Shown here: piece by piece, positions 1 through 64,000 of the stretch
How positions within the stretch are numbered: position 1 is the first letter of the stretch
Layout: the number at the start of each line of letters is the position of its first letter
Assembly (NCBI RefSeq): GCF_009931435.1
Contig: NZ_CP043414.1
DNA length: 64,000 nt
Strand: one strand, 5' to 3'
Source of the DNA: Escherichia coli
GTDB taxonomy: Bacteria > Pseudomonadota > Gammaproteobacteria > Enterobacterales > Enterobacteriaceae
Program-made: the position numbers and the translations under genes
Notes under the pieces: generated by a model
Database searches by the model: none
Told to the model about the DNA's origin: nothing
The model's input: only the letters and a program-made list of their open reading frames with translations

Positions 1-779
1 GCTGACCTGCGGGGTCGGCAACTCCTCAGGCATGGTTCCGCCAAGTTCCTGAATGGTTTGCCTCACCTTGCTACCCACGTCAAAGTGTGTGGTATTAGCT
101 TGCTGTTTTGAATTCACGCCATCCCGCTTGAGTTTTTCTTCTGTTTGGGTAGCTCGAAAGAGATTAGCCGCCAGTTCTGTTGAACCCATATGATCCAGGA
201 TCTTCTGACTCTTTTTCAGCCCCTTCCGCTGATGGATGGCTTTCTGATCTAATCCACCATACAGTCCCCGGTAACCATGATTCTGAAATATGGCGAAATC
301 GATAGCTGTCGCTACCCCAGCTTGCTGCGCTGCCTCAACTAATTGTTTGTTATGTTCTTTCAACTCATTTCTCAGAAAAAGACGCTTTTCGTCTTCACGA
401 AGTTGCCTGAAAGCTTCATCGTCAGCCAGCTCCTGCCGTCGGGTCTGGATAGCAAAATAAGTTTGCCCTGCCGCAATAACCGGTTTCGCAGGGTCGCCGT
501 TTTGTACTACCAGGTAACAGGCATAGCGGGAGAGTACGATGTCTTTTAATGCTCTTTTGGCATTTGAGCCAATTTTGACCATATCGAGGATCTCCTCGAA
601 ATGGTCATCAATTGTGTGACCACTATTCAGACAAGCTTCTTTGGCGCGCGTTAATACAGGTATAAAGTGACGATACTCTGAATAACCCAGTAGTTTTCCA
701 AGTTGTCTTGCTGACCATTGTTCTGCTCCGTTTGCATTAATCAGCTTTATCTCTTCAAAAGGTTGATGATGTTCGTTCA
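1..779 (-). CDS. dinD: DNA damage-inducible protein DinD, 3' end truncated by window edge
   Basis: Minus-strand translation from ATG near 779 reads MNEHHQPFEEIKLINANGAEQWSARQLGKLLGYSEY... and stays open to position 1; not in ORF track because it has no stop inside the window. LexA box immediately upstream. Confidence 0.8.
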
Positions 780-825
780 TTGCCCACTCCATGTGATATC
801 GATTGCAAAGAAAGTAAATCTGCAA

Positions 826-841
826 CTGTATTTATATACAG
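826..841. promoter_or_regulatory. LexA box (SOS operator) in dinD promoter
   Basis: Sequence CTGTATTTATATACAG is a perfect CTGT-N8-ACAG palindrome about 50 bp upstream of the dinD start; dinD is a known LexA-regulated gene. Confidence 0.7.
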
Positions 842-1000
842 TTGTGAGTATCTCACGTTCTCAGTGTGCTGGGCAAAAAAACATCGCAAAATCTGGAGCA
901 GGCACGCAAAACAGAATTGAAGTTGCGGGGAAGAAAAATGCCGCTCTGTTTGAGTGGGCGGCATTTGTGAAGGCTGAAAAGTAAGAATTGGCGTTACGAG

Positions 1001-1864
1001 TTATTCAATGTTCTGAATCTGCTCGCGCATCTGCTCAATCAACACTTTCAGCTCAATCGCGGAGTTAGTCACTTCGGCATTGATAGACTTCGAGGCCAGG
1101 GTGTTCGACTCGCGGTTGAACTCCTGCATCATAAAGTCCAGACGACGACCAACGGCTTCTTTTTTCTTCAGAATGTTGTAGGTCTCTTTAACATGCGCTT
1201 CGAGGCGGTCCAACTCTTCGGCAACGTCAATTCGTTGTGCCAGCAGAACCAACTCCTGCTCCAGACGGTTGTTTTCCAGTTGCACCTGGGCGTCTTCCAG
1301 CTTAGCCACCAGACGTTCACGCTGCCATTGCAGGATTTCCGGCATGTGGGCGCGGACTTTGACCACTTCGGCGGTCACGCCTTCCAGACGCTGCTCGATC
1401 AATGCTTTCAGCGCCTGACCTTCGGTTTCGCGCGCGACGATAAAGTCATCCAGCGTACCATCCAGCGCCACGAGAATTTCAGCGGCAATCGCGTCGAGAT
1501 CCTGTTCCTGGGCCGCCATCACGCCTGGCCAGCGGAGAATATCAACCGGGTTGATTTCCCCTTCGTCACTCTGCATTTTTACCCAGTTCGCGGCAGTTAC
1601 CAGCTGTTTAGCCAGTTTTTCGTTGAGGATCAGCTCACCTTGTGCGCTGACATCTGGCTCATAGCGCAGGGTACATTCCACTTTACCACGCGTCAGGCGA
1701 GAACGAATACGCTCGCGAACGACAGGTTCAAGGCTACGGAACTGCTCCGGCAGACGAAAGTAAGTTTCCAGATAACGCTGGTTTACCGAGCGCATTTCCC
1801 AGGTTGCGCTCCCCCATTCACCCTTGATTTCACGCCGGGCGTAGGCGGTCATACTGCGGATCAT
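1001..1864 (-). CDS. yicC: YicC family stress-induced protein
   Basis: ORF track 287 aa, MIRSMTAYARREIKGEWGSATWEMRSVNQRYLE...; conserved position beside rph. Confidence 0.9.
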   Translation of the reverse strand: MIRSMTAYARREIKGEWGSATWEMRSVNQRYLETYFRLPEQFRSLEPVVRERIRSRLTRGKVECTLRYEPDVSAQGELILNEKLAKQLVTAANWVKMQSDEGEINPVDILRWPGVMAAQEQDLDAIAAEILVALDGTLDDFIVARETEGQALKALIEQRLEGVTAEVVKVRAHMPEILQWQRERLVAKLEDAQVQLENNRLEQELVLLAQRIDVAEELDRLEAHVKETYNILKKKEAVGRRLDFMMQEFNRESNTLASKSINAEVTNSAIELKVLIEQMREQIQNIE

Positions 1865-1990
1865 AGACGTTCCTGTTTATAAAAGGAGAGGTGGAAGGAT
1901 TATAGCCATCGATGCCTTGTCAGGATAGGAATAACCGCCGGAAGTCCGTATAATGCGCAGCCACATTTGTTTCAAGCCGGAGATTTCAAT

Positions 1991-2707
1991 ATGCGTCCAG
2001 CAGGCCGTAGCAATAATCAGGTGCGTCCCGTTACCCTGACTCGTAACTATACAAAACATGCAGAAGGCTCGGTGCTGGTCGAATTTGGCGATACCAAAGT
2101 ATTATGTACCGCCTCTATTGAAGAAGGCGTGCCCCGCTTCCTGAAAGGTCAGGGCCAGGGCTGGATCACCGCAGAATACGGTATGCTGCCGCGTTCTACT
2201 CATACCCGTAATGCCCGTGAAGCGGCGAAAGGTAAGCAGGGGGGACGCACAATGGAAATCCAGCGTCTGATCGCCCGTGCTCTTCGCGCGGCAGTAGATT
2301 TGAAAGCGCTGGGTGAGTTCACCATTACGCTGGACTGCGACGTGCTTCAGGCTGATGGTGGCACGCGTACCGCTTCGATTACCGGTGCTTGTGTTGCACT
2401 GGCCGATGCCCTGAATAAACTGGTTGAAAATGGCAAGCTGAAAACCAACCCGATGAAAGGGATGGTAGCCGCGGTTTCTGTCGGGATTGTGAACGGCGAA
2501 GCGGTTTGCGATCTGGAATACGTTGAAGACTCTGCCGCTGAAACGGACATGAACGTGGTGATGACCGAAGACGGGCGCATCATTGAAGTTCAGGGAACGG
2601 CAGAAGGCGAGCCGTTTACCCATGAAGAGCTACTCACCTTGTTGGCGCTGGCCCGAGGGGGAATCGAATCCATTGTAGCGACGCAGAAGGCGGCGCTGGC
2701 AAACTGA
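1991..2707 (+). CDS. rph: ribonuclease PH (intact, 238 aa)
   Basis: ORF track 1967..2707; canonical start [38 protein letters not shown] at the ATG 24 nt inside the track ORF. Reading frame is intact to the stop. Confidence 0.93.
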
Positions 2708-2712
2708 TTTTT

Positions 2713-2741
2713 AAGGCGACTGATGAGTCGCCTTTTTTTTG
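2713..2741 (+). terminator. pyrE attenuator: intrinsic terminator hairpin in rph-pyrE spacer
   Basis: AAGGCGAC-TGATGA-GTCGCCTT stem-loop followed by a T8 run, between the rph stop and pyrE start; matches the known UTP-sensitive pyrE attenuation mechanism. Confidence 0.8.
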
Positions 2742-2772
2742 TCTGTAGAAAAGTAAGATGAGGAGCGAAGGC

Positions 2773-3414
2773 ATGAAACCATATCAGCGCCAGTTTATTG
2801 AATTTGCGCTTGGCAAGCAGGTGTTAAAGTTTGGCGAGTTTACGCTGAAGTCCGGGCGCAAAAGCCCCTATTTCTTCAACGCCGGGCTGTTTAATACCGG
2901 GCGCGATCTGGCACTGTTAGGCCGTTTTTACGCTGAAGCATTGGTGGATTCCGGCATTGAGTTCGATCTGCTGTTTGGCCCTGCTTACAAAGGGATCCCA
3001 ATTGCCACTACTACCGCAGTGGCGCTGGCGGAGCATCATGACCTGGACCTGCCGTACTGCTTTAACCGCAAAGAAGCAAAAGACCACGGTGAAGGCGGCA
3101 ATCTGGTCGGTAGCGCGTTACAAGGACGCGTAATGCTGGTGGATGATGTGATCACCGCCGGAACGGCGATTCGCGAGTCGATGGAAATTATTCAGGCCAA
3201 TGGCGCGACGCTTGCTGGCGTATTGATTTCGCTCGATCGTCAGGAGCGTGGTCGCGGCGAGATTTCGGCAATTCAGGAAGTTGAACGTGATTACAACTGC
3301 AAAGTGATCTCTATCATCACCCTGAAAGACCTGATTGCTTACCTCGAAGAGAAGCCAGAAATGGCGGAACATCTGGCGGCGGTTAAGGCCTACCGCGAAG
3401 AGTTTGGCGTTTAA
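2773..3414 (+). CDS. pyrE: orotate phosphoribosyltransferase
   Basis: ORF track 2758..3414; canonical start [36 protein letters not shown] at ATG 2773. Confidence 0.95.
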
Positions 3415-3421
3415 AAATATG

Positions 3422-3450
3422 CGCTGCGCAGGTTTTTACTGTGCGCAGCG
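3422..3450 (+). terminator. stem-loop downstream of pyrE (possible terminator or retron boundary hairpin)
   Basis: CGCTGCGCA / TGCGCAGCG 9-bp inverted repeat with an 11-nt T-rich loop; no clear downstream T-run, so the terminator role is uncertain. Confidence 0.35.
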
Positions 3451-3484
3451 TGATGCGGTTTAAGATATCGTGTTAATCTGCTTT

Positions 3485-3678
3485 CGCCAGCAGTGGCAAT
3501 AGCGTTTCCGGCCTTTTATGCCGGGAGGGTCGGCGAGTCGCCGACTTAACGCCAGTAGGTTGTCCAGATACCCAAAGTCGCTCCATTGTACTTAAGTACG
3601 CTTCGCGTACGTCGCGCTGACGCGCTCAGTACAGTTACGCGCCTTCGGGATGGTTTGATGGTATTGCTGCTGTTGGCG
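3485..3678 (+). ncRNA. msr-msd: retron msr-msd non-coding region (template/primer RNA for msDNA)
   Basis: About 190-nt non-coding stretch directly upstream of the RT gene, flanked by inverted repeats a1 (about 3485-3503, CGCCAGCAGTGGCAATAGC) and a2 (about 3660-3678, GTATTGCTGCTGTTGGCG) that pair over 17 bp allowing G-U wobbles; internal palindromes (GTACTTAAGTAC, GTCGGCGAGTCGCCGAC) fit the msd stem. Boundaries are approximate. Confidence 0.6.
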
Positions 3679-3710
3679 CCTCTTTTGGCCGCCGTGATGT
3701 GGAGAGTGGA

Positions 3711-4670
3711 ATGGATGCTACCCGGATAACCCTTCTGGCGCTCGATTTGTTCGGCTCGCCGGGCTGGAGCGCCGATAAAGAAATACAGCGGCTGTATGCG
3801 CTCAGTAATCATGCCGGACGCCATTACCGACGCATTATTCTTTCTAAACGCCACGGTGGTCAGCGGCTGGTGTTAGCCCCTGATTACTTGCTCAAAACCG
3901 TACAGCGCAACATTCTTAAGAACGTCCTTTCACAATTTCCACTTTCCTCTTTTGCTACCGCCTACCGACAGGGTCGCCCAATCGTCAGCAACGCGCAGCC
4001 TCACTGCCAACAGCCGCAGATCCTTAAACTCGATATCGAAAACTTTTTCGATAGCATTAGCTGGCTACAGGTCTGGCGTGTGTTTAGCCAGACCCAGTTG
4101 CCACGCAATGTGGTAACCATGCTGACCTGGCTTTGTTGCTATAACGACGCGTTACCGCAGGGGGCGCCAACTTCGCCTGCCATTTCCAATCTTGTGATGC
4201 GCCGTTTTGATGAGTGCATAGGGGAATGGTGTCAGGCTCGGGGAATTACCTACACCCGCTACTGCGATGACATGACCTTTTCTGGTCACTTCAATGCCCG
4301 CCAGGTTAAAAATAAAGTATGCGGATTGTTAGCGGAGCTGGGCCTGAGCCTCAATCAACGCAAAAGCTGCCTGATAGCTGCCTGTAAGCGCCAGCAGGTA
4401 ACCGGGATTGTTGTTAATCACAAGCCACAGCTTGCCCGTGAAGCGCGCCGGGCGCTGCGTCAGGAAGTACATTTGTGCCAAAAATATGGCGTTATTTCGC
4501 ATCTTAGTCATCGTGGTGAACTTGATCCTTCTGGCGATCTCCACGCACAGGCAACGGCGTATCTTTATGCTTTGCAGGGAAGAATAAACTGGTTATTGCA
4601 AATCAATCCTGAGGATGAGGCCTTTAAACAGGCGAGGGTGAGTGTAAAGCGAATGCTGGTGGCATGGTAA
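3711..4670 (+). CDS. ret: retron-type reverse transcriptase (319 aa)
   Basis: ORF track 3699..4670 (start taken at first ATG, 3711). RT motifs visible: LKLDIENFFDSI, QGAPTSPAISNL, YTRYCDDMTF (YxDD box), GLSLNQRKS, and retron-typical VTG motif (RQQVTGIVVNHKP). Sits between pyrE and slmA, which are adjacent in K-12. Confidence 0.9.
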   Translation: MDATRITLLALDLFGSPGWSADKEIQRLYALSNHAGRHYRRIILSKRHGGQRLVLAPDYLLKTVQRNILKNVLSQFPLSSFATAYRQGRPIVSNAQPHCQQPQILKLDIENFFDSISWLQVWRVFSQTQLPRNVVTMLTWLCCYNDALPQGAPTSPAISNLVMRRFDECIGEWCQARGITYTRYCDDMTFSGHFNARQVKNKVCGLLAELGLSLNQRKSCLIAACKRQQVTGIVVNHKPQLAREARRALRQEVHLCQKYGVISHLSHRGELDPSGDLHAQATAYLYALQGRINWLLQINPEDEAFKQARVSVKRMLVAW

Positions 4671-4678
4671 GAAAAGCG

Positions 4679-4700
4679 TCAGGCAGACGTTTCTGCCTGA
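4679..4700. terminator. hairpin between convergent RT gene and slmA (candidate bidirectional terminator)
   Basis: TCAGGCAGA-CGTT-TCTGCCTGA perfect 9-bp stem; on the minus strand it is followed by a T-rich tract. Confidence 0.5.
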
Positions 4701-4713
4701 ACGTTTGGGAGAA

Positions 4714-5310
4714 TTACTGCAACTGCGCAGCAATTAGCGGCCAGCGGGCGTCAAAGTCATCCGTCGGGCGGTATTTAAACTCGCTGCGGACAAAGCGTGA
4801 CAGCATACCTTCACAGAAGGCCAGGATCTGGCTTGCCAGCAGGGTTTCGTCGGTGGTGTAACCTTCACCCTCACGCATTCTCTTTTCACGCAATACCTGA
4901 CGCAACTGCGCTTCAATACGCTCGAATAGCTGGTTGATGCGCCCTTGCAGGCGATCCTGTTCAAACATTAGTGCATGACCAGTGAGGATGCGGGTCAGGC
5001 CAGGATTACGCTCACCAAAACCGAGAAGCAGCAACACAATCAGACGCAGGCGCGCTGTGGTGTCTTTCTCATCTTTCAGAATCAGATTGATGCGAGTAAT
5101 CAGGCTATCTTCGATAAACTCAATCAGGCTATCGAACATGCGGGTCTTACTGGGGAAGTGGCGATACAGTGCCGCTTCGGAAACGCCGACAGAGGCGGCC
5201 AGTTTTGCCGTCGTGATACGTTGGCTTCCATCGCTGGATTCCAGCATCAGCGCCAGAGACTGAAGTATTTCCTCGCGACGGTTCCTTTTCGCAGTTTGTT
5301 TTTCTGCCAT
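4714..5310 (-). CDS. slmA: nucleoid occlusion factor SlmA (TetR family)
   Basis: ORF track 4714..5352; canonical start [52 protein letters not shown] 14 codons inside the track ORF. Confidence 0.95.
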
Positions 5311-5416
5311 GTTACAAAATACCCCTGAAAATAAGCACTTGCCAGGCGGCACCCACGCTATGACCGCAAACGAAATGTTTGCGGCTATGTTATGACGTTA
5401 TTCGGATGCGTATGTG

Positions 5417-5875
5417 TTACTGACGACCAGAGTGACCAAAGCCGCCTTCACCGCGGTCGGTGGCGTCGAAATCTTCCACCAGATTAAATTCAGCCTGTAC
5501 TACCGGAACAAAAATCATCTGGGCGATGCGTTCGCCAGGTTGAATGGTGAAGCTGTCCTGACCACGGTTCCACACGGAAATCATCAACTGGCCCTGATAG
5601 TCAGAATCGATCAATCCTACCAGGTTACCAAGCACGATACCGTGCTTATGTCCCAATCCGGAGCGCGGCAGCATCATTGCCGCCAGTGAAGGATCGGCAA
5701 TATGAATCGCCAGCCCGGTCGGAACCAGCGTAGTGTCACCCGGAGCCAGTTCTACGGCGTCGTCGAGACAGGCACGCAGGTCAAGTCCGGCAGAGCCAGA
5801 GGTGGCATAAGTCGGGAGCGGAAATTCCTTCCCAACGCGCGGGTCCAGAATCTTAACGTCGATTTTTTTCATCAT
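5417..5875 (-). CDS. dut: dUTP diphosphatase
   Basis: ORF track 152 aa [37 protein letters not shown]...; the true start may be the second Met (5872). Confidence 0.95.
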
Positions 5876-7073
5876 AACGGGTCACGATCTCGTCGAGTAA
5901 TAATTGGCCAAGGAGCTCTTTGCGCTCAAGCGGTAAGACTTTATCTCCGTCCTGCCAGAAAAGGTGTAATGCGTTGTTGTCGCTGTTAAATCCTTGAGTT
6001 GGCTGGGAAACATCGTTCGCGCAGATCAGATCAAGGTTTTTACGGATACGTTTTTGCCGGGCGTATTCTTCCACATTATTTGTTTCGGCGGCAAATCCAA
6101 CGACGTAGGGTCGATGGTCTTTTAGTGCGGCAACACCAGCGACGATATCGGGGTTTTTAACCATTTTTATTGTTAATTCATCACCCTGCGTGGCCTGCTT
6201 TTTGATTTTCTCTGGGGCTACGGTAGCTGCGCGATAATCCGCCACGGCGGCGCAACCGATAAAAATATTTTGCTGCTGTACAGAAGCATTCACGGCCGCT
6301 TCCATTTCCAGCGCAGTCATCACATCAACACGTTTAACAAACGGTGGCGTCGGTAGTGAAACCGGACCTGATACCAGCGTGACGTTCGCGCCACGACGGG
6401 CAGCGGCGGCGGCGATAGCAAAACCCATCTTGCCTGAGCTGTGATTAGAGATATAACGCACCGGATCGAGCGGTTCACGCGTCGGGCCGGCGGTAATCAT
6501 AATGTTCAGATGTTTCAGGTCGTTGACGGGCGAAAAATGTGCTACCGCCATATCAACAATGGTTAACGGATCGAGCATTCGCCCAGGGCCGATATCACCA
6601 CAAGCCTGACTGCCGCTATCTGGCCCCCAGATGAGCAAACCACGCGAGGCAAGCAGCTCTAAATTATGCTGCGTGGCAGCTGCACGGTACATCTGCTGGT
6701 TCATGGCGGGCAGCACGGCTACAGGCGCAGGTGTAGCCAGGCAAATCGTCGATACCAGGTCATTCGCCATTCCGGCAGCAACACGGGCAATCAAATCTGC
6801 CGTGGCAGGGGCGAGAATCACTAAATCAGCCCATTTACCCAGCTCAATATGGCCCATAGCGGCTTCGGCTGCCGGGTCAAGCAGACTGTCGGAAACGGGA
6901 TACCCCGAAACTGCCTGCAAGCTAAGTGGGGTAATAAAGGCTTTTGCCGCTTCGGTCATGGCTACGCGGACGTCGGCCCCGCGATCGCGCAAACGACGCG
7001 CCAGTTCAGGGGTTTTATAGGCAGCAATACCGCCGCTGACGCCGAGAACGATTTTTTTACCGGCCAGGCTCAT
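5853..7073 (-). CDS. coaBC: bifunctional phosphopantothenoylcysteine decarboxylase / phosphopantothenate-cysteine ligase
   Basis: ORF track 5853..7145; canonical 406-aa start [37 protein letters not shown] 24 codons inside the track ORF. Confidence 0.95.
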
Positions 7074-7244
7074 GATGATTTTTCCTGTTGGGTGACACCA
7101 GAAGTTGGCGATTTTATCACAATACTTTTGTTGTCGTGCCTTCACCTGAAAATCACTTTGCGAGGCGCTTTCCAGGATTGAAAACTGACCGTCGATTTAA
7201 CGGAACGGCTATGACAGGATGCGAGCACCACAAAGGAGGTGAAG

Positions 7245-7913
7245 GTGAAAAACAATGCACAGCTGTTGATGCCGCGCGAAAAAATGCTGAAGTTTGGCAT
7301 TGGTGCGTTAACGGATGTTGAGCTGCTGGCGCTATTTCTGCGTACCGGAACGCGCGGTAAAGATGTATTAACCCTGGCAAAAGAGATGCTGGAGAATTTC
7401 GGCTCTCTTTATGGCTTGTTAACCTCTGAATATGAACAATTTAGCGGTGTTCATGGAATTGGTGTGGCGAAGTTCGCTCAGTTAAAGGGGATTGCTGAAC
7501 TGGCGCGGCGTTACTACAACGTGCGGATGCGTGAAGAAAGCCCTTTACTCAGCCCGGAGATGACGAGGGAATTTTTACAAAGCCAGCTCACGGGCGAGGA
7601 GCGGGAGATCTTTATGGTGATCTTTCTCGACTCCCAACACAGGGTTATAACGCATAGCCGTCTTTTTTCCGGCACGCTAAACCATGTTGAAGTCCATCCT
7701 CGGGAAATTATCCGCGAAGCGATAAAAATAAACGCCTCGGCGCTGATCCTTGCACATAATCACCCTTCGGGTTGTGCTGAACCCAGTAAAGCGGATAAAC
7801 TCATTACCGAACGGATAATAAAAAGTTGTCAGTTCATGGATTTACGCGTGCTCGACCATATCGTGATTGGGCGTGGAGAGTATGTTTCTTTTGCCGAACG
7901 CGGCTGGATTTAA
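7245..7913 (+). CDS. radC: RadC-like JAB domain protein (YicR/RadC)
   Basis: ORF track 7239..7913; ...[40 protein letters not shown]... with HNHPSG motif; start assigned to GTG at 7245, 5 nt after an AGGAGG Shine-Dalgarno. Confidence 0.85.
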
Positions 7914-8108
7914 CCCGCTATGCGCGATCCTTCGGGATCTTTGTCTGTTCGGGACTTGAGCACATCGCTGAGTCAGCGTATACTACGCCACCTTTGAGAA
8001 TCTCGGGTTTGGCATTTGGGCCTGGCAATCGAGAGTTCACATAGAACTGCGATGACCGGGCTGTAAAGCCTGACGAGGCGCCAATACCCCATACGAAGCT
8101 CGAGCTAA

Positions 8109-8366
<258 letters not shown>

Positions 8367-8383
8367 GTACTTAGAGGAAATAA

Positions 8384-8554
<171 letters not shown>

Positions 8555-8651
8555 TTCTCGCTTTGATGTAACGAAAAACCTCGCTCCGGCGGGGTTTTTT
8601 GTTATCTGCTTGCCCCCATATTGACTGCATCTGTTGATTCCTGGAGATGCT

Positions 8652-9461
8652 ATGCCTGAATTACCCGAAGTTGAAACCAGCCGTCGCGGCATAGAACCGC
8701 ATCTCGTTGGTGCAACCATTCTTCATGCGGTGGTGCGCAACGGACGCCTGCGCTGGCCGGTTTCAGAAGAGATTTATCGATTAAGTGATCAACCAGTGCT
8801 TAGCGTGCAGCGGCGGGCTAAATATCTGCTGCTGGAGCTGCCGGAGGGCTGGATTATCATTCATTTGGGGATGTCTGGCAGCCTGCGCATCCTTTCAGAA
8901 GAACTTCCTCCCGAAAAGCATGACCATGTTGATTTGGTGATGAGCAACGGCAAAGTACTGCGCTATACCGATCCTCGCCGCTTTGGTGCCTGGCTGTGGA
9001 CCAAAGAGCTGGAAGGGCATAATGTGCTGGCCCACCTTGGACCGGAGCCGCTTAGCGACGATTTCAACGGTGAGTACCTGCATCAGAAGTGCGCGAAGAA
9101 AAAAACGGCGATTAAACCGTGGCTGATGGATAACAAGCTGGTGGTAGGGGTAGGGAATATCTATGCCAGCGAATCTCTGTTTGCGGCGGGGATCCATCCG
9201 GATCGGCTGGCGTCATCACTGTCACTGGCAGAGTGTGAATTGTTAGCTCGGGTGATTAAAGCGGTGTTGCTGCGTTCGATTGAGCAGGGCGGTACAACGC
9301 TGAAAGATTTTCTGCAAAGTGATGGTAAACCGGGCTATTTCGCTCAGGAATTGCAGGTTTACGGGCGAAAAGGCGAGCCGTGTCGAGTGTGCGGTACGCC
9401 GATTGTGGCGACGAAACATGCGCAGCGGGCAACGTTTTATTGTCGGCAGTGCCAGAAGTAA
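8652..9461 (+). CDS. mutM: formamidopyrimidine-DNA glycosylase
   Basis: ORF track 8634..9461; canonical start [20 protein letters not shown] (N-terminal Pro catalytic residue after Met) at ATG 8652; C-terminal zinc finger [25 protein letters not shown]. Confidence 0.95.
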
Positions 9462-9499
9462 TTGATGCGCGCCGGATGGCATACCATCCGGCATAAACG

Positions 9500-11264
<1,765 letters not shown>

Positions 11265-11615
11265 AGTAAATAGCTGACTTATGGATGTGCTGGGGATTCT
11301 ATGTATTTAGCTGTGGCTTTACCATTACTTTTCCCGTTTTTGACTTAAATAGCAATTTACCCGCCAATTCTTGCTGAACATCTATACTTTTTTTGTATTT
11401 TTATGCGATTCATTGATTTCCGCAGTACGTGCAGTAAGGAATCGCGGAGCAACAGTGAAAGAATATTGTTGCTAATGATTTTATTTGATTGATTTCTTTA
11501 TTGAAAAACAACGATGTGCTTAAAAATCATTCGGATCGGATTGCCGCGAAAGAAGTGATACACTAGCGCGTCAATATCAGTACGGTATCAGTATTCAGGT
11601 AGCTGTTGAGCCTGG

Positions 11616-11627
11616 GGCGGTAGCGTG
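11616..11627 (+). promoter_or_regulatory. ops element (RfaH-dependent antitermination site) within the JUMPStart leader of the waaQ operon
   Basis: Exact GGCGGTAGCGTG motif about 50 nt upstream of the waaQ start, in the divergent waaA-waaQ intergenic region. Confidence 0.75.
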
Positions 11628-11676
11628 CTTTTTCTGCTTCACCTTAATCGGATAATCTCAACAAAAAGAGTTACTT

Positions 11677-12735
11677 GTGGATAAGCCATTTCGAAGAATT
11701 TTGCTCATTAAGATGCGTTTTCATGGGGATATGTTATTAACTACTCCCGTCATTAGTTCGCTGAAAAAAAATTACCCTGACGCAAAAATCGATGTGCTGC
11801 TTTATCAGGATACCATCCCGATTCTGTCTGAAAATCCAGAGATTAACGCGCTCTACGGCATAAAAAATAAAAAAGCAAAAGCCTCAGAAAAAATTTCCAA
11901 CTTTTTTCATCTCATCAAGGTATTACGTGCCAATAAGTATGACCTTATCGTCAATCTTACCGATCAATGGATGGTTGCTATACTGGTTCGCTTATTAAAT
12001 GCCCGTGTGAAAATTTCCCAGGATTATCATCATCGGCAGTCTGCTTTTTGGCGTAAAAGCTTCACCCATCTGGTGCCGTTGCAGGGTGGAAATGTGGTGG
12101 AAAGTAACTTATCCGTGCTGACGCCACTGGGTCTCGAATCGTTGGTGAAGCAGACAACCATGAGTTACCCGCCTGCAAGCTGGAAACGAATGCGTCGCGA
12201 ACTTGATCACGCAGGTGTTGGACAAAATTATGTGGTTATCCAACCTACCGCGCGGCAAATCTTTAAATGCTGGGACAACGCCAAGTTTTCCGCTGTGATT
12301 GATGCCTTACATACACGTGGCTATGAAGTCGTTCTGACGTCCGGCCCGGATAAAGACGATCTGGCCTGCGTCAATGAAATTGCGCAGGGATGCCAGACGC
12401 CACCAGTAACGGCGTTGGCCGGAAAGGTAACCTTCCCGGAACTTGGTGCGTTAATCGATCATGCGCAGCTGTTTATTGGCGTTGATTCCGCACCGGCGCA
12501 CATTGCCGCTGCAGTTAATACGCCGCTGATATCGCTGTTTGGTGCGACAGACCATATTTTCTGGCGTCCCTGGTCAAATAACATGATTCAATTCTGGGCT
12601 GGAGATTACCGGGAAATGCCAACACGCGATCAGCGTGACCGAAATGAGATGTATCTTTCGGTTATTCCGGCGGCAGATGTCATTGCAGCTGTCGATAAAT
12701 TACTTCCCTCCTCCACGACAGGTACGTCGTTATGA
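11677..12735 (+). CDS. waaQ: LPS heptosyltransferase III
   Basis: ORF track 352 aa (GTG start) MDKPFRRILLIKMRFHGDMLLTTPVISSLKKNYPDAKIDVLLYQD...; first gene of the long waa operon. Confidence 0.88.
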   Translation: MDKPFRRILLIKMRFHGDMLLTTPVISSLKKNYPDAKIDVLLYQDTIPILSENPEINALYGIKNKKAKASEKISNFFHLIKVLRANKYDLIVNLTDQWMVAILVRLLNARVKISQDYHHRQSAFWRKSFTHLVPLQGGNVVESNLSVLTPLGLESLVKQTTMSYPPASWKRMRRELDHAGVGQNYVVIQPTARQIFKCWDNAKFSAVIDALHTRGYEVVLTSGPDKDDLACVNEIAQGCQTPPVTALAGKVTFPELGALIDHAQLFIGVDSAPAHIAAAVNTPLISLFGATDHIFWRPWSNNMIQFWAGDYREMPTRDQRDRNEMYLSVIPAADVIAAVDKLLPSSTTGTSL

Positions 12736-13856
12736 TCGTTGCTTTTTGTTTATATAAATATTTTCCCTTTGGCGGTTTGCAGCGCGATTTTATGCGTATT
12801 GCTCAGACAGTCGCTGCCCGAGGTCATCATGTTCGGGTTTATACCCAGTCGTGGGAAGGCGAATGCCCTGATGTATTTGAACTGATCAACGTGCCGGTTA
12901 AATCGCATACTAATCACGGGCGCAATGCGGAGTATTTTGCCTGGGTGCAAAAACATTTACGTGAACATCCCGTCGATAGAGTCGTTGGATTCAACAAAAT
13001 GCCGGGGCTGGACGTTTATTATGCCGCTGATGTTTGTTATGCCGAGAAAGTGGCGCAGGAGAAAGGCTTTTTCTATCGCTTGACGTCACGTTATCGCCAT
13101 TATGCCGCCTTTGAGCGGGCAACCTTTGAACAGGGCAAGCCGACACAGTTGCTGATGCTGACGGACAAGCAAATCGCCGATTTCCAGAAACATTATCAGA
13201 CTGAAGCGGAGCGTTTTCATATTCTGCCACCGGGGATTTATCCTGATCGTAAATATAGCCAGCAGCCAGCCAATAGCCGTGAAATCTTCCGTAAGAAGAA
13301 TGGAATAACCGAACAACAATATTTATTGTTGCAGGTCGGTTCAGACTTCACGCGTAAAGGTGTTGATCGTTCCATTGAAGCACTTGCTTCATTACCGGAT
13401 TCGCTGCGCCACAACACATTGCTATATGTTGTTGGGCAGGATAAACCGCGAAAATTTGAGGCGCTGGCAGAAAAACGCGGCGTGCGCAGTAATGTTCACT
13501 TCTTCTCGGGGCGCAACGATGTCTCGGAATTAATGGCGGCGGCGGATTTATTACTGCATCCTGCCTACCAGGAAGCGGCGGGAATTGTGCTGCTGGAAGC
13601 GATTACTGCAGGATTACCGGTACTAACAACAGCCGTTTGTGGCTATGCGCGTTATATTGTTGACGCCAATTGCGGCGAGGCTATTGCTGAGCCATTCCGC
13701 CAGGAAACATTGAATGAGATTTTACGCAAAGCGTTAACGCAATCTTCATTGCGCCAGGCCTGGGCGGAAAATGCGCGACATTATGCTGATACACAAGATT
13801 TATACAGTCTGCCAGAGAAAGCAGCGGACATCATAACGGGTGGTCTGGATGGTTGA
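12732..13856 (+). CDS. waaG: LPS core glucosyltransferase I
   Basis: ORF track 374 aa [43 protein letters not shown]... Confidence 0.95.
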
Positions 13857-14646
13857 ACTTAAAGAGCCGTTTGCCACGTTATGGCGCGGTAAAGATCCTT
13901 TTGAGGAAGTTAAAACCTTGCAGGGTGAGGTTTTTCGTGAACTGGAAACTCGCCGCACTCTGCGCTTTGAAATGGCGGGCAAAAGCTATTTTCTCAAATG
14001 GCATCGCGGCACGACCCTGAAAGAGATAATCAAAAATTTACTCTCATTGCGGATGCCAGTATTAGGCGCAGACCGCGAATGGAATGCGATTCATCGACTG
14101 CGGGATGTCGGCGTTGATACTATGTATGGGGTGGCATTCGGCGAAAAAGGCATTAATCCACTGACCAGAACCTCGTTTATTATAACCGAAGATCTGACAC
14201 CAACCATCAGTCTGGAAGATTACTGTGCTGACTGGGCGACTAACCCTCCAGATGTTCGCGTAAAGCGTATGCTTATTAAGCGTGTCGCGATGATGGTGCG
14301 CGATATGCATGCTGCGGGCATTAACCACCGTGACTGTTATATCTGTCATTTCCTGCTGCACTTGCCTTTTTCCGGTAAGGAAGAGGAGTTAAAAATTTCA
14401 GTAATTGACCTGCACCGGGCGCAGCTTCGCACGCGCGTTCCACGTCGTTGGCGCGATAAAGATCTTATTGGGCTTTATTTTTCTTCGATGAATATTGGCC
14501 TGACTCAGCGGGATATCTGGCGGTTCATGAAGGTGTATTTTGCTGCCCCGCTTAAAGACATTCTCAAGCAGGAACAAGGGCTGCTGTCGCAAGCAGAAGC
14601 AAAAGCCACAAAAATCAGGGAAAGAACGATTCGAAAATCGTTGTAA
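13849..14646 (+). CDS. waaP: LPS core heptose I kinase
   Basis: ORF track 13840..14646; canonical start [54 protein letters not shown] at ATG 13849, overlapping the waaG stop. Confidence 0.9.
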
Positions 14647-14661
14647 TTTCCGGAGAGAAAT

Positions 14662-15678
14662 ATGAGTGCCCACTATTTTAATCCACAAGAGATGATCAAT
14701 AAGACAATCATCTTCGATGAAAGGCCAGAGGCGTCAGTGGCATCATCATTCCATGTTGCTTATGGCATTGATAAAAACTTTCTTTTTGGTTGTGGTGTTT
14801 CAATCACGTCAGTTTTGTTACATAACAACGACGTGAGTTTTGTCTTCCACGTTTTTATTGATGATATCCCTGACGCCGATATCCAGCGTTTATCCCAATT
14901 GGCGAAAAGCTATCATACCTGTATCCAGATCCATCTGGTAAATTGTGAACGGCTTAAGGTATTACCGACGACCAAAAATTGGTCTATTGCCATGTATTTC
15001 CGTTTTGTAATTGCAGATTACTTTATTGATCAACAAGATAAGATCCTGTACCTGGATGCTGATATCGCCTGTCAGGGAACCTTAAAACCGCTGATAACAA
15101 TGGATCTTGCCAATAACGTTGCTGCTGTTGTTACTGAACGCGATGCTAACTGGTGGTCGTTACGGGCTCAAAGTCTGCAGTGTAATGAACTTGAAAAGGG
15201 TTACTTTAATTCAGGTGTCCTGTTAATTAATACACTAGCGTGGGCGCAGGAGTCCGTTTCTGCTAAAGCGATGTCGATGCTTGCTGATAAAGCCGTCGTT
15301 TCCCGTTTAACCTATATGGATCAAGATATACTAAATCTTATCCTGTTAGGGAAAGTTAAATTCATTGATGCTAAATACAATACGCAATTTAGTTTAAATT
15401 ATGAATTAAAAAAATCATTTATTTGTCCAATTAATGATGAAACCGTATTAATTCATTATGTCGGCCCGACAAAACCCTGGCATTACTGGGCCGGTTATCC
15501 AAGCGCGCAGCCATTTATCAAAGCCAAAGAAGCATCGCCATGGAAAAATGAACCGTTAATGCGGCCAATTAACTCAAATTATGCTCGTTATTGCGCTAAG
15601 CATAATTTTAAACAAAATAAACCAATTAACGGGATAATGAATTATATTTATTATTTTTATTTAAAGATAATAAAATGA
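14662..15678 (+). CDS. waaO: glycosyltransferase family 8, LPS outer-core alpha-1,3-glucosyltransferase (R1-type WaaO)
   Basis: ORF track 338 aa; GT8 signature (FHVAYGIDKNF..., LYLDADIACQG, HYVGPTKPWHYWAGYP); first of three GT8 paralogues after waaP, the R1 core-type order. Confidence 0.75.
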   Translation: MSAHYFNPQEMINKTIIFDERPEASVASSFHVAYGIDKNFLFGCGVSITSVLLHNNDVSFVFHVFIDDIPDADIQRLSQLAKSYHTCIQIHLVNCERLKVLPTTKNWSIAMYFRFVIADYFIDQQDKILYLDADIACQGTLKPLITMDLANNVAAVVTERDANWWSLRAQSLQCNELEKGYFNSGVLLINTLAWAQESVSAKAMSMLADKAVVSRLTYMDQDILNLILLGKVKFIDAKYNTQFSLNYELKKSFICPINDETVLIHYVGPTKPWHYWAGYPSAQPFIKAKEASPWKNEPLMRPINSNYARYCAKHNFKQNKPINGIMNYIYYFYLKIIK

Positions 15679-15694
15679 CATTGAGAAAAGTTAA

Positions 15695-16690
15695 ATGAAT
15701 GAATTTATAAAAGAACGGTTTTCGTATTTAGCAGATAATAAAAAAGAAAACGTCCCAGAGCTAAATGTTTCCTACGGTATCGATAAGAATTTTTTGTATG
15801 GTGCTGGCGTTTCAATTTCTTCCGTTTTGATTAATAATTCAGATATTAATTTTGTCTTTCATGTTTTCACTGATTATGTGGATGATGATTATTTAAAGTC
15901 ATTTAATGAAACAGCAAAACAATTTAATACCTCAATTATTGTATATTTAATTGACCCAAAATACTTTGCTGATCTACCGACGTCACAGTTTTGGTCGTAC
16001 GCGACATACTTCAGGGTATTGTCCTTTGAATATCTGAGTGAAAGTATTTCCACACTGCTGTATCTGGATGCCGATGTCGTTTGTAAAGGAAGTCTGAAAC
16101 CTCTCACAAAAATTATATTTAAAGATGAGTTTGCTGCGGTTATTCCTGACAATGATAGTACTCAGGCGGCATGTGCAAAACGTCTTAACATTCCCGAAAT
16201 GAATGGACGTTATTTCAATGCAGGCGTTATCTATGTCAATCTTAAAAAATGGCATGAAGCAAATTTGACACCGTATTTACTCAAACTTTTACGAGGGGAA
16301 ACTAAATATGGCTCTCTTAAATATTTAGATCAGGATGCGTTGAATATCGCATTTAATATGAATAATATCTACCTTGCGAAGGATTTTGATACTATTTATA
16401 CCCTGAAAAACGAACTTTATGATCGTAGTCATCGAAAGTATCAGCAAACCATTACCGATAAAACAGTGTTGATTCACTATACAGGGATAACTAAACCATG
16501 GCATAGCTGGGCTGGATATCCGTCTGCATCATACTTTAATATCGCGCGTGAACAATCTCCCTGGAAGAAATATCCTCTTAAAGAGGCGCGGACTGTTGCA
16601 GAAATGCAGAAACAATATAAGCATCTGTTTGCCCATGGTGAGTATATAAAAGGCATAACTTCATTAATTAAGTACAAGCTTAAGAAATAA
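15695..16690 (+). CDS. waaT: glycosyltransferase family 8, LPS outer-core alpha-1,2-glycosyltransferase (R1-type WaaT)
   Basis: ORF track 331 aa; GT8 motifs (VSYGIDKNF, LYLDADVVCKG, HYTGITKPWHSWAGYP). Assignment to WaaT by position in the R1-type order. Confidence 0.7.
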   Translation: MNEFIKERFSYLADNKKENVPELNVSYGIDKNFLYGAGVSISSVLINNSDINFVFHVFTDYVDDDYLKSFNETAKQFNTSIIVYLIDPKYFADLPTSQFWSYATYFRVLSFEYLSESISTLLYLDADVVCKGSLKPLTKIIFKDEFAAVIPDNDSTQAACAKRLNIPEMNGRYFNAGVIYVNLKKWHEANLTPYLLKLLRGETKYGSLKYLDQDALNIAFNMNNIYLAKDFDTIYTLKNELYDRSHRKYQQTITDKTVLIHYTGITKPWHSWAGYPSASYFNIAREQSPWKKYPLKEARTVAEMQKQYKHLFAHGEYIKGITSLIKYKLKK

Positions 16691-16699
16691 ATTACTCTT

Positions 16700-17392
16700 A
16701 TGATTACAAGTATACGTTATCGCGGCTTCTCATTTTATTACAAAGATAATGATAATAAATATAAAGAAATCTTTGATGAAATACTGGCCTATAATTTTAA
16801 AACAGTAAAAGTATTACGTAATATTGATGATACCAAAGTATCGTTGATTGATACGAAATATGGTCGCTATGTTTTTAAAGTCTTTGCTCCGAAAACGAAA
16901 AGGAATGAACGTTTTTTAAAATCTTTTGTAAAAGGTGACTACTATCAGAATTTGATCGTTGAAACCGATCGTGTCAGAAGTGCAGGTCTTACTTTTCCTA
17001 ATGATTTTTATTTTCTGGCTGAGCGTAAAATTTTCAACTATGCCAGTGTTTTTATCATGCTTATCGAGTATGTCGAGGGCGTAGAGCTCAATGATATGCC
17101 GATTATTCCAGAAAATGTTAAAGCAGAAATTAAGGTTTCAATGGAAAAATTGCATGCCTTAAATATGCTATCGGGCGACCCACACCGGGGTAACTTTATC
17201 GTTAGTAAAGATGGTGTCAGGATAATTGACCTATCCGGTAAAAGCTGTACGGCAGAGCGTAAAGCTCGTGATCGTCTGGCCATGGAACGTCACCTGGGTA
17301 TTGCCAACGAAATAAAAGATTATGGCTACTATTCAGTAATCTACAGAACCAAACTACGCAAATTTATTAAAAAATTAAAAGGCAAAGCGTAA
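16700..17392 (+). CDS. waaY: LPS core heptose II kinase
   Basis: ORF track 230 aa MITSIRYRGFSFYYKDNDNKYKEIFDEILAYNFKTVKVLRNIDDTKVSLIDTKYGRYVFKVF...; kinase-like HRGNFIV / IIDLSGK motifs. Confidence 0.85.
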   Translation: MITSIRYRGFSFYYKDNDNKYKEIFDEILAYNFKTVKVLRNIDDTKVSLIDTKYGRYVFKVFAPKTKRNERFLKSFVKGDYYQNLIVETDRVRSAGLTFPNDFYFLAERKIFNYASVFIMLIEYVEGVELNDMPIIPENVKAEIKVSMEKLHALNMLSGDPHRGNFIVSKDGVRIIDLSGKSCTAERKARDRLAMERHLGIANEIKDYGYYSVIYRTKLRKFIKKLKGKA

Positions 17393-17417
17393 ACCACACA
17401 GTCAAAACGGAACCAAC

Positions 17418-18446
17418 ATGGATTTATTAGCTGAGAGTATTACTGAAGTCGCTGTCTCTGGGGAAATTGCTAACACCGATCGTGTGTTAAATATCGCTTA
17501 CGGTATTGACCGTAATTTTTTATTTGGTGCGGCAGTATCTATGCAATCAGTTGTTATGCATAACCCGGACCTTGCGGTTAAGTTTCATCTCTTTACCGAC
17601 TACATTGATGAAGATTATCTACAACGTGTTAACGCTTTTACCAGCAAAAATGCTAACGTTGAAGTAAGAATTTATAAAGTCTCCAGTGCCTTTATTGATA
17701 TCTTCCCCAGCCTGAAACAGTGGTCTTATGCAACATTCTTCCGTTTAGTTGCGTTCCAGTATCTGAGTGAAACTATTGAAAATCTGTTATATATCGATGC
17801 TGATGTCATCTGTAAAGGCTCATTAGCTGGATTGCTTGATATTAATTTTGACGGCGATAAGTTTGCAGCTGTTATTAAAGATGTGCCTTTTATGCAGGAA
17901 AAACCAGCGAAGCGTCTGGCTATAGAGGGACTTCCAGGGAATTATTTCAACGCTGGTGTAGTATATCTGCAGCTTGAAGCATGGTCGAAAAATGATTTTA
18001 TGAACAAAGCCATTGCTATGCTGGCAAGTGACCCGCAGCACACGAAATATAAATGCCTTGATCAGGATATTTTAAATATTCTGTTCTTTGGTCATTGTAT
18101 TTTTATTAGCGGCGATTATGATTGCTTTTATGGCATTGACTATGAGTTAAAAAATAAAAGCAATGAAGATTATAAAAAGACCATTACCGATGATACTAAG
18201 CTGATTCATTATGTTGGCGTAACGAAGCCCTGGAACGACTGGACAAATTATCCCTGCCAGAAGTATTTTAATGAGGCTTATCAGGCTTCTTGCTGGAATG
18301 ATGTGGCGTTTATTCCAGCCACGAATGAAAAGCAGTATCAAGTGAAATACCAACATGCAAAGAAAAATGGTGATACGTTTAACGCTTTCATTTACTTCAT
18401 TAAATTCAAATTAAATAAGTATAAAAGAAAACTATTTGGGCAATAA
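17418..18446 (+). CDS. waaW: glycosyltransferase family 8, LPS outer-core alpha-1,2-galactosyltransferase (R1-type WaaW)
   Basis: ORF track 342 aa; GT8 motifs (IAYGIDRNF, LYIDADVICKG, HYVGVTKPWNDWTNYP). Assignment by position after waaY. Confidence 0.7.
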   Translation: MDLLAESITEVAVSGEIANTDRVLNIAYGIDRNFLFGAAVSMQSVVMHNPDLAVKFHLFTDYIDEDYLQRVNAFTSKNANVEVRIYKVSSAFIDIFPSLKQWSYATFFRLVAFQYLSETIENLLYIDADVICKGSLAGLLDINFDGDKFAAVIKDVPFMQEKPAKRLAIEGLPGNYFNAGVVYLQLEAWSKNDFMNKAIAMLASDPQHTKYKCLDQDILNILFFGHCIFISGDYDCFYGIDYELKNKSNEDYKKTITDDTKLIHYVGVTKPWNDWTNYPCQKYFNEAYQASCWNDVAFIPATNEKQYQVKYQHAKKNGDTFNAFIYFIKFKLNKYKRKLFGQ

Positions 18447-18524
18447 AAATCATGGATGTCTGAGTTACAATAATAATTAAGGATGAGTACTATCATATTT
18501 TATTAGTTCAGGCAAGAGAACACG

Positions 18525-19508
18525 ATGAGCAATGATTACCCTTTAGTATCCATAATAATACCGACGTATAATTCATCTGATTACATTACTGAAACTCTAA
18601 CGAAATTAGAAAAACAAACTTACCCAAATTTTGAAATTGTTATTGTTAATGATGGTTCTAAAGATAACACATCAAACGTTTTGAGAGAGTATGGGTTAAC
18701 CCACTCGCAATTAATTATTATCAATAAAGAAAATGGCGGTGTTTCGTCTGCCAGGAATACAGGTATCCGCAAGGCGCAAGGACAGTTTATATGTTTTATG
18801 GATGATGATGATGAGATAGATCCTAACTATCTGCTGAAGATGTATTCCAGACAACATGAGACGGGAGGGGATGCGATTTATTGTGGGCTTTATGGCCATC
18901 ATATAAAAAATGGTGTTACTTACTCACCTATAAATACAGAGTTTAATGAAGGGTCTTTACTTTTCGACTTTTTTTATAAAAAGGTCAGATTCCATATAGG
19001 GTGCTTGTTTATAAGAAAACAACTCCTGGAAGATAATAATCTTTTTTTTGATGAAGATTTACGACTAGGAGAAGATCTGGATTTTATCTATCGACTGCTA
19101 ATTACATGCGATATGTATGCGGTTCCATATTATATGTATAAGCATAACTATAGAGAAAATTCCTTAATGAACTCATGTAGAACCATCACTCATTATCGAC
19201 ATGAGTCATTTGCGCACGAAAGAATCTACTCTTCTGTGATGCAGTTATACAAAGGTAACCGGAAAGAAGAAATTCATACATTATTGAGTAAAAATAGAAC
19301 TTATCATAAAACTCGTTATTTATGGAATGTTCTACTTAATGGCGATTTTGAATTATTAAATCAATTAGTTGAAAGCAATGAAAAAGAATTGAAAGATTGT
19401 AATCTTCTTGGCAAGAGAGATAAGAGGCGAGCAAAAATATTAGCATCAAAAAACTATATTCTCTGGAGGATGGTAAGACTGGTAAATAGAAAAAAGAATA
19501 AACGTTAG
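18525..19508 (+). CDS. waaV: glycosyltransferase family 2, LPS outer-core beta-glucosyltransferase (R1-type WaaV)
   Basis: ORF track 327 aa MSNDYPLVSIIIPTYNSSDYITETLTKLEKQTYPNFEIVIVNDGSKDNT... (GT2 fold motif, DDDDE). Assignment by position before waaL. Confidence 0.7.
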   Translation: MSNDYPLVSIIIPTYNSSDYITETLTKLEKQTYPNFEIVIVNDGSKDNTSNVLREYGLTHSQLIIINKENGGVSSARNTGIRKAQGQFICFMDDDDEIDPNYLLKMYSRQHETGGDAIYCGLYGHHIKNGVTYSPINTEFNEGSLLFDFFYKKVRFHIGCLFIRKQLLEDNNLFFDEDLRLGEDLDFIYRLLITCDMYAVPYYMYKHNYRENSLMNSCRTITHYRHESFAHERIYSSVMQLYKGNRKEEIHTLLSKNRTYHKTRYLWNVLLNGDFELLNQLVESNEKELKDCNLLGKRDKRRAKILASKNYILWRMVRLVNRKKNKR

Positions 19509-19553
19509 GTCTTCCATTAAATAACCCATCCTCGTAGCATAGGTTGAAATTAT

Positions 19554-20807
19554 ATGTCGTTTTGTTGGAATGAAATTAACTCTGGTGTCAAGTCTTTAAC
19601 TCTCATATTATGTATGTTGTCTTTAATGACTTTGTCTTTGTGGGATGATGTTGCAACAAAGTTTCTTCATGCAGCTGGAATTATATCTGCATTATATTTT
19701 CTAGCGACACCAAAAAAAACAATAACTAATAATCCTACGTTGTTAATTTTCATCTCATTATGTCTTTTGGGTATCGTTAATATCATCTGGTATTCACATT
19801 ATAAAGTTTCAGGCTCGGTTTATACCAATGCATATCGTGGCCCAATGGAAACTGGAAAAATTGCCTTGTGTAGTGCTTTTATTTTCTTAGTTCTTTTTGC
19901 TAAAGATGAGATGAGAACCAAAATAAAATTTGGGAAACTAATTCTGTTCGCATCCCTGGCAACGCAGTTACTTTTTTTTGCGCATGCCATGTGGCAACAT
20001 TTCTATTTAAACGTCGACCGTGTTGCATTATCAGCTTCCCACGCTACAACAGCAGGCTACATCATCCTTTTCCCTTCTTTACTGGCATCAATTCTCATTT
20101 TAAAATCCGACTTTAGACATAAAACAACATTATATACAATTAACTTCATGCTTAGCTTATGTGCTGTTATAGTAACTGAAACGCGTGCAGCCATATTAGT
20201 GTTTCCATTCTTTGCGTTACTATTAATCGTAATGGATAGTTATATTAATAAGCGAATTAATTATAAGTTATATTGTTTTATTGCGATTGCATTATTAGCA
20301 GGTGTATTTTCTTTTAAAGATACATTACTTACGAGAATGAATGACTTAAATAGGGATTTAGTTAATTATTCGCATGATAACACCAGAACTTCAGTCGGTG
20401 CCCGTCTGGCAATGTATGAAGTTGGTTTAAAAACATATTCTCCAATAGGACAATCACTGGAAAAACGCGCGGAAAAAATACATGAACTAGAAGAGAAAGA
20501 GCCTAGATTAAGTGGCGCTTTACCCTTTGTAGATTCTCATTTGCATAACGATCTCATAGATACGTTATCAACGCGTGGTATTCCTGGAGTAGTATTAACA
20601 ATTTTAGCCTTTTCAGCAATATTCATATATGCCTTAAGAACTGCTAAAGAACCTTATATTTTAATCTTGCTTTTTTCACTACTGGTAGTAGGCCTAAGTG
20701 ATGTAATACTCTTTTCTAAACCGGTTCCGACTGCTGTGTTTGTCACCATAATATTGCTTTGTGCTTATTTTAAAGCACAATCGGACCAATGTTTATTAGA
20801 TAAGTAA
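19554..20807 (+). CDS. waaL: O-antigen ligase
   Basis: ORF track 417 aa, polytopic membrane protein with a late periplasmic loop; last gene of the operon before convergent waaC. AT-rich like the rest of the central waa genes. Confidence 0.85.
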   Translation: MSFCWNEINSGVKSLTLILCMLSLMTLSLWDDVATKFLHAAGIISALYFLATPKKTITNNPTLLIFISLCLLGIVNIIWYSHYKVSGSVYTNAYRGPMETGKIALCSAFIFLVLFAKDEMRTKIKFGKLILFASLATQLLFFAHAMWQHFYLNVDRVALSASHATTAGYIILFPSLLASILILKSDFRHKTTLYTINFMLSLCAVIVTETRAAILVFPFFALLLIVMDSYINKRINYKLYCFIAIALLAGVFSFKDTLLTRMNDLNRDLVNYSHDNTRTSVGARLAMYEVGLKTYSPIGQSLEKRAEKIHELEEKEPRLSGALPFVDSHLHNDLIDTLSTRGIPGVVLTILAFSAIFIYALRTAKEPYILILLFSLLVVGLSDVILFSKPVPTAVFVTIILLCAYFKAQSDQCLLDK

Positions 20808-20821
20808 TGAATATGTGAAAT

Positions 20822-20845
20822 AAAATCAGCAAGGAAGCTGATTTT
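20822..20845. terminator. bidirectional intrinsic terminator between convergent waaL and waaC
   Basis: AAAATCAGC-AAGGAA-GCTGATTTT: 9-bp stem flanked by A-run on one side and T-run on the other. Confidence 0.6.
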
Positions 20846-20876
20846 ATTTCAAAATTATCTATTAAAGAGTTGTAAT

Positions 20877-21857
20877 TTAAATCATGGCAGCTTTTTCAGC
20901 GTTTTCTTCAATGAATTGCTTAACAGCATTTGCTGTCAATTGAGACAACTCATTCCCCGGTGCCCTACATACCATCTGATTCTTCCCATACCCGCCAATT
21001 AATCCCGGATCGGTTGGCCCATAAACCGTGATATTCGGTCGATCCAGTGCTGCAGTTAAATGGCTTAATCCTGTATCGACTGACACAACAAATTTAGCCC
21101 CCGCCAGCACACAAGCAACGCCTTCCAGACTCATCTTCGGCAATACTTCAACATAAGCAAATCCTTCCGCCAGTCTTTTTGCCCGCTCTTCTTCATGCGG
21201 CGCGCCCCACGGAAGTTTAATGCGAATCCCTGAATCTGCCAGTAAACCAATCAACTCTCGCCAGTGTGCTTCCGGCCAGTGTTTATCATCACGGGTTGTT
21301 GCATGAAGAAATACGGCATATTCGCCAGCATCTGTTGGCAGGTTCGTCAGGAAATGCTGCGCAATAGCATAATCGCCCTGAGTCTGCGGTTTGCTATAGC
21401 CCAGACTTTTGGCAAACAGTTCGCGGGTGCGTTCTACGGCGTGCTGCTGTTTTGCAATATGATGTTTACGATTGTAAAACAGGCTGGCTAAAGGTTCGCG
21501 TGCGGTTTGCCAGTCCATTCCATGCTTTACGCCATGCGCCAGACGCGTAACTAGTGCCGCGCTTTTTACCAGCCCCTGAGCGTCGATAACTGCGTCATAG
21601 TTCTCTGCTTGTAGCGCTTCACGAAACGCTTTGCGTTCAGCTTTTATGGGGGCCGAGAACCAGGCTTTACGCCAGCGACGTATTGCCACAGGAATAACTC
21701 GCTCAACGGCGGCGTGCCAGGAAGGAATTTGTGCGAACCCTTCTTCCACCACCCAGTCAAACTTAATCCCCGGGATTGCCTGCTGGGCATCAGTGAGTGC
21801 GGGCAACGTATGGAGAACATCGCCCATCGACGATGTTTTAACGATCAAAACCCGCAT
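20877..21857 (-). CDS. waaC: LPS heptosyltransferase I
   Basis: ORF track 326 aa MRVLIVKTSSMGDVLHTLPALTDAQQAIPGIKFDWVVEEGFAQIP... Confidence 0.92.
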   Translation of the reverse strand: MRVLIVKTSSMGDVLHTLPALTDAQQAIPGIKFDWVVEEGFAQIPSWHAAVERVIPVAIRRWRKAWFSAPIKAERKAFREALQAENYDAVIDAQGLVKSAALVTRLAHGVKHGMDWQTAREPLASLFYNRKHHIAKQQHAVERTRELFAKSLGYSKPQTQGDYAIAQHFLTNLPTDAGEYAVFLHATTRDDKHWPEAHWRELIGLLADSGIRIKLPWGAPHEEERAKRLAEGFAYVEVLPKMSLEGVACVLAGAKFVVSVDTGLSHLTAALDRPNITVYGPTDPGLIGGYGKNQMVCRAPGNELSQLTANAVKQFIEENAEKAAMI

Positions 21858-21860
21858 CCG

Positions 21861-22907
21861 TCAGGCTTCCTCTTGTAACAATAGCGCGTTGAGTTCTTCC
21901 AGTACGCGCTGGGGAGTAATGTCGATCAAGCTCTGGTGATAACCCTCCGCAGCATCACCTTTACGCACTTTGTGATAGCCGGTAATCAGGCGGATCACGC
22001 GCGCTTTATGGGATAGTGGCGGTGTGAAGTCCGGGCTACTCGGACCATACAGGGCAACCAAAGGACGATTGAGCGCCGCCGCAACGTGCATCAGGCCAGA
22101 ATCGTTAGTGACAATGGCTTTACAGGCTGCAATCAGGATAACCGCTTGATCAAGCTGTGTTTCCCCCGCCAGGTTCCGGCACCATGCCTGCTGCTCGGTA
22201 TTCAAAGCGGCAAGAATCTCATTGCCCGCTTCATGATCTTTCGCCGAGCCAAACAGAACCACCTGATAACCTTCATCAATCAGCTGCTTTGCCAGCTCAG
22301 CATAGTGGTAGTGTGGCCAGCGTTTTGCCGGACCAAACTCCGCCCCCGGGCAAAAGCCAATCATCGGACGTTCTGATGAGAGCGAAAATTGATTACAGGT
22401 ATATGATTTTTCACCTTCGCTCACCTGCAACTGCGGCCATAACAATGGCTGCGGCAGATCTTGTGCGGTACGCATAATGCCTTTGTCATAGGCCAGCGCG
22501 ACATAGCGTTCCACCATTAGCGGCCAGGCTTCTTTATCGAGCACGCGTACATCGTTAAGTAAACCGTAGCGCATCTCGCCGCGCCAGCCGGTGCGATGAG
22601 GAATACCCGCGAAGAAAGGCACTAATGCGGACTTGAAGGAGTTGGGTAAGACGTAGGCGCGGTCGTAGCGCTTTTCACGCAGACTATGACCCAGTTTGCG
22701 GCGTTCGCCGATTTCCAGCGCTCCGTGACCGAGAGGCATAGGGATAGCTTCGTTAACTTCCGGCATCCGCGATAACAATGGACGGCACCATGCCGGTGCC
22801 ATCACGTCGATTATCGCCTGGGGATAGCGCGCCTGGAGCGTGCGATAGAGACTTTGCGACATCATCATGTCGCCAACCCAAGACGGGCCGATCACCAGTA
22901 TTTTCAT
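21861..22907 (-). CDS. waaF: LPS heptosyltransferase II
   Basis: ORF track 348 aa MKILVIGPSWVGDMMMSQSLYRTLQARYPQAIIDVMAPAWCRPLL... Confidence 0.95.
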   Translation of the reverse strand: MKILVIGPSWVGDMMMSQSLYRTLQARYPQAIIDVMAPAWCRPLLSRMPEVNEAIPMPLGHGALEIGERRKLGHSLREKRYDRAYVLPNSFKSALVPFFAGIPHRTGWRGEMRYGLLNDVRVLDKEAWPLMVERYVALAYDKGIMRTAQDLPQPLLWPQLQVSEGEKSYTCNQFSLSSERPMIGFCPGAEFGPAKRWPHYHYAELAKQLIDEGYQVVLFGSAKDHEAGNEILAALNTEQQAWCRNLAGETQLDQAVILIAACKAIVTNDSGLMHVAAALNRPLVALYGPSSPDFTPPLSHKARVIRLITGYHKVRKGDAAEGYHQSLIDITPQRVLEELNALLLQEEA

Positions 22908-22916
22908 GCAGAGCTC

Positions 22917-23849
22917 TTATGCGTCGCGATTCAGCCAGGCCATGTATTCCGTTACACCTTCAGCAACGGTTTTGAACGGTTTGTCGTAACCCGCCGCGCG
23001 CAGATTCGTCAGATCTGCCTGAGTGAACGCCTGATAGCGGCCTTTCAGTTTATCCGGGAACGGAATGTATTCGATCTGGCCTTTCTTGTGATAAGCAAGC
23101 GTAGCATCTGCTACTGCCTGGAAGGATTCTGCACGACCGGTGCCGAGGTTGAAGATGCCGGAAACGCCGTTTTCCAGGAACCACAGATTCACATCAGCCA
23201 CGTCGCCCACATAGACGAAGTCACGTTTGAAGTTCTCGCTACCTTCGAACAGCTTCGGTGATTCACCGTTGTTAAGCTGAGTGTTGAGATGGAAAGCGAC
23301 GCTCGCCATGCTGCCTTTATGGCCTTCACGCGGTCCATAAACGTTGAAATAGCGGAAGCCAACAATCTGCGAGTTCGCTTCTGGCAGGATTTGGCGAACA
23401 TATTCATCAAACAGGAATTTTGAGTAACCGTAGACGTTCAACGGTTTTTCGTACTCGCGGGATTCAATAAAGTCGGAGGTGCGACCGCCGTAAGTGGCCG
23501 CGGAAGAAGCGTACAGGAACGGGATTTCGCGTTCCAGACAGTAGTGCAGCAGCTCTTTGGAGTATTGATAGTTGTTATCCATCATATACTTGCCATCCCA
23601 CTCGGTGGTGGAAGAGCACGCGCCTTCGTGGAAAATCGCTTCGACATCGCCGAACTCTTCGCCAGCCATAATCTGGATCAGGAAGTCTTCCTTATCCATA
23701 TAGTCCGCGATATCCAGATCCACCAGGTTCACAAACTTGGTGCCGTCTTTCAGGTTGTCCACCACCAGAATATCGGTGATGCCTTTGTCATTCAGGGCTT
23801 TAACGATGTTGCTGCCGATAAAGCCCGCGCCGCCGGTAACGATGATCAT
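22917..23849 (-). CDS. hldD: ADP-L-glycero-D-manno-heptose-6-epimerase
   Basis: ORF track 310 aa [39 protein letters not shown]... (Rossmann GxGxxG). Confidence 0.95.
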
Positions 23850-24062
23850 AACTGTAACCTTCGAATTATGGAGTCAGAGACAATCTCAGACACGAATGCT
23901 TCTATCATATCACTACACGGCGTTGGCTTCAGCCATTCGCCAAAAGTGAGATTGATGGACGTTATTTATCCTGAATTTTGCAGAAGTGTTAACGCGTCAT
24001 CTCGTCGCAACCTATAAGTTTGGGTAATATGTGCTGGAATTTGCCCTGTCTGGAGAATCGCA

Positions 24063-25259
24063 ATGCGTGGAGAATTTTATCAGCAGTTAACCAACGATCT
24101 GGAAACCGCAAGGGCGGAAGGGTTGTTTAAAGAAGAGCGCATTATTACGTCTGCGCAACAAGCAGACATCACTGTGGCTGATGGAAGCCACGTCATTAAC
24201 TTTTGTGCCAATAACTATCTCGGACTGGCGAATCATCCGGATCTGATTGCGGCGGCAAAGGCGGGAATGGATTCTCACGGTTTCGGCATGGCTTCAGTAC
24301 GTTTTATCTGCGGCACTCAGGACAGCCATAAAGAGCTTGAACAAAAACTGGCGGCCTTCCTGGGGATGGAAGATGCGATTCTCTACTCTTCCTGCTTTGA
24401 TGCTAACGGTGGCCTGTTCGAAACGCTGTTGGGCGCGGAAGACGCCATTATCTCCGACGCACTGAACCACGCGTCTATTATTGATGGTGTGCGTCTGTGC
24501 AAAGCTAAACGCTATCGTTATGCCAACAACGATATGCAGGAGCTGGAAGCACGTCTGAAAGAAGCGCGTGAAGCCGGTGCGCGTCATGTGCTGATTGCCA
24601 CCGATGGTGTGTTCTCGATGGACGGCGTGATTGCCAACCTGAAAGGTGTTTGCGATCTGGCAGATAAATACGATGCCCTGGTGATGGTAGACGACTCCCA
24701 CGCCGTTGGTTTTGTCGGTGAAAATGGTCGTGGTTCCCATGAATACTGCGATGTGATGGGCCGGGTCGATATTATCACCGGCACGCTCGGTAAAGCGCTG
24801 GGCGGGGCGTCTGGTGGTTATACCGCGGCGCGCAAAGAAGTGGTTGAGTGGCTGCGCCAGCGTTCTCGTCCGTACCTGTTCTCCAACTCGTTGGCACCGG
24901 CCATTGTTGCCGCTTCCATCAAAGTGTTGGAGATGGTTGAAGCGGGTAGCGAGCTGCGTGACCGTCTGTGGGCGAACGCGCGTCAGTTCCGTGAGCAAAT
25001 GTCGGCGGCGGGCTTTACCCTGGCGGGTGCCGATCACGCCATTATTCCGGTCATGCTTGGCGATGCTGTAGTGGCGCAAAAATTTGCACGTGAACTGCAA
25101 AAAGAGGGCATTTACGTCACCGGTTTCTTCTATCCGGTCGTTCCGAAAGGTCAGGCGCGTATTCGTACCCAGATGTCTGCGGCGCATACCCCTGAGCAAA
25201 TTACGCGTGCGGTAGAAGCGTTCACGCGTATTGGTAAACAACTGGGCGTAATCGCCTGA
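24063..25259 (+). CDS. kbl: 2-amino-3-ketobutyrate CoA ligase (glycine C-acetyltransferase)
   Basis: ORF track 398 aa [38 protein letters not shown]...; PLP-lysine region TLGKALGG. Confidence 0.95.
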
Positions 25260-25272
25260 GTGAGGATGTGAG

Positions 25273-26298
25273 ATGAAAGCGTTATCCAAACTGAAAGCGG
25301 AAGAGGGCATCTGGATGACCGACGTTCCTGAACCGGAACTCGGACATAACGATCTGCTGATTAAAATCCGTAAAACAGCCATCTGCGGGACTGACGTTCA
25401 CATCTATAACTGGGATGAGTGGTCGCAAAAAACCATCCCAGTACCGATGGTTGTAGGCCATGAATATGTCGGTGAGGTGGTTGGCATCGGTCAGGAAGTG
25501 AAAGGCTTCAAGATCGGCGATCGCGTTTCTGGCGAAGGCCATATCACTTGTGGTCATTGCCGCAACTGTCGTGGTGGCCGTACCCATTTGTGCCGCAACA
25601 CGATAGGCGTTGGTGTTAATCGCCCGGGCTGCTTCGCCGAATATCTGGTGATTCCGGCGTTCAACGCTTTCAAAATCCCCGACAATATCTCCGATGATCT
25701 GGCTTCCATTTTTGATCCCTTCGGTAACGCCGTGCATACCGCGCTGTCGTTTGATCTGGTGGGCGAGGATGTGCTGGTCTCTGGTGCAGGCCCGATTGGT
25801 ATTATGGCGGCGGCGGTGGCGAAACACGTTGGTGCACGTAACGTGGTGATCACGGATGTTAATGAATACCGCCTTGAGTTGGCGCGTAAAATGGGTATCA
25901 CCCGTGCGGTTAACGTCGCTAAAGAGAACCTCAATGATGTGATGGCAGAGTTAGGCATGACCGAAGGCTTTGATGTCGGTCTGGAAATGTCCGGTGCGCC
26001 GCCAGCGTTTCGTACCATGCTCGACACCATGAACCACGGCGGTCGCATTGCGATGCTGGGTATTCCACCGTCTGATATGTCTATCGACTGGACCAAAGTG
26101 ATCTTTAAAGGCTTGTTCATTAAAGGTATTTACGGTCGTGAGATGTTTGAAACCTGGTACAAGATGGCGGCGCTGATTCAGTCTGGCCTCGATCTCTCGC
26201 CGATCATTACCCATCGTTTCTCTATCGATGATTTCCAGAAGGGCTTTGACGCTATGCGTTCGGGCCAGTCCGGGAAAGTTATTCTGAGCTGGGATTAA
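25273..26298 (+). CDS. tdh: L-threonine 3-dehydrogenase
   Basis: ORF track 341 aa [50 protein letters not shown]... Confidence 0.95.
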
Positions 26299-26325
26299 TA
26301 CGAACAAGGGCTGGAATACCAGCCC

Positions 26326-26470
<145 letters not shown>

Positions 26471-26709
26471 TACAATCTGAAAATCCAAAATACCAGCCCT
26501 TTTATCTGAGGATAATCCGTTAAATATGTAAAATCCTGTCAGTGTAATAAAGAGTTCGTAATTGCGCTGATCTCTTATATAGCTGTTCTCATTATCTCTC
26601 TACCCTGAAGTGACTCTCTCACCTGTAAAAATAATATCTCACAGGCTTAATGGTTTCTTAATACAAAGCCTGTAAAACATCAGGATAACTTCAGAGGTCG
26701 TCGGTATTT

Positions 26710-27744
26710 ATGATGAACAGCACCAATAAACTCAGTGTTATTATCCCGTTATATAATGCGGGAGATGATTTCCGTACTTGCATGGAATCTTTAATCGCGC
26801 AAACCTGGACTGCTCTGGAAATCATTATTATTAACGATGGTTCAACGGATAATTCTGTTGAAATAGCAAAGCATTACGCGGAAAACTATCCGCACGTTCG
26901 TTTGCTGCATCAGGCGAATGCCGGCGCATCGGTGGCGCGTAATCGTGGGATCGAGGCGGCGACGGGTAAATATGTCGCTTTTGTCGATGCTGACGATGAG
27001 GTCTATCCCACTATGTACGAAACGCTGATGACCATGGCGTTAGAGGACGACCTCGACGTGGCGCAGTGCAACGCTGACTGGTGTTTTCGTGAAACGGGAG
27101 AAACCTGGCAGTCCATCCCCAGCGATCGCCTTCGCTCAACCGGCGTATTAACCGGCCCGGACTGGCTGCGAATGGGGCTTTCTTCCCGCCGTTGGACTCA
27201 TGTTGTCTGGATGGGCATTTATCGTCGTGATGTCATTGTTAAAAATAACATTAAATTTATTGCCGGATTACATCATCAGGATATTGTCTGGACAACAGAA
27301 TTTATGTTTAACGCGCAACGCGTGCGATATACCGAGCAATCGTTATATAAATATTATTTGCATAATACGTCAGTGAGCCGATTGAATAGACAGGGAAATA
27401 AAAACCTTAATTATCAACGCCACTATATTAAGATTACCCGACTGTTGGAAAAGTTAAATCGCGATTACGCAGACAGAATAGTGATTTACCCGGAATTTCA
27501 TCAACAAATAACTTACGAAGCATTACGTGTTTGCCATGCGGTACGTAAAGAGCCAGATATTATTACCCGCCAACGGATGATTGCTGAGATATTTACTTCC
27601 GGTATGTATAAGCGACTGATTTTCAATGTACGCAGCATAAAGGTGGGTTATCAGGCGTTACTGTGGTCTTTCCGCTTATGGCAATGGCGCGACAAAACGC
27701 GGTCGCACCATCGCATTACGCGTAGCGCCTTTAATTTGCGCTAG
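26710..27744 (+). CDS. waaH: GT2-family glycosyltransferase WaaH (YibD)
   Basis: ORF track 344 aa [49 protein letters not shown]...; conserved position after tdh. Confidence 0.9.
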
Positions 27745-28690
27745 CGTTAAGTTTTGCCGCTTCGGGCTGCTTGCCCCAGCCTTGCCACTGATGCTGGAAG
27801 TAAACGATCAGCGTGCTCTGGCTGATGCTTTCGCTTAATACTTCAAAGAAGCGATTAGCATAAACCGGTTCCAGCGGTTTCTTCGGTTTACACAGTTTCA
27901 CGCCACGGAACGGATTACGCGGTGCGTCGGGCACAGTGTTTTTCGGCGGTGTAGACGTATCAACCTGCGGTTCATTCAGCAAGCTGCTGGCTTTCACCAG
28001 CGTAATGTCTGGCGGCAGGTTATAAACCATCTGTTGTAGCACGCGTACCGTTGAAGGGTGAGGATGCCCAATGGCAATGGTTGAACCGTTGCGACGCGCC
28101 AGGTCAATTGCGCGATTGAACTGCACACGGATGTCTGCTTCGTTCTGTGAATCGTCGAGGAACACCTTCCGTTTAATAACCTTCACGCCAGTACCTTGCG
28201 CGGCGCGCATCGCCTGGGTATTACCGATGGTTACGCTGTCGAGGAAGTAAAGATTGTAACGCTCCAGAGCCTGCATCACTTTCTGCATACCAAACAGGTT
28301 AGAGGTCATCTTGCTACCCATGTGGTTGTTGATCCCCACGGCATAGGGCACGTTATTGACCGCACTACGAATAATGCGCTCAATTTCGTCGCTGCTCATC
28401 TCCGGGCGCAGCGTATTTTTCTCCAGCGGCTGTTTACTCAACGGTGCCATTGGCAGATGAATCAACACTTCGTGACCGCTGTTATGCGCTTTGGTCGCCA
28501 TCTCTCTGGCGTGCGGTGAATCGGGTAATACAGCGACGGAGATAGCGGAAGGCATCGCCAGCACCTGGTTTTCGTTGTGCGGGCGATACCCAAAATCATC
28601 AATGACGATGGCAAGTTTGCCAGCAAGTACGGGGGAGGAGAGCGCCAACAGAGCGGCAAATGCAAGAACGTTACGACGAAATGGAAACAA
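27731..28690 (-). CDS. yibQ: divergent polysaccharide deacetylase family protein YibQ
   Basis: ORF track 319 aa (TTG start) [41 protein letters not shown]...; signal peptide. Confidence 0.9.
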
Positions 28691-28693
28691 AAC

Positions 28694-29953
28694 TTATCTT
28701 CCCAACCACGGCTGTGGATTGACCGCCTGACCCTGGCGGCGAATTTCGAAATAGAGTGAAGGCCGACCCTGACCGCCACTGCTGCCCACCAGTGCAATTG
28801 GCTGGCCCGCGCGAACCTGCGAACCAACGCTCACCAGTGCGCTCTGATTATAGCCGTAAAGACTCATGTCGCCTTTACCATGCTCAACCACCACCACCAG
28901 ACCGTAGCCTTGCAGCCAGTCAGCCAGAATCACCCGACCGTCGGCAATCGCTTTAACTTCAGTACCTTCAGAAGCACCAATCACCATCCCTTTCCAGCGC
29001 AGCTCACCCTGTAGCTGCTCGCCATAACGATGCAGCGTCGGCCCGCGAACCGGCCAGAATGCCTGACCACGCGGCGCTCCCAGGCCACCAGTTCGGGACA
29101 TCAGCGATTTTTCGCTTTCGGTCGGTTTGTAGGTGGTGCCTTTGCGCGTCGCTTCTTTCTGACGGTCGCGAACCGCCTGGGCTTCGCGCGCCTCACGTTC
29201 AGCACGCGCTTTCGCTGCCGCTTCCGCACGGGCAATGCTGTTACGTAGACGAGATTCGTTGGCGCGCAGCTCGCTCAACTGTTGTTGACCTTGCTGGATG
29301 GAAGACTCTAGCCCAGCCAGCGTCTTTTTACGCTCGTTCAGCGCCTGGGTCAGCTTCGCCTGTTGGGCGCGCTGCTCATATAACAGCGTTTGTTGCTCGC
29401 TCTGTTTCTCTTCCAGCTCGGCGCGTTGCATAGCGACTTCTTCACGCGTTTGTTTCAACTGAGCAATGGTTTCTTGTCGCGCCTGGTTGAGATAGCCGAA
29501 ATAAGCCTGTAAACGCTGTCCACGCTGGCTTTCTTCACCGCTGAGAATCAGCTGAATACCGGTATGCTCGCCCTGACGGAATGCGGCATCCAGTTGTGCG
29601 GCGAGGCTGCGCTCCTGGGCGGCTTTTTGCTGCTCCAGTTTGGCAATCGACGCGTTCATCTCATCAATCTGTTTATTCAGTTGATTGAGCGTGTTTTGCG
29701 TTTCGCGCAGCTTGCGAGTGGCTTCAGAGATCGCTTCTTCCTGCTTTTTCAATTGTGCGAGCAGGCTTGCGCGTTGTTGTTGCTTTTGGCGTACCGCGCG
29801 CTCTTTCGCGGCGATATCGGCCTGAATAGATTTGAGTTGGTCGCGATCATCCGCGTGGGCGGAAAAGGCGCACAACAATACGCCAGCGCTAAGAACGCTG
29901 GCGTAGATGATGGGCCTGATTGCAAACCTGCGCGGTTTCACGGCCCGTGTCAT
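28694..29953 (-). CDS. envC: murein hydrolase activator EnvC (LytM-domain)
   Basis: ORF track 28694..29977; canonical start MTRAVKPRRFAIRPIIYASVLSAGVLLCAFSAHA, long coiled-coil then a C-terminal LytM-like domain. Confidence 0.95.
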   Translation of the reverse strand: MTRAVKPRRFAIRPIIYASVLSAGVLLCAFSAHADDRDQLKSIQADIAAKERAVRQKQQQRASLLAQLKKQEEAISEATRKLRETQNTLNQLNKQIDEMNASIAKLEQQKAAQERSLAAQLDAAFRQGEHTGIQLILSGEESQRGQRLQAYFGYLNQARQETIAQLKQTREEVAMQRAELEEKQSEQQTLLYEQRAQQAKLTQALNERKKTLAGLESSIQQGQQQLSELRANESRLRNSIARAEAAAKARAEREAREAQAVRDRQKEATRKGTTYKPTESEKSLMSRTGGLGAPRGQAFWPVRGPTLHRYGEQLQGELRWKGMVIGASEGTEVKAIADGRVILADWLQGYGLVVVVEHGKGDMSLYGYNQSALVSVGSQVRAGQPIALVGSSGGQGRPSLYFEIRRQGQAVNPQPWLGR

Positions 29954-29986
29954 GGTATTAATCGCCTTTCCCCTCATGGGGAGGGA

Positions 29987-31531
29987 TTATTCCACGATGA
30001 ACAGCGGCTTACCAGTCATCTCTTGCGGGATTTCCATACCCATCAGCGACAACATGGTCGGCGCGATGTCAGAAAGTTTGCCGCCTTCAACCGCTTTCAC
30101 GTTCTTATCGCCAACGTAAATCAGCGGAACAGGCAGGTTGGTGTGCGCTGTGTGCGCCTGACCCGTTGCCGGATCGCGCATCTGTTCAGCGTTACCGTGG
30201 TCAGCGGTGATCAGCAGTTGTCCACCTACAGACTCAACCGCTTTCGCAACTTCATCCACGCAGTGATCCAGCGCTTCAACGGCTTTAACCGCTGCTTCCA
30301 TCACCCCGGTGTGACCTACCATGTCGCCGTTAGGATAGTTACAGATGATAGTGTCGTATTTGCCGCTCTTGATGGCCGCAACCAGTTTTTCGGTCAGCTC
30401 TGCGGAGCTCATTTCTGGCTGCAGGTCGTAAGTTGCCACTTTCGGCGAGTTGATCAGAATGCGGTCTTCGCCTTTGAACGACTCTTCTACACCACCGTTA
30501 AAGAAGAAAGTGACGTGAGCATATTTTTCGGTTTCGGAAATACGCAGTTGAGTTTTGTCGTTTTTCGCCATCCACTCGCCGAAGGTGTTAACCAGAGAAG
30601 CTGGCGGGTAAGCAACCGCAGTTTTGATATCAGCGGCGTATTCGGTCAGCATCACGAAATCGATGTTAACCACTTTCTTACGCGCGAAGCCGTCGAAATC
30701 AGCGTTCACGAAAGCACGAGTGATTTCACGCGCGCGGTCAGCACGGAAGTTCATGAAAATCAGCGCATCGCCATCTTCCATTGCCGCGTCTGGCTGGCCT
30801 TCAGCACGGATAACGGTCGCTTTCACGAATTCGTCGTTTTCGTCGCGAGCATAAGCAGCCTGCAAACCAGCAACGGCGGTATCGGCCTGGAACTCACCCT
30901 GCGCCAGAGTTAGCAGGTCATACGCTTTTTCAACGCGATCCCAACGGTTATCGCGGTCCATGGCGTAGTAACGACCAATGATGGACGCTACGCGGCCTTT
31001 GCCCAGCGCGGCAAATTTTTCTTCGAATTTTTTCAGCGAGGATTCAGCACTGCGCGGTGGAGTGTCGCGACCGTCAAGGAATGCGTGCAGGTAGATTTTT
31101 TCTGCGCCGCGTTCAGCGGCCAGTTCTACCATCGCCATGATGTGATCTTCGTGGCTGTGTACACCACCTGCGGAGAGCAGACCCATAATGTGTACTGCTT
31201 TGCCTGCGTTTTTCGCTTTATCTACCGCACCAGTCAGCACCGGATTAGCGAAGAAAGCGCGATCTTTGATTTCAACGTCCAGACGAGTCAGGTCCTGATA
31301 CACGATGCGGCCGGCACCCAGGTTAACGTGACCTACTTCGGAGTTACCCATCTGACGGTCAGGCAGACCGACTTCCAGACCGGAAGCGTCGATCAGGGTA
31401 TGCGGACGATTGGCCCACAGTGCATCCATTACCGGGGTTTTAGCACTAAAAATGGCGTTATCCTGCTGTTCTTCGCGATAGCCATAGCCATCCAGAATCA
31501 CCAGTACCATAGGTTTTTTAGAAACCGACAT
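29987..31531 (-). CDS. gpmM: 2,3-bisphosphoglycerate-independent phosphoglycerate mutase
   Basis: ORF track 29987..31675; canonical 514-aa start [28 protein letters not shown] 48 codons inside the track ORF. Confidence 0.95.
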
Positions 31532-31775
31532 TGCGACAACCTCATACTCAAGAGTCAAAATTTGCGTAATTTTACTACAGCTGAATCGATAAAATAGCCT
31601 CTGAAGATCAAAATATACGACCGCTCGCGGCAAGCCGATGCCAGATTTACGCTTTTTTTTCGTAGCGCCCCGCAAAATTGCATTCCAGTTAACGCGCTGG
31701 CTGTATTTGCCGCACCGCGCAGGTATACTCCTTTCCTGGTTTTTTTAATCACTACGTCGGGAGTTGTTACCCCCC

Positions 31776-32207
31776 ATGCAAGAAATTATGCAATTTGTTG
31801 GCCGTCATCCCATACTGAGTATCGCCTGGATCGCGTTACTGGTGGCGGTTCTTGTGACTACGTTTAAGAGCCTGACCTCGAAAGTGAAGGTGATTACTCG
31901 TGGTGAAGCTACACGTCTGATCAACAAAGAAGACGCTGTGGTTGTGGATTTACGTCAGCGTGATGACTTCCGTAAAGGCCATATCGCAGGTTCTATCAAT
32001 CTGTTGCCGAGCGAAATCAAAGCCAATAATGTTGGTGAGCTTGAGAAGCACAAAGACAAGCCGGTTATCGTGGTAGACGGTTCTGGCATGCAGTGCCAGG
32101 AGCCTGCAAACGCGCTGACGAAAGCAGGTTTTGCGCAAGTATTCGTGCTGAAAGAGGGCGTCGCTGGCTGGGCTGGTGAAAACTTGCCTCTGGTGCGCGG
32201 CAAATAA
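31776..32207 (+). CDS. yibN: rhodanese-domain inner-membrane protein YibN
   Basis: ORF track 31764..32207; start [30 protein letters not shown] at ATG 31776. Confidence 0.9.
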
Positions 32208-32347
32208 TTTACCTGTCGTCTTTCATGATGCAGGCCGTTAGCTGCAATTAGGCCCCCTGAAACTTATTGTTATAAGCTTCTGGGGACACTCCATTTTGCT
32301 GCCGCCCTGCAACATGAAATTTCAGGGTAAAAAACAGGAGCTAATTT

Positions 32348-32599
32348 ATGGCCAATGTTGAAATCTATACCAAAGAAACCTGCCCGTATTGCCATCGTGC
32401 GAAAGCACTGCTGAGCAGCAAGGGTGTGAGTTTTCAGGAGTTGCCGATCGATGGCAACGCCGCTAAGCGTGAAGAGATGATCAAACGCAGCGGTCGCACC
32501 ACGGTTCCCCAGATTTTTATTGACGCACAGCACATTGGCGGCTGTGATGACTTGTATGCATTGGATGCACGTGGTGGACTGGATCCCCTGCTGAAATAA
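32348..32599 (+). CDS. grxC: glutaredoxin 3
   Basis: ORF track 83 aa [45 protein letters not shown]... (CPYC active site). Confidence 0.97.
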
Positions 32600-32661
32600 C
32601 GTGTGAACGTTGGCATTACATTGCGCAGTATTTAAGGACAACACTTAAGGGTTTTCGACAC

Positions 32662-33129
32662 ATGTCAGAACAAAACAACACTGAAATGACTTTCCAGATC
32701 CAACGTATTTATACCAAGGATATCTCTTTCGAAGCGCCGAATGCGCCGCACGTTTTCCAGAAAGATTGGCAGCCAGAAGTTAAACTTGATCTGGATACGG
32801 CATCTTCTCAACTGGCAGATGACGTTTACGAAGTGGTACTGCGTGTTACCGTAACGGCATCCCTGGGCGAAGAAACTGCGTTCCTGTGCGAAGTGCAGCA
32901 GGGCGGTATTTTCTCCATCGCGGGTATCGAAGGCACCCAGATGGCACATTGCCTGGGCGCATACTGCCCGAACATTCTGTTCCCGTATGCTCGTGAGTGC
33001 ATCACCAGCATGGTATCCCGCGGTACATTCCCGCAACTGAACCTTGCGCCGGTTAACTTCGATGCGCTGTTCATGAACTATTTGCAGCAGCAGGCTGGCG
33101 AAGGTACTGAAGAACATCAGGATGCCTGA
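32662..33129 (+). CDS. secB: protein-export chaperone SecB
   Basis: ORF track 155 aa [49 protein letters not shown]... Confidence 0.97.
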
Positions 33130-34148
33130 TGAACCAACGTAATGCTTCAATGACTGTGATCGGTGCCGGCTCGTACGGCACCGCTCTTGCCATCACCCTG
33201 GCAAGAAATGGCCACGAGGTTGTTCTCTGGGGCCATGACCCTGAACATATCGCGACGCTTGAACGCGACCGCTGTAACGCCGCGTTTCTCCCCGATGTGC
33301 CTTTTCCCGATACGCTCCATCTTGAAAGCGATCTCGCTACCGCACTGGCAGCCAGCCGTAATATTCTTGTCGTCGTGCCAAGCCATGTCTTTGGTGAAGT
33401 GCTGCGCCAGATTAAACCGCTGATGCGCCCTGATGCGCGTCTGGTGTGGGCGACCAAAGGTCTGGAAGCGGAAACCGGACGTTTGTTACAGGACGTGGCG
33501 CGTGAGGCGTTAGGCGATCAAATTCCGCTGGCGGTTATCTCTGGCCCAACGTTTGCGAAAGAACTGGCGGCAGGTTTACCGACGGCTATTTCGTTGGCCT
33601 CTACCGACCAAACCTTTGCTGATGATCTTCAGCAGTTGCTGCACTGTGGTAAAAGTTTCCGCGTTTACAGCAACCCGGATTTCATTGGCGTGCAACTTGG
33701 CGGCGCGGTGAAAAACGTCATTGCCATTGGCGCGGGAATGTCCGATGGTATCGGTTTTGGTGCGAATGCGCGTACGGCGCTGATCACTCGTGGGCTGGCT
33801 GAGATGTCGCGTCTTGGCGCGGCGCTGGGTGCCGATCCTGCCACCTTTATGGGCATGGCGGGGCTGGGCGATTTGGTGCTTACCTGTACCGACAACCAGT
33901 CGCGTAACCGCCGTTTTGGCATGATGCTCGGTCAGGGCATGGATGTACAAAGCGCGCAGGAGAAGATTGGTCAGGTGGTTGAAGGCTACCGCAATACGAA
34001 AGAAGTCCGCGAACTGGCGCATCGCTTCGGCGTTGAAATGCCAATAACCGAGGAAATTTATCAAGTATTATATTGCGGAAAAAACGCGCGCGAGGCAGCA
34101 TTGACTTTACTAGGTCGTGCACGCAAGGACGAGCGCAGCAGCCACTAA
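33129..34148 (+). CDS. gpsA: NAD(P)H-dependent glycerol-3-phosphate dehydrogenase
   Basis: ORF track 339 aa [44 protein letters not shown]...; start overlaps the secB stop (TGATG). Confidence 0.95.
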
Positions 34149-34227
34149 ACCCAGGGAACCTTTGTTACCGCTATGACCCGGCCCGCGCAGAACGGGCTGG
34201 TCATTATCTTATCGTGTGGAGTAAGCA

Positions 34228-35049
34228 ATGTCGTGTGAAGAACTGGAAATTGTCTGGAACAATATTAAAGCTGAAGCCAGAACGCTGGCGGACTGTGAAC
34301 CAATGCTGGCCAGTTTTTACCACGCAACGCTACTCAAGCACGAAAACCTGGGCAGTGCACTGAGTTACATGTTGGCGAACAAGCTGTCATCGCCAATTAT
34401 GCCTGCCATTGCTATCCGTGAAGTGGTGGAAGAAGCCTACGCCGCCGACCCGGAAATGATCGCTTCTGCGGCCTGTGATATTCAGGCAGTGCGTACCCGC
34501 GACCCGGCAGTCGATAAATACTCAACCCCATTGTTATATCTGAAAGGTTTTCATGCCTTGCAGGCCTATCGCATCGGTCACTGGCTGTGGAATCAGGGCC
34601 GTCGCGCACTGGCTATTTTTCTGCAAAACCAGGTTTCTGTGACGTTCCAGGTGGATATTCATCCGGCGGCAAAAATTGGTCGCGGTATCATGCTCGACCA
34701 CGCGACGGGCATTGTGGTGGGTGAAACTGCGGTGATTGAAAATGACGTGTCGATTCTGCAATCCGTTACCCTTGGCGGTACGGGAAAATCTGGCGGCGAC
34801 CGTCACCCGAAAATTCGTGAAGGCGTGATGATTGGCGCAGGTGCGAAAATTCTCGGCAATATTGAAGTTGGGCGCGGTGCGAAGATTGGCGCAGGTTCCG
34901 TGGTGCTGCAACCGGTACCGCCACATACCACCGCCGCTGGCGTTCCGGCACGCATTGTCGGTAAACCAGACAGCGATAAGCCATCAATGGATATGGATCA
35001 GCATTTCAACGGCATTAACCATACGTTTGAATATGGGGATGGGATCTGA
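34228..35049 (+). CDS. cysE: serine O-acetyltransferase
   Basis: ORF track 273 aa MSCEELEIVWNNIKAEARTLADCEPMLASFYHATLLKHENLGSAL...; hexapeptide-repeat C-terminus. Confidence 0.95.
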   Translation: MSCEELEIVWNNIKAEARTLADCEPMLASFYHATLLKHENLGSALSYMLANKLSSPIMPAIAIREVVEEAYAADPEMIASAACDIQAVRTRDPAVDKYSTPLLYLKGFHALQAYRIGHWLWNQGRRALAIFLQNQVSVTFQVDIHPAAKIGRGIMLDHATGIVVGETAVIENDVSILQSVTLGGTGKSGGDRHPKIREGVMIGAGAKILGNIEVGRGAKIGAGSVVLQPVPPHTTAAGVPARIVGKPDSDKPSMDMDQHFNGINHTFEYGDGI

Positions 35050-35063
35050 CGTCCTGTAATTGT

Positions 35064-35092
35064 GCCGGATGCGATGTAATCATCTATCCGGC
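35064..35092. terminator. stem-loop between convergent cysE and trmL (candidate terminator)
   Basis: GCCGGAT ... ATCCGGC 7-bp inverted repeat around a 15-nt loop; weak, no strong T-run. Confidence 0.3.
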
Positions 35093-35101
35093 ATACAGTA
35101 A

Positions 35102-35575
35102 CTAATCTCTCAACACCGCTCCCGGATACCCCAGCTGCCGCCAGGCTTCATACACCACGACCGACACCGCATTGGACAGGTTCATGCTGCGGCTGTCCGG
35201 CACCATTGGAATGCGAATTTTTTGTTCAGCGGGCAGGGCATCGAGAATGCTTGCGGGCAGGCCGCGTGTTTCCGGGCCAAACATCAGATAGTCGCCATCC
35301 TGATAACTTACGGCGCTGTGTGCGGGTGTGCCTTTCGTGGTGAGGGCAAACAGACGCTGGGGATTTTCTGCTTCCAGGAACGCAGCATAGTTATGATGAC
35401 GCGTAACGGCGGTAAATTCGTGGTAGTCCAGTCCTGCGCGGCGCAGGCGCTTGTCGTCCCAGGCAAATCCCATCGGTTCGATGATATGCAGACGAAAGCC
35501 GGTATTAGCGCAAAGACGGATGATGTTGCCAGTATTTGGCGGAATTTCTGGTTCGTAAAGTACGATGTTTAGCAT
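35102..35575 (-). CDS. trmL: tRNA (cytidine/uridine-2'-O)-methyltransferase TrmL
   Basis: ORF track 157 aa [54 protein letters not shown]... Confidence 0.95.
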
Positions 35576-35622
35576 ACTGCCCCCTTAGTGCGGGGGCAGG
35601 ATAGCAGATATTCATCTAACTC

Positions 35623-36813
35623 TTAAGCCGCATTCCCTTTCGCCATCGGAGCCAGCGCCGCAGGCAACTCTTTACCCAGCCCCTGCACCAGCGAATCTTG
35701 CGTAATTTCACTGATCGATTTTGCGCCAGTCAGTGTCATTGCCACTTTCATCTCTTTTTCGATCAGATTCAGCAGATTTGCCACGCCCGCCTGGCCCGCC
35801 GTTGCCAGCGCATACAGGAAAGCACGACCCAGCAGTACAGTATCGGCACCGAGTGCAATCATACGCACGACATCAAGCCCGTTACGAATGCCGCTATCTG
35901 CCAGAATGGCGATATCACCTTTCACCGCATCTGCAATAGCAGGCAACGCACGGGCAGAAGAGAGTACACCGTCCAGCTGGCGGCCACCGTGGTTAGAAAC
36001 CACAATGCCATCTGCGCCAAAACGTACCGCATCACGCGCATCTTCTGGGTCGAGGATCCCTTTGATCACCATCGGGCCATCCCAGAAATCGCGGATCCAC
36101 TCAAGGTCTTTCCATGAGATAGAAGGATCGAAGTTATTCCCTAGCCAGCCGATGTAATCTTCCAGTCCGGTCGGTTTGCCGAGATAAGCCGAGATATTAC
36201 CGAGATCATGCGGACGACCATTCAGGCCCACATCCCACGCCCATTGCGGATGCGTTACCGCCTGCAAGTAGCGGCGCATTGCCGCGTTCGGGCCGCTCAT
36301 TCCAGAGTGCGCATCACGGTAACGCGCACCAGGCGTTGGCATATCCACGGTGAAAACCAGCGTCGAGCAGCCTGCCGCTTTTGCACGCTCCAGCGCGTTA
36401 CGCATAAAGCCGCGATCGCGCAGCACATATAACTGGAACCACATCGGACGCTTGATGGCGGGGGCGACTTCTTCAATTGGGCAAACAGAAACGGTCGAGA
36501 GAGTAAACGGAATGCCATGTGCATCCGCTGCTTTTGCGGCCTGAACTTCGCCGCGTCGCGCATACATGCCACACAAACCTACCGGACCTAGCGCCACCGG
36601 CATCGACAATTTCTCATTAAACAGCGTCGTTTCCAGGCTTAAGTCGGACATGTTTTTCAGAATTCGCTGGCGCAGCGCCACCTCTGACAAATCTTCCACG
36701 TTGCGGCGCAGGGTGTATTCAGAATATGCCCCCCCATCCATATAGTGGAACAGGAATGGCGGCAGAATGCGTTGTGCTGCGGCGCGATAATCGCTGGCTG
36801 CGGAAATAATCAT
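35623..36813 (-). CDS. lldD: L-lactate dehydrogenase (FMN-dependent)
   Basis: ORF track 396 aa [42 protein letters not shown]... Confidence 0.95.

Positions 36814-64000: not shown

Follow-up and report, generated by a model that had tools for sequence, protein, structure and literature searches.

An intact rph gene and the pyrE attenuator in a non-K-12 Escherichia coli genome: a probable wild-type rph-pyrE operon

In the E. coli pyrBI leader attenuator, a UTP-sensitive gap separating RNA polymerase from the leading ribosome decides whether an intrinsic terminator forms ahead of a gene for pyrimidine biosynthesis. Poulsen (1984) and Bonekamp (1984) reportedly described an E. coli rph-pyrE operon with an intercistronic pyrE attenuator. 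The logic of the two systems would be the same; they differ in the translated "leader", which is a short dedicated peptide in pyrBI and the 3' end of the full-length, functional rph gene here. The pyrE attenuation and the rph-1 defect are described in PMC11148124 and PMC2784333 (citing Jensen 1993 and Bonekamp 1984), where the low pyrE expression of rph-1 strains is ascribed to lost coupling, the ribosome stopping too early. The rph-1 allele has been assigned to MG1655 and the sibling strain W3110, while JM83, JM109 and XL1-Blue are rph+ (PMC11148124); another paper lists rph+ strain genotypes and nothing more (PMC13192712).

We analyzed a 64,000-nucleotide stretch of an E. coli genome (contig NZ_CP043414.1 of assembly GCF_009931435.1), hereafter the window. 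Its first 12,000 nucleotides have the gene order dinD-yicC-rph-pyrE-RT-slmA-dut-coaBC-radC-rpmBG-mutM-coaD-waaA, where RT is a retron-type reverse transcriptase, and the features discussed below are collected in Table 1. We consider it highly probable that nucleotides 1991–3414 constitute a wild-type E. coli rph-pyrE bicistronic operon, with an intercistronic attenuator that would be set by coupling between rph translation and the polymerase. The genes rph and pyrE are adjacent on one strand and separated by a short spacer; a terminator lies within this spacer, and the rph stop codon is within a ribosome footprint of the terminator's 5' arm. The K-12 rph-pyrE operon is alike in gene order, the 238-amino acid Rph, the TGA 5 nt before the hairpin, the 65-nt spacer and the pyrE start, and differs by allelic substitutions only (38 in rph, 21 in pyrE).

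Table 1. Coordinates of features at the rph-pyrE locus and the adjacent retron (positions in the window)
Feature	Position	Strand	Basis or remark
TATAAT hexamer, candidate -10 of an rph-pyrE promoter	1949–1954	+	37 nt upstream of rph ATG
rph, RNase PH, 238 aa, intact	1991–2707	+	Translation, TIGR01966 profile, RefSeq annotation of syntenic locus at same coordinates
10-bp direct repeat GCAGAAGGCG, two copies 83 nt apart	2600–2609 and 2683–2692	+	Repeat read from sequence
G5 homopolymer, site of one-G loss in rph-1 (MG1655/W3110)	2657–2661	+	Alignment with MG1655
TAG triplet, out of frame in window; premature rph stop in rph-1 strains	2676–2678	+	MG1655 CDS comparison
rph stop codon TGA	2705–2707	+	5 nt upstream of attenuator stem
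pyrE attenuator, intrinsic terminator (9-bp stem 2713–2721/2726–2734, loop GATG, T8 2733–2740)	2713–2740	+	Fold, alignment, survey
GAGGAG, Shine-Dalgarno-like, 7 nt upstream of pyrE ATG	2760–2765	+	Sequence read; putative function
pyrE, orotate phosphoribosyltransferase, 213 aa	2773–3414	+	TIGR00336 at 238.9 bits; syntenic annotation at same coordinates
Retron-Eco5 (Ec107) segment, 1,299 nt between pyrE and slmA	3415–4713		Replaces 36-nt palindromic MG1655 spacer
Retron-type RT, 319 aa	3711–4670	+	YCDD box in RYCDDMTF; 96% identity to Q05804_ECOLX

Translation of the 717-nt rph frame from its ATG (1991–1993) yields 238 codons followed by the TGA, with no internal stops. The product scores 380.9 bits on the NCBIfam equivalog for RNase PH (TIGR01966; cutoff 141.5), residues 2–236 aligning with profile positions 1–235 of 236. 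It has exactly the sequence of RNPH_ECO27 (WP_001247087.1), the enzyme of E. coli O127:H6 strain E2348/69. A TTG at 1967, which opens the corresponding entry in the list of open reading frames, was rejected as the start, being outweighed by the ATG used at RefSeq syntenic loci and by the alignment of TIGR01966 from residue 2. Upstream of the gene, the TATAAT hexamer is unchanged in MG1655 and E2348/69, and a consensus promoter scan found no full -35/-10 pair at this site, which we regard as a candidate promoter element only. A second homopolymer within rph, G6 at 2239–2244, where MG1655 has GGGTGG, is a potential slippage site; the copy in the window is intact. The downstream gene, pyrE, shows 21 nucleotide differences and one amino acid change with respect to MG1655.

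Alignment of 1991–2772 with MG1655 rph and with E2348/69 revealed a single indel: GGGGG at 2657–2661 in the window and in E2348/69, GGGG in MG1655. The MG1655 gene is 687 nt long, is annotated as "truncated RNase PH" and specifies a 228-amino acid product ending ...ARGESNPL. Its TAG stop, equivalent to window positions 2676–2678, is 34 nt from the hairpin versus 5 nt in the window. The window thus shares the locus, spacer and hairpin with rph-1 of MG1655, W3110 and BW25113 and differs from that allele in having G5 rather than G4 and a product of 238 rather than 228 amino acids. The original prediction had claimed a complete 238-amino acid RNase PH frame ending 5 nt before the attenuator hairpin and, from this, a wild-type rph-pyrE attenuation arrangement; a frameshift close to the rph 3' end was named as the observation that would contradict it. 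No such frameshift is present. Both the frame (translation and a full-length TIGR01966 match) and the 5-nt distance are borne out, the latter by the TTTTT at 2708–2712 which separates the stop from the stem, and the wild-type arrangement is well supported by the intact rph and by a spacer that agrees with MG1655, E2348/69 and the species consensus. What had been said of the rph-1 frameshift likewise holds for MG1655, with its missing G, shortened product and early stop.

The direct repeat GCAGAAGGCG, of which the 3' part of rph has two copies, is implicated in a recurrent 82-bp rph-pyrE deletion in laboratory-evolved MG1655, which is flanked by a 10-bp repeat recurring after 82 bp (PMC2784333). 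The spacing of the copies is 83 in the window, not 82, because the window retains the extra G.

The stem of the attenuator is perfect over its 9 bp, AAGGCGACT (2713–2721) pairing with AGTCGCCTT (2726–2734), and on its own the hairpin has a folding energy of -14.3 kcal/mol. The hairpin had originally been placed at 2713–2741; the start was right, and 2741 is the G just past the T run, a trivial difference. The spacer comprises 65 nt and ends at 2772, immediately ahead of the pyrE ATG. It is identical in the window, MG1655 and E2348/69, as are the hairpin, T run and pyrE start (65/65 versus MG1655), so that the window carries the characterized K-12 spacer. General-purpose searches gave little at this site. 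The fold of the 86-nt attenuator region was unremarkable (z-score -1.24), and a generic terminator scan was not enriched in the region (3 sites versus 2.4 expected). Since neither result is significant, the case for the hairpin rests on conservation and fixed position. An Rfam scan of 1–8000 returned, on the hairpin, only a chance-level match to RyhB (E = 0.43, 24.5 bits versus 55), and Rfam has no curated family for the pyrE attenuator or for the retron RNA. The last 73 nt upstream of the hairpin contain 22% T and are not visibly U-rich; the pause sites of the coupling model are invisible in composition alone.

Within E. coli, rph differs from a restored K-12 reference by 38 substitutions, of which 35 affect the third base of a codon, and by three amino acid changes (A138V, N142Q and T216I). 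None of the substitutions falls in 2648–2811, a 164-nt block without a difference from K-12 which covers the last 20 rph codons, the attenuator and the first 13 pyrE codons. Similarly, the 129 nt at 2662–2790 are present at ≥99% identity in 5,339 of 5,424 complete E. coli genomes, 24 of 30 matches sampled at even spacing being exact. Judged by these comparisons, the spacer and attenuator of the window are the species consensus, and constraint at 2648–2811 reaches beyond the hairpin itself.

The junction was also surveyed across the Enterobacterales, with one genome per species searched by a degenerate pyrE N-terminal pattern; in each junction the rph stop was located, together with the best combination of hairpin and T run. 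This gave 115 rph-pyrE junctions, including that of the window, from genera among which are Escherichia, Salmonella, Citrobacter, Klebsiella, Raoultella, Enterobacter, Kluyvera, Buttiauxella, Cedecea, Budvicia, Pragia and Limnobaculum. The rph stop lies 2–9 nt before the terminator hairpin in 114 of the 115 junctions, and 4–5 nt before it in 96; on the other side, anywhere between 31 and 171 nt separate the hairpin from the pyrE ATG. An equivalent hairpin and T run was located in each of 113 other junctions. The stems vary between genera with pairing kept (GGCGACT/AGTCGCC, GGGCGAC/GTCGCCC, AGCGACG/CGTCGCT and GGCGGCT/AGCCGCC), and in 22 of 96 unique sequences an inner stem pair is changed on both sides, for example from T-A to G-C or C-G. 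RNAalifold on a MAFFT alignment of the 96 unique junctions gave a weak consensus (-2.04 kcal/mol, 6 pairs), since loops of 3–6 nt misalign, and per-sequence hairpin detection was relied upon instead. A further junction, that of Budvicia diplopodorum (NZ_WOYF01000014.1), was the sole one surveyed without a detectable terminator hairpin after rph; there the spacer of 164 nt begins with a degenerate GGCGACGGAAGCGCCGC... and a T run is absent.

Beyond the observed anatomy, intact frame, spacer identity and conserved stop-to-hairpin spacing, we draw on the literature or on inference for the dependence on UTP, the pausing of the polymerase and the occlusion by the ribosome. The efficiency of the terminator would depend on how near the ribosome translating rph trails RNA polymerase. 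At low UTP the polymerase would be slow, allowing the ribosome to catch up and reach the TGA at 2705–2707; there its mRNA channel would cover the start of the 5' arm, from 2713 onward, so that no hairpin forms and transcription reads through into pyrE. At high UTP the polymerase would run ahead, the hairpin would form and most transcripts would end at about 2740. In rph-1 the ribosome would stop 29 nt earlier and could not reach the hairpin, leaving pyrE low. A ribosome usually holds 12–15 nt of mRNA downstream of its decoding site. One stalled on the TGA would, we infer, mask about 5–7 nt of the 5' arm. Trimming the arm in silico by 5 nt weakened the hairpin from -14.3 to -4.3 kcal/mol, and after removal of 7 nt it was gone; since trimming destabilizes the hairpin, folding supports occlusion. 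Taken as a whole, the sequence tests support the coupling model, whose UTP dependence is known for K-12 from the literature.

Several other readings of the junction deserve attention. The hairpin might be a plain rph terminator, with pyrE on its own promoter and the closeness of stop and hairpin without regulatory meaning. Its structure is generic and such sites are no commoner than in shuffled sequence, as this reading would have it; it is nevertheless very unlikely, since just 32 nt separate the T run from the pyrE ATG and a crude consensus scan of 2741–2772 found no sigma-70-like site, and since a plain terminator would hardly account for a stop-to-hairpin distance held so narrowly across the survey alongside a variable downstream spacer. 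The published attribution of low pyrE in rph-1 strains to lost coupling at the attenuator (PMC11148124, PMC2784333) argues in the same direction. That the G5 is a homopolymer miscall and the true gene frameshifted is more improbable still. Homopolymers are the commonest assembly error, and isolated assemblies with G4 exist (2015C-3101 and Kluyvera YDC799); against this, about 5,250 of 5,420 complete E. coli genomes (~97%) carry G5, and G5 yields a protein identical to the RefSeq/UniProt entry. These counts derive from the 59-nt segment running from the G run to the rph stop, which occurs in its exact G4 form in 168 of the 5,420 genomes; the other 5,252 differ from it, and in a sample of these the extra G was nearly always the sole difference. 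Among the first 60 of the 168 G4 carriers almost all are derivatives of MG1655, W3110, BW25113, J53 or HMS174, the one non-K-12 genome being that of the clinical stool isolate E. coli 2015C-3101 (NZ_CP027221.1; 5.3 Mb). Its rph, annotated as "frameshifted" (844–1559 of locus L124), has the tail ...ARGESNPL*, and 24 positions differ from MG1655 across rph-pyrE. Kluyvera genomosp. 3 YDC799 (CP022114.1) likewise has G4, the tail ...ARGESNPL and an rph stop 34 nt before the hairpin. In both, G4 may be either real recurrent slippage or a homopolymer assembly error. The same deletion in three unrelated lineages (that of K-12 W1485, 2015C-3101 and YDC799) raises the idea that G5 undergoes recurrent -1 slippage by which natural populations switch pyrE attenuation and RNase PH; separately, the invariance of 2648–2811 might reflect a further function of the attenuated 3' end of rph, such as a 3'-derived small RNA. 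We hold these ideas to be very improbable, and they touch nothing unusual in the window, which by these comparisons carries the common G5 state.

Between pyrE and slmA the window carries an insertion that replaces the short spacer of MG1655. A YCDD motif and a 34-bp replacement have been described for retron Ec107 (PMC6868368), as has its adjacency to the gene for orotate phosphoribosyltransferase (PMC7736814); our literature search found no paper joining Ec107, retron and pyrE. The insertion matches the published description of Ec107 and, by its reverse transcriptase and position, is assigned to Retron-Eco5. The best NCBIfam match of the enzyme is to the retron St85 family, at 228.6 bits, below the cutoff of 235. 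No match for a retron RNA was found in the Rfam scan of 1–8000 (msr/msd being expected upstream of the reverse transcriptase, at about 3415–3700), and the only repeats detected around the retron were short pairs at chance level. In E. coli 2020CK-00188 the reverse transcriptase gene is interrupted by an internal stop and is a pseudogene, unlike the intact copy in the window.

The original prediction went on to state that K-12 laboratory strains carry rph-1 and that an intact rph confirms a non-K-12 background. The first statement is true of the MG1655/W3110 sublineage and fails as a generality, many K-12 strains being rph+: a 1.5-kb K-12 rph-pyrE query with the G restored matched C600, DH5alpha, NEB 5-alpha, DH1, DH10B, MC4100, BW2952, NCM3722, RR1, AG100, RV308, ER2796 and others at 100%. 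As a result, intact rph cannot confirm a non-K-12 background; given also the G4 of the non-K-12 isolate 2015C-3101, as evidence against K-12 an intact rph is neither necessary nor sufficient. The conclusion itself stands on other grounds. Were the window an rph+ K-12 derivative, for example of the DH1 or MC4100 lineage, its intact gene would be uninformative on background, and the number of K-12 strains with intact rph, both in our search and in PMC11148124, makes this a reading to consider. Such strains, however, show 100% identity with restored MG1655 across 1.5 kb, while the window has 38 substitutions in the 782 nt of 1991–2772, is only 96.0% identical to MG1655 over yicC-rph-pyrE (98.7% to E2348/69), and has retron Ec107 at pyrE-slmA, which MG1655 lacks. 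Neither the near-identity nor the short palindromic pyrE-slmA spacer of the K-12 lineage is found, and the sequence comparisons already refute a K-12 derivation, to which we attach next to no probability. A cryptic Escherichia clade was rejected as well, yicC-pyrE identity being 98.7% to E2348/69 versus 93–95% to E. albertii and unnamed Escherichia species. Among 5,426 complete E. coli genomes the best identity to window positions 1–12000 was 98.7% (2020CK-00188) and the next 97.3%; rph alone is 99.4% identical to E2348/69 and differs at 25 sites from 2020CK-00188. This suggests mosaic ancestry in a sparsely sampled lineage.

The rph-pyrE attenuation arrangement of the window is thus an already known one, in the ordinary intact form found in about 97% of complete E. 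coli genomes, including many K-12 strains. The window carries a functional RNase PH and, presumably, normal pyrimidine-responsive control of pyrE, which is of little import beyond annotation. For method, the status of rph is no K-12 marker either way, with many K-12 cloning strains being rph+ and at least one non-K-12 assembly frameshifted; strain background is better read from sequence divergence and from insertions such as retron Ec107. For the Enterobacterales, the fixed distance from the rph stop to the hairpin, combined with a variable remaining spacer, provides small comparative support for the coupling model.

Follow-up and report, generated by a model that had tools for sequence, protein, structure and literature searches.

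The insert between pyrE and slmA in this stretch of Escherichia coli DNA (NZ_CP043414.1) is very probably an intact variant allele of retron-Ec107 (Retron-Eco5), a stand-alone element that consists of an msr-msd RNA gene and a reverse transcriptase (RT) only. The window, to which all coordinates refer, is the whole stretch of 64,000 nucleotides that was analyzed. Retron-Ec107 itself is already known and was described in 1992, and branched msDNA production has been reported for the archetype (PMC6868368). The window allele is a minor variant of it, and the exact RT protein is already public on 197 contigs (P0122, named 'MULTISPECIES ... [Escherichia]'), so the identification in itself adds little. 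Ec107 is nevertheless among the few experimentally validated retrons without an effector or a known function. Conservation of its non-coding RNA (ncRNA) reaches from E. coli to Lachnospiraceae and extends to the inner msd helices, its RT is under purifying selection, and no gene was found linked to it.

Gene order in the first 9.5 kb of the window (yicC, rph, pyrE, the insert, slmA, dut, coaBC, radC, rpmB, rpmG and mutM) is that of E. coli, and the flanks of the retron locus are 98-99.6% identical to those of E. coli genomes. The pyrE stop codon is found at 3412-3414 and that of slmA, on the minus strand, at 4714-4716, giving a spacer of 1299 bp (3415-4713) as opposed to 36 bp in K-12 MG1655; an earlier note on this sequence had already described a short K-12 spacer expanded to about 1.3 kb. 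In K-12 the spacer holds the palindrome GCCGGATGA-aaag-TCATCCGGC. Since a single A is common to both states at each border, the comparison with K-12 indicates that an insert of 1297 bp (3416-4712, plus strand), comprising the whole retron cassette, replaces the 34-bp palindromic spacer. Retron-Eco5 is described as substituting for 34 bp of palindromic intergenic sequence (PMC6868368), and the match with Ec107 follows in part from the equality of this published figure with the replacement at pyrE-slmA. A YCDD box and the neighboring orotate phosphoribosyltransferase gene are also features of the published element (PMC6868368; PMC7736814), and reviews record no sign of a mobile element at its site (PMC6868368).

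The cassette brings hairpins at both of its ends, neither of them assigned to a strand. A GC-rich hairpin directly after the pyrE stop (CGCTGCGCA / TGCGCAGCG, 3422-3450), formed by a 9-nt inverted repeat that is 100% complementary, probably terminates or stabilizes the pyrE transcript, and comparable hairpins are also located 3' of pyrE in two orthologous loci (L004 and L007). At the other end, folding and a terminator scan of the minus strand identified a hairpin of nine pairs (TCAGGCAGA-cgtt-TCTGCCTGA, 4679-4700). This hairpin is followed on the minus strand by the T-run CGCTTTTCTT and so provides slmA with a terminator-like site in place of the lost K-12 palindrome. Besides the RT gene, no other ORF of note was found between pyrE and slmA.

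The RT gene extends from an ATG at 3711 to 4670 on the plus strand, preceded by a Shine-Dalgarno GGAG at 3701-3704, and encodes the 319-aa protein with YCDD and VTG motifs that the earlier note had reported. An alternative GTG start at 3699 would yield 323 aa; homologues align from the ATG at 3711. The motifs NAQPH (NAXXH, residues 94-98), YCDD (184-187) and VTG (230-232) are invariant across 19 clade members. In PADLOC the protein matches RT_Ec107-like best (E = 2e-132, residues 5-314), with the RT_III-A models ranking next (2e-93), and Pfam returns RVT_1 (6.8e-21). The nearest solved structures in the PDB are all retron RTs, namely Ec86 (1.7e-38) and then Ec83, Ec78, Ec67, Kva2 and Eco8, while matches to a group II intron RT (6.6e-8) and to Drt2 (1e-6) are weaker. 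It is extremely improbable that the protein is an RT of another class (group II intron, DGR or DRT/UG) and the upstream repeats incidental. Such a reading could draw on weak NCBIfam similarity to the group II RT/maturase, Drt2 and Drt3a models, far under their cut-offs, but the retron models score far higher, with none reaching its curated cut-off, and so do the retron structures. Moreover, the protein has both NAXXH and VTG, the sequence lacks an intron RNA domain and a DGR template/variable repeat pair, Rfam detects no group II intron, and a covarying retron-type ncRNA accompanies the gene. The model scores, the motifs and the covarying ncRNA refute a non-retron class, and the assignment to retron rather than group II or DGR enzymes made in the earlier note is upheld.

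The window RT differs from the common E. coli allele (P0121), which is equated with the Ec107 archetype by its UniRef label Q05804_ECOLX, at 13 of 319 residues (95.9% identity). None of the substitutions affects NAXXH, YCDD or VTG, and the two proteins share a 90% cluster. Together with the site, the 34-bp replacement and the YCDD box, this small distance supports the identity with retron-Ec107 that the earlier note had proposed. The reading frame is intact in the window and in the distant orthologues examined. Purifying selection on the RT is indicated by dN/dS ratios of 0.14-0.18 among E. coli copies and of 0.12 for a pair of Pseudocitrobacter species.

A structured ncRNA gene (msr-msd, 3485-3678), closed by a 17-bp inverted repeat, precedes the RT gene on the same strand. 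The 5' arm (3485-3501) and the 3' arm (3662-3678) were located by the inverted repeat and the fold and are supported by covariation. The two 17-nt arms are 82% Watson-Crick complementary, and 17 of 17 positions pair when G-U is allowed. Classically, a2 denotes the repeat adjoining the branching G and a1 the repeat adjoining the msd, which makes the 5' arm a2 and the 3' arm a1. The repeats that the earlier note had placed at about 3485-3503 and 3660-3678 are thus present, but its labels a1 and a2 are swapped relative to the classical naming. RNA from 3480-3685 folds with -92 kcal/mol (z = -4.66), a stability reached by 0 of 200 shuffles, and structure prediction, suggested at the outset as a check, yields the closing duplex, the msd hairpin and an unpaired G after the 5' arm. 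This residue, G3502 on the plus strand, sits unpaired at the end of the closing stem in the minimum-energy fold and is the candidate branching (priming) G; the ATAGC pentamer around it is invariant in 10 of 10 aligned ncRNAs. The branch G of Ec107 is presumably residue 18 of a 75-nt RNA, which would fit a transcript start at 3485.

Within this gene, the consensus structure places the msr at 3485-3559 (plus strand), with an approximate 3' limit deduced from a short overlap with the predicted end of the msd. It contains two hairpins (3506-3512/3520-3526 and 3527-3535/3539-3547), the consensus helices 2 and 3, which show 5 and 4 compensatory pairs, respectively. The predicted msd (3555-3661, minus strand) was delimited by counting 107 nt from 3661, the first template base 5' of the 3' repeat arm, and between these putative ends there are zero indels relative to the common E. 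coli allele. The 107-nt msDNA would be its reverse complement, which folds as DNA into a Y-shaped hairpin (-21.1 kcal/mol, z = -2.6) with helices at 3571-3581/3639-3649, 3588-3591/3629-3632, 3596-3601/3605-3610 and 3614-3617/3622-3625 on the minus strand, as indicated by the fold and by covariation of helices 4-7. Six nucleotides before the 5' repeat is a candidate extended -10 promoter element, TG-T-TAATCT (3471-3479, plus strand). Of the 10 regions upstream of an ncRNA, the 8 from pyrE-slmA and Leminorella loci conserve a block GTG(T/C)TA(T/A)(G/T)(C/A)T here, and the Pragia and Budvicia sequences fail to align across it; a two-hexamer promoter scan did not report the element. A permissive Rfam search (E up to 1) of 3300-4800 found no match, and the assignment of the RNA therefore rests on our own alignment and model.

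Covariation backs the fold of the retron ncRNA in five enterobacterial genera and, at a greater distance, in about 60 further loci. We aligned ten ncRNAs, from the window, E. coli strain 38, a metagenomic lineage, three Pseudocitrobacter, two Leminorella, Pragia and Budvicia. The RNAalifold consensus contains the closing stem, the two msr hairpins and the branched msd hairpin, with compensatory changes in 26 of 59 pairs. When a covariation test was limited to the 55 pairs that belong to the retron RNA itself, 97% of cells were paired as opposed to 31-42% in controls whose partners were slid by 1-3 columns, and both-sided changes affected 22 pairs as opposed to 1-6. On four of five measures the observed value was reached in 0 of 500 shuffles; for the remaining measure, which counts further pair types, 198 of 500 shuffles reached it. 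Further support comes from a covariance model built from nine enterobacterial sequences, which finds one strong match in the 64-kb window (3484-3679, 210 bits). Among 77 further loci from Lachnospiraceae, Bacilli and Neisseria, the model detects a full-length RNA directly upstream of the RT and on the same strand in about 60, with E values down to 2e-25. In the resulting 67-sequence alignment, which was fitted to the model and is therefore biased towards that structure, 91.8% of cells are paired (29-50% in slid controls) and double changes occur in 52 of 54 pairs. Compensatory changes in the closing stem rise from 7 of 16 pairs with ten sequences to 16 of 16 with 67. The inner msd helices GTAC/GTAC and GCACGC/GCGTGC are almost invariant across phyla.

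No effector gene genetically linked to the RT, as expected of a tripartite retron, was found at the locus or in 87 related loci. When all ORFs within 3.5 kb of the 87 related RTs were clustered all-against-all, no conserved neighbor emerged and no family was common to more than nine loci. The largest family, at nine loci, comprises regulators of the AraC type or response regulators, in either orientation. In the Firmicutes relatives, the genes shortly downstream are a miscellany of regulators, MurE-like ligases, an oxidoreductase and a GGDEF protein. This lack of a conserved neighbor agrees with the stand-alone (orphan) status that Mestre et al. 2020 give to the Ec107 branch. We considered PyrE as the missing PRTase-type effector and rejected it. 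PyrE, SlmA and YicC have no match in PADLOC, and the relatives in Leminorella, Pragia, Budvicia and Neisseria have no adjoining PRTase; Mestre et al. 2020 likewise regard the pyrE adjacency of Ec107 as probably incidental. ORFs that overlap the RT in other frames or antisense (e.g. 3546-3854, minus strand) have no PADLOC match either and were read as by-products of RT conservation. The same authors place the Ec107 branch at a node shared with the PRTase-linked (type III) retrons, raise both trans effectors and domestication as possibilities, and find homologues of known retron effectors absent from most hosts of orphan retrons. The phage assays of Millman et al. excluded Ec107, and we found no later functional or phage-protection study of it in the literature searched.

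Comparison with characterized systems places the element closest to Retron-Ec107/Eco5 (Herzer, Inouye & Inouye 1992; reviewed in PMC6868368 and PMC7736814), with which it shares the replacement of the 34-bp pyrE-slmA/ttk palindrome, the layout of msr-msd followed by a 319-aa RT, YCDD instead of YADD and the lack of an accessory ORF. Apart from the 13 RT substitutions, the ncRNA regions of the two differ at about 5% of nucleotides, and most of these differences concern unpaired or wobble-compatible positions. The type III-A1 retrons (RT clade 2) form the sister RT branch (Mestre et al. 2020); they carry genes for a PRTase-like effector and a winged-helix protein, both of which are absent here, and the adjacent PyrE is the housekeeping orotate phosphoribosyltransferase. 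Retron-Eco1 (Ec86) has the closest solved RT, of similar size (320 aa), and its ncRNA follows the same logic of closing repeat, branching G, msr hairpins and msd hairpin. In contrast to the window element, Eco1 has YADD, is prophage-borne and encodes an NDT-type effector for a tripartite, toxin-antitoxin-like defence. The stand-alone (msr-msd)-RT cassettes of RT clade 11 in Actinobacteria are likewise effector-less, are restricted in taxonomy and have been proposed to be domesticated (Mestre et al. 2020), but they differ from the window element in RT clade, ncRNA type and host phylum.

Ec107 behaves as a chromosomal, non-mobile, presence/absence allele at one site. The retron is carried by 381 of 5426 complete E. 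coli genomes (7%), always in single copy, on the chromosome and between pyrE and slmA. A query spanning the empty K-12 junction is covered in full in 5043 genomes and split in two places in exactly 381, which indicates a two-state site with no other occupant among the 5424 matching genomes. Such a clean site (retron in 7%, 36-bp spacer in 93%) offers natural isogenic comparisons and makes a knock-in into K-12 straightforward. The window allele is 95-96% identical to most E. coli copies, and its allele group is seldom met in complete genomes. Over 7 kb the window is matched with 100% identity by a draft genome (GCA_036950425.1). The closest copy in a complete genome (H1, 98.6%) contains an internal stop and is listed as an RT pseudogene in the annotation, which indicates that the retron can decay. 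We rejected the idea that the retron is more diverged than its flanks, given that identity to strain 38 is 96.0% in the left flank, 95-96.6% in the retron and 98.1% in the right flank. Outside E. coli, RTs of about 70% identity occupy the same pyrE-slmA site in Pseudocitrobacter and in one metagenomic lineage. Between these genera the flanking genes have pS values of 0.47-0.63, whereas the RT is saturated (0.74-0.79). GC and GC3 of the RT are host-like. These values fit long residence and would also allow repeated capture.

Steps 1 to 4 of the mechanism we propose apply established retron biochemistry to the anatomy of the locus, and step 5 is our inference. In step 1, a single transcript carrying msr, msd and RT would start at about 3485, driven by the promoter-like element (3471-3479), with a possible contribution of read-through from pyrE. 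In step 2, pairing of 3485-3501 with 3662-3678 would offer the 2'-OH of the unpaired G3502 to the RT, which would recognize the two msr hairpins. The RT would then copy the template leftwards from about 3661 to about 3555 (step 3) as host RNase H1 degrades the copied RNA; RNase H1 is reported to affect the length of Eco5 msDNA. The predicted product (step 4) is a single-stranded DNA of about 107 nt with the conserved Y-shaped hairpin, branched to the msr RNA and bound by the RT. The locus encodes no effector in cis, which suggests (step 5) that the RT-msDNA complex itself is the selected product. This complex might act in defence with a partner encoded elsewhere, or have another role, e.g. in starvation or stationary phase.

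A defence role does not follow from being a retron, and for this element it is an unproven hypothesis. The earlier note had called the locus a mobile-origin defence candidate in a housekeeping neighborhood; the housekeeping context stands, and the mobile-origin and defence part is the weak point, there being no effector and the retron belonging to an orphan class. An anti-phage system, in which the RT-msDNA complex guards or senses phage activity through an effector elsewhere or blocks phage without a toxin, is possible while falling well short of probable. It would fit the PADLOC classification, which files RT_Ec107-like under retrons with RT_III-A as the next-best models, and the ties of the sister branch to PRTase-like effectors. 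Its patchy distribution (7% of E. coli genomes) is of the kind usually seen for accessory and defence genes, and phage defence has been shown for most characterized retrons (Millman et al.). Against this, there is neither a cis effector nor a conserved neighbor in the 87 related loci, and the context is housekeeping, with no defence island or prophage. Homologues of known effectors are missing from most hosts of orphan retrons (Mestre et al.), Ec107 was left out of the phage tests (Millman et al.), GC is host-like and the same site is occupied across genera. Domestication of the retron for a physiological role unrelated to abortive infection, such as a starvation or stationary-phase function of the msDNA-RT complex, is a reading that we consider conceivable without thinking it likely. 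Expression of the Ec107 archetype is reported to increase under phosphate starvation and at entry into stationary phase (PMC6868368), as such a role would have it, and Mestre et al. proposed domestication for vertically inherited clades. Same-site orthologues in Pseudocitrobacter and a third lineage with host-like GC3, the purifying selection on the RT and the near-invariance of the inner msd helices across phyla point in the same direction. Yet 93% of E. coli genomes lack the element, which is therefore dispensable, at least one allele is a pseudogene, and there is no known phenotype.

The element might also be a functionless relic that hitch-hikes between two essential or housekeeping genes. 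In favor of a relic, there is neither a known phenotype nor an effector, one allele is pseudogenized, and a harmless deletion between pyrE and slmA is unlikely unless a terminator is restored. We nevertheless regard a relic as improbable. The dN/dS of 0.12-0.18 argues for constraint, the RT is intact in the window and in the distant orthologues examined, and the ncRNA has been kept by compensatory changes across genera and phyla while synonymous sites of the RT became saturated.

As a rather doubtful proposal, to be taken as a whole, the Ec107-like retrons may be a multi-phylum family in which the RT-msDNA complex alone is selected, with no effector in cis. In Enterobacterales they would have settled in the terminator spacers of convergent housekeeping pairs (pyrE/slmA, cyaY/cyaA and cdaR-like/garD-like), bringing their own hairpins, and then have been inherited as presence/absence alleles. 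If this is true, the Ec107-like mode differs from toxin-based abortive infection and could involve, for example, a starvation-linked role or a partner in trans. The more distant relatives in Leminorella are found solo between the convergent genes cyaY and cyaA, and those in Pragia and Budvicia lie solo between convergent cdaR-like and garD-like genes. We rejected a general preference for convergent gene pairs; it is a weak lead that the three enterobacterial sites bear out and the Firmicutes relatives do not. Among the latter, the flanking genes are oriented +/+ at 34 loci, +/- at 19, -/+ at 15 and -/- at 10.

The inner helices of the msd, the predicted msDNA template, consist of GTAC/GTAC and GCACGC/GCGTGC (window 3588-3632) and show almost no variation between E. 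coli and Lachnospiraceae in alignment A5, which compares the retron ncRNAs of the window and its relatives. Because these helices are nearly invariant whereas synonymous sites in the RT are saturated, the sequence comparison suggests that recognition of the three-way junction of the msDNA is sequence-specific. The msr-msd gene is also bracketed by a 10-nt direct repeat (window 3449-3458 and 3693-3702; CGTGATGCGG and CGTGATGTGG), which may well have arisen by chance.

We found that the pyrE-slmA site is also occupied in Pseudocitrobacter spp. and in one metagenomic lineage, by retrons whose RTs are ~70% identical to the window RT (loci L004, L005, L006, L007, L013 and L014; for example, the L004 RT at 5001-5963 of that locus). 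In several of these six loci the RT stop overlaps the slmA stop. The location shared across lineages may reflect either ancient vertical inheritance or repeated capture at one site. More distant relatives in Leminorella, Pragia and Budvicia are solo retrons and are likewise flanked by convergent housekeeping genes, with the order cyaY, RT and a facing cyaA in Leminorella (L008, L009 and L010), and a cdaR-like gene, RT and a facing garD-like gene in Pragia (L011 and L021) and Budvicia (L015). Thus, three independent convergent-pair sites (pyrE/slmA, cyaY/cyaA and cdaR-like/garD-like) hold these retrons in the Enterobacterales; the pattern was not observed among the Firmicutes relatives.

Among complete genomes, the closest allele to the window retron is that of E. 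coli 2020CK-00188 (L002, 3297-4256 of that locus), which is 98.6% identical and whose RT is annotated as a pseudogene with an internal stop. Compared with E. coli strain 38, the yicC-rph-pyrE left flank (window 1001-3414) is ~4% diverged and the slmA-dut-coaBC right flank (4714-7145) ~2%; divergence between K-12 and the first 3415 bases of the window is ~3.7%. These values suggest that a recombination boundary lies at the window retron or close to it.

Elsewhere in the window, the LPS core (waa) region (14543-20961) has no alignment with K-12, an indication that the core types differ, and htrL is apparently missing relative to K-12 (~23898-23959). A 5.9-kb segment between the yibL and lldP homologues (39600-45511) has no K-12 counterpart. 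One of its ORFs (39658-44211, minus strand; 1517 aa) is trimeric autotransporter adhesin-like and matches Ata/YadA-type domains of NCBIfam; another, of 180 aa, matches no family. Finally, a 1397-aa RHS element core protein (58178-62371, minus strand; NCBIfam RHS_core, 2618 bits) is encoded where K-12 has its rhsA neighbourhood.

Follow-up and report, generated by a model that had tools for sequence, protein, structure and literature searches.

Retron-Ec107 at the pyrE–slmA site of Escherichia and its solo relatives: a retron clade without a cis-encoded effector

Described retrons closest to the pyrE–slmA element

Retrons are now understood as three-part toxin–antitoxin defence systems. Among the tripartite retrons of type II-A, Retron-Eco1 (Ec86) holds a reverse transcriptase (RT) of 320 residues, of the same size and fold as the RT described here, and a non-coding RNA (ncRNA) built on the same plan of a1/a2, msr, and msd. 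Ec86, however, has an adjacent effector, which has been solved in complex with the RT (title of PDB entry 7v9x), whereas Ec107 has none. Among retrons bearing an effector, those of type III-A, exemplified by Retron-Eco11 (PMC12746101), have the RTs nearest to the one described here; their ncRNA likewise lies directly upstream of the RT. At III-A1-like loci, the effector is encoded upstream on the same strand, which is the position of pyrE in the window (the whole 64-kb stretch of DNA that was analysed). In contrast to type III-A, the element in the window and about 80 closer relatives hold neither a PRTase_III-A gene nor a small auxiliary ORF.

Retron-Ec107, also designated Retron-Eco5, goes back to Herzer et al. 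1992 (cited after PMC6868368). It has been described as taking the place of the pyrE–slmA (ttk) palindrome, as it does in the window, as producing msDNA, and as being more strongly expressed upon starvation (PMC6868368). Its msDNA has been reported to be 2'-5' branched (PMC6868368; PMC8989520). The absence of an effector is not a new observation, but one that is already documented. Mestre et al. 2020 found that the branch of RT clade 2 containing Retron-Eco5 has no associated protein cluster and referred to its members as "stand-alone/orphan"; they suggested that the associated protein was lost, also remarked on the adjacent PRTase, and left an effector acting in trans or a different mechanism as options (PMC7736814). 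According to the same authors, most genomes hosting orphan retrons hold no homologues of the known retron effectors (PMC7736814). Ec107 was left out of the phage tests of Millman et al. 2020 (10.1101/2020.06.21.156273), and pairs of RT and ncRNA from clade 2 are among the best producers of RT-DNA on their own (PMC10849725). A literature search found no paper assigning a function or a phenotype to Ec107. The present analysis adds the selection acting on the RT, the compensatory pairs of the ncRNA, the insertion site shared across hosts, the solo relatives, the lack of a close viral copy, and a distant sister group linked to PRTase_III-A genes.

Identity and insertion site of the element

The element occupies positions 3415-4713 of the window (~1.3 kb) and consists only of the msr–msd ncRNA and the RT gene. 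It is bordered by two housekeeping genes that lie outside of it: pyrE (2773..3414, plus strand), a 213-aa ORF for orotate phosphoribosyltransferase whose product is 99.5% identical in amino acids to that of K-12, and the convergent slmA (4714..5310, minus strand), coding for a nucleoid occlusion factor of 198 aa that is 100% identical to SlmA of K-12. The sequence-only reading had placed the RT ORF directly between these two genes, in agreement with the ORF coordinates and stop codons determined here; the convergent slmA is indeed nearby, although the spacing of 44 bp given for it is actually 43 nt between the RT stop and the slmA stop (4714-4716), a trivial difference.

Alignment with the empty-site junction of K-12 revealed that the 1.3-kb element stands where K-12 has a short palindromic spacer, between the stop codons of pyrE and slmA. 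The element in the window, inserted between pyrE and slmA (ttk) in exchange for a palindromic intergenic sequence and devoid of any mobile-element context, thus has the setting that characterizes Retron-Eco5. Furthermore, the RT is nearly identical to the Ec107 reference RT, sharing 306 of 319 residues (96%) with a UniRef cluster member named Q05804_ECOLX. Together with the assignment of the RT by PADLOC as RT_Ec107-like, the replaced palindrome and this identity establish the element as the known Retron-Ec107 (Retron-Eco5), with which it shares the site, the 319-aa RT bearing a YCDD box, the layout of the ncRNA, and the lack of an accessory ORF. The allele in the window diverges by ~4% of nucleotides from the common E. 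coli allele, and its RT differs from the Ec107 reference at 13 amino acids. Of 5426 complete E. coli genomes, 381 (7%) carry this element at this site, which is chromosomal in all of them.

Two hairpins delimit the insertion (strand unspecified for both). Just 3' of the pyrE stop, a 9-bp perfect inverted repeat (I4; 3422..3450) occupies the place of the K-12 palindrome, although it is unlike the hairpin of the K-12 empty site; this left-end hairpin is retained with compensating changes in two orthologous loci (L005 and L008; L numbers designate the loci compared). At the other end, a terminator-like hairpin with a 9-bp stem followed by a minus-strand T-run (4679..4700) is common to the convergent RT and slmA transcripts.

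The flanking housekeeping DNA (window 1-9000) reaches no more than 97.2% identity with any of the complete E. coli genomes, which places the window in a divergent Escherichia lineage. Even so, 197 contigs bearing the label E. coli or Escherichia encode exactly this RT protein.

The reverse transcriptase

The RT gene (3711..4670, plus strand) is intact and encodes 319 residues, starting at an ATG preceded by GGAG and ending at a TAA stop (4668-4670). Its best PADLOC match is RT_Ec107-like (2.1e-132), aligned from RT residue 5 to 314 against positions 4-306 of the 307 of the profile, and is followed by the RT_III-A models (2e-93). The retron RT matches of NCBIfam all fall below cut-off, and RVT_1 is the sole Pfam domain (residues 46-233, 6.8e-21). 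The catalytic YCDD box lies at residues 184-187, and its C-D-D is invariant in 14 relatives of the clade. Two retron motifs were also recognized, NAQPH at residues 94-98 and VTG at 230-232; in the clade alignment N94, H98, V230, T231, and G232 are invariant, and A95 is nearly so. The protein therefore combines the RVT_1 fold with a YxDD box, as expected of a retron RT, and its fold is that of the solved retron RTs. The YCDD box is an unusual variant, and four cysteines (C142, C174, C185 within the box, and C256) are invariant in the 14 clade RTs, which come from both Proteobacteria and Firmicutes.

The AlphaFold model of the protein (pLDDT 88.9) aligns with the solved Ec86 RT chains, of 309-314 residues, over 309-313 columns with a TM score of ~0.68. 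Consistently, residues 34-266 are co-linear with residues 43-282 of the 320-aa Ec86 RT at the sequence level. As the model spans the full length of the Ec86 RT chain, it leaves no room for a fused effector, and the C-terminus is predicted to be an ordinary retron RT C-terminal region with no added domain.

The msr–msd ncRNA

The ncRNA lies in the 296 nt that separate pyrE from the RT. Its 5' end is formed by the 17-nt inverted repeat a1 (3485..3501), which pairs with a2 (3662..3678), also of 17 nt, both on the plus strand as are the features that follow. Directly 3' of a1 is an unpaired G (3502), the predicted branching residue that would prime the msDNA, which sits within an AATAG motif invariant in the 10 aligned ncRNAs. 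The msr body (3503..3554) folds into two stem-loops (~3506-3526 and ~3527-3547) according to the MFE fold and to RNAalifold, and holds the invariant loop GGCGAGTCG. The msd template region (3555..3661, with approximate ends set by assuming the 107-nt msDNA of the literature) comprises a long stem (3571-3592 with 3628-3649) bearing two inner hairpins. The msDNA would be the complement of the msd and would fold into a branched hairpin. Flanked by a1 and a2, msr and msd lie immediately 5' of the RT gene, and a G follows a1, which is the arrangement of a retron ncRNA.

The fold is more stable than that of shuffled sequences (z = -4.66), and 21 of the 54 predicted pairs, including pairs of a1/a2 and of the RNAalifold msr, show compensatory changes in the 10-sequence alignment, which reaches Leminorella, Budvicia, and Pragia and in which several loop motifs are invariant. 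The ncRNA of the window is 77-80% identical to those of L005 and L008, compared with 44.5% at the third codon positions of the RT, which points to a strongly constrained RNA that is far more conserved than those positions. No retron family was recognized in an Rfam scan of window positions 2500-5500, which gave just a RyhB-like match at the rph terminator and a spurious match to an lncRNA.

Search for an effector at the locus

The sequence-only reading had proposed that the retron has no effector, either adjacent or fused, and both parts hold. Searches against Pfam and PDB sequences, together with a fold search, detected no fused effector domain in the 319-aa RT, which yielded RVT_1 alone and an Ec86-like fold from end to end. 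Likewise, PADLOC gave no match for pyrE, slmA, dut, rph, and yicC, nor for two small ORFs in or beside the element. The element accordingly holds no effector adjacent to or fused with the RT, as tripartite retrons do, and no adjacent PADLOC PRTase_III-A effector, with or without a winged-helix partner, as type III-A retrons do.

Several small ORFs were considered and rejected. A 102-aa antisense ORF spanning the msd and the start of the RT (3546-3854) has no counterpart in the orthologous loci L002, L005, and L008, and a 71-aa antisense ORF (4329-4544) is not retained in the orthologues. Antisense ORF "clusters" were apparent across 49 loci, but their boundaries shift, and they are a by-product of the conservation of the sense frame. 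A small plus-strand ORF (4664-4861) runs antisense to slmA, and PADLOC gave no match for it.

The remainder of the 64-kb window holds no retron-type effector, only ordinary chromosomal genes, among them the waa genes (LPS core), envC, gpmM, gpsA, lldPD, mtlDR, an adhesin, and RhsA. The adhesin is a trimeric autotransporter of 1517 aa (39658-44211), and the RhsA region (54684-62371) comprises a core gene of 1397 aa and, after it, two orphan C-terminal Rhs fragments.

Selection and residence at the pyrE–slmA site

The RT was compared with E. coli alleles (96-99% amino-acid identity) and with those of an Escherichia sp. (87%), an Enterobacteriaceae MAG (72%), and Pseudocitrobacter (69%). In seven comparisons dN/dS ranged from 0.05 to 0.18, even where synonymous sites were saturated, which indicates that the Ec107 RT is under purifying selection. 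In all these hosts, alleles down to 67-69% RT identity are situated between pyrE and slmA. At 69-72% amino-acid identity, and with dS saturated, the RT has diverged about as far as radC, a fast-evolving neighbour (64-72%, dS ~2.2), a comparison that fits a long vertical co-divergence at this site; vertical inheritance would in turn account for the conservation of the site.

The closest of the E. coli copies listed, in strain 2020CK-00188 (L015 4312-5271, 98.6% nucleotide identity), the orthologue of window 3711-4670, has its RT annotated as a pseudogene and bears an internal stop at codon 65. This copy, together with the presence of the element in so small a share of the complete E. coli genomes, shows that the retron is dispensable, at least in some strains.

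Just past yicC, ~3 kb from the retron, some Escherichia genomes hold an integrase-led island (L002 1849-3102, L003 491-1750, L017 160-1413), and others hold dinD. No link between this island and the presence of the retron was seen in the loci examined.

Solo relatives and the PRTase-linked sister group

Among the matches listed, approximately 80 relatives of the element are solo retrons, distributed over several phyla and including Enterobacterales, Neisseria, and gut Firmicutes. A scan of species-representative genomes yielded at least 80 further Ec107-like loci, mostly from gut Firmicutes. The neighbours of these retrons differ between lineages: the Leminorella copies lie between cyaY and cyaA, those of Pragia and Budvicia between a cdaR-like gene and garD, and those of a Neisseria sp. 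and Robinsoniella among other genes. All-against-all clustering of the ORFs within 6 kb of the RT at 90 loci recovered no common neighbour family beyond local synteny; 67 of these loci had at least 2 kb on both sides, and the genes were crude ORF picks, so that small or fast-evolving partners could escape. Closely spaced downstream genes of the Firmicutes loci were rejected as effectors, as they belong to unrelated housekeeping families, for instance YchF, a ROK kinase, ornithine cyclodeaminase, and an aldo-keto reductase.

Solo retrons tend to keep one housekeeping site per lineage, as seen in Pragia and Budvicia (L011/L020), two Leminorella (L009/L010), two Listeria (L081/L086), and two Lachnospiraceae (L022/L023). 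This stable chromosomal residence within lineages is an unusual pattern for defence genes. Carriage of Ec107-like retrons by phages was rejected, given that no RT on the IMG/VR viral contigs is more than 42% identical to that of the window, the best match reaching 42%. In a neighbour-joining tree without support values, the Enterobacterales copies fall among the Firmicutes copies.

The possibility of an effector-less retron, also raised by the sequence-only reading, is the one that these data favour: the solo state extends over the clade and is under selection, and, judging from the sequences compared, the lack of a cis effector is the normal, selected state of the whole clade rather than a product of decay.

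One metagenome-assembled relative (L091 385-1962) has an RT ORF of 525 aa, with a C-terminal extension of ~230 residues that contains GSGNNGGDG and has no PADLOC match. This extension could be a real fusion, or an artefact of assembly or a frameshift.

PADLOC PRTase_III-A genes (1e-89) were found, among the matches listed, at only six of the most distant loci (L079, L080, L088, L094, L096, and L097), whose RTs are 36-40% identical to that of the window and which in the same tree, lacking support values, branch apart from the solo clade. The gene order of this sister group is PRTase, an ORF of ~100 aa, the gap housing the ncRNA, and the RT. In the window (2773-4670), pyrE, the ncRNA, and the RT follow each other in the same order and on the same strand as the PRTase_III-A gene, the ~100-aa ORF, the ncRNA, and the RT do in the sister group. 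This likeness is probably a coincidence. PyrE and the PRTase_III-A effectors have only the PRPP loop in common, with 33% identity over 69 aa.

Two Flavobacterium RTs of the PRTase-linked group (L092 5103-7356, and L093) are accompanied by two upstream genes, one of them PLD/DrmC-like (PADLOC 1.5e-20). This pair may represent a different effector module.

Function of the RT–msDNA module

The persistence and movement of the module without a linked partner make it most likely that RT and msDNA are self-sufficient, needing at most universal host factors, a reading that is held here with moderate confidence and that derives from the absence of a linked partner. According to this proposal, a 1.3-kb module would be kept, and occasionally transferred between distant hosts, with no partner linked to it; the position of the Enterobacterales copies among those of Firmicutes would reflect transfer of the module alone. 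The RT–msDNA ribonucleoprotein would itself be the functional product, would require no more than universal host factors such as RNase H, and, in contrast to tripartite retrons, would hold no dedicated toxin in check. Candidate outputs would be the titration of a DNA-binding protein of a phage or of the host, or a role linked to starvation.

A two-component organization of this kind has possible analogues in DRT2 and DRT9, which also combine an RT with a structured ncRNA and have no separate effector gene. In these systems, the cDNA product itself acts. However, DRT2 and DRT9 belong to another class of RTs, in which the protein of the window does not fall (it scores 57.8 bits with NCBIfam Drt2, whose cut-off is 390, and 51.3 with Drt3a, whose cut-off is 200), and the product of Ec107 is, according to the literature, a 107-nt branched msDNA, with no rolling-circle or homopolymer product known.

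Alternatively, in line with the partner encoded elsewhere that the sequence-only reading had listed as an option, Ec107 could be one part of a split tripartite system, in which RT and msDNA restrain a toxin encoded elsewhere that is freed upon phage infection. Every characterized defence retron needs its effector (PMC7736814; 10.1101/2020.06.21.156273), the RT is under selection, and the sister group bears PRTase_III-A effectors, all of which speak for such a system. Nevertheless, partners in defence are normally linked, whereas no linkage was seen at any of the ~80 solo loci listed, despite their spread over several phyla. In addition, the tree, albeit one without support values, implies that the module was transferred alone, the 64-kb window holds nothing resembling such an effector, and the scarcity of known effector homologues in orphan-retron genomes described by Mestre et al. 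(PMC7736814) points in the same direction, making an unlinked toxin unlikely.

The retron could also be a functionless relic of a type III-A-like ancestor, left without its effector and carried along through inertia or hitch-hiking. The loss of an associated protein suggested by Mestre et al. (PMC7736814), the 7% of complete E. coli genomes carrying the element, the pseudogene found in one close copy, and the lack of a reported phenotype are all compatible with this idea. However, a relic would hardly be expected to show such low dN/dS values, maintained even where synonymous sites are saturated, catalytic and retron motifs invariant in 14 clade members, an ncRNA conserved through compensatory changes, and a large solo clade spanning several phyla, so that decay appears quite improbable.

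Lastly, the co-option of a neighbour, put forward as an option by the sequence-only reading, with the genuine PRTase PyrE or the DNA-binding protein SlmA replacing the PRTase-like and DNA-binding effectors of type III-A, is very improbable: the mirrored gene order of the sister group, the pyrE–slmA site kept in at least three genera, and the adjacent PRTase remarked on by Mestre et al. (PMC7736814) speak in its favour, but relatives elsewhere sit between unrelated genes, pyrE has no PADLOC PRTase_III-A match and shares the PRPP loop alone, PyrE and SlmA show no sign of adaptation with respect to the retron-free K-12, and vertical inheritance explains the conservation of the site.

Extending the self-sufficient reading from the element to its relatives, it is possible, and can be advanced only tentatively, that Ec107-like retrons form a large, chromosomally fixed family of two components, in which the RT–msDNA particle acts as the effector, as a sponge or decoy for a DNA-binding protein of phage or host, for example, or in a role linked to starvation, and no toxin takes part. 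As regards the window itself, its retron is a rediscovery of a documented open question, which the finding by itself makes no easier to test. A large clade holding RT and ncRNA alone, under purifying selection, nonetheless does not fit the tripartite toxin–antitoxin model, and a self-sufficient family, if confirmed, would represent a mode of retron action distinct from it. Knowing what Ec107-like retrons do would reveal whether a toxin is needed for msDNA to act, which bears both on the biology of retrons and on the production of RT-DNA by clade 2.

Follow-up and report, generated by a model that had tools for sequence, protein, structure and literature searches.

Which lipopolysaccharide core type is encoded by the waa locus in a stretch of 64,000 nucleotides of Escherichia coli DNA (hereafter, the window)? 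An earlier reading, based on the sequence alone, had proposed the R1 type, since the genes downstream of waaQ, waaG and waaP, which it took to be conserved, appeared to be waaO-waaT-waaY-waaW-waaV-waaL rather than the set found in K-12. The core type sets the O-antigen attachment site, and it affects the reactivity with core-directed antibodies and vaccines as well as the susceptibility to core-targeting phages (PMC12548472, PMC10368449). Thus, an R1 call annotates the strain correctly. The segment from 11.6 to 20.8 kb is almost certainly an intact R1-type waaQ operon with the gene order waaQ-G-P-O-T-Y-W-V-L, transcribed from a JUMPStart/ops leader upstream of waaQ. No evidence contradicting the R1 assignment was found.

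Layout of the locus and its flanks

Positions 14662-20807 are filled by six intact ORFs, all on the plus strand, and their boundaries in the ORF map coincide exactly with those given in the sequence-only reading (Table 1). They match, in this order, the Pfam families Glyco_transf_8 with 8C, again Glyco_transf_8 with 8C, WaaY, a third Glyco_transf_8 with 8C, Glycos_transf_2 and Wzy_C (E-values from 4.5e-129 to 2e-17), which bears out the series GT8, GT8, waaY, GT8, GT2 and waaL that had been proposed to follow waaQ-waaG-waaP. The gaps between these ORFs measure 16, 9, 25, 78, and 45 nt, respectively. The start of waaP was set from homologous annotated CDSs. The names waaO-waaT-waaY-waaW-waaV-waaL agree with those used in the literature on R1 strains (PMC13293308, PMC12548472, PMC3526765).

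Table 1. Features of the waaQ operon and its flanks (positions in the window).
Feature	Position	Strand	Evidence or remark
JUMPStart element in waaQ leader	11589..11627	+	Rfam RF01707, 55.2 bits (gathering score 35)
ops site GGCGGTAGCGTG	11616-11627		exact match, inside JUMPStart
waaQ, heptosyltransferase III, R1/R3/R4-class allele	11677..12735	+	NCBIfam RfaQ, 713 bits
waaG, GT4 glucosyltransferase I	12732..13856	+	Pfam Glycos_transf_1
waaP, heptose I kinase	13849..14646	+	NCBIfam RfaP, 480 bits
waaO, GT8, 338 aa	14662..15678	+	Pfam GT8 + GT8C
waaT, GT8, 331 aa	15695..16690	+	Pfam GT8 + GT8C
waaY, heptose II kinase, 230 aa	16700..17392	+	Pfam WaaY, E = 4.5e-129
waaW, GT8, 342 aa	17418..18446	+	Pfam GT8 + GT8C
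R1R4-R primer site	18287-18306		in waaW
waaV, GT2, predicted R1-specific beta-1,3-glucosyltransferase, 327 aa	18525..19508	+	Pfam Glycos_transf_2, E = 4e-39
R1-F primer site	19107-19125		in waaV
waaL, R1-type O-antigen ligase, 417 aa	19554..20807	+	Pfam Wzy_C; end of waaQ operon, on waaQ strand
Hairpin, 15-bp stem, between convergent waaL and waaC	20816..20851	.	terminator scan, consensus match only
rfaD(gmhD)-waaF-waaC operon, convergent with waaL	20877..23849	-	NCBIfam RfaC, 632 bits; ORF list; annotated homologues

The JUMPStart element and the ops site in the leader of waaQ mark a long operon that depends on RfaH. A promoter scan yielded 35 sites as compared with 30.5 ± 6.2 in shuffled sequences, i.e., no excess. 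The hairpin between waaL and waaC looks like a bidirectional terminator and is considered a putative one. In K-12, R2 and R3, waaL is located inside the rfaD-waaF-waaC operon, whereas it lies outside that operon in the window.

The central genes, the type-variable middle of the waa locus, are also more AT-rich than any other block of the window, with a GC content of 35.2% between 14662 and 20807 vs. 50.8% in the rest; among sliding windows of 6146 bases across the 64 kb, the one with the lowest GC content has its start at 14801. Per gene, the GC content is 32.7-37.8% in the six central genes and 47-54% in waaA, waaQ, waaG, waaP, waaC and waaF. Thus, the compositional shift at 14.6-20.8 kb, which had been explained from the R1 gene content, is real, but it is not specific for R1: in each of the five core types compared, the central waa genes have a GC content of 33-35% and, therefore, AT-richness marks outer-core genes generally and is not diagnostic of R1.

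Assignment to a core type

The locus was compared with five reference clusters (R1, R2, R3, R4 and K-12), each validated with published typing primers. All nine proteins of the operon have their full length and share 96-99% identity with those of the published R1 reference strain NCTC122 (96.2-99.1% for the six central ones), and the gene order from waaQ to waaC is collinear with the annotated locus of that strain. The same content and order, waaQGPOTYWVL with waaL on the waaQ strand, are also found in the reference strain F470 and in BL21(DE3) and TK001. The DNA of the central 6.1 kb shows 97.9% identity to that of NCTC122 (GC content of 35.0% in NCTC122 and 35.2% in the window), and the two loci show allelic differences only. 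These include WaaO and WaaL, both at 96.2% identity, and WaaW, which counts 342 residues in the window vs. 341 in NCTC122; in the alignment, a small indel, which is also present in strains RMDEC465 and 2020CK-00188, shifts the stop codon of waaW.

The loci of K-12 and R2 resemble that of the window in their position between waaA and waaC, in the presence of waaQGP, a waaO and a waaY, and in their AT-rich central block. However, K-12 carries waaS, waaB, waaJ(R), waaZ and waaU, R2 carries waaK, waaL is located on the opposite strand in an rfaD-waaFCL operon in both, and the shared proteins are only 52-90% identical to those of the window. The K-12 set waaS/waaB/waaJ/waaZ/waaU had been named correctly, as judged from the annotation of MG1655. 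K-12 also possesses waaO and waaY, but their products share only about 52% identity with those encoded in the window. More precisely, WaaO shows 51.8% identity to K-12 WaaO, and WaaY shows 99.1% identity to its R1 counterpart and about 52-54% to those of K-12, R2 and R3. As waaS, waaB, waaZ and waaU were undetected by tblastn and waaL shares the strand of waaQ, the window does not contain a K-12 core cluster. The R3 locus of O157:H7 has waaQGP genes with about 98-99% identity to those of the window, but it continues with waaI-waaY-waaJ-waaD and an opposite-strand waaL, and none of its outer-core proteins exceeds 55% identity to those of the window.

Conservation of waaQ-waaG-waaP, as assumed in the sequence-only reading, holds within the R1/R3/R4 class, where identities amount to ~99% for WaaQ (R1, R3, R4), 98-99% for WaaG (R1, R3, R4) and 98.9% over 265 residues for WaaP (R1, R4), but not in comparison with K-12 (73, 90 and 84%, respectively). 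Divergence from K-12 thus starts already at waaQ and not at 14.6 kb.

The sister type R4 shares waaO, waaT, waaY and waaW with R1 and could, in principle, be confused with it: the window and the R4 locus share 92-99% identity in the proteins WaaQ, G, P, O, T, Y and W, an R4-typed genome has the first four central genes at 92-99% identity, and waaL ends the waaQ operon in R4 as well. WaaT is even 99.4% identical to its counterpart in an R4 strain (99.1% in NCTC122; ≤45% for WaaJ/WaaR of other types), and about 700 genomes match the segment only over its first 60%, i.e., the waaO-waaT-waaY-waaW part; the one that was inspected has the arrangement of R4, with a GT25 gene and another ligase. After waaW, however, the loci part. 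R4 continues with the GT25 gene waaX and its own ligase, whereas the window has the GT2 gene waaV, whose product is 97.2% identical to WaaV of NCTC122 over 327 residues and found no match in the R4, R3, R2 or K-12 reference clusters in the protein comparison. WaaL is 96.2% identical to the R1 ligase and only 35.5% and 30.1% to those of R4 and K-12, respectively, and blastp found no match to the R2 or R3 ligase. WaaW, too, is closer to R1 (98.5%) than to R4 (91.8%). With waaX missing and the ligase at 35%, an R4 assignment is ruled out with near certainty. The alignment places the R1/R4 divergence point at ~18349, ~100 nt upstream of the stop codon of waaW, and the R1-specific part comprises only waaV and waaL, from about 18.35 to 20.8 kb, plus the last ~100 nt of waaW. 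WaaV and WaaX are the determinants of R1 and R4, respectively (PMC3526765), and the waaL allele is used for core typing (PMC8715443). Best matches of the GT8 and GT2 genes to R3 or R4 clusters had been named beforehand as the outcome that would speak against R1; the R1 call survived this comparison, in which WaaV was without a match in R3 and R4.

Core-typing PCR had been suggested as a further check, and it was carried out in silico with published primers (PMC13293308). The pair R1-F and R1R4-R matches the window exactly and yields a product of 839 bp, whereas the other seven of the nine primers, i.e., those for R2, R3, R4 and K-12, have no match in the window at up to 3 mismatches; this includes R4-F. 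As a control, the primers gave the published pattern on the five reference loci. The product differs by 3 bp from the nominal 842 bp; this was rejected as a discrepancy, as it corresponds to the allelic indel at the waaW stop codon.

Hybrid core types exist, such as an ECOR46-like combination of R1 and R4 (PMC13293308), and the flanks in the window show patchy recombination. The R1 genes might, therefore, represent only a part of a hybrid or novel locus, e.g., an R1/R4 or a K-12/R2-like recombinant. Yet, the window contains just one waaL and one GT2 gene, and the segment from waaQ to waaC is collinear with NCTC122 and full length. In tblastn searches of the 64 kb, WaaX gave no hit, and WaaS, WaaB, WaaZ, WaaU, WaaK, WaaD, WaaI and WaaJ found no counterpart beyond weak same-fold matches. 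With one waaL and no foreign outer-core genes, a hybrid within the window was rejected as extremely improbable.

Predicted assembly of the outer core

For the R1 operon, the biosynthetic order can be drawn from established work on R1 strains, and the sugar specificities and linkages from the near-identity of the proteins to characterized enzymes. WaaG would add the first glucose onto heptose II, and WaaO presumably the second outer-core glucose. WaaT and WaaW would then add two alpha-1,2-linked galactoses, the first and the terminal one, respectively. WaaV is predicted to attach a beta-1,3-glucose side branch to the second glucose, which would be the O-antigen attachment site, and the R1-specific WaaL would ligate O-antigen onto this side branch. 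In the heptose region, WaaP and WaaY probably transfer phosphate to heptose I and heptose II, respectively, and WaaQ probably adds heptose III. In the R1 strain TK001, waaV mutants lose O-antigen, WaaT and then WaaW add the galactoses, and WaaT and WaaV count 331 and 327 residues, respectively, the same lengths as in the window (PMC12548472).

The NCBIfam label of the waaO product is "3-alpha-galactosyltransferase", a name belonging to Salmonella WaaI, while WaaO is a glucosyltransferase in the annotation of MG1655. Sequence alone cannot settle whether glucose or galactose is the donor sugar.

The Wzy_C domain of WaaL scores 63.8 bits in Pfam (cut-off 31.7), and its residues R211, R284 and H331 align with R215, R288 and H338 of K-12 WaaL. 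We take the latter, i.e., the conserved Arg, Arg and His of the periplasmic loops, to be essential according to published mutagenesis. By these features, i.e., Wzy_C with the Arg, Arg and His, the protein belongs to the WaaL O-antigen ligase family.

A cluster of R1 content may still be defective, resulting in a rough or truncated core, and inactivated relatives are indeed found: waaT is interrupted by IS1 in BL21(DE3), and waaW is frameshifted in 2020CK-00188. In the window, however, none of the nine ORFs is interrupted, each aligns with its reference protein over the entire length, the cluster contains no IS element, and proteins of exactly the same sequence occur in 16-111 independent contigs. 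A defect is, therefore, very unlikely.

Prevalence, alleles and chromosomal background

The R1 type is the most common core type of E. coli, with a share of 35-39%, and it is enriched in UPEC, NMEC and APEC (PMC13293308, PMC8715443), in line with the earlier remark that it is common. Consistently, at least 80% of the segment is present in 1825 of the 5426 complete E. coli genomes, NCTC122 and the IS1-interrupted BL21(DE3) among them. Thus, with a presence in about one third of the sequenced E. coli, the R1 cluster is ordinary. The window contains this well-known cluster, and the same sequence is already public: the six exact central protein sequences are in public databases, and a contig of 21,017 bp in the assembly of a public read run matches the window with 100% identity. 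As the most common core type with a sequence that is already public, the locus adds nothing new to biology, and the value of the R1 call is practical only, in the correct annotation of the strain. The statement that R1 fixes the strain background has to be toned down. R1 is found in phylogroups A, B2, C and F (PMC8715443, PMC13293308) and, hence, constrains the background only weakly.

As WaaO and WaaL are 96.2% and not about 99% identical to those of NCTC122, the window represents a distinct R1 allele group, with 99.7% identity to strain RMDEC465 and a match of at least 99% in 85 genomes. The allele differences in WaaO, WaaL and WaaW may slightly alter the core. Compared with RMDEC465, 0.34% of the positions differ in the central 6.1 kb (21/6146), as do 1.30% in the left and 1.50% in the right flank. 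For positions 1-25000 of the window, the best complete genome is at most 98.8% identical, followed by IAI39 and CE10, both of phylogroup F, with 97.5%. A tentative explanation, which we consider possible but somewhat doubtful, is that the R1 outer-core cassette recently underwent exchange, via homologous recombination, with a lineage that is otherwise less closely related. If so, the cassette would sit in an uncommon chromosomal background. Either phenomenon, the cassette exchange or an effect of the alleles, would represent routine population genetics of E. coli and not a new system.

Strain EC77, which matches 68% of the segment, was considered as a variant type, but its waa genes contain numerous frameshifts and the annotation downstream of them is fragmentary, which points to a poor assembly, and it was rejected. 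Near the locus, identity dips at 535-751, 12687-12971 and 20961-21114. The strongest of them falls in dinD and has 99.2% identity to other E. coli alleles; the dips were, therefore, rejected as something unusual and are best regarded as ordinary recombination mosaics.

Assignment to the R1 core type

A sequence-only reading had assigned the six central waa genes at 14662-20807 to the R1 type of LPS core, and this assignment held up when they were compared by blastp with reference waa loci of R1 (NCTC122), R4 (FDAARGOS_1282), K-12 (MG1655), R3 (O157:H7 strain TR01) and R2 (Ec-050-T0) and when typing primers were applied in silico. The six ORFs lie on the same strand, exactly within the limits and in the order proposed, and NCBIfam identifies the flanking genes as RfaQ and RfaP and, downstream of the block, RfaC. 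The GC content is 35.2%, with 33-38% in each gene, as compared with 50.8% in the remaining window, and the block is the 6-kb stretch of lowest GC within the 64 kb. Thus, given the ORF limits, the order of the Pfam domains and the GC figures, gene content, order, coordinates and the compositional shift across 14.6-20.8 kb are all real.

Features of the window, with blastp identities of the central Waa proteins to those of reference loci
Feature	Position	Strand	Product or description	Identity to R1 (NCTC122)	Identity to other types
waaO	14662-15678	+	338 aa; Pfam GT8 + GT8C	96.2%	96.5% R4; 51-55% K-12, R2, R3
waaT	15695-16690	+	331 aa; Pfam GT8 + GT8C	99.1%	99.4% R4; 43-45% K-12, R2, R3
waaY	16700-17392	+	230 aa; Pfam WaaY; NCBIfam RfaY	99.1%	98.7% R4; 52-54% K-12, R2, R3
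waaW	17418-18446	+	342 aa; Pfam GT8 + GT8C	98.5%	91.8% R4; 37-38% K-12, R2, R3
waaV	18525-19508	+	327 aa; Pfam GT2	97.2%	no match in any other type
waaL	19554-20807	+	417 aa; Pfam Wzy_C	96.2%	35.5% R4; 30.1% K-12; none R2, R3
JUMPStart	11589-11627		with exact ops motif
ops-like match	37820-37831	+	within lldP (- strand)
waaH	26710-27744	+	N-terminal GT2 domain
divergent cluster	12687-12971		in waaG
divergent cluster	20961-21114		3' end of waaC
dinD block	535-751		within dinD (- strand)
pyrE	2773-3414
insertion	3415-4712		1.3 kb
inverted repeat	3485-3501 / 3662-3678		5' of RT
RT ORF	3699-4670	+	323 aa, intact
slmA	4714-5310
adhesin region	~39300-42700		part of YadA-like/EhaG gene
Rhs element and remnants	~52500-62400		rhsC-like element, then polymorphic toxin type 34, tlde1 domain, Imm57, yibA, yibG, ISAs1 fragment (homology with L008)

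At least 80% of the 6.1-kb segment was found by megablast in 1825 of 5426 complete E. coli genomes, including NCTC122, which serves as R1 reference elsewhere (PMC13293308), and BL21(DE3), where the segment is interrupted by IS1. In ~700 further genomes, the match was limited to the first 60% of the segment, i.e., waaO-waaT-waaY-waaW; in one of these, FDAARGOS_1282, waaW is followed by a gene for a GT25 protein and by one for a different ligase, which is the R4 arrangement. The determinants of R1 and R4 are WaaV and WaaX, respectively (PMC3526765). The two types diverge ~100 nt upstream of the waaW stop codon, near 18349, so that only about 18.35-20.8 kb is truly specific to R1.

With the primers of PMC13293308, the control amplicons for R1, R4, K-12, R3 and R2 were 842, 380, 1442, 1021 and 610 bp, all published sizes. 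The R1 pair matches the window exactly and yields 839 bp; the 3-bp deficit is due to a small indel at the waaW stop codon, which makes WaaW 342 instead of 341 aa and is common to the closest relatives. None of the remaining seven primers matches the window with three mismatches allowed. Reverse tblastn with type-specific proteins detected no waaX, waaS, waaB, waaZ, waaU, waaK or waaD in the whole window and only one copy of waaL; thus, a hybrid core locus is excluded within the window. The polymorphism is textbook knowledge, and it was recognized correctly.

An apparent partial R1 locus was seen in E. coli EC77 (NZ_CP196708.1, 5001-9306), with frameshifts in waaY, waaW and waaV, no waaL and fragmentary downstream genes. 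Considering the frameshifts and gene fragments, poor assembly quality is the most likely explanation, rather than a new core type.

Differences from the other core types

The waaQ-waaG-waaP genes, regarded as conserved in the sequence-only reading, are so within the R1/R3/R4 class (about 98-99%), but not with respect to K-12 and R2, where protein identity is about 73% for WaaQ, 88-90% for WaaG and 84% for WaaP. Therefore, divergence from K-12 starts in the waaA-waaQ intergenic region and not at 14.6 kb; DNA identity to MG1655 drops from about 97% in waaA to 67-79% over 11.5-14.5 kb. The R1 type had also been invoked to explain the compositional shift, but the central waa genes are GC-poor in each of the five reference loci (R1, 35.0%; R4, 34.5%; K-12, 33.3%; R3, 33.1%; R2, 35.4%), and the shift marks outer-core genes generally rather than R1. 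Nor does the R1 type fix the strain background, as had been suggested: it is found in phylogroups A, B2, C and F (PMC8715443; PMC13293308), and one third of the complete genomes carry it.

In R1 and R4, waaL is the last gene of the waaQ operon; the waaL of K-12, R2 and R3 is located on the opposite strand, after waaC. WaaC varies in the length of its C-terminus by core type: the reference proteins are 318-330 aa long, that of the window 326 aa.

Operon structure and proposed functions

The nine genes from waaQ to waaL are all intact and closely packed; neighbours overlap by 4 and 8 nt in two cases and are otherwise 9-78 nt apart. Upstream of waaQ lies a JUMPStart element containing an exact ops motif, a hallmark of RfaH-dependent long operons, and a hairpin with a 15-bp stem separates waaL from the convergent waaC. 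The ops-like pattern GGCGGTAGNNTG recurs exactly within lldP, where it lacks JUMPStart context and is probably due to chance.

Near-identity to characterised enzymes, together with the literature, suggests that WaaG, WaaO, WaaT and WaaW would build the Glc-Glc-Gal-Gal backbone and that WaaV would add a β-1,3-glucose branch, to which the R1-type WaaL would join the O-antigen, whilst WaaP, WaaQ and WaaY may modify the heptose region. In an R1 strain, galactoses are added by WaaT and then WaaW, and O-antigen is lost in waaV mutants; WaaV (327 aa) and WaaT (331 aa) have the same lengths there as in the window (PMC12548472). In WaaL, the residues aligned with R215, R288 and H338 of K-12 are retained as Arg, Arg and His. 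The NCBIfam label "3-alpha-galactosyltransferase" on WaaO is the name of Salmonella WaaI and should not be taken literally, as sequence cannot give donor sugars. Outside the R1 cassette, WaaH is a distant paralogue of WaaV (32% identity over 139 aa in its GT2 domain).

Relatives and variable regions

Among complete E. coli genomes, identity over 1-25000 reaches at most 98.8%; 2020CK-00188 ranks first, ahead of the phylogroup F strains IAI39 and CE10 (97.5%). The source strain belongs to a lineage sparsely represented among complete genomes. The sequence of the segment is not new: all six proteins are present verbatim in public collections (16-111 contigs each), and 21,017 bp of the window (4662-25678) recur with 100% identity in a contig of the Logan assembly of run ERR3330281. 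Identity to strain RMDEC465 is 99.66% in the central cassette, as against 98.5-98.7% in the flanks, a contrast that recombinational exchange of the cassette would be expected to produce; such exchange is routine in E. coli and only mildly interesting here.

Two clusters flanking the outer-core cassette, in which 7-12% of sites differ even from the closest relatives, look like recombination mosaics. Within dinD, 43% of positions in one block differ from the two closest relatives; the block agrees at 99.2% with the dinD allele that other E. coli strains carry and is therefore a dimorphic allele or a patch of recombination, nothing unusual.

The insertion between pyrE and slmA, which is absent from RMDEC465 and O157 TR01 (unaligned there), encodes a reverse transcriptase (RT) that matches the retron model RT_Ec107-like of PADLOC (E = 2.2e-132); an internal stop makes the RT of 2020CK-00188, the closest relative, a pseudogene. 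No accessory effector gene adjoining the RT is evident, and the inverted repeat could flank the msr-msd RNA. It was at exactly this pyrE-ttk(slmA) site that retron Ec107 was first described.

The region within a large trimeric autotransporter adhesin gene is a variable passenger region, unmatched in the nearest relative at the megablast level; the relative's alignment begins only at 42704. Further downstream lies an Rhs element, followed, as judged by homology with an annotated locus (L008), by a series of orphan toxin/immunity remnants.

Follow-up and report, generated by a model that had tools for sequence, protein, structure and literature searches.

The short hldD-kbl spacer of an Escherichia coli chromosome, probably the ancestral arrangement, and its replacement in K-12 by a segment bearing htrL (yibB)

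Introduction

The accessory genes that vary between E. coli waa loci of core types R1-R4 and K-12 are low-GC, LPS-associated cassettes set between conserved flanks, and yibB (htrL), found at the edge of this region in K-12, is a cassette of the same kind. Unlike the core-type genes of the waa locus, yibB has no strict tie to the core type. Variation in htrL/yibB is already known, since the gene has been listed as accessory alongside waaO, waaJ, waaY, and waaZ in a UTI pan-genome comparison (PMC8303582), and the exchange of low-GC cassettes is established behavior of the waa locus. Members of the HtrL_YibB family are also present in LOS loci such as OCL5 of A. baumannii (PMC4172580). Pfam lists the family as being of unknown function, and a search for a solved structure related to YibB returned none (best E = 0.24).

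The locus considered here lies in a 64-kb stretch of E. coli DNA (the window). Its closest described counterpart is the htrL(yibB)-hldD-waaFCL / kbl-tdh region of K-12, which has the same flanking genes in the same order and orientation as the window. The two differ between the divergent genes hldD and kbl, where K-12 carries an AT-rich segment of 1,282 bp and the window has no such AT-rich segment but only 60 bp. In E. albertii, Citrobacter, Enterobacter, Kluyvera, Cedecea, and other Enterobacteriaceae, hldD and kbl are likewise divergent and are separated, as in the window, by 212-218 bp.

The hldD-kbl interval in the window and in K-12

A first-pass annotation of the window had stated that only about 210 bp separate the divergent hldD and kbl starts and that htrL is missing between them. 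Both statements hold. The spacer is exactly 213 bp (43% GC), and the list of open reading frames, the sequence, and a tblastn search with YibB agree that htrL is absent from it. This absence is a structural fact of the sequence rather than a statistical signal. The genes and the spacer, with coordinates taken directly from the window, are as follows.

22917-23849, minus strand: hldD, first gene of the hldD-waaF-waaC operon (open reading frame list)
23850-24062, 213 bp: divergent control region of hldD and kbl (open reading frame list and sequence)
24063-25259, plus strand: kbl, glycine C-acetyltransferase (2-amino-3-ketobutyrate CoA ligase), 398 aa (open reading frame and annotations)
25273-26298, downstream of kbl: tdh (open reading frame and annotations)
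26710-27744, after tdh: waaH-like gene

The region matching hldD is annotated as rfaD in every matching E. coli record, and the HldD protein of the window is 98-99% identical to those of E. albertii and E. coli. Nothing in the spacer is coding; its longest internal reading frames are mere overlaps with the flanking genes. When K-12 YibB was compared with the whole 64-kb window by tblastn, only noise was obtained (best E = 0.71, nothing at 1e-5), and by this search the window contains no member of the HtrL_YibB family (PF09612).

For K-12, the annotation had placed htrL in this interval, and this is correct. In an annotated MG1655 derivative (L001), yibB lies between rfaD/hldD and kbl as a gene of 858 bp and 37% GC within an interval of 1,435 bp and 36.6% GC, and its product matches Pfam HtrL_YibB (PF09612) at 7.9e-131. 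The alignment that had been proposed as a check was run, and the short spacer is not shared by K-12. It yields two BLAST blocks: window positions 23750-23898 match L001 7248-7396 (148 of 149 bases, 99%), and positions 23959-24162 match L001 8679-8882 (200 of 204 bases, 98%). As read from these blocks, homology stops 49 bp upstream of the hldD ATG on the left and 104 bp upstream of the kbl ATG on the right. Between the blocks lie 60 bp in the window (23899-23958) and 1,282 bp in K-12 (L001 7397-8678). Because 60 bp of one sequence faces 1,282 bp of the other, the difference is a replacement and not a clean insertion or deletion. The spacer of the window can thus be divided as follows.

23850-23898, minus strand, 49 bp: hldD 5' leader, identical in K-12
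23899-23958, 60 bp: block with no megablast-level match in K-12, comprising the predicted native promoter of hldD and the spacer center, where conservation is poor
23940-23958, about 20 bp: variable spacer center, the least conserved columns of the alignment
23959-24062, plus strand, 104 bp: predicted kbl-tdh promoter side, 98% identical to K-12

Four elements are recognized in the 1,282-bp segment of K-12: first a diverged hldD promoter copy, then an AT-rich stretch, then yibB, and finally a terminator hairpin (L001 8552-8583). The promoter copy reads GTAATCATACCATCACAT...CTTCAGCCCTTTACA, with TGgTATGAT on the sense strand, and its derived bases are common to a second yibB-bearing locus described below (L026) and unlike the version of E. 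coli and E. albertii. The possibility that K-12 had lost the hldD promoter, homology to the window ending only 49 bp from the ATG, was considered and rejected, as alignment with outgroups reveals TGgTATGAT...CTTCAGCCC.

Outgroup spacers and the direction of the change

Related loci were collected by a scan with HldD, taking one genome per species, to give 80 loci (L003-L082) that were searched by tblastn with Kbl, Tdh, WaaF, and YibB. E. albertii and Citrobacter are the closest outgroups in this set; Salmonella and E. fergusonii lie outside it, and Salmonella presumably also has kbl adjoining rfaD. Across the Enterobacterales sampled, hldD and kbl are divergent neighbors. Among the 27 other Enterobacteriaceae spacers that were aligned with the window, 25 are 212-218 bp long, including those of E. 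albertii, Citrobacter, Enterobacter, Phytobacter, Pluralibacter, Kluyvera, Pseudocitrobacter, Pseudescherichia, Cedecea, and others. The sampled loci of Pantoea, Erwinia, Serratia, Yersinia, Photorhabdus, Proteus, and Providencia have spacers mostly of about 215-240 bp, and longer ones are seen in a few loci (for example, Brenneria, Edwardsiella, and Xenorhabdus). A relative of yibB is present in just one of the 80 loci (L026).

The 60-bp block of the window aligns with the outgroup spacers column for column over its full length, and therefore the short spacer is the ancestral form and that of K-12 is derived. The window and the other Enterobacteriaceae have in common the boxes TGnTATGAT, TCAGCC, CGTGATTTATGC, GTCATCTCGT, and GGTAATATGTGC, and differ by substitutions only, which fall in the less constrained columns. 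Judged from this alignment, the spacer of the window is essentially the E. coli/E. albertii version of an Enterobacteriaceae region.

It could be argued instead that the window lineage once had htrL and then deleted it, so that the short spacer is a secondary loss. In favor of such a history, yibB is present in K-12 as well as in O157:H7 and O111 strains, and deletions do occur at this locus, as in strain PKF8, which lacks yibB, kbl, tdh, and part of waaH beside an IS1. However, the 60-bp block is no deletion scar; it aligns with the spacers of E. albertii, Citrobacter, and Enterobacter and holds an invariant promoter box, and deleting the K-12 cassette could not regenerate this sequence. Furthermore, 79 of the 80 loci of other genomes are without yibB. 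A secondary loss is consequently very improbable. We are instead confident that the window retains an intact ancestral Enterobacteriaceae hldD/kbl region from which nothing has been lost, and that K-12 has the derived state, acquired most likely through homologous recombination. For the window strain itself this is an ordinary finding of little consequence, the arrangement being the common, ancestral, and majority one.

Distribution of the two spacer forms in E. coli

The annotation had also taken the presence or absence of htrL to be a polymorphism bordering the waa region, and direct counts bear this out. Among 5,426 complete E. coli genomes, the short spacer (a match over at least 80% of its length) was found in 3,465 (64%) and the 1,282-bp segment specific to K-12 in 1,959 (36%). 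The spacer of the window is 100% identical to that of E. coli 2020CK-00188. K-12 is thus not the reference state at this locus, as about two thirds of the complete genomes lack htrL/yibB.

These counts also bear on whether htrL might have been relocated in the window's genome rather than being absent from it, a question that arises in that the search of the source genome covered 64 kb. No YibB-like coding sequence occurs in those 64 kb. In addition, the two sets of genomes are complementary: 1,959 and 3,465 sum to exactly the 5,424 genomes with any match, and therefore, at the sensitivity of megablast, genomes with the short spacer have no yibB DNA elsewhere. The K-12 segment was found at 1,979 places, with at most two per genome, all of them chromosomal and none on a plasmid. 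Relocation is accordingly extremely improbable, and simple absence from a chromosome of the ancestral type is the preferred reading.

The relation of yibB to the core type was assessed in an evenly spaced sample of 60 records. Twenty of these carry a waaL of the window's type (found in 1,833 of the 5,426 complete genomes), and 19 of the 20 are without yibB, one having it; among chromosomes with other waaL types, yibB is present in 20 of 39. The association between yibB and core type is therefore real but not strict. Strict linkage is ruled out by three strains. H1, the closest relative of the window over hldD-kbl (99.4%), has a core cluster like that of K-12 and no yibB, and in YZ22PE68 and PKF8 the window-type waaL is combined with the yibB-type junction.

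In PKF8 (L084 5050-6223), the K-12-type segment runs for its first 217 bp and then gives way to an IS1; yibB, kbl, and tdh are gone, as is most of waaH. This is a rare secondary deletion on the yibB haplotype. A third spacer allele was also encountered, 213 bp long and without yibB, in E. coli 32-4 (L083 12001-12213). It is present in 483 of the short-spacer genomes, where the spacer is about 84% identical to that of the window, and it is a mosaic, with 90-97% identity to the window in its hldD half but only 63-80% in its kbl half, which resembles other genera. E. coli 32-4 has an R2-like core cluster, with a GlcNAc transferase and with rfaL in the hldD operon.

Origin of the yibB segment

The one outgroup locus with yibB belongs to a genome deposited as 'Enterobacter sp. 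Ag1' (L026 4562-6000). Its yibB lies at the same site between hldD and kbl, with 81% amino-acid and 76.6% DNA identity to K-12. In hldD (89-96% identity to C. neteri) and in kbl, the locus resembles Cedecea. Over the start, leader, and promoter of hldD, in contrast, its identity to K-12 is 88% and that to Cedecea neteri only 67%. This pattern points to an intergeneric transfer by recombination in the flanks that has left the footprint of an allelic replacement, and on the sequence comparison the yibB cassette would be one that carries part of the hldD control region along with it. In Citrobacter youngae CCUG 30791 (L072 4552-5703), the same spacer holds a different gene, encoding a 383-aa GT4 glycosyltransferase with the Pfam domains Glycos_transf_1 and Glyco_transf_4. 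The variable center of the spacer is thus the place of yibB in K-12 and in 'Enterobacter sp. Ag1' and of the GT4 gene in Citrobacter youngae. The occurrence of yibB in two genera and of a GT4 gene at one site suggests that the spacer center is a site where LPS-related accessory genes land recurrently, brought in by homologous recombination.

In the model that we favor, a low-GC segment of about 1.28 kb would have replaced 60 bp of the spacer in the K-12 lineage. The incoming DNA would have consisted of a foreign, diverged hldD promoter, an AT-rich yibB promoter region, yibB/htrL, and a terminator; the donor would have been a different enterobacterium, and the crossovers would have fallen within the hldD leader on one side and the box upstream of kbl on the other. 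Both forms of the spacer now segregate in E. coli. The mechanism and the direction of the exchange are inferred from the boundaries and from the outgroups. It should be noted that the yibB genes of L026 and K-12 have only 76.6% DNA identity, a divergence that, taken by itself, is also compatible with an old vertical presence followed by many losses.

If the segment had been imported in this way, the listing of the K-12 htrL/hldD spacer as an H-NS-bound divergent promoter region (PMC3946193) would be as expected for AT-rich DNA of foreign origin. It would also follow that work on the hldD promoter architecture in K-12 concerns a recombinant upstream region, comprising the H-NS-bound, AT-rich spacer and a diverged promoter copy, and both haplotypes matter for studies of the regulation of the heptose/inner-core operon or of HtrL function.

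Another way of accounting for the segment is that it is a site-specific mobile element, such as an IS, a transposon, or an integrase-borne islet. The filling of one site in E. coli, in a Cedecea-like genome, and, with a different gene, in Citrobacter youngae would suit this explanation, as would an 11-bp perfect inverted repeat, GATAAATAACG / CGTTATTTATC, that brackets yibB in K-12 (L001 7554-7564 and 8680-8690). The right copy of this repeat, however, is the conserved box upstream of kbl, and in 1.5 kb chance alone would give about 0.3 such 11-mers; the repeat may reflect chance or a site for a shared regulator. Annotation and a repeat search of the K-12 cassette gave no transposase or integrase, and no target-site duplication, terminal inverted repeats, or direct repeats at the homology boundaries. 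For lack of such repeats and of a transposase, a transposon origin was dropped. Furthermore, the import of a homologous but diverged hldD promoter, together with the Escherichia-like leader of L026, is the signature of allelic replacement, and the exclusively chromosomal location of the 1,979 cassette places likewise argues against a mobile element, which we regard as highly unlikely. Homologous recombination between flanks remains the preferred mechanism.

The hldD promoter and leader

The annotation had reasoned that so short a spacer must hold both divergent promoters. This appears to be so, as predicted from conserved -10 elements in alignments of 28-47 species. The predicted elements on the hldD side are as follows.

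23904-23912, minus strand: predicted extended -10 of hldD, TGaTATGAT, 54 nt upstream of the ATG
23927-23932, minus strand: -35-like hexamer CTGAAG, 17 bp upstream of the -10, within a conserved TCAGCC(A/C)TTC box
23875-23889, minus strand: leader hairpin CUGAGAUUGUCUCUG, with a UUG loop and a single U-U mismatch in the stem

The 47 Enterobacterales leaders that were aligned range from Escherichia to Proteus, Providencia, and Photorhabdus. In all of them the -10 motif takes the form TGnTAT(G/T)AT, with T9, G10, T12, A13, T14, A16, and T17 unchanged throughout. The features of a sigma-70 extended -10 promoter are present, namely a TG one base upstream of a TATAAT-like hexamer and a sensible distance to the start codon. 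The -35-like hexamer matches TTGACA at only three of six positions. A scan of 23700-24200 for consensus promoters and terminators, which needs four of six matches in the -35, found no site, because the -35 elements are weak. Placed from the position of the -10, the transcription start of hldD would lie near 23897 (about 23897-23899). On this basis, hldD would be driven by an extended -10 promoter with a weak -35, giving a leader of about 48 nt with a small conserved hairpin. The upstream end of the leader, about at the predicted start, coincides with the left homology edge of the two haplotypes. Transcripts of htrM/rfaD were reportedly mapped by Raina and Georgopoulos in 1991; the reviews by Klein and Raina contain no promoter coordinates for hldD.

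Across the 47 leaders, 85% of cells in the hairpin stem are paired, versus 29-48% when the partners are slid, and there are 62 cells with double changes, versus 4-25 with slid partners. On four of five measures, none of 500 shuffles attained the observed values. The fold of the hldD leader in E. coli is itself weak (-7.7 kcal/mol, z = 0.40), so that covariation is the sole support for the hairpin. A scan of 23700-24200 against Rfam gave no match on either strand at E up to 1.

What is mildly new here is the extended -10 that is invariant across the order, the covarying hairpin in the leader, and the evidence for a recurrent landing site. A broader proposal, that the hldD leader contains an undescribed cis-acting RNA hairpin and that the spacer center serves as an intergeneric landing pad for LPS-modifying genes, is put forward tentatively, as a possibility we think rather less probable than its opposite. 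If it were true, the hairpin could tune the supply of LPS heptose, for example, by affecting the stability of the mRNA or by responding to temperature or envelope stress, and genes that modify LPS, such as yibB and the GT4 gene, would be swapped between genera by recombination guided by the flanks.

The kbl side of the spacer

Conservation in the alignment marks three boxes upstream of kbl.

23960-23978: conserved kbl-upstream box CGTTATTTATCCTGAATTT (also given as CGTGATTTATGCTGCAAAA)
23996-24005: nearly invariant box GTCATCTCGT
24025-24030: -10-like TAATAT, within the box TTTGGGTAATATGTGC

These boxes are inferred, from their conservation, to be promoter or regulator sites. In the proposed arrangement, kbl would be served by a promoter with the TAATAT -10 and by the conserved upstream boxes, and the center of about 20 bp between the hldD and kbl promoters would be free to vary. 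The kbl-tdh operon is reportedly regulated by Lrp (Rex et al., 1991), and the AT-rich box upstream of kbl is therefore a candidate Lrp site.

Other features of the surrounding region

The outer-core cluster of the window (11677-20807) consists of waaQ, waaG, waaP, waaO, a GT8 gene, waaY, a second GT8 gene, and a GT2 gene, followed by a waaL-like reading frame of 417 aa on the waaQ strand. In this cluster, NCBIfam names waaO and rfaY and recognizes two further GT8 proteins and one GT2 protein; the waaL-like frame has no NCBIfam match. The R1 layout is said to have been given by Heinrichs et al. in 1998 as waaQ-G-P-O-T-Y-W-V-L, with waaL on the waaQ strand and outside the hldD operon. The order and sizes of the reading frames in the window fit this layout, and the cluster may be of the R1 type.

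Some loci (L083 10941-11075; L012 and L014, about 6930-7060), but not the window, have a strong palindrome of about 118 bp (-48.5 kcal/mol) between hldD and waaF. The HldD stop of E. coli 32-4 is lost to this element, which adds 15 residues to the protein. The palindrome resembles an ERIC repeat.
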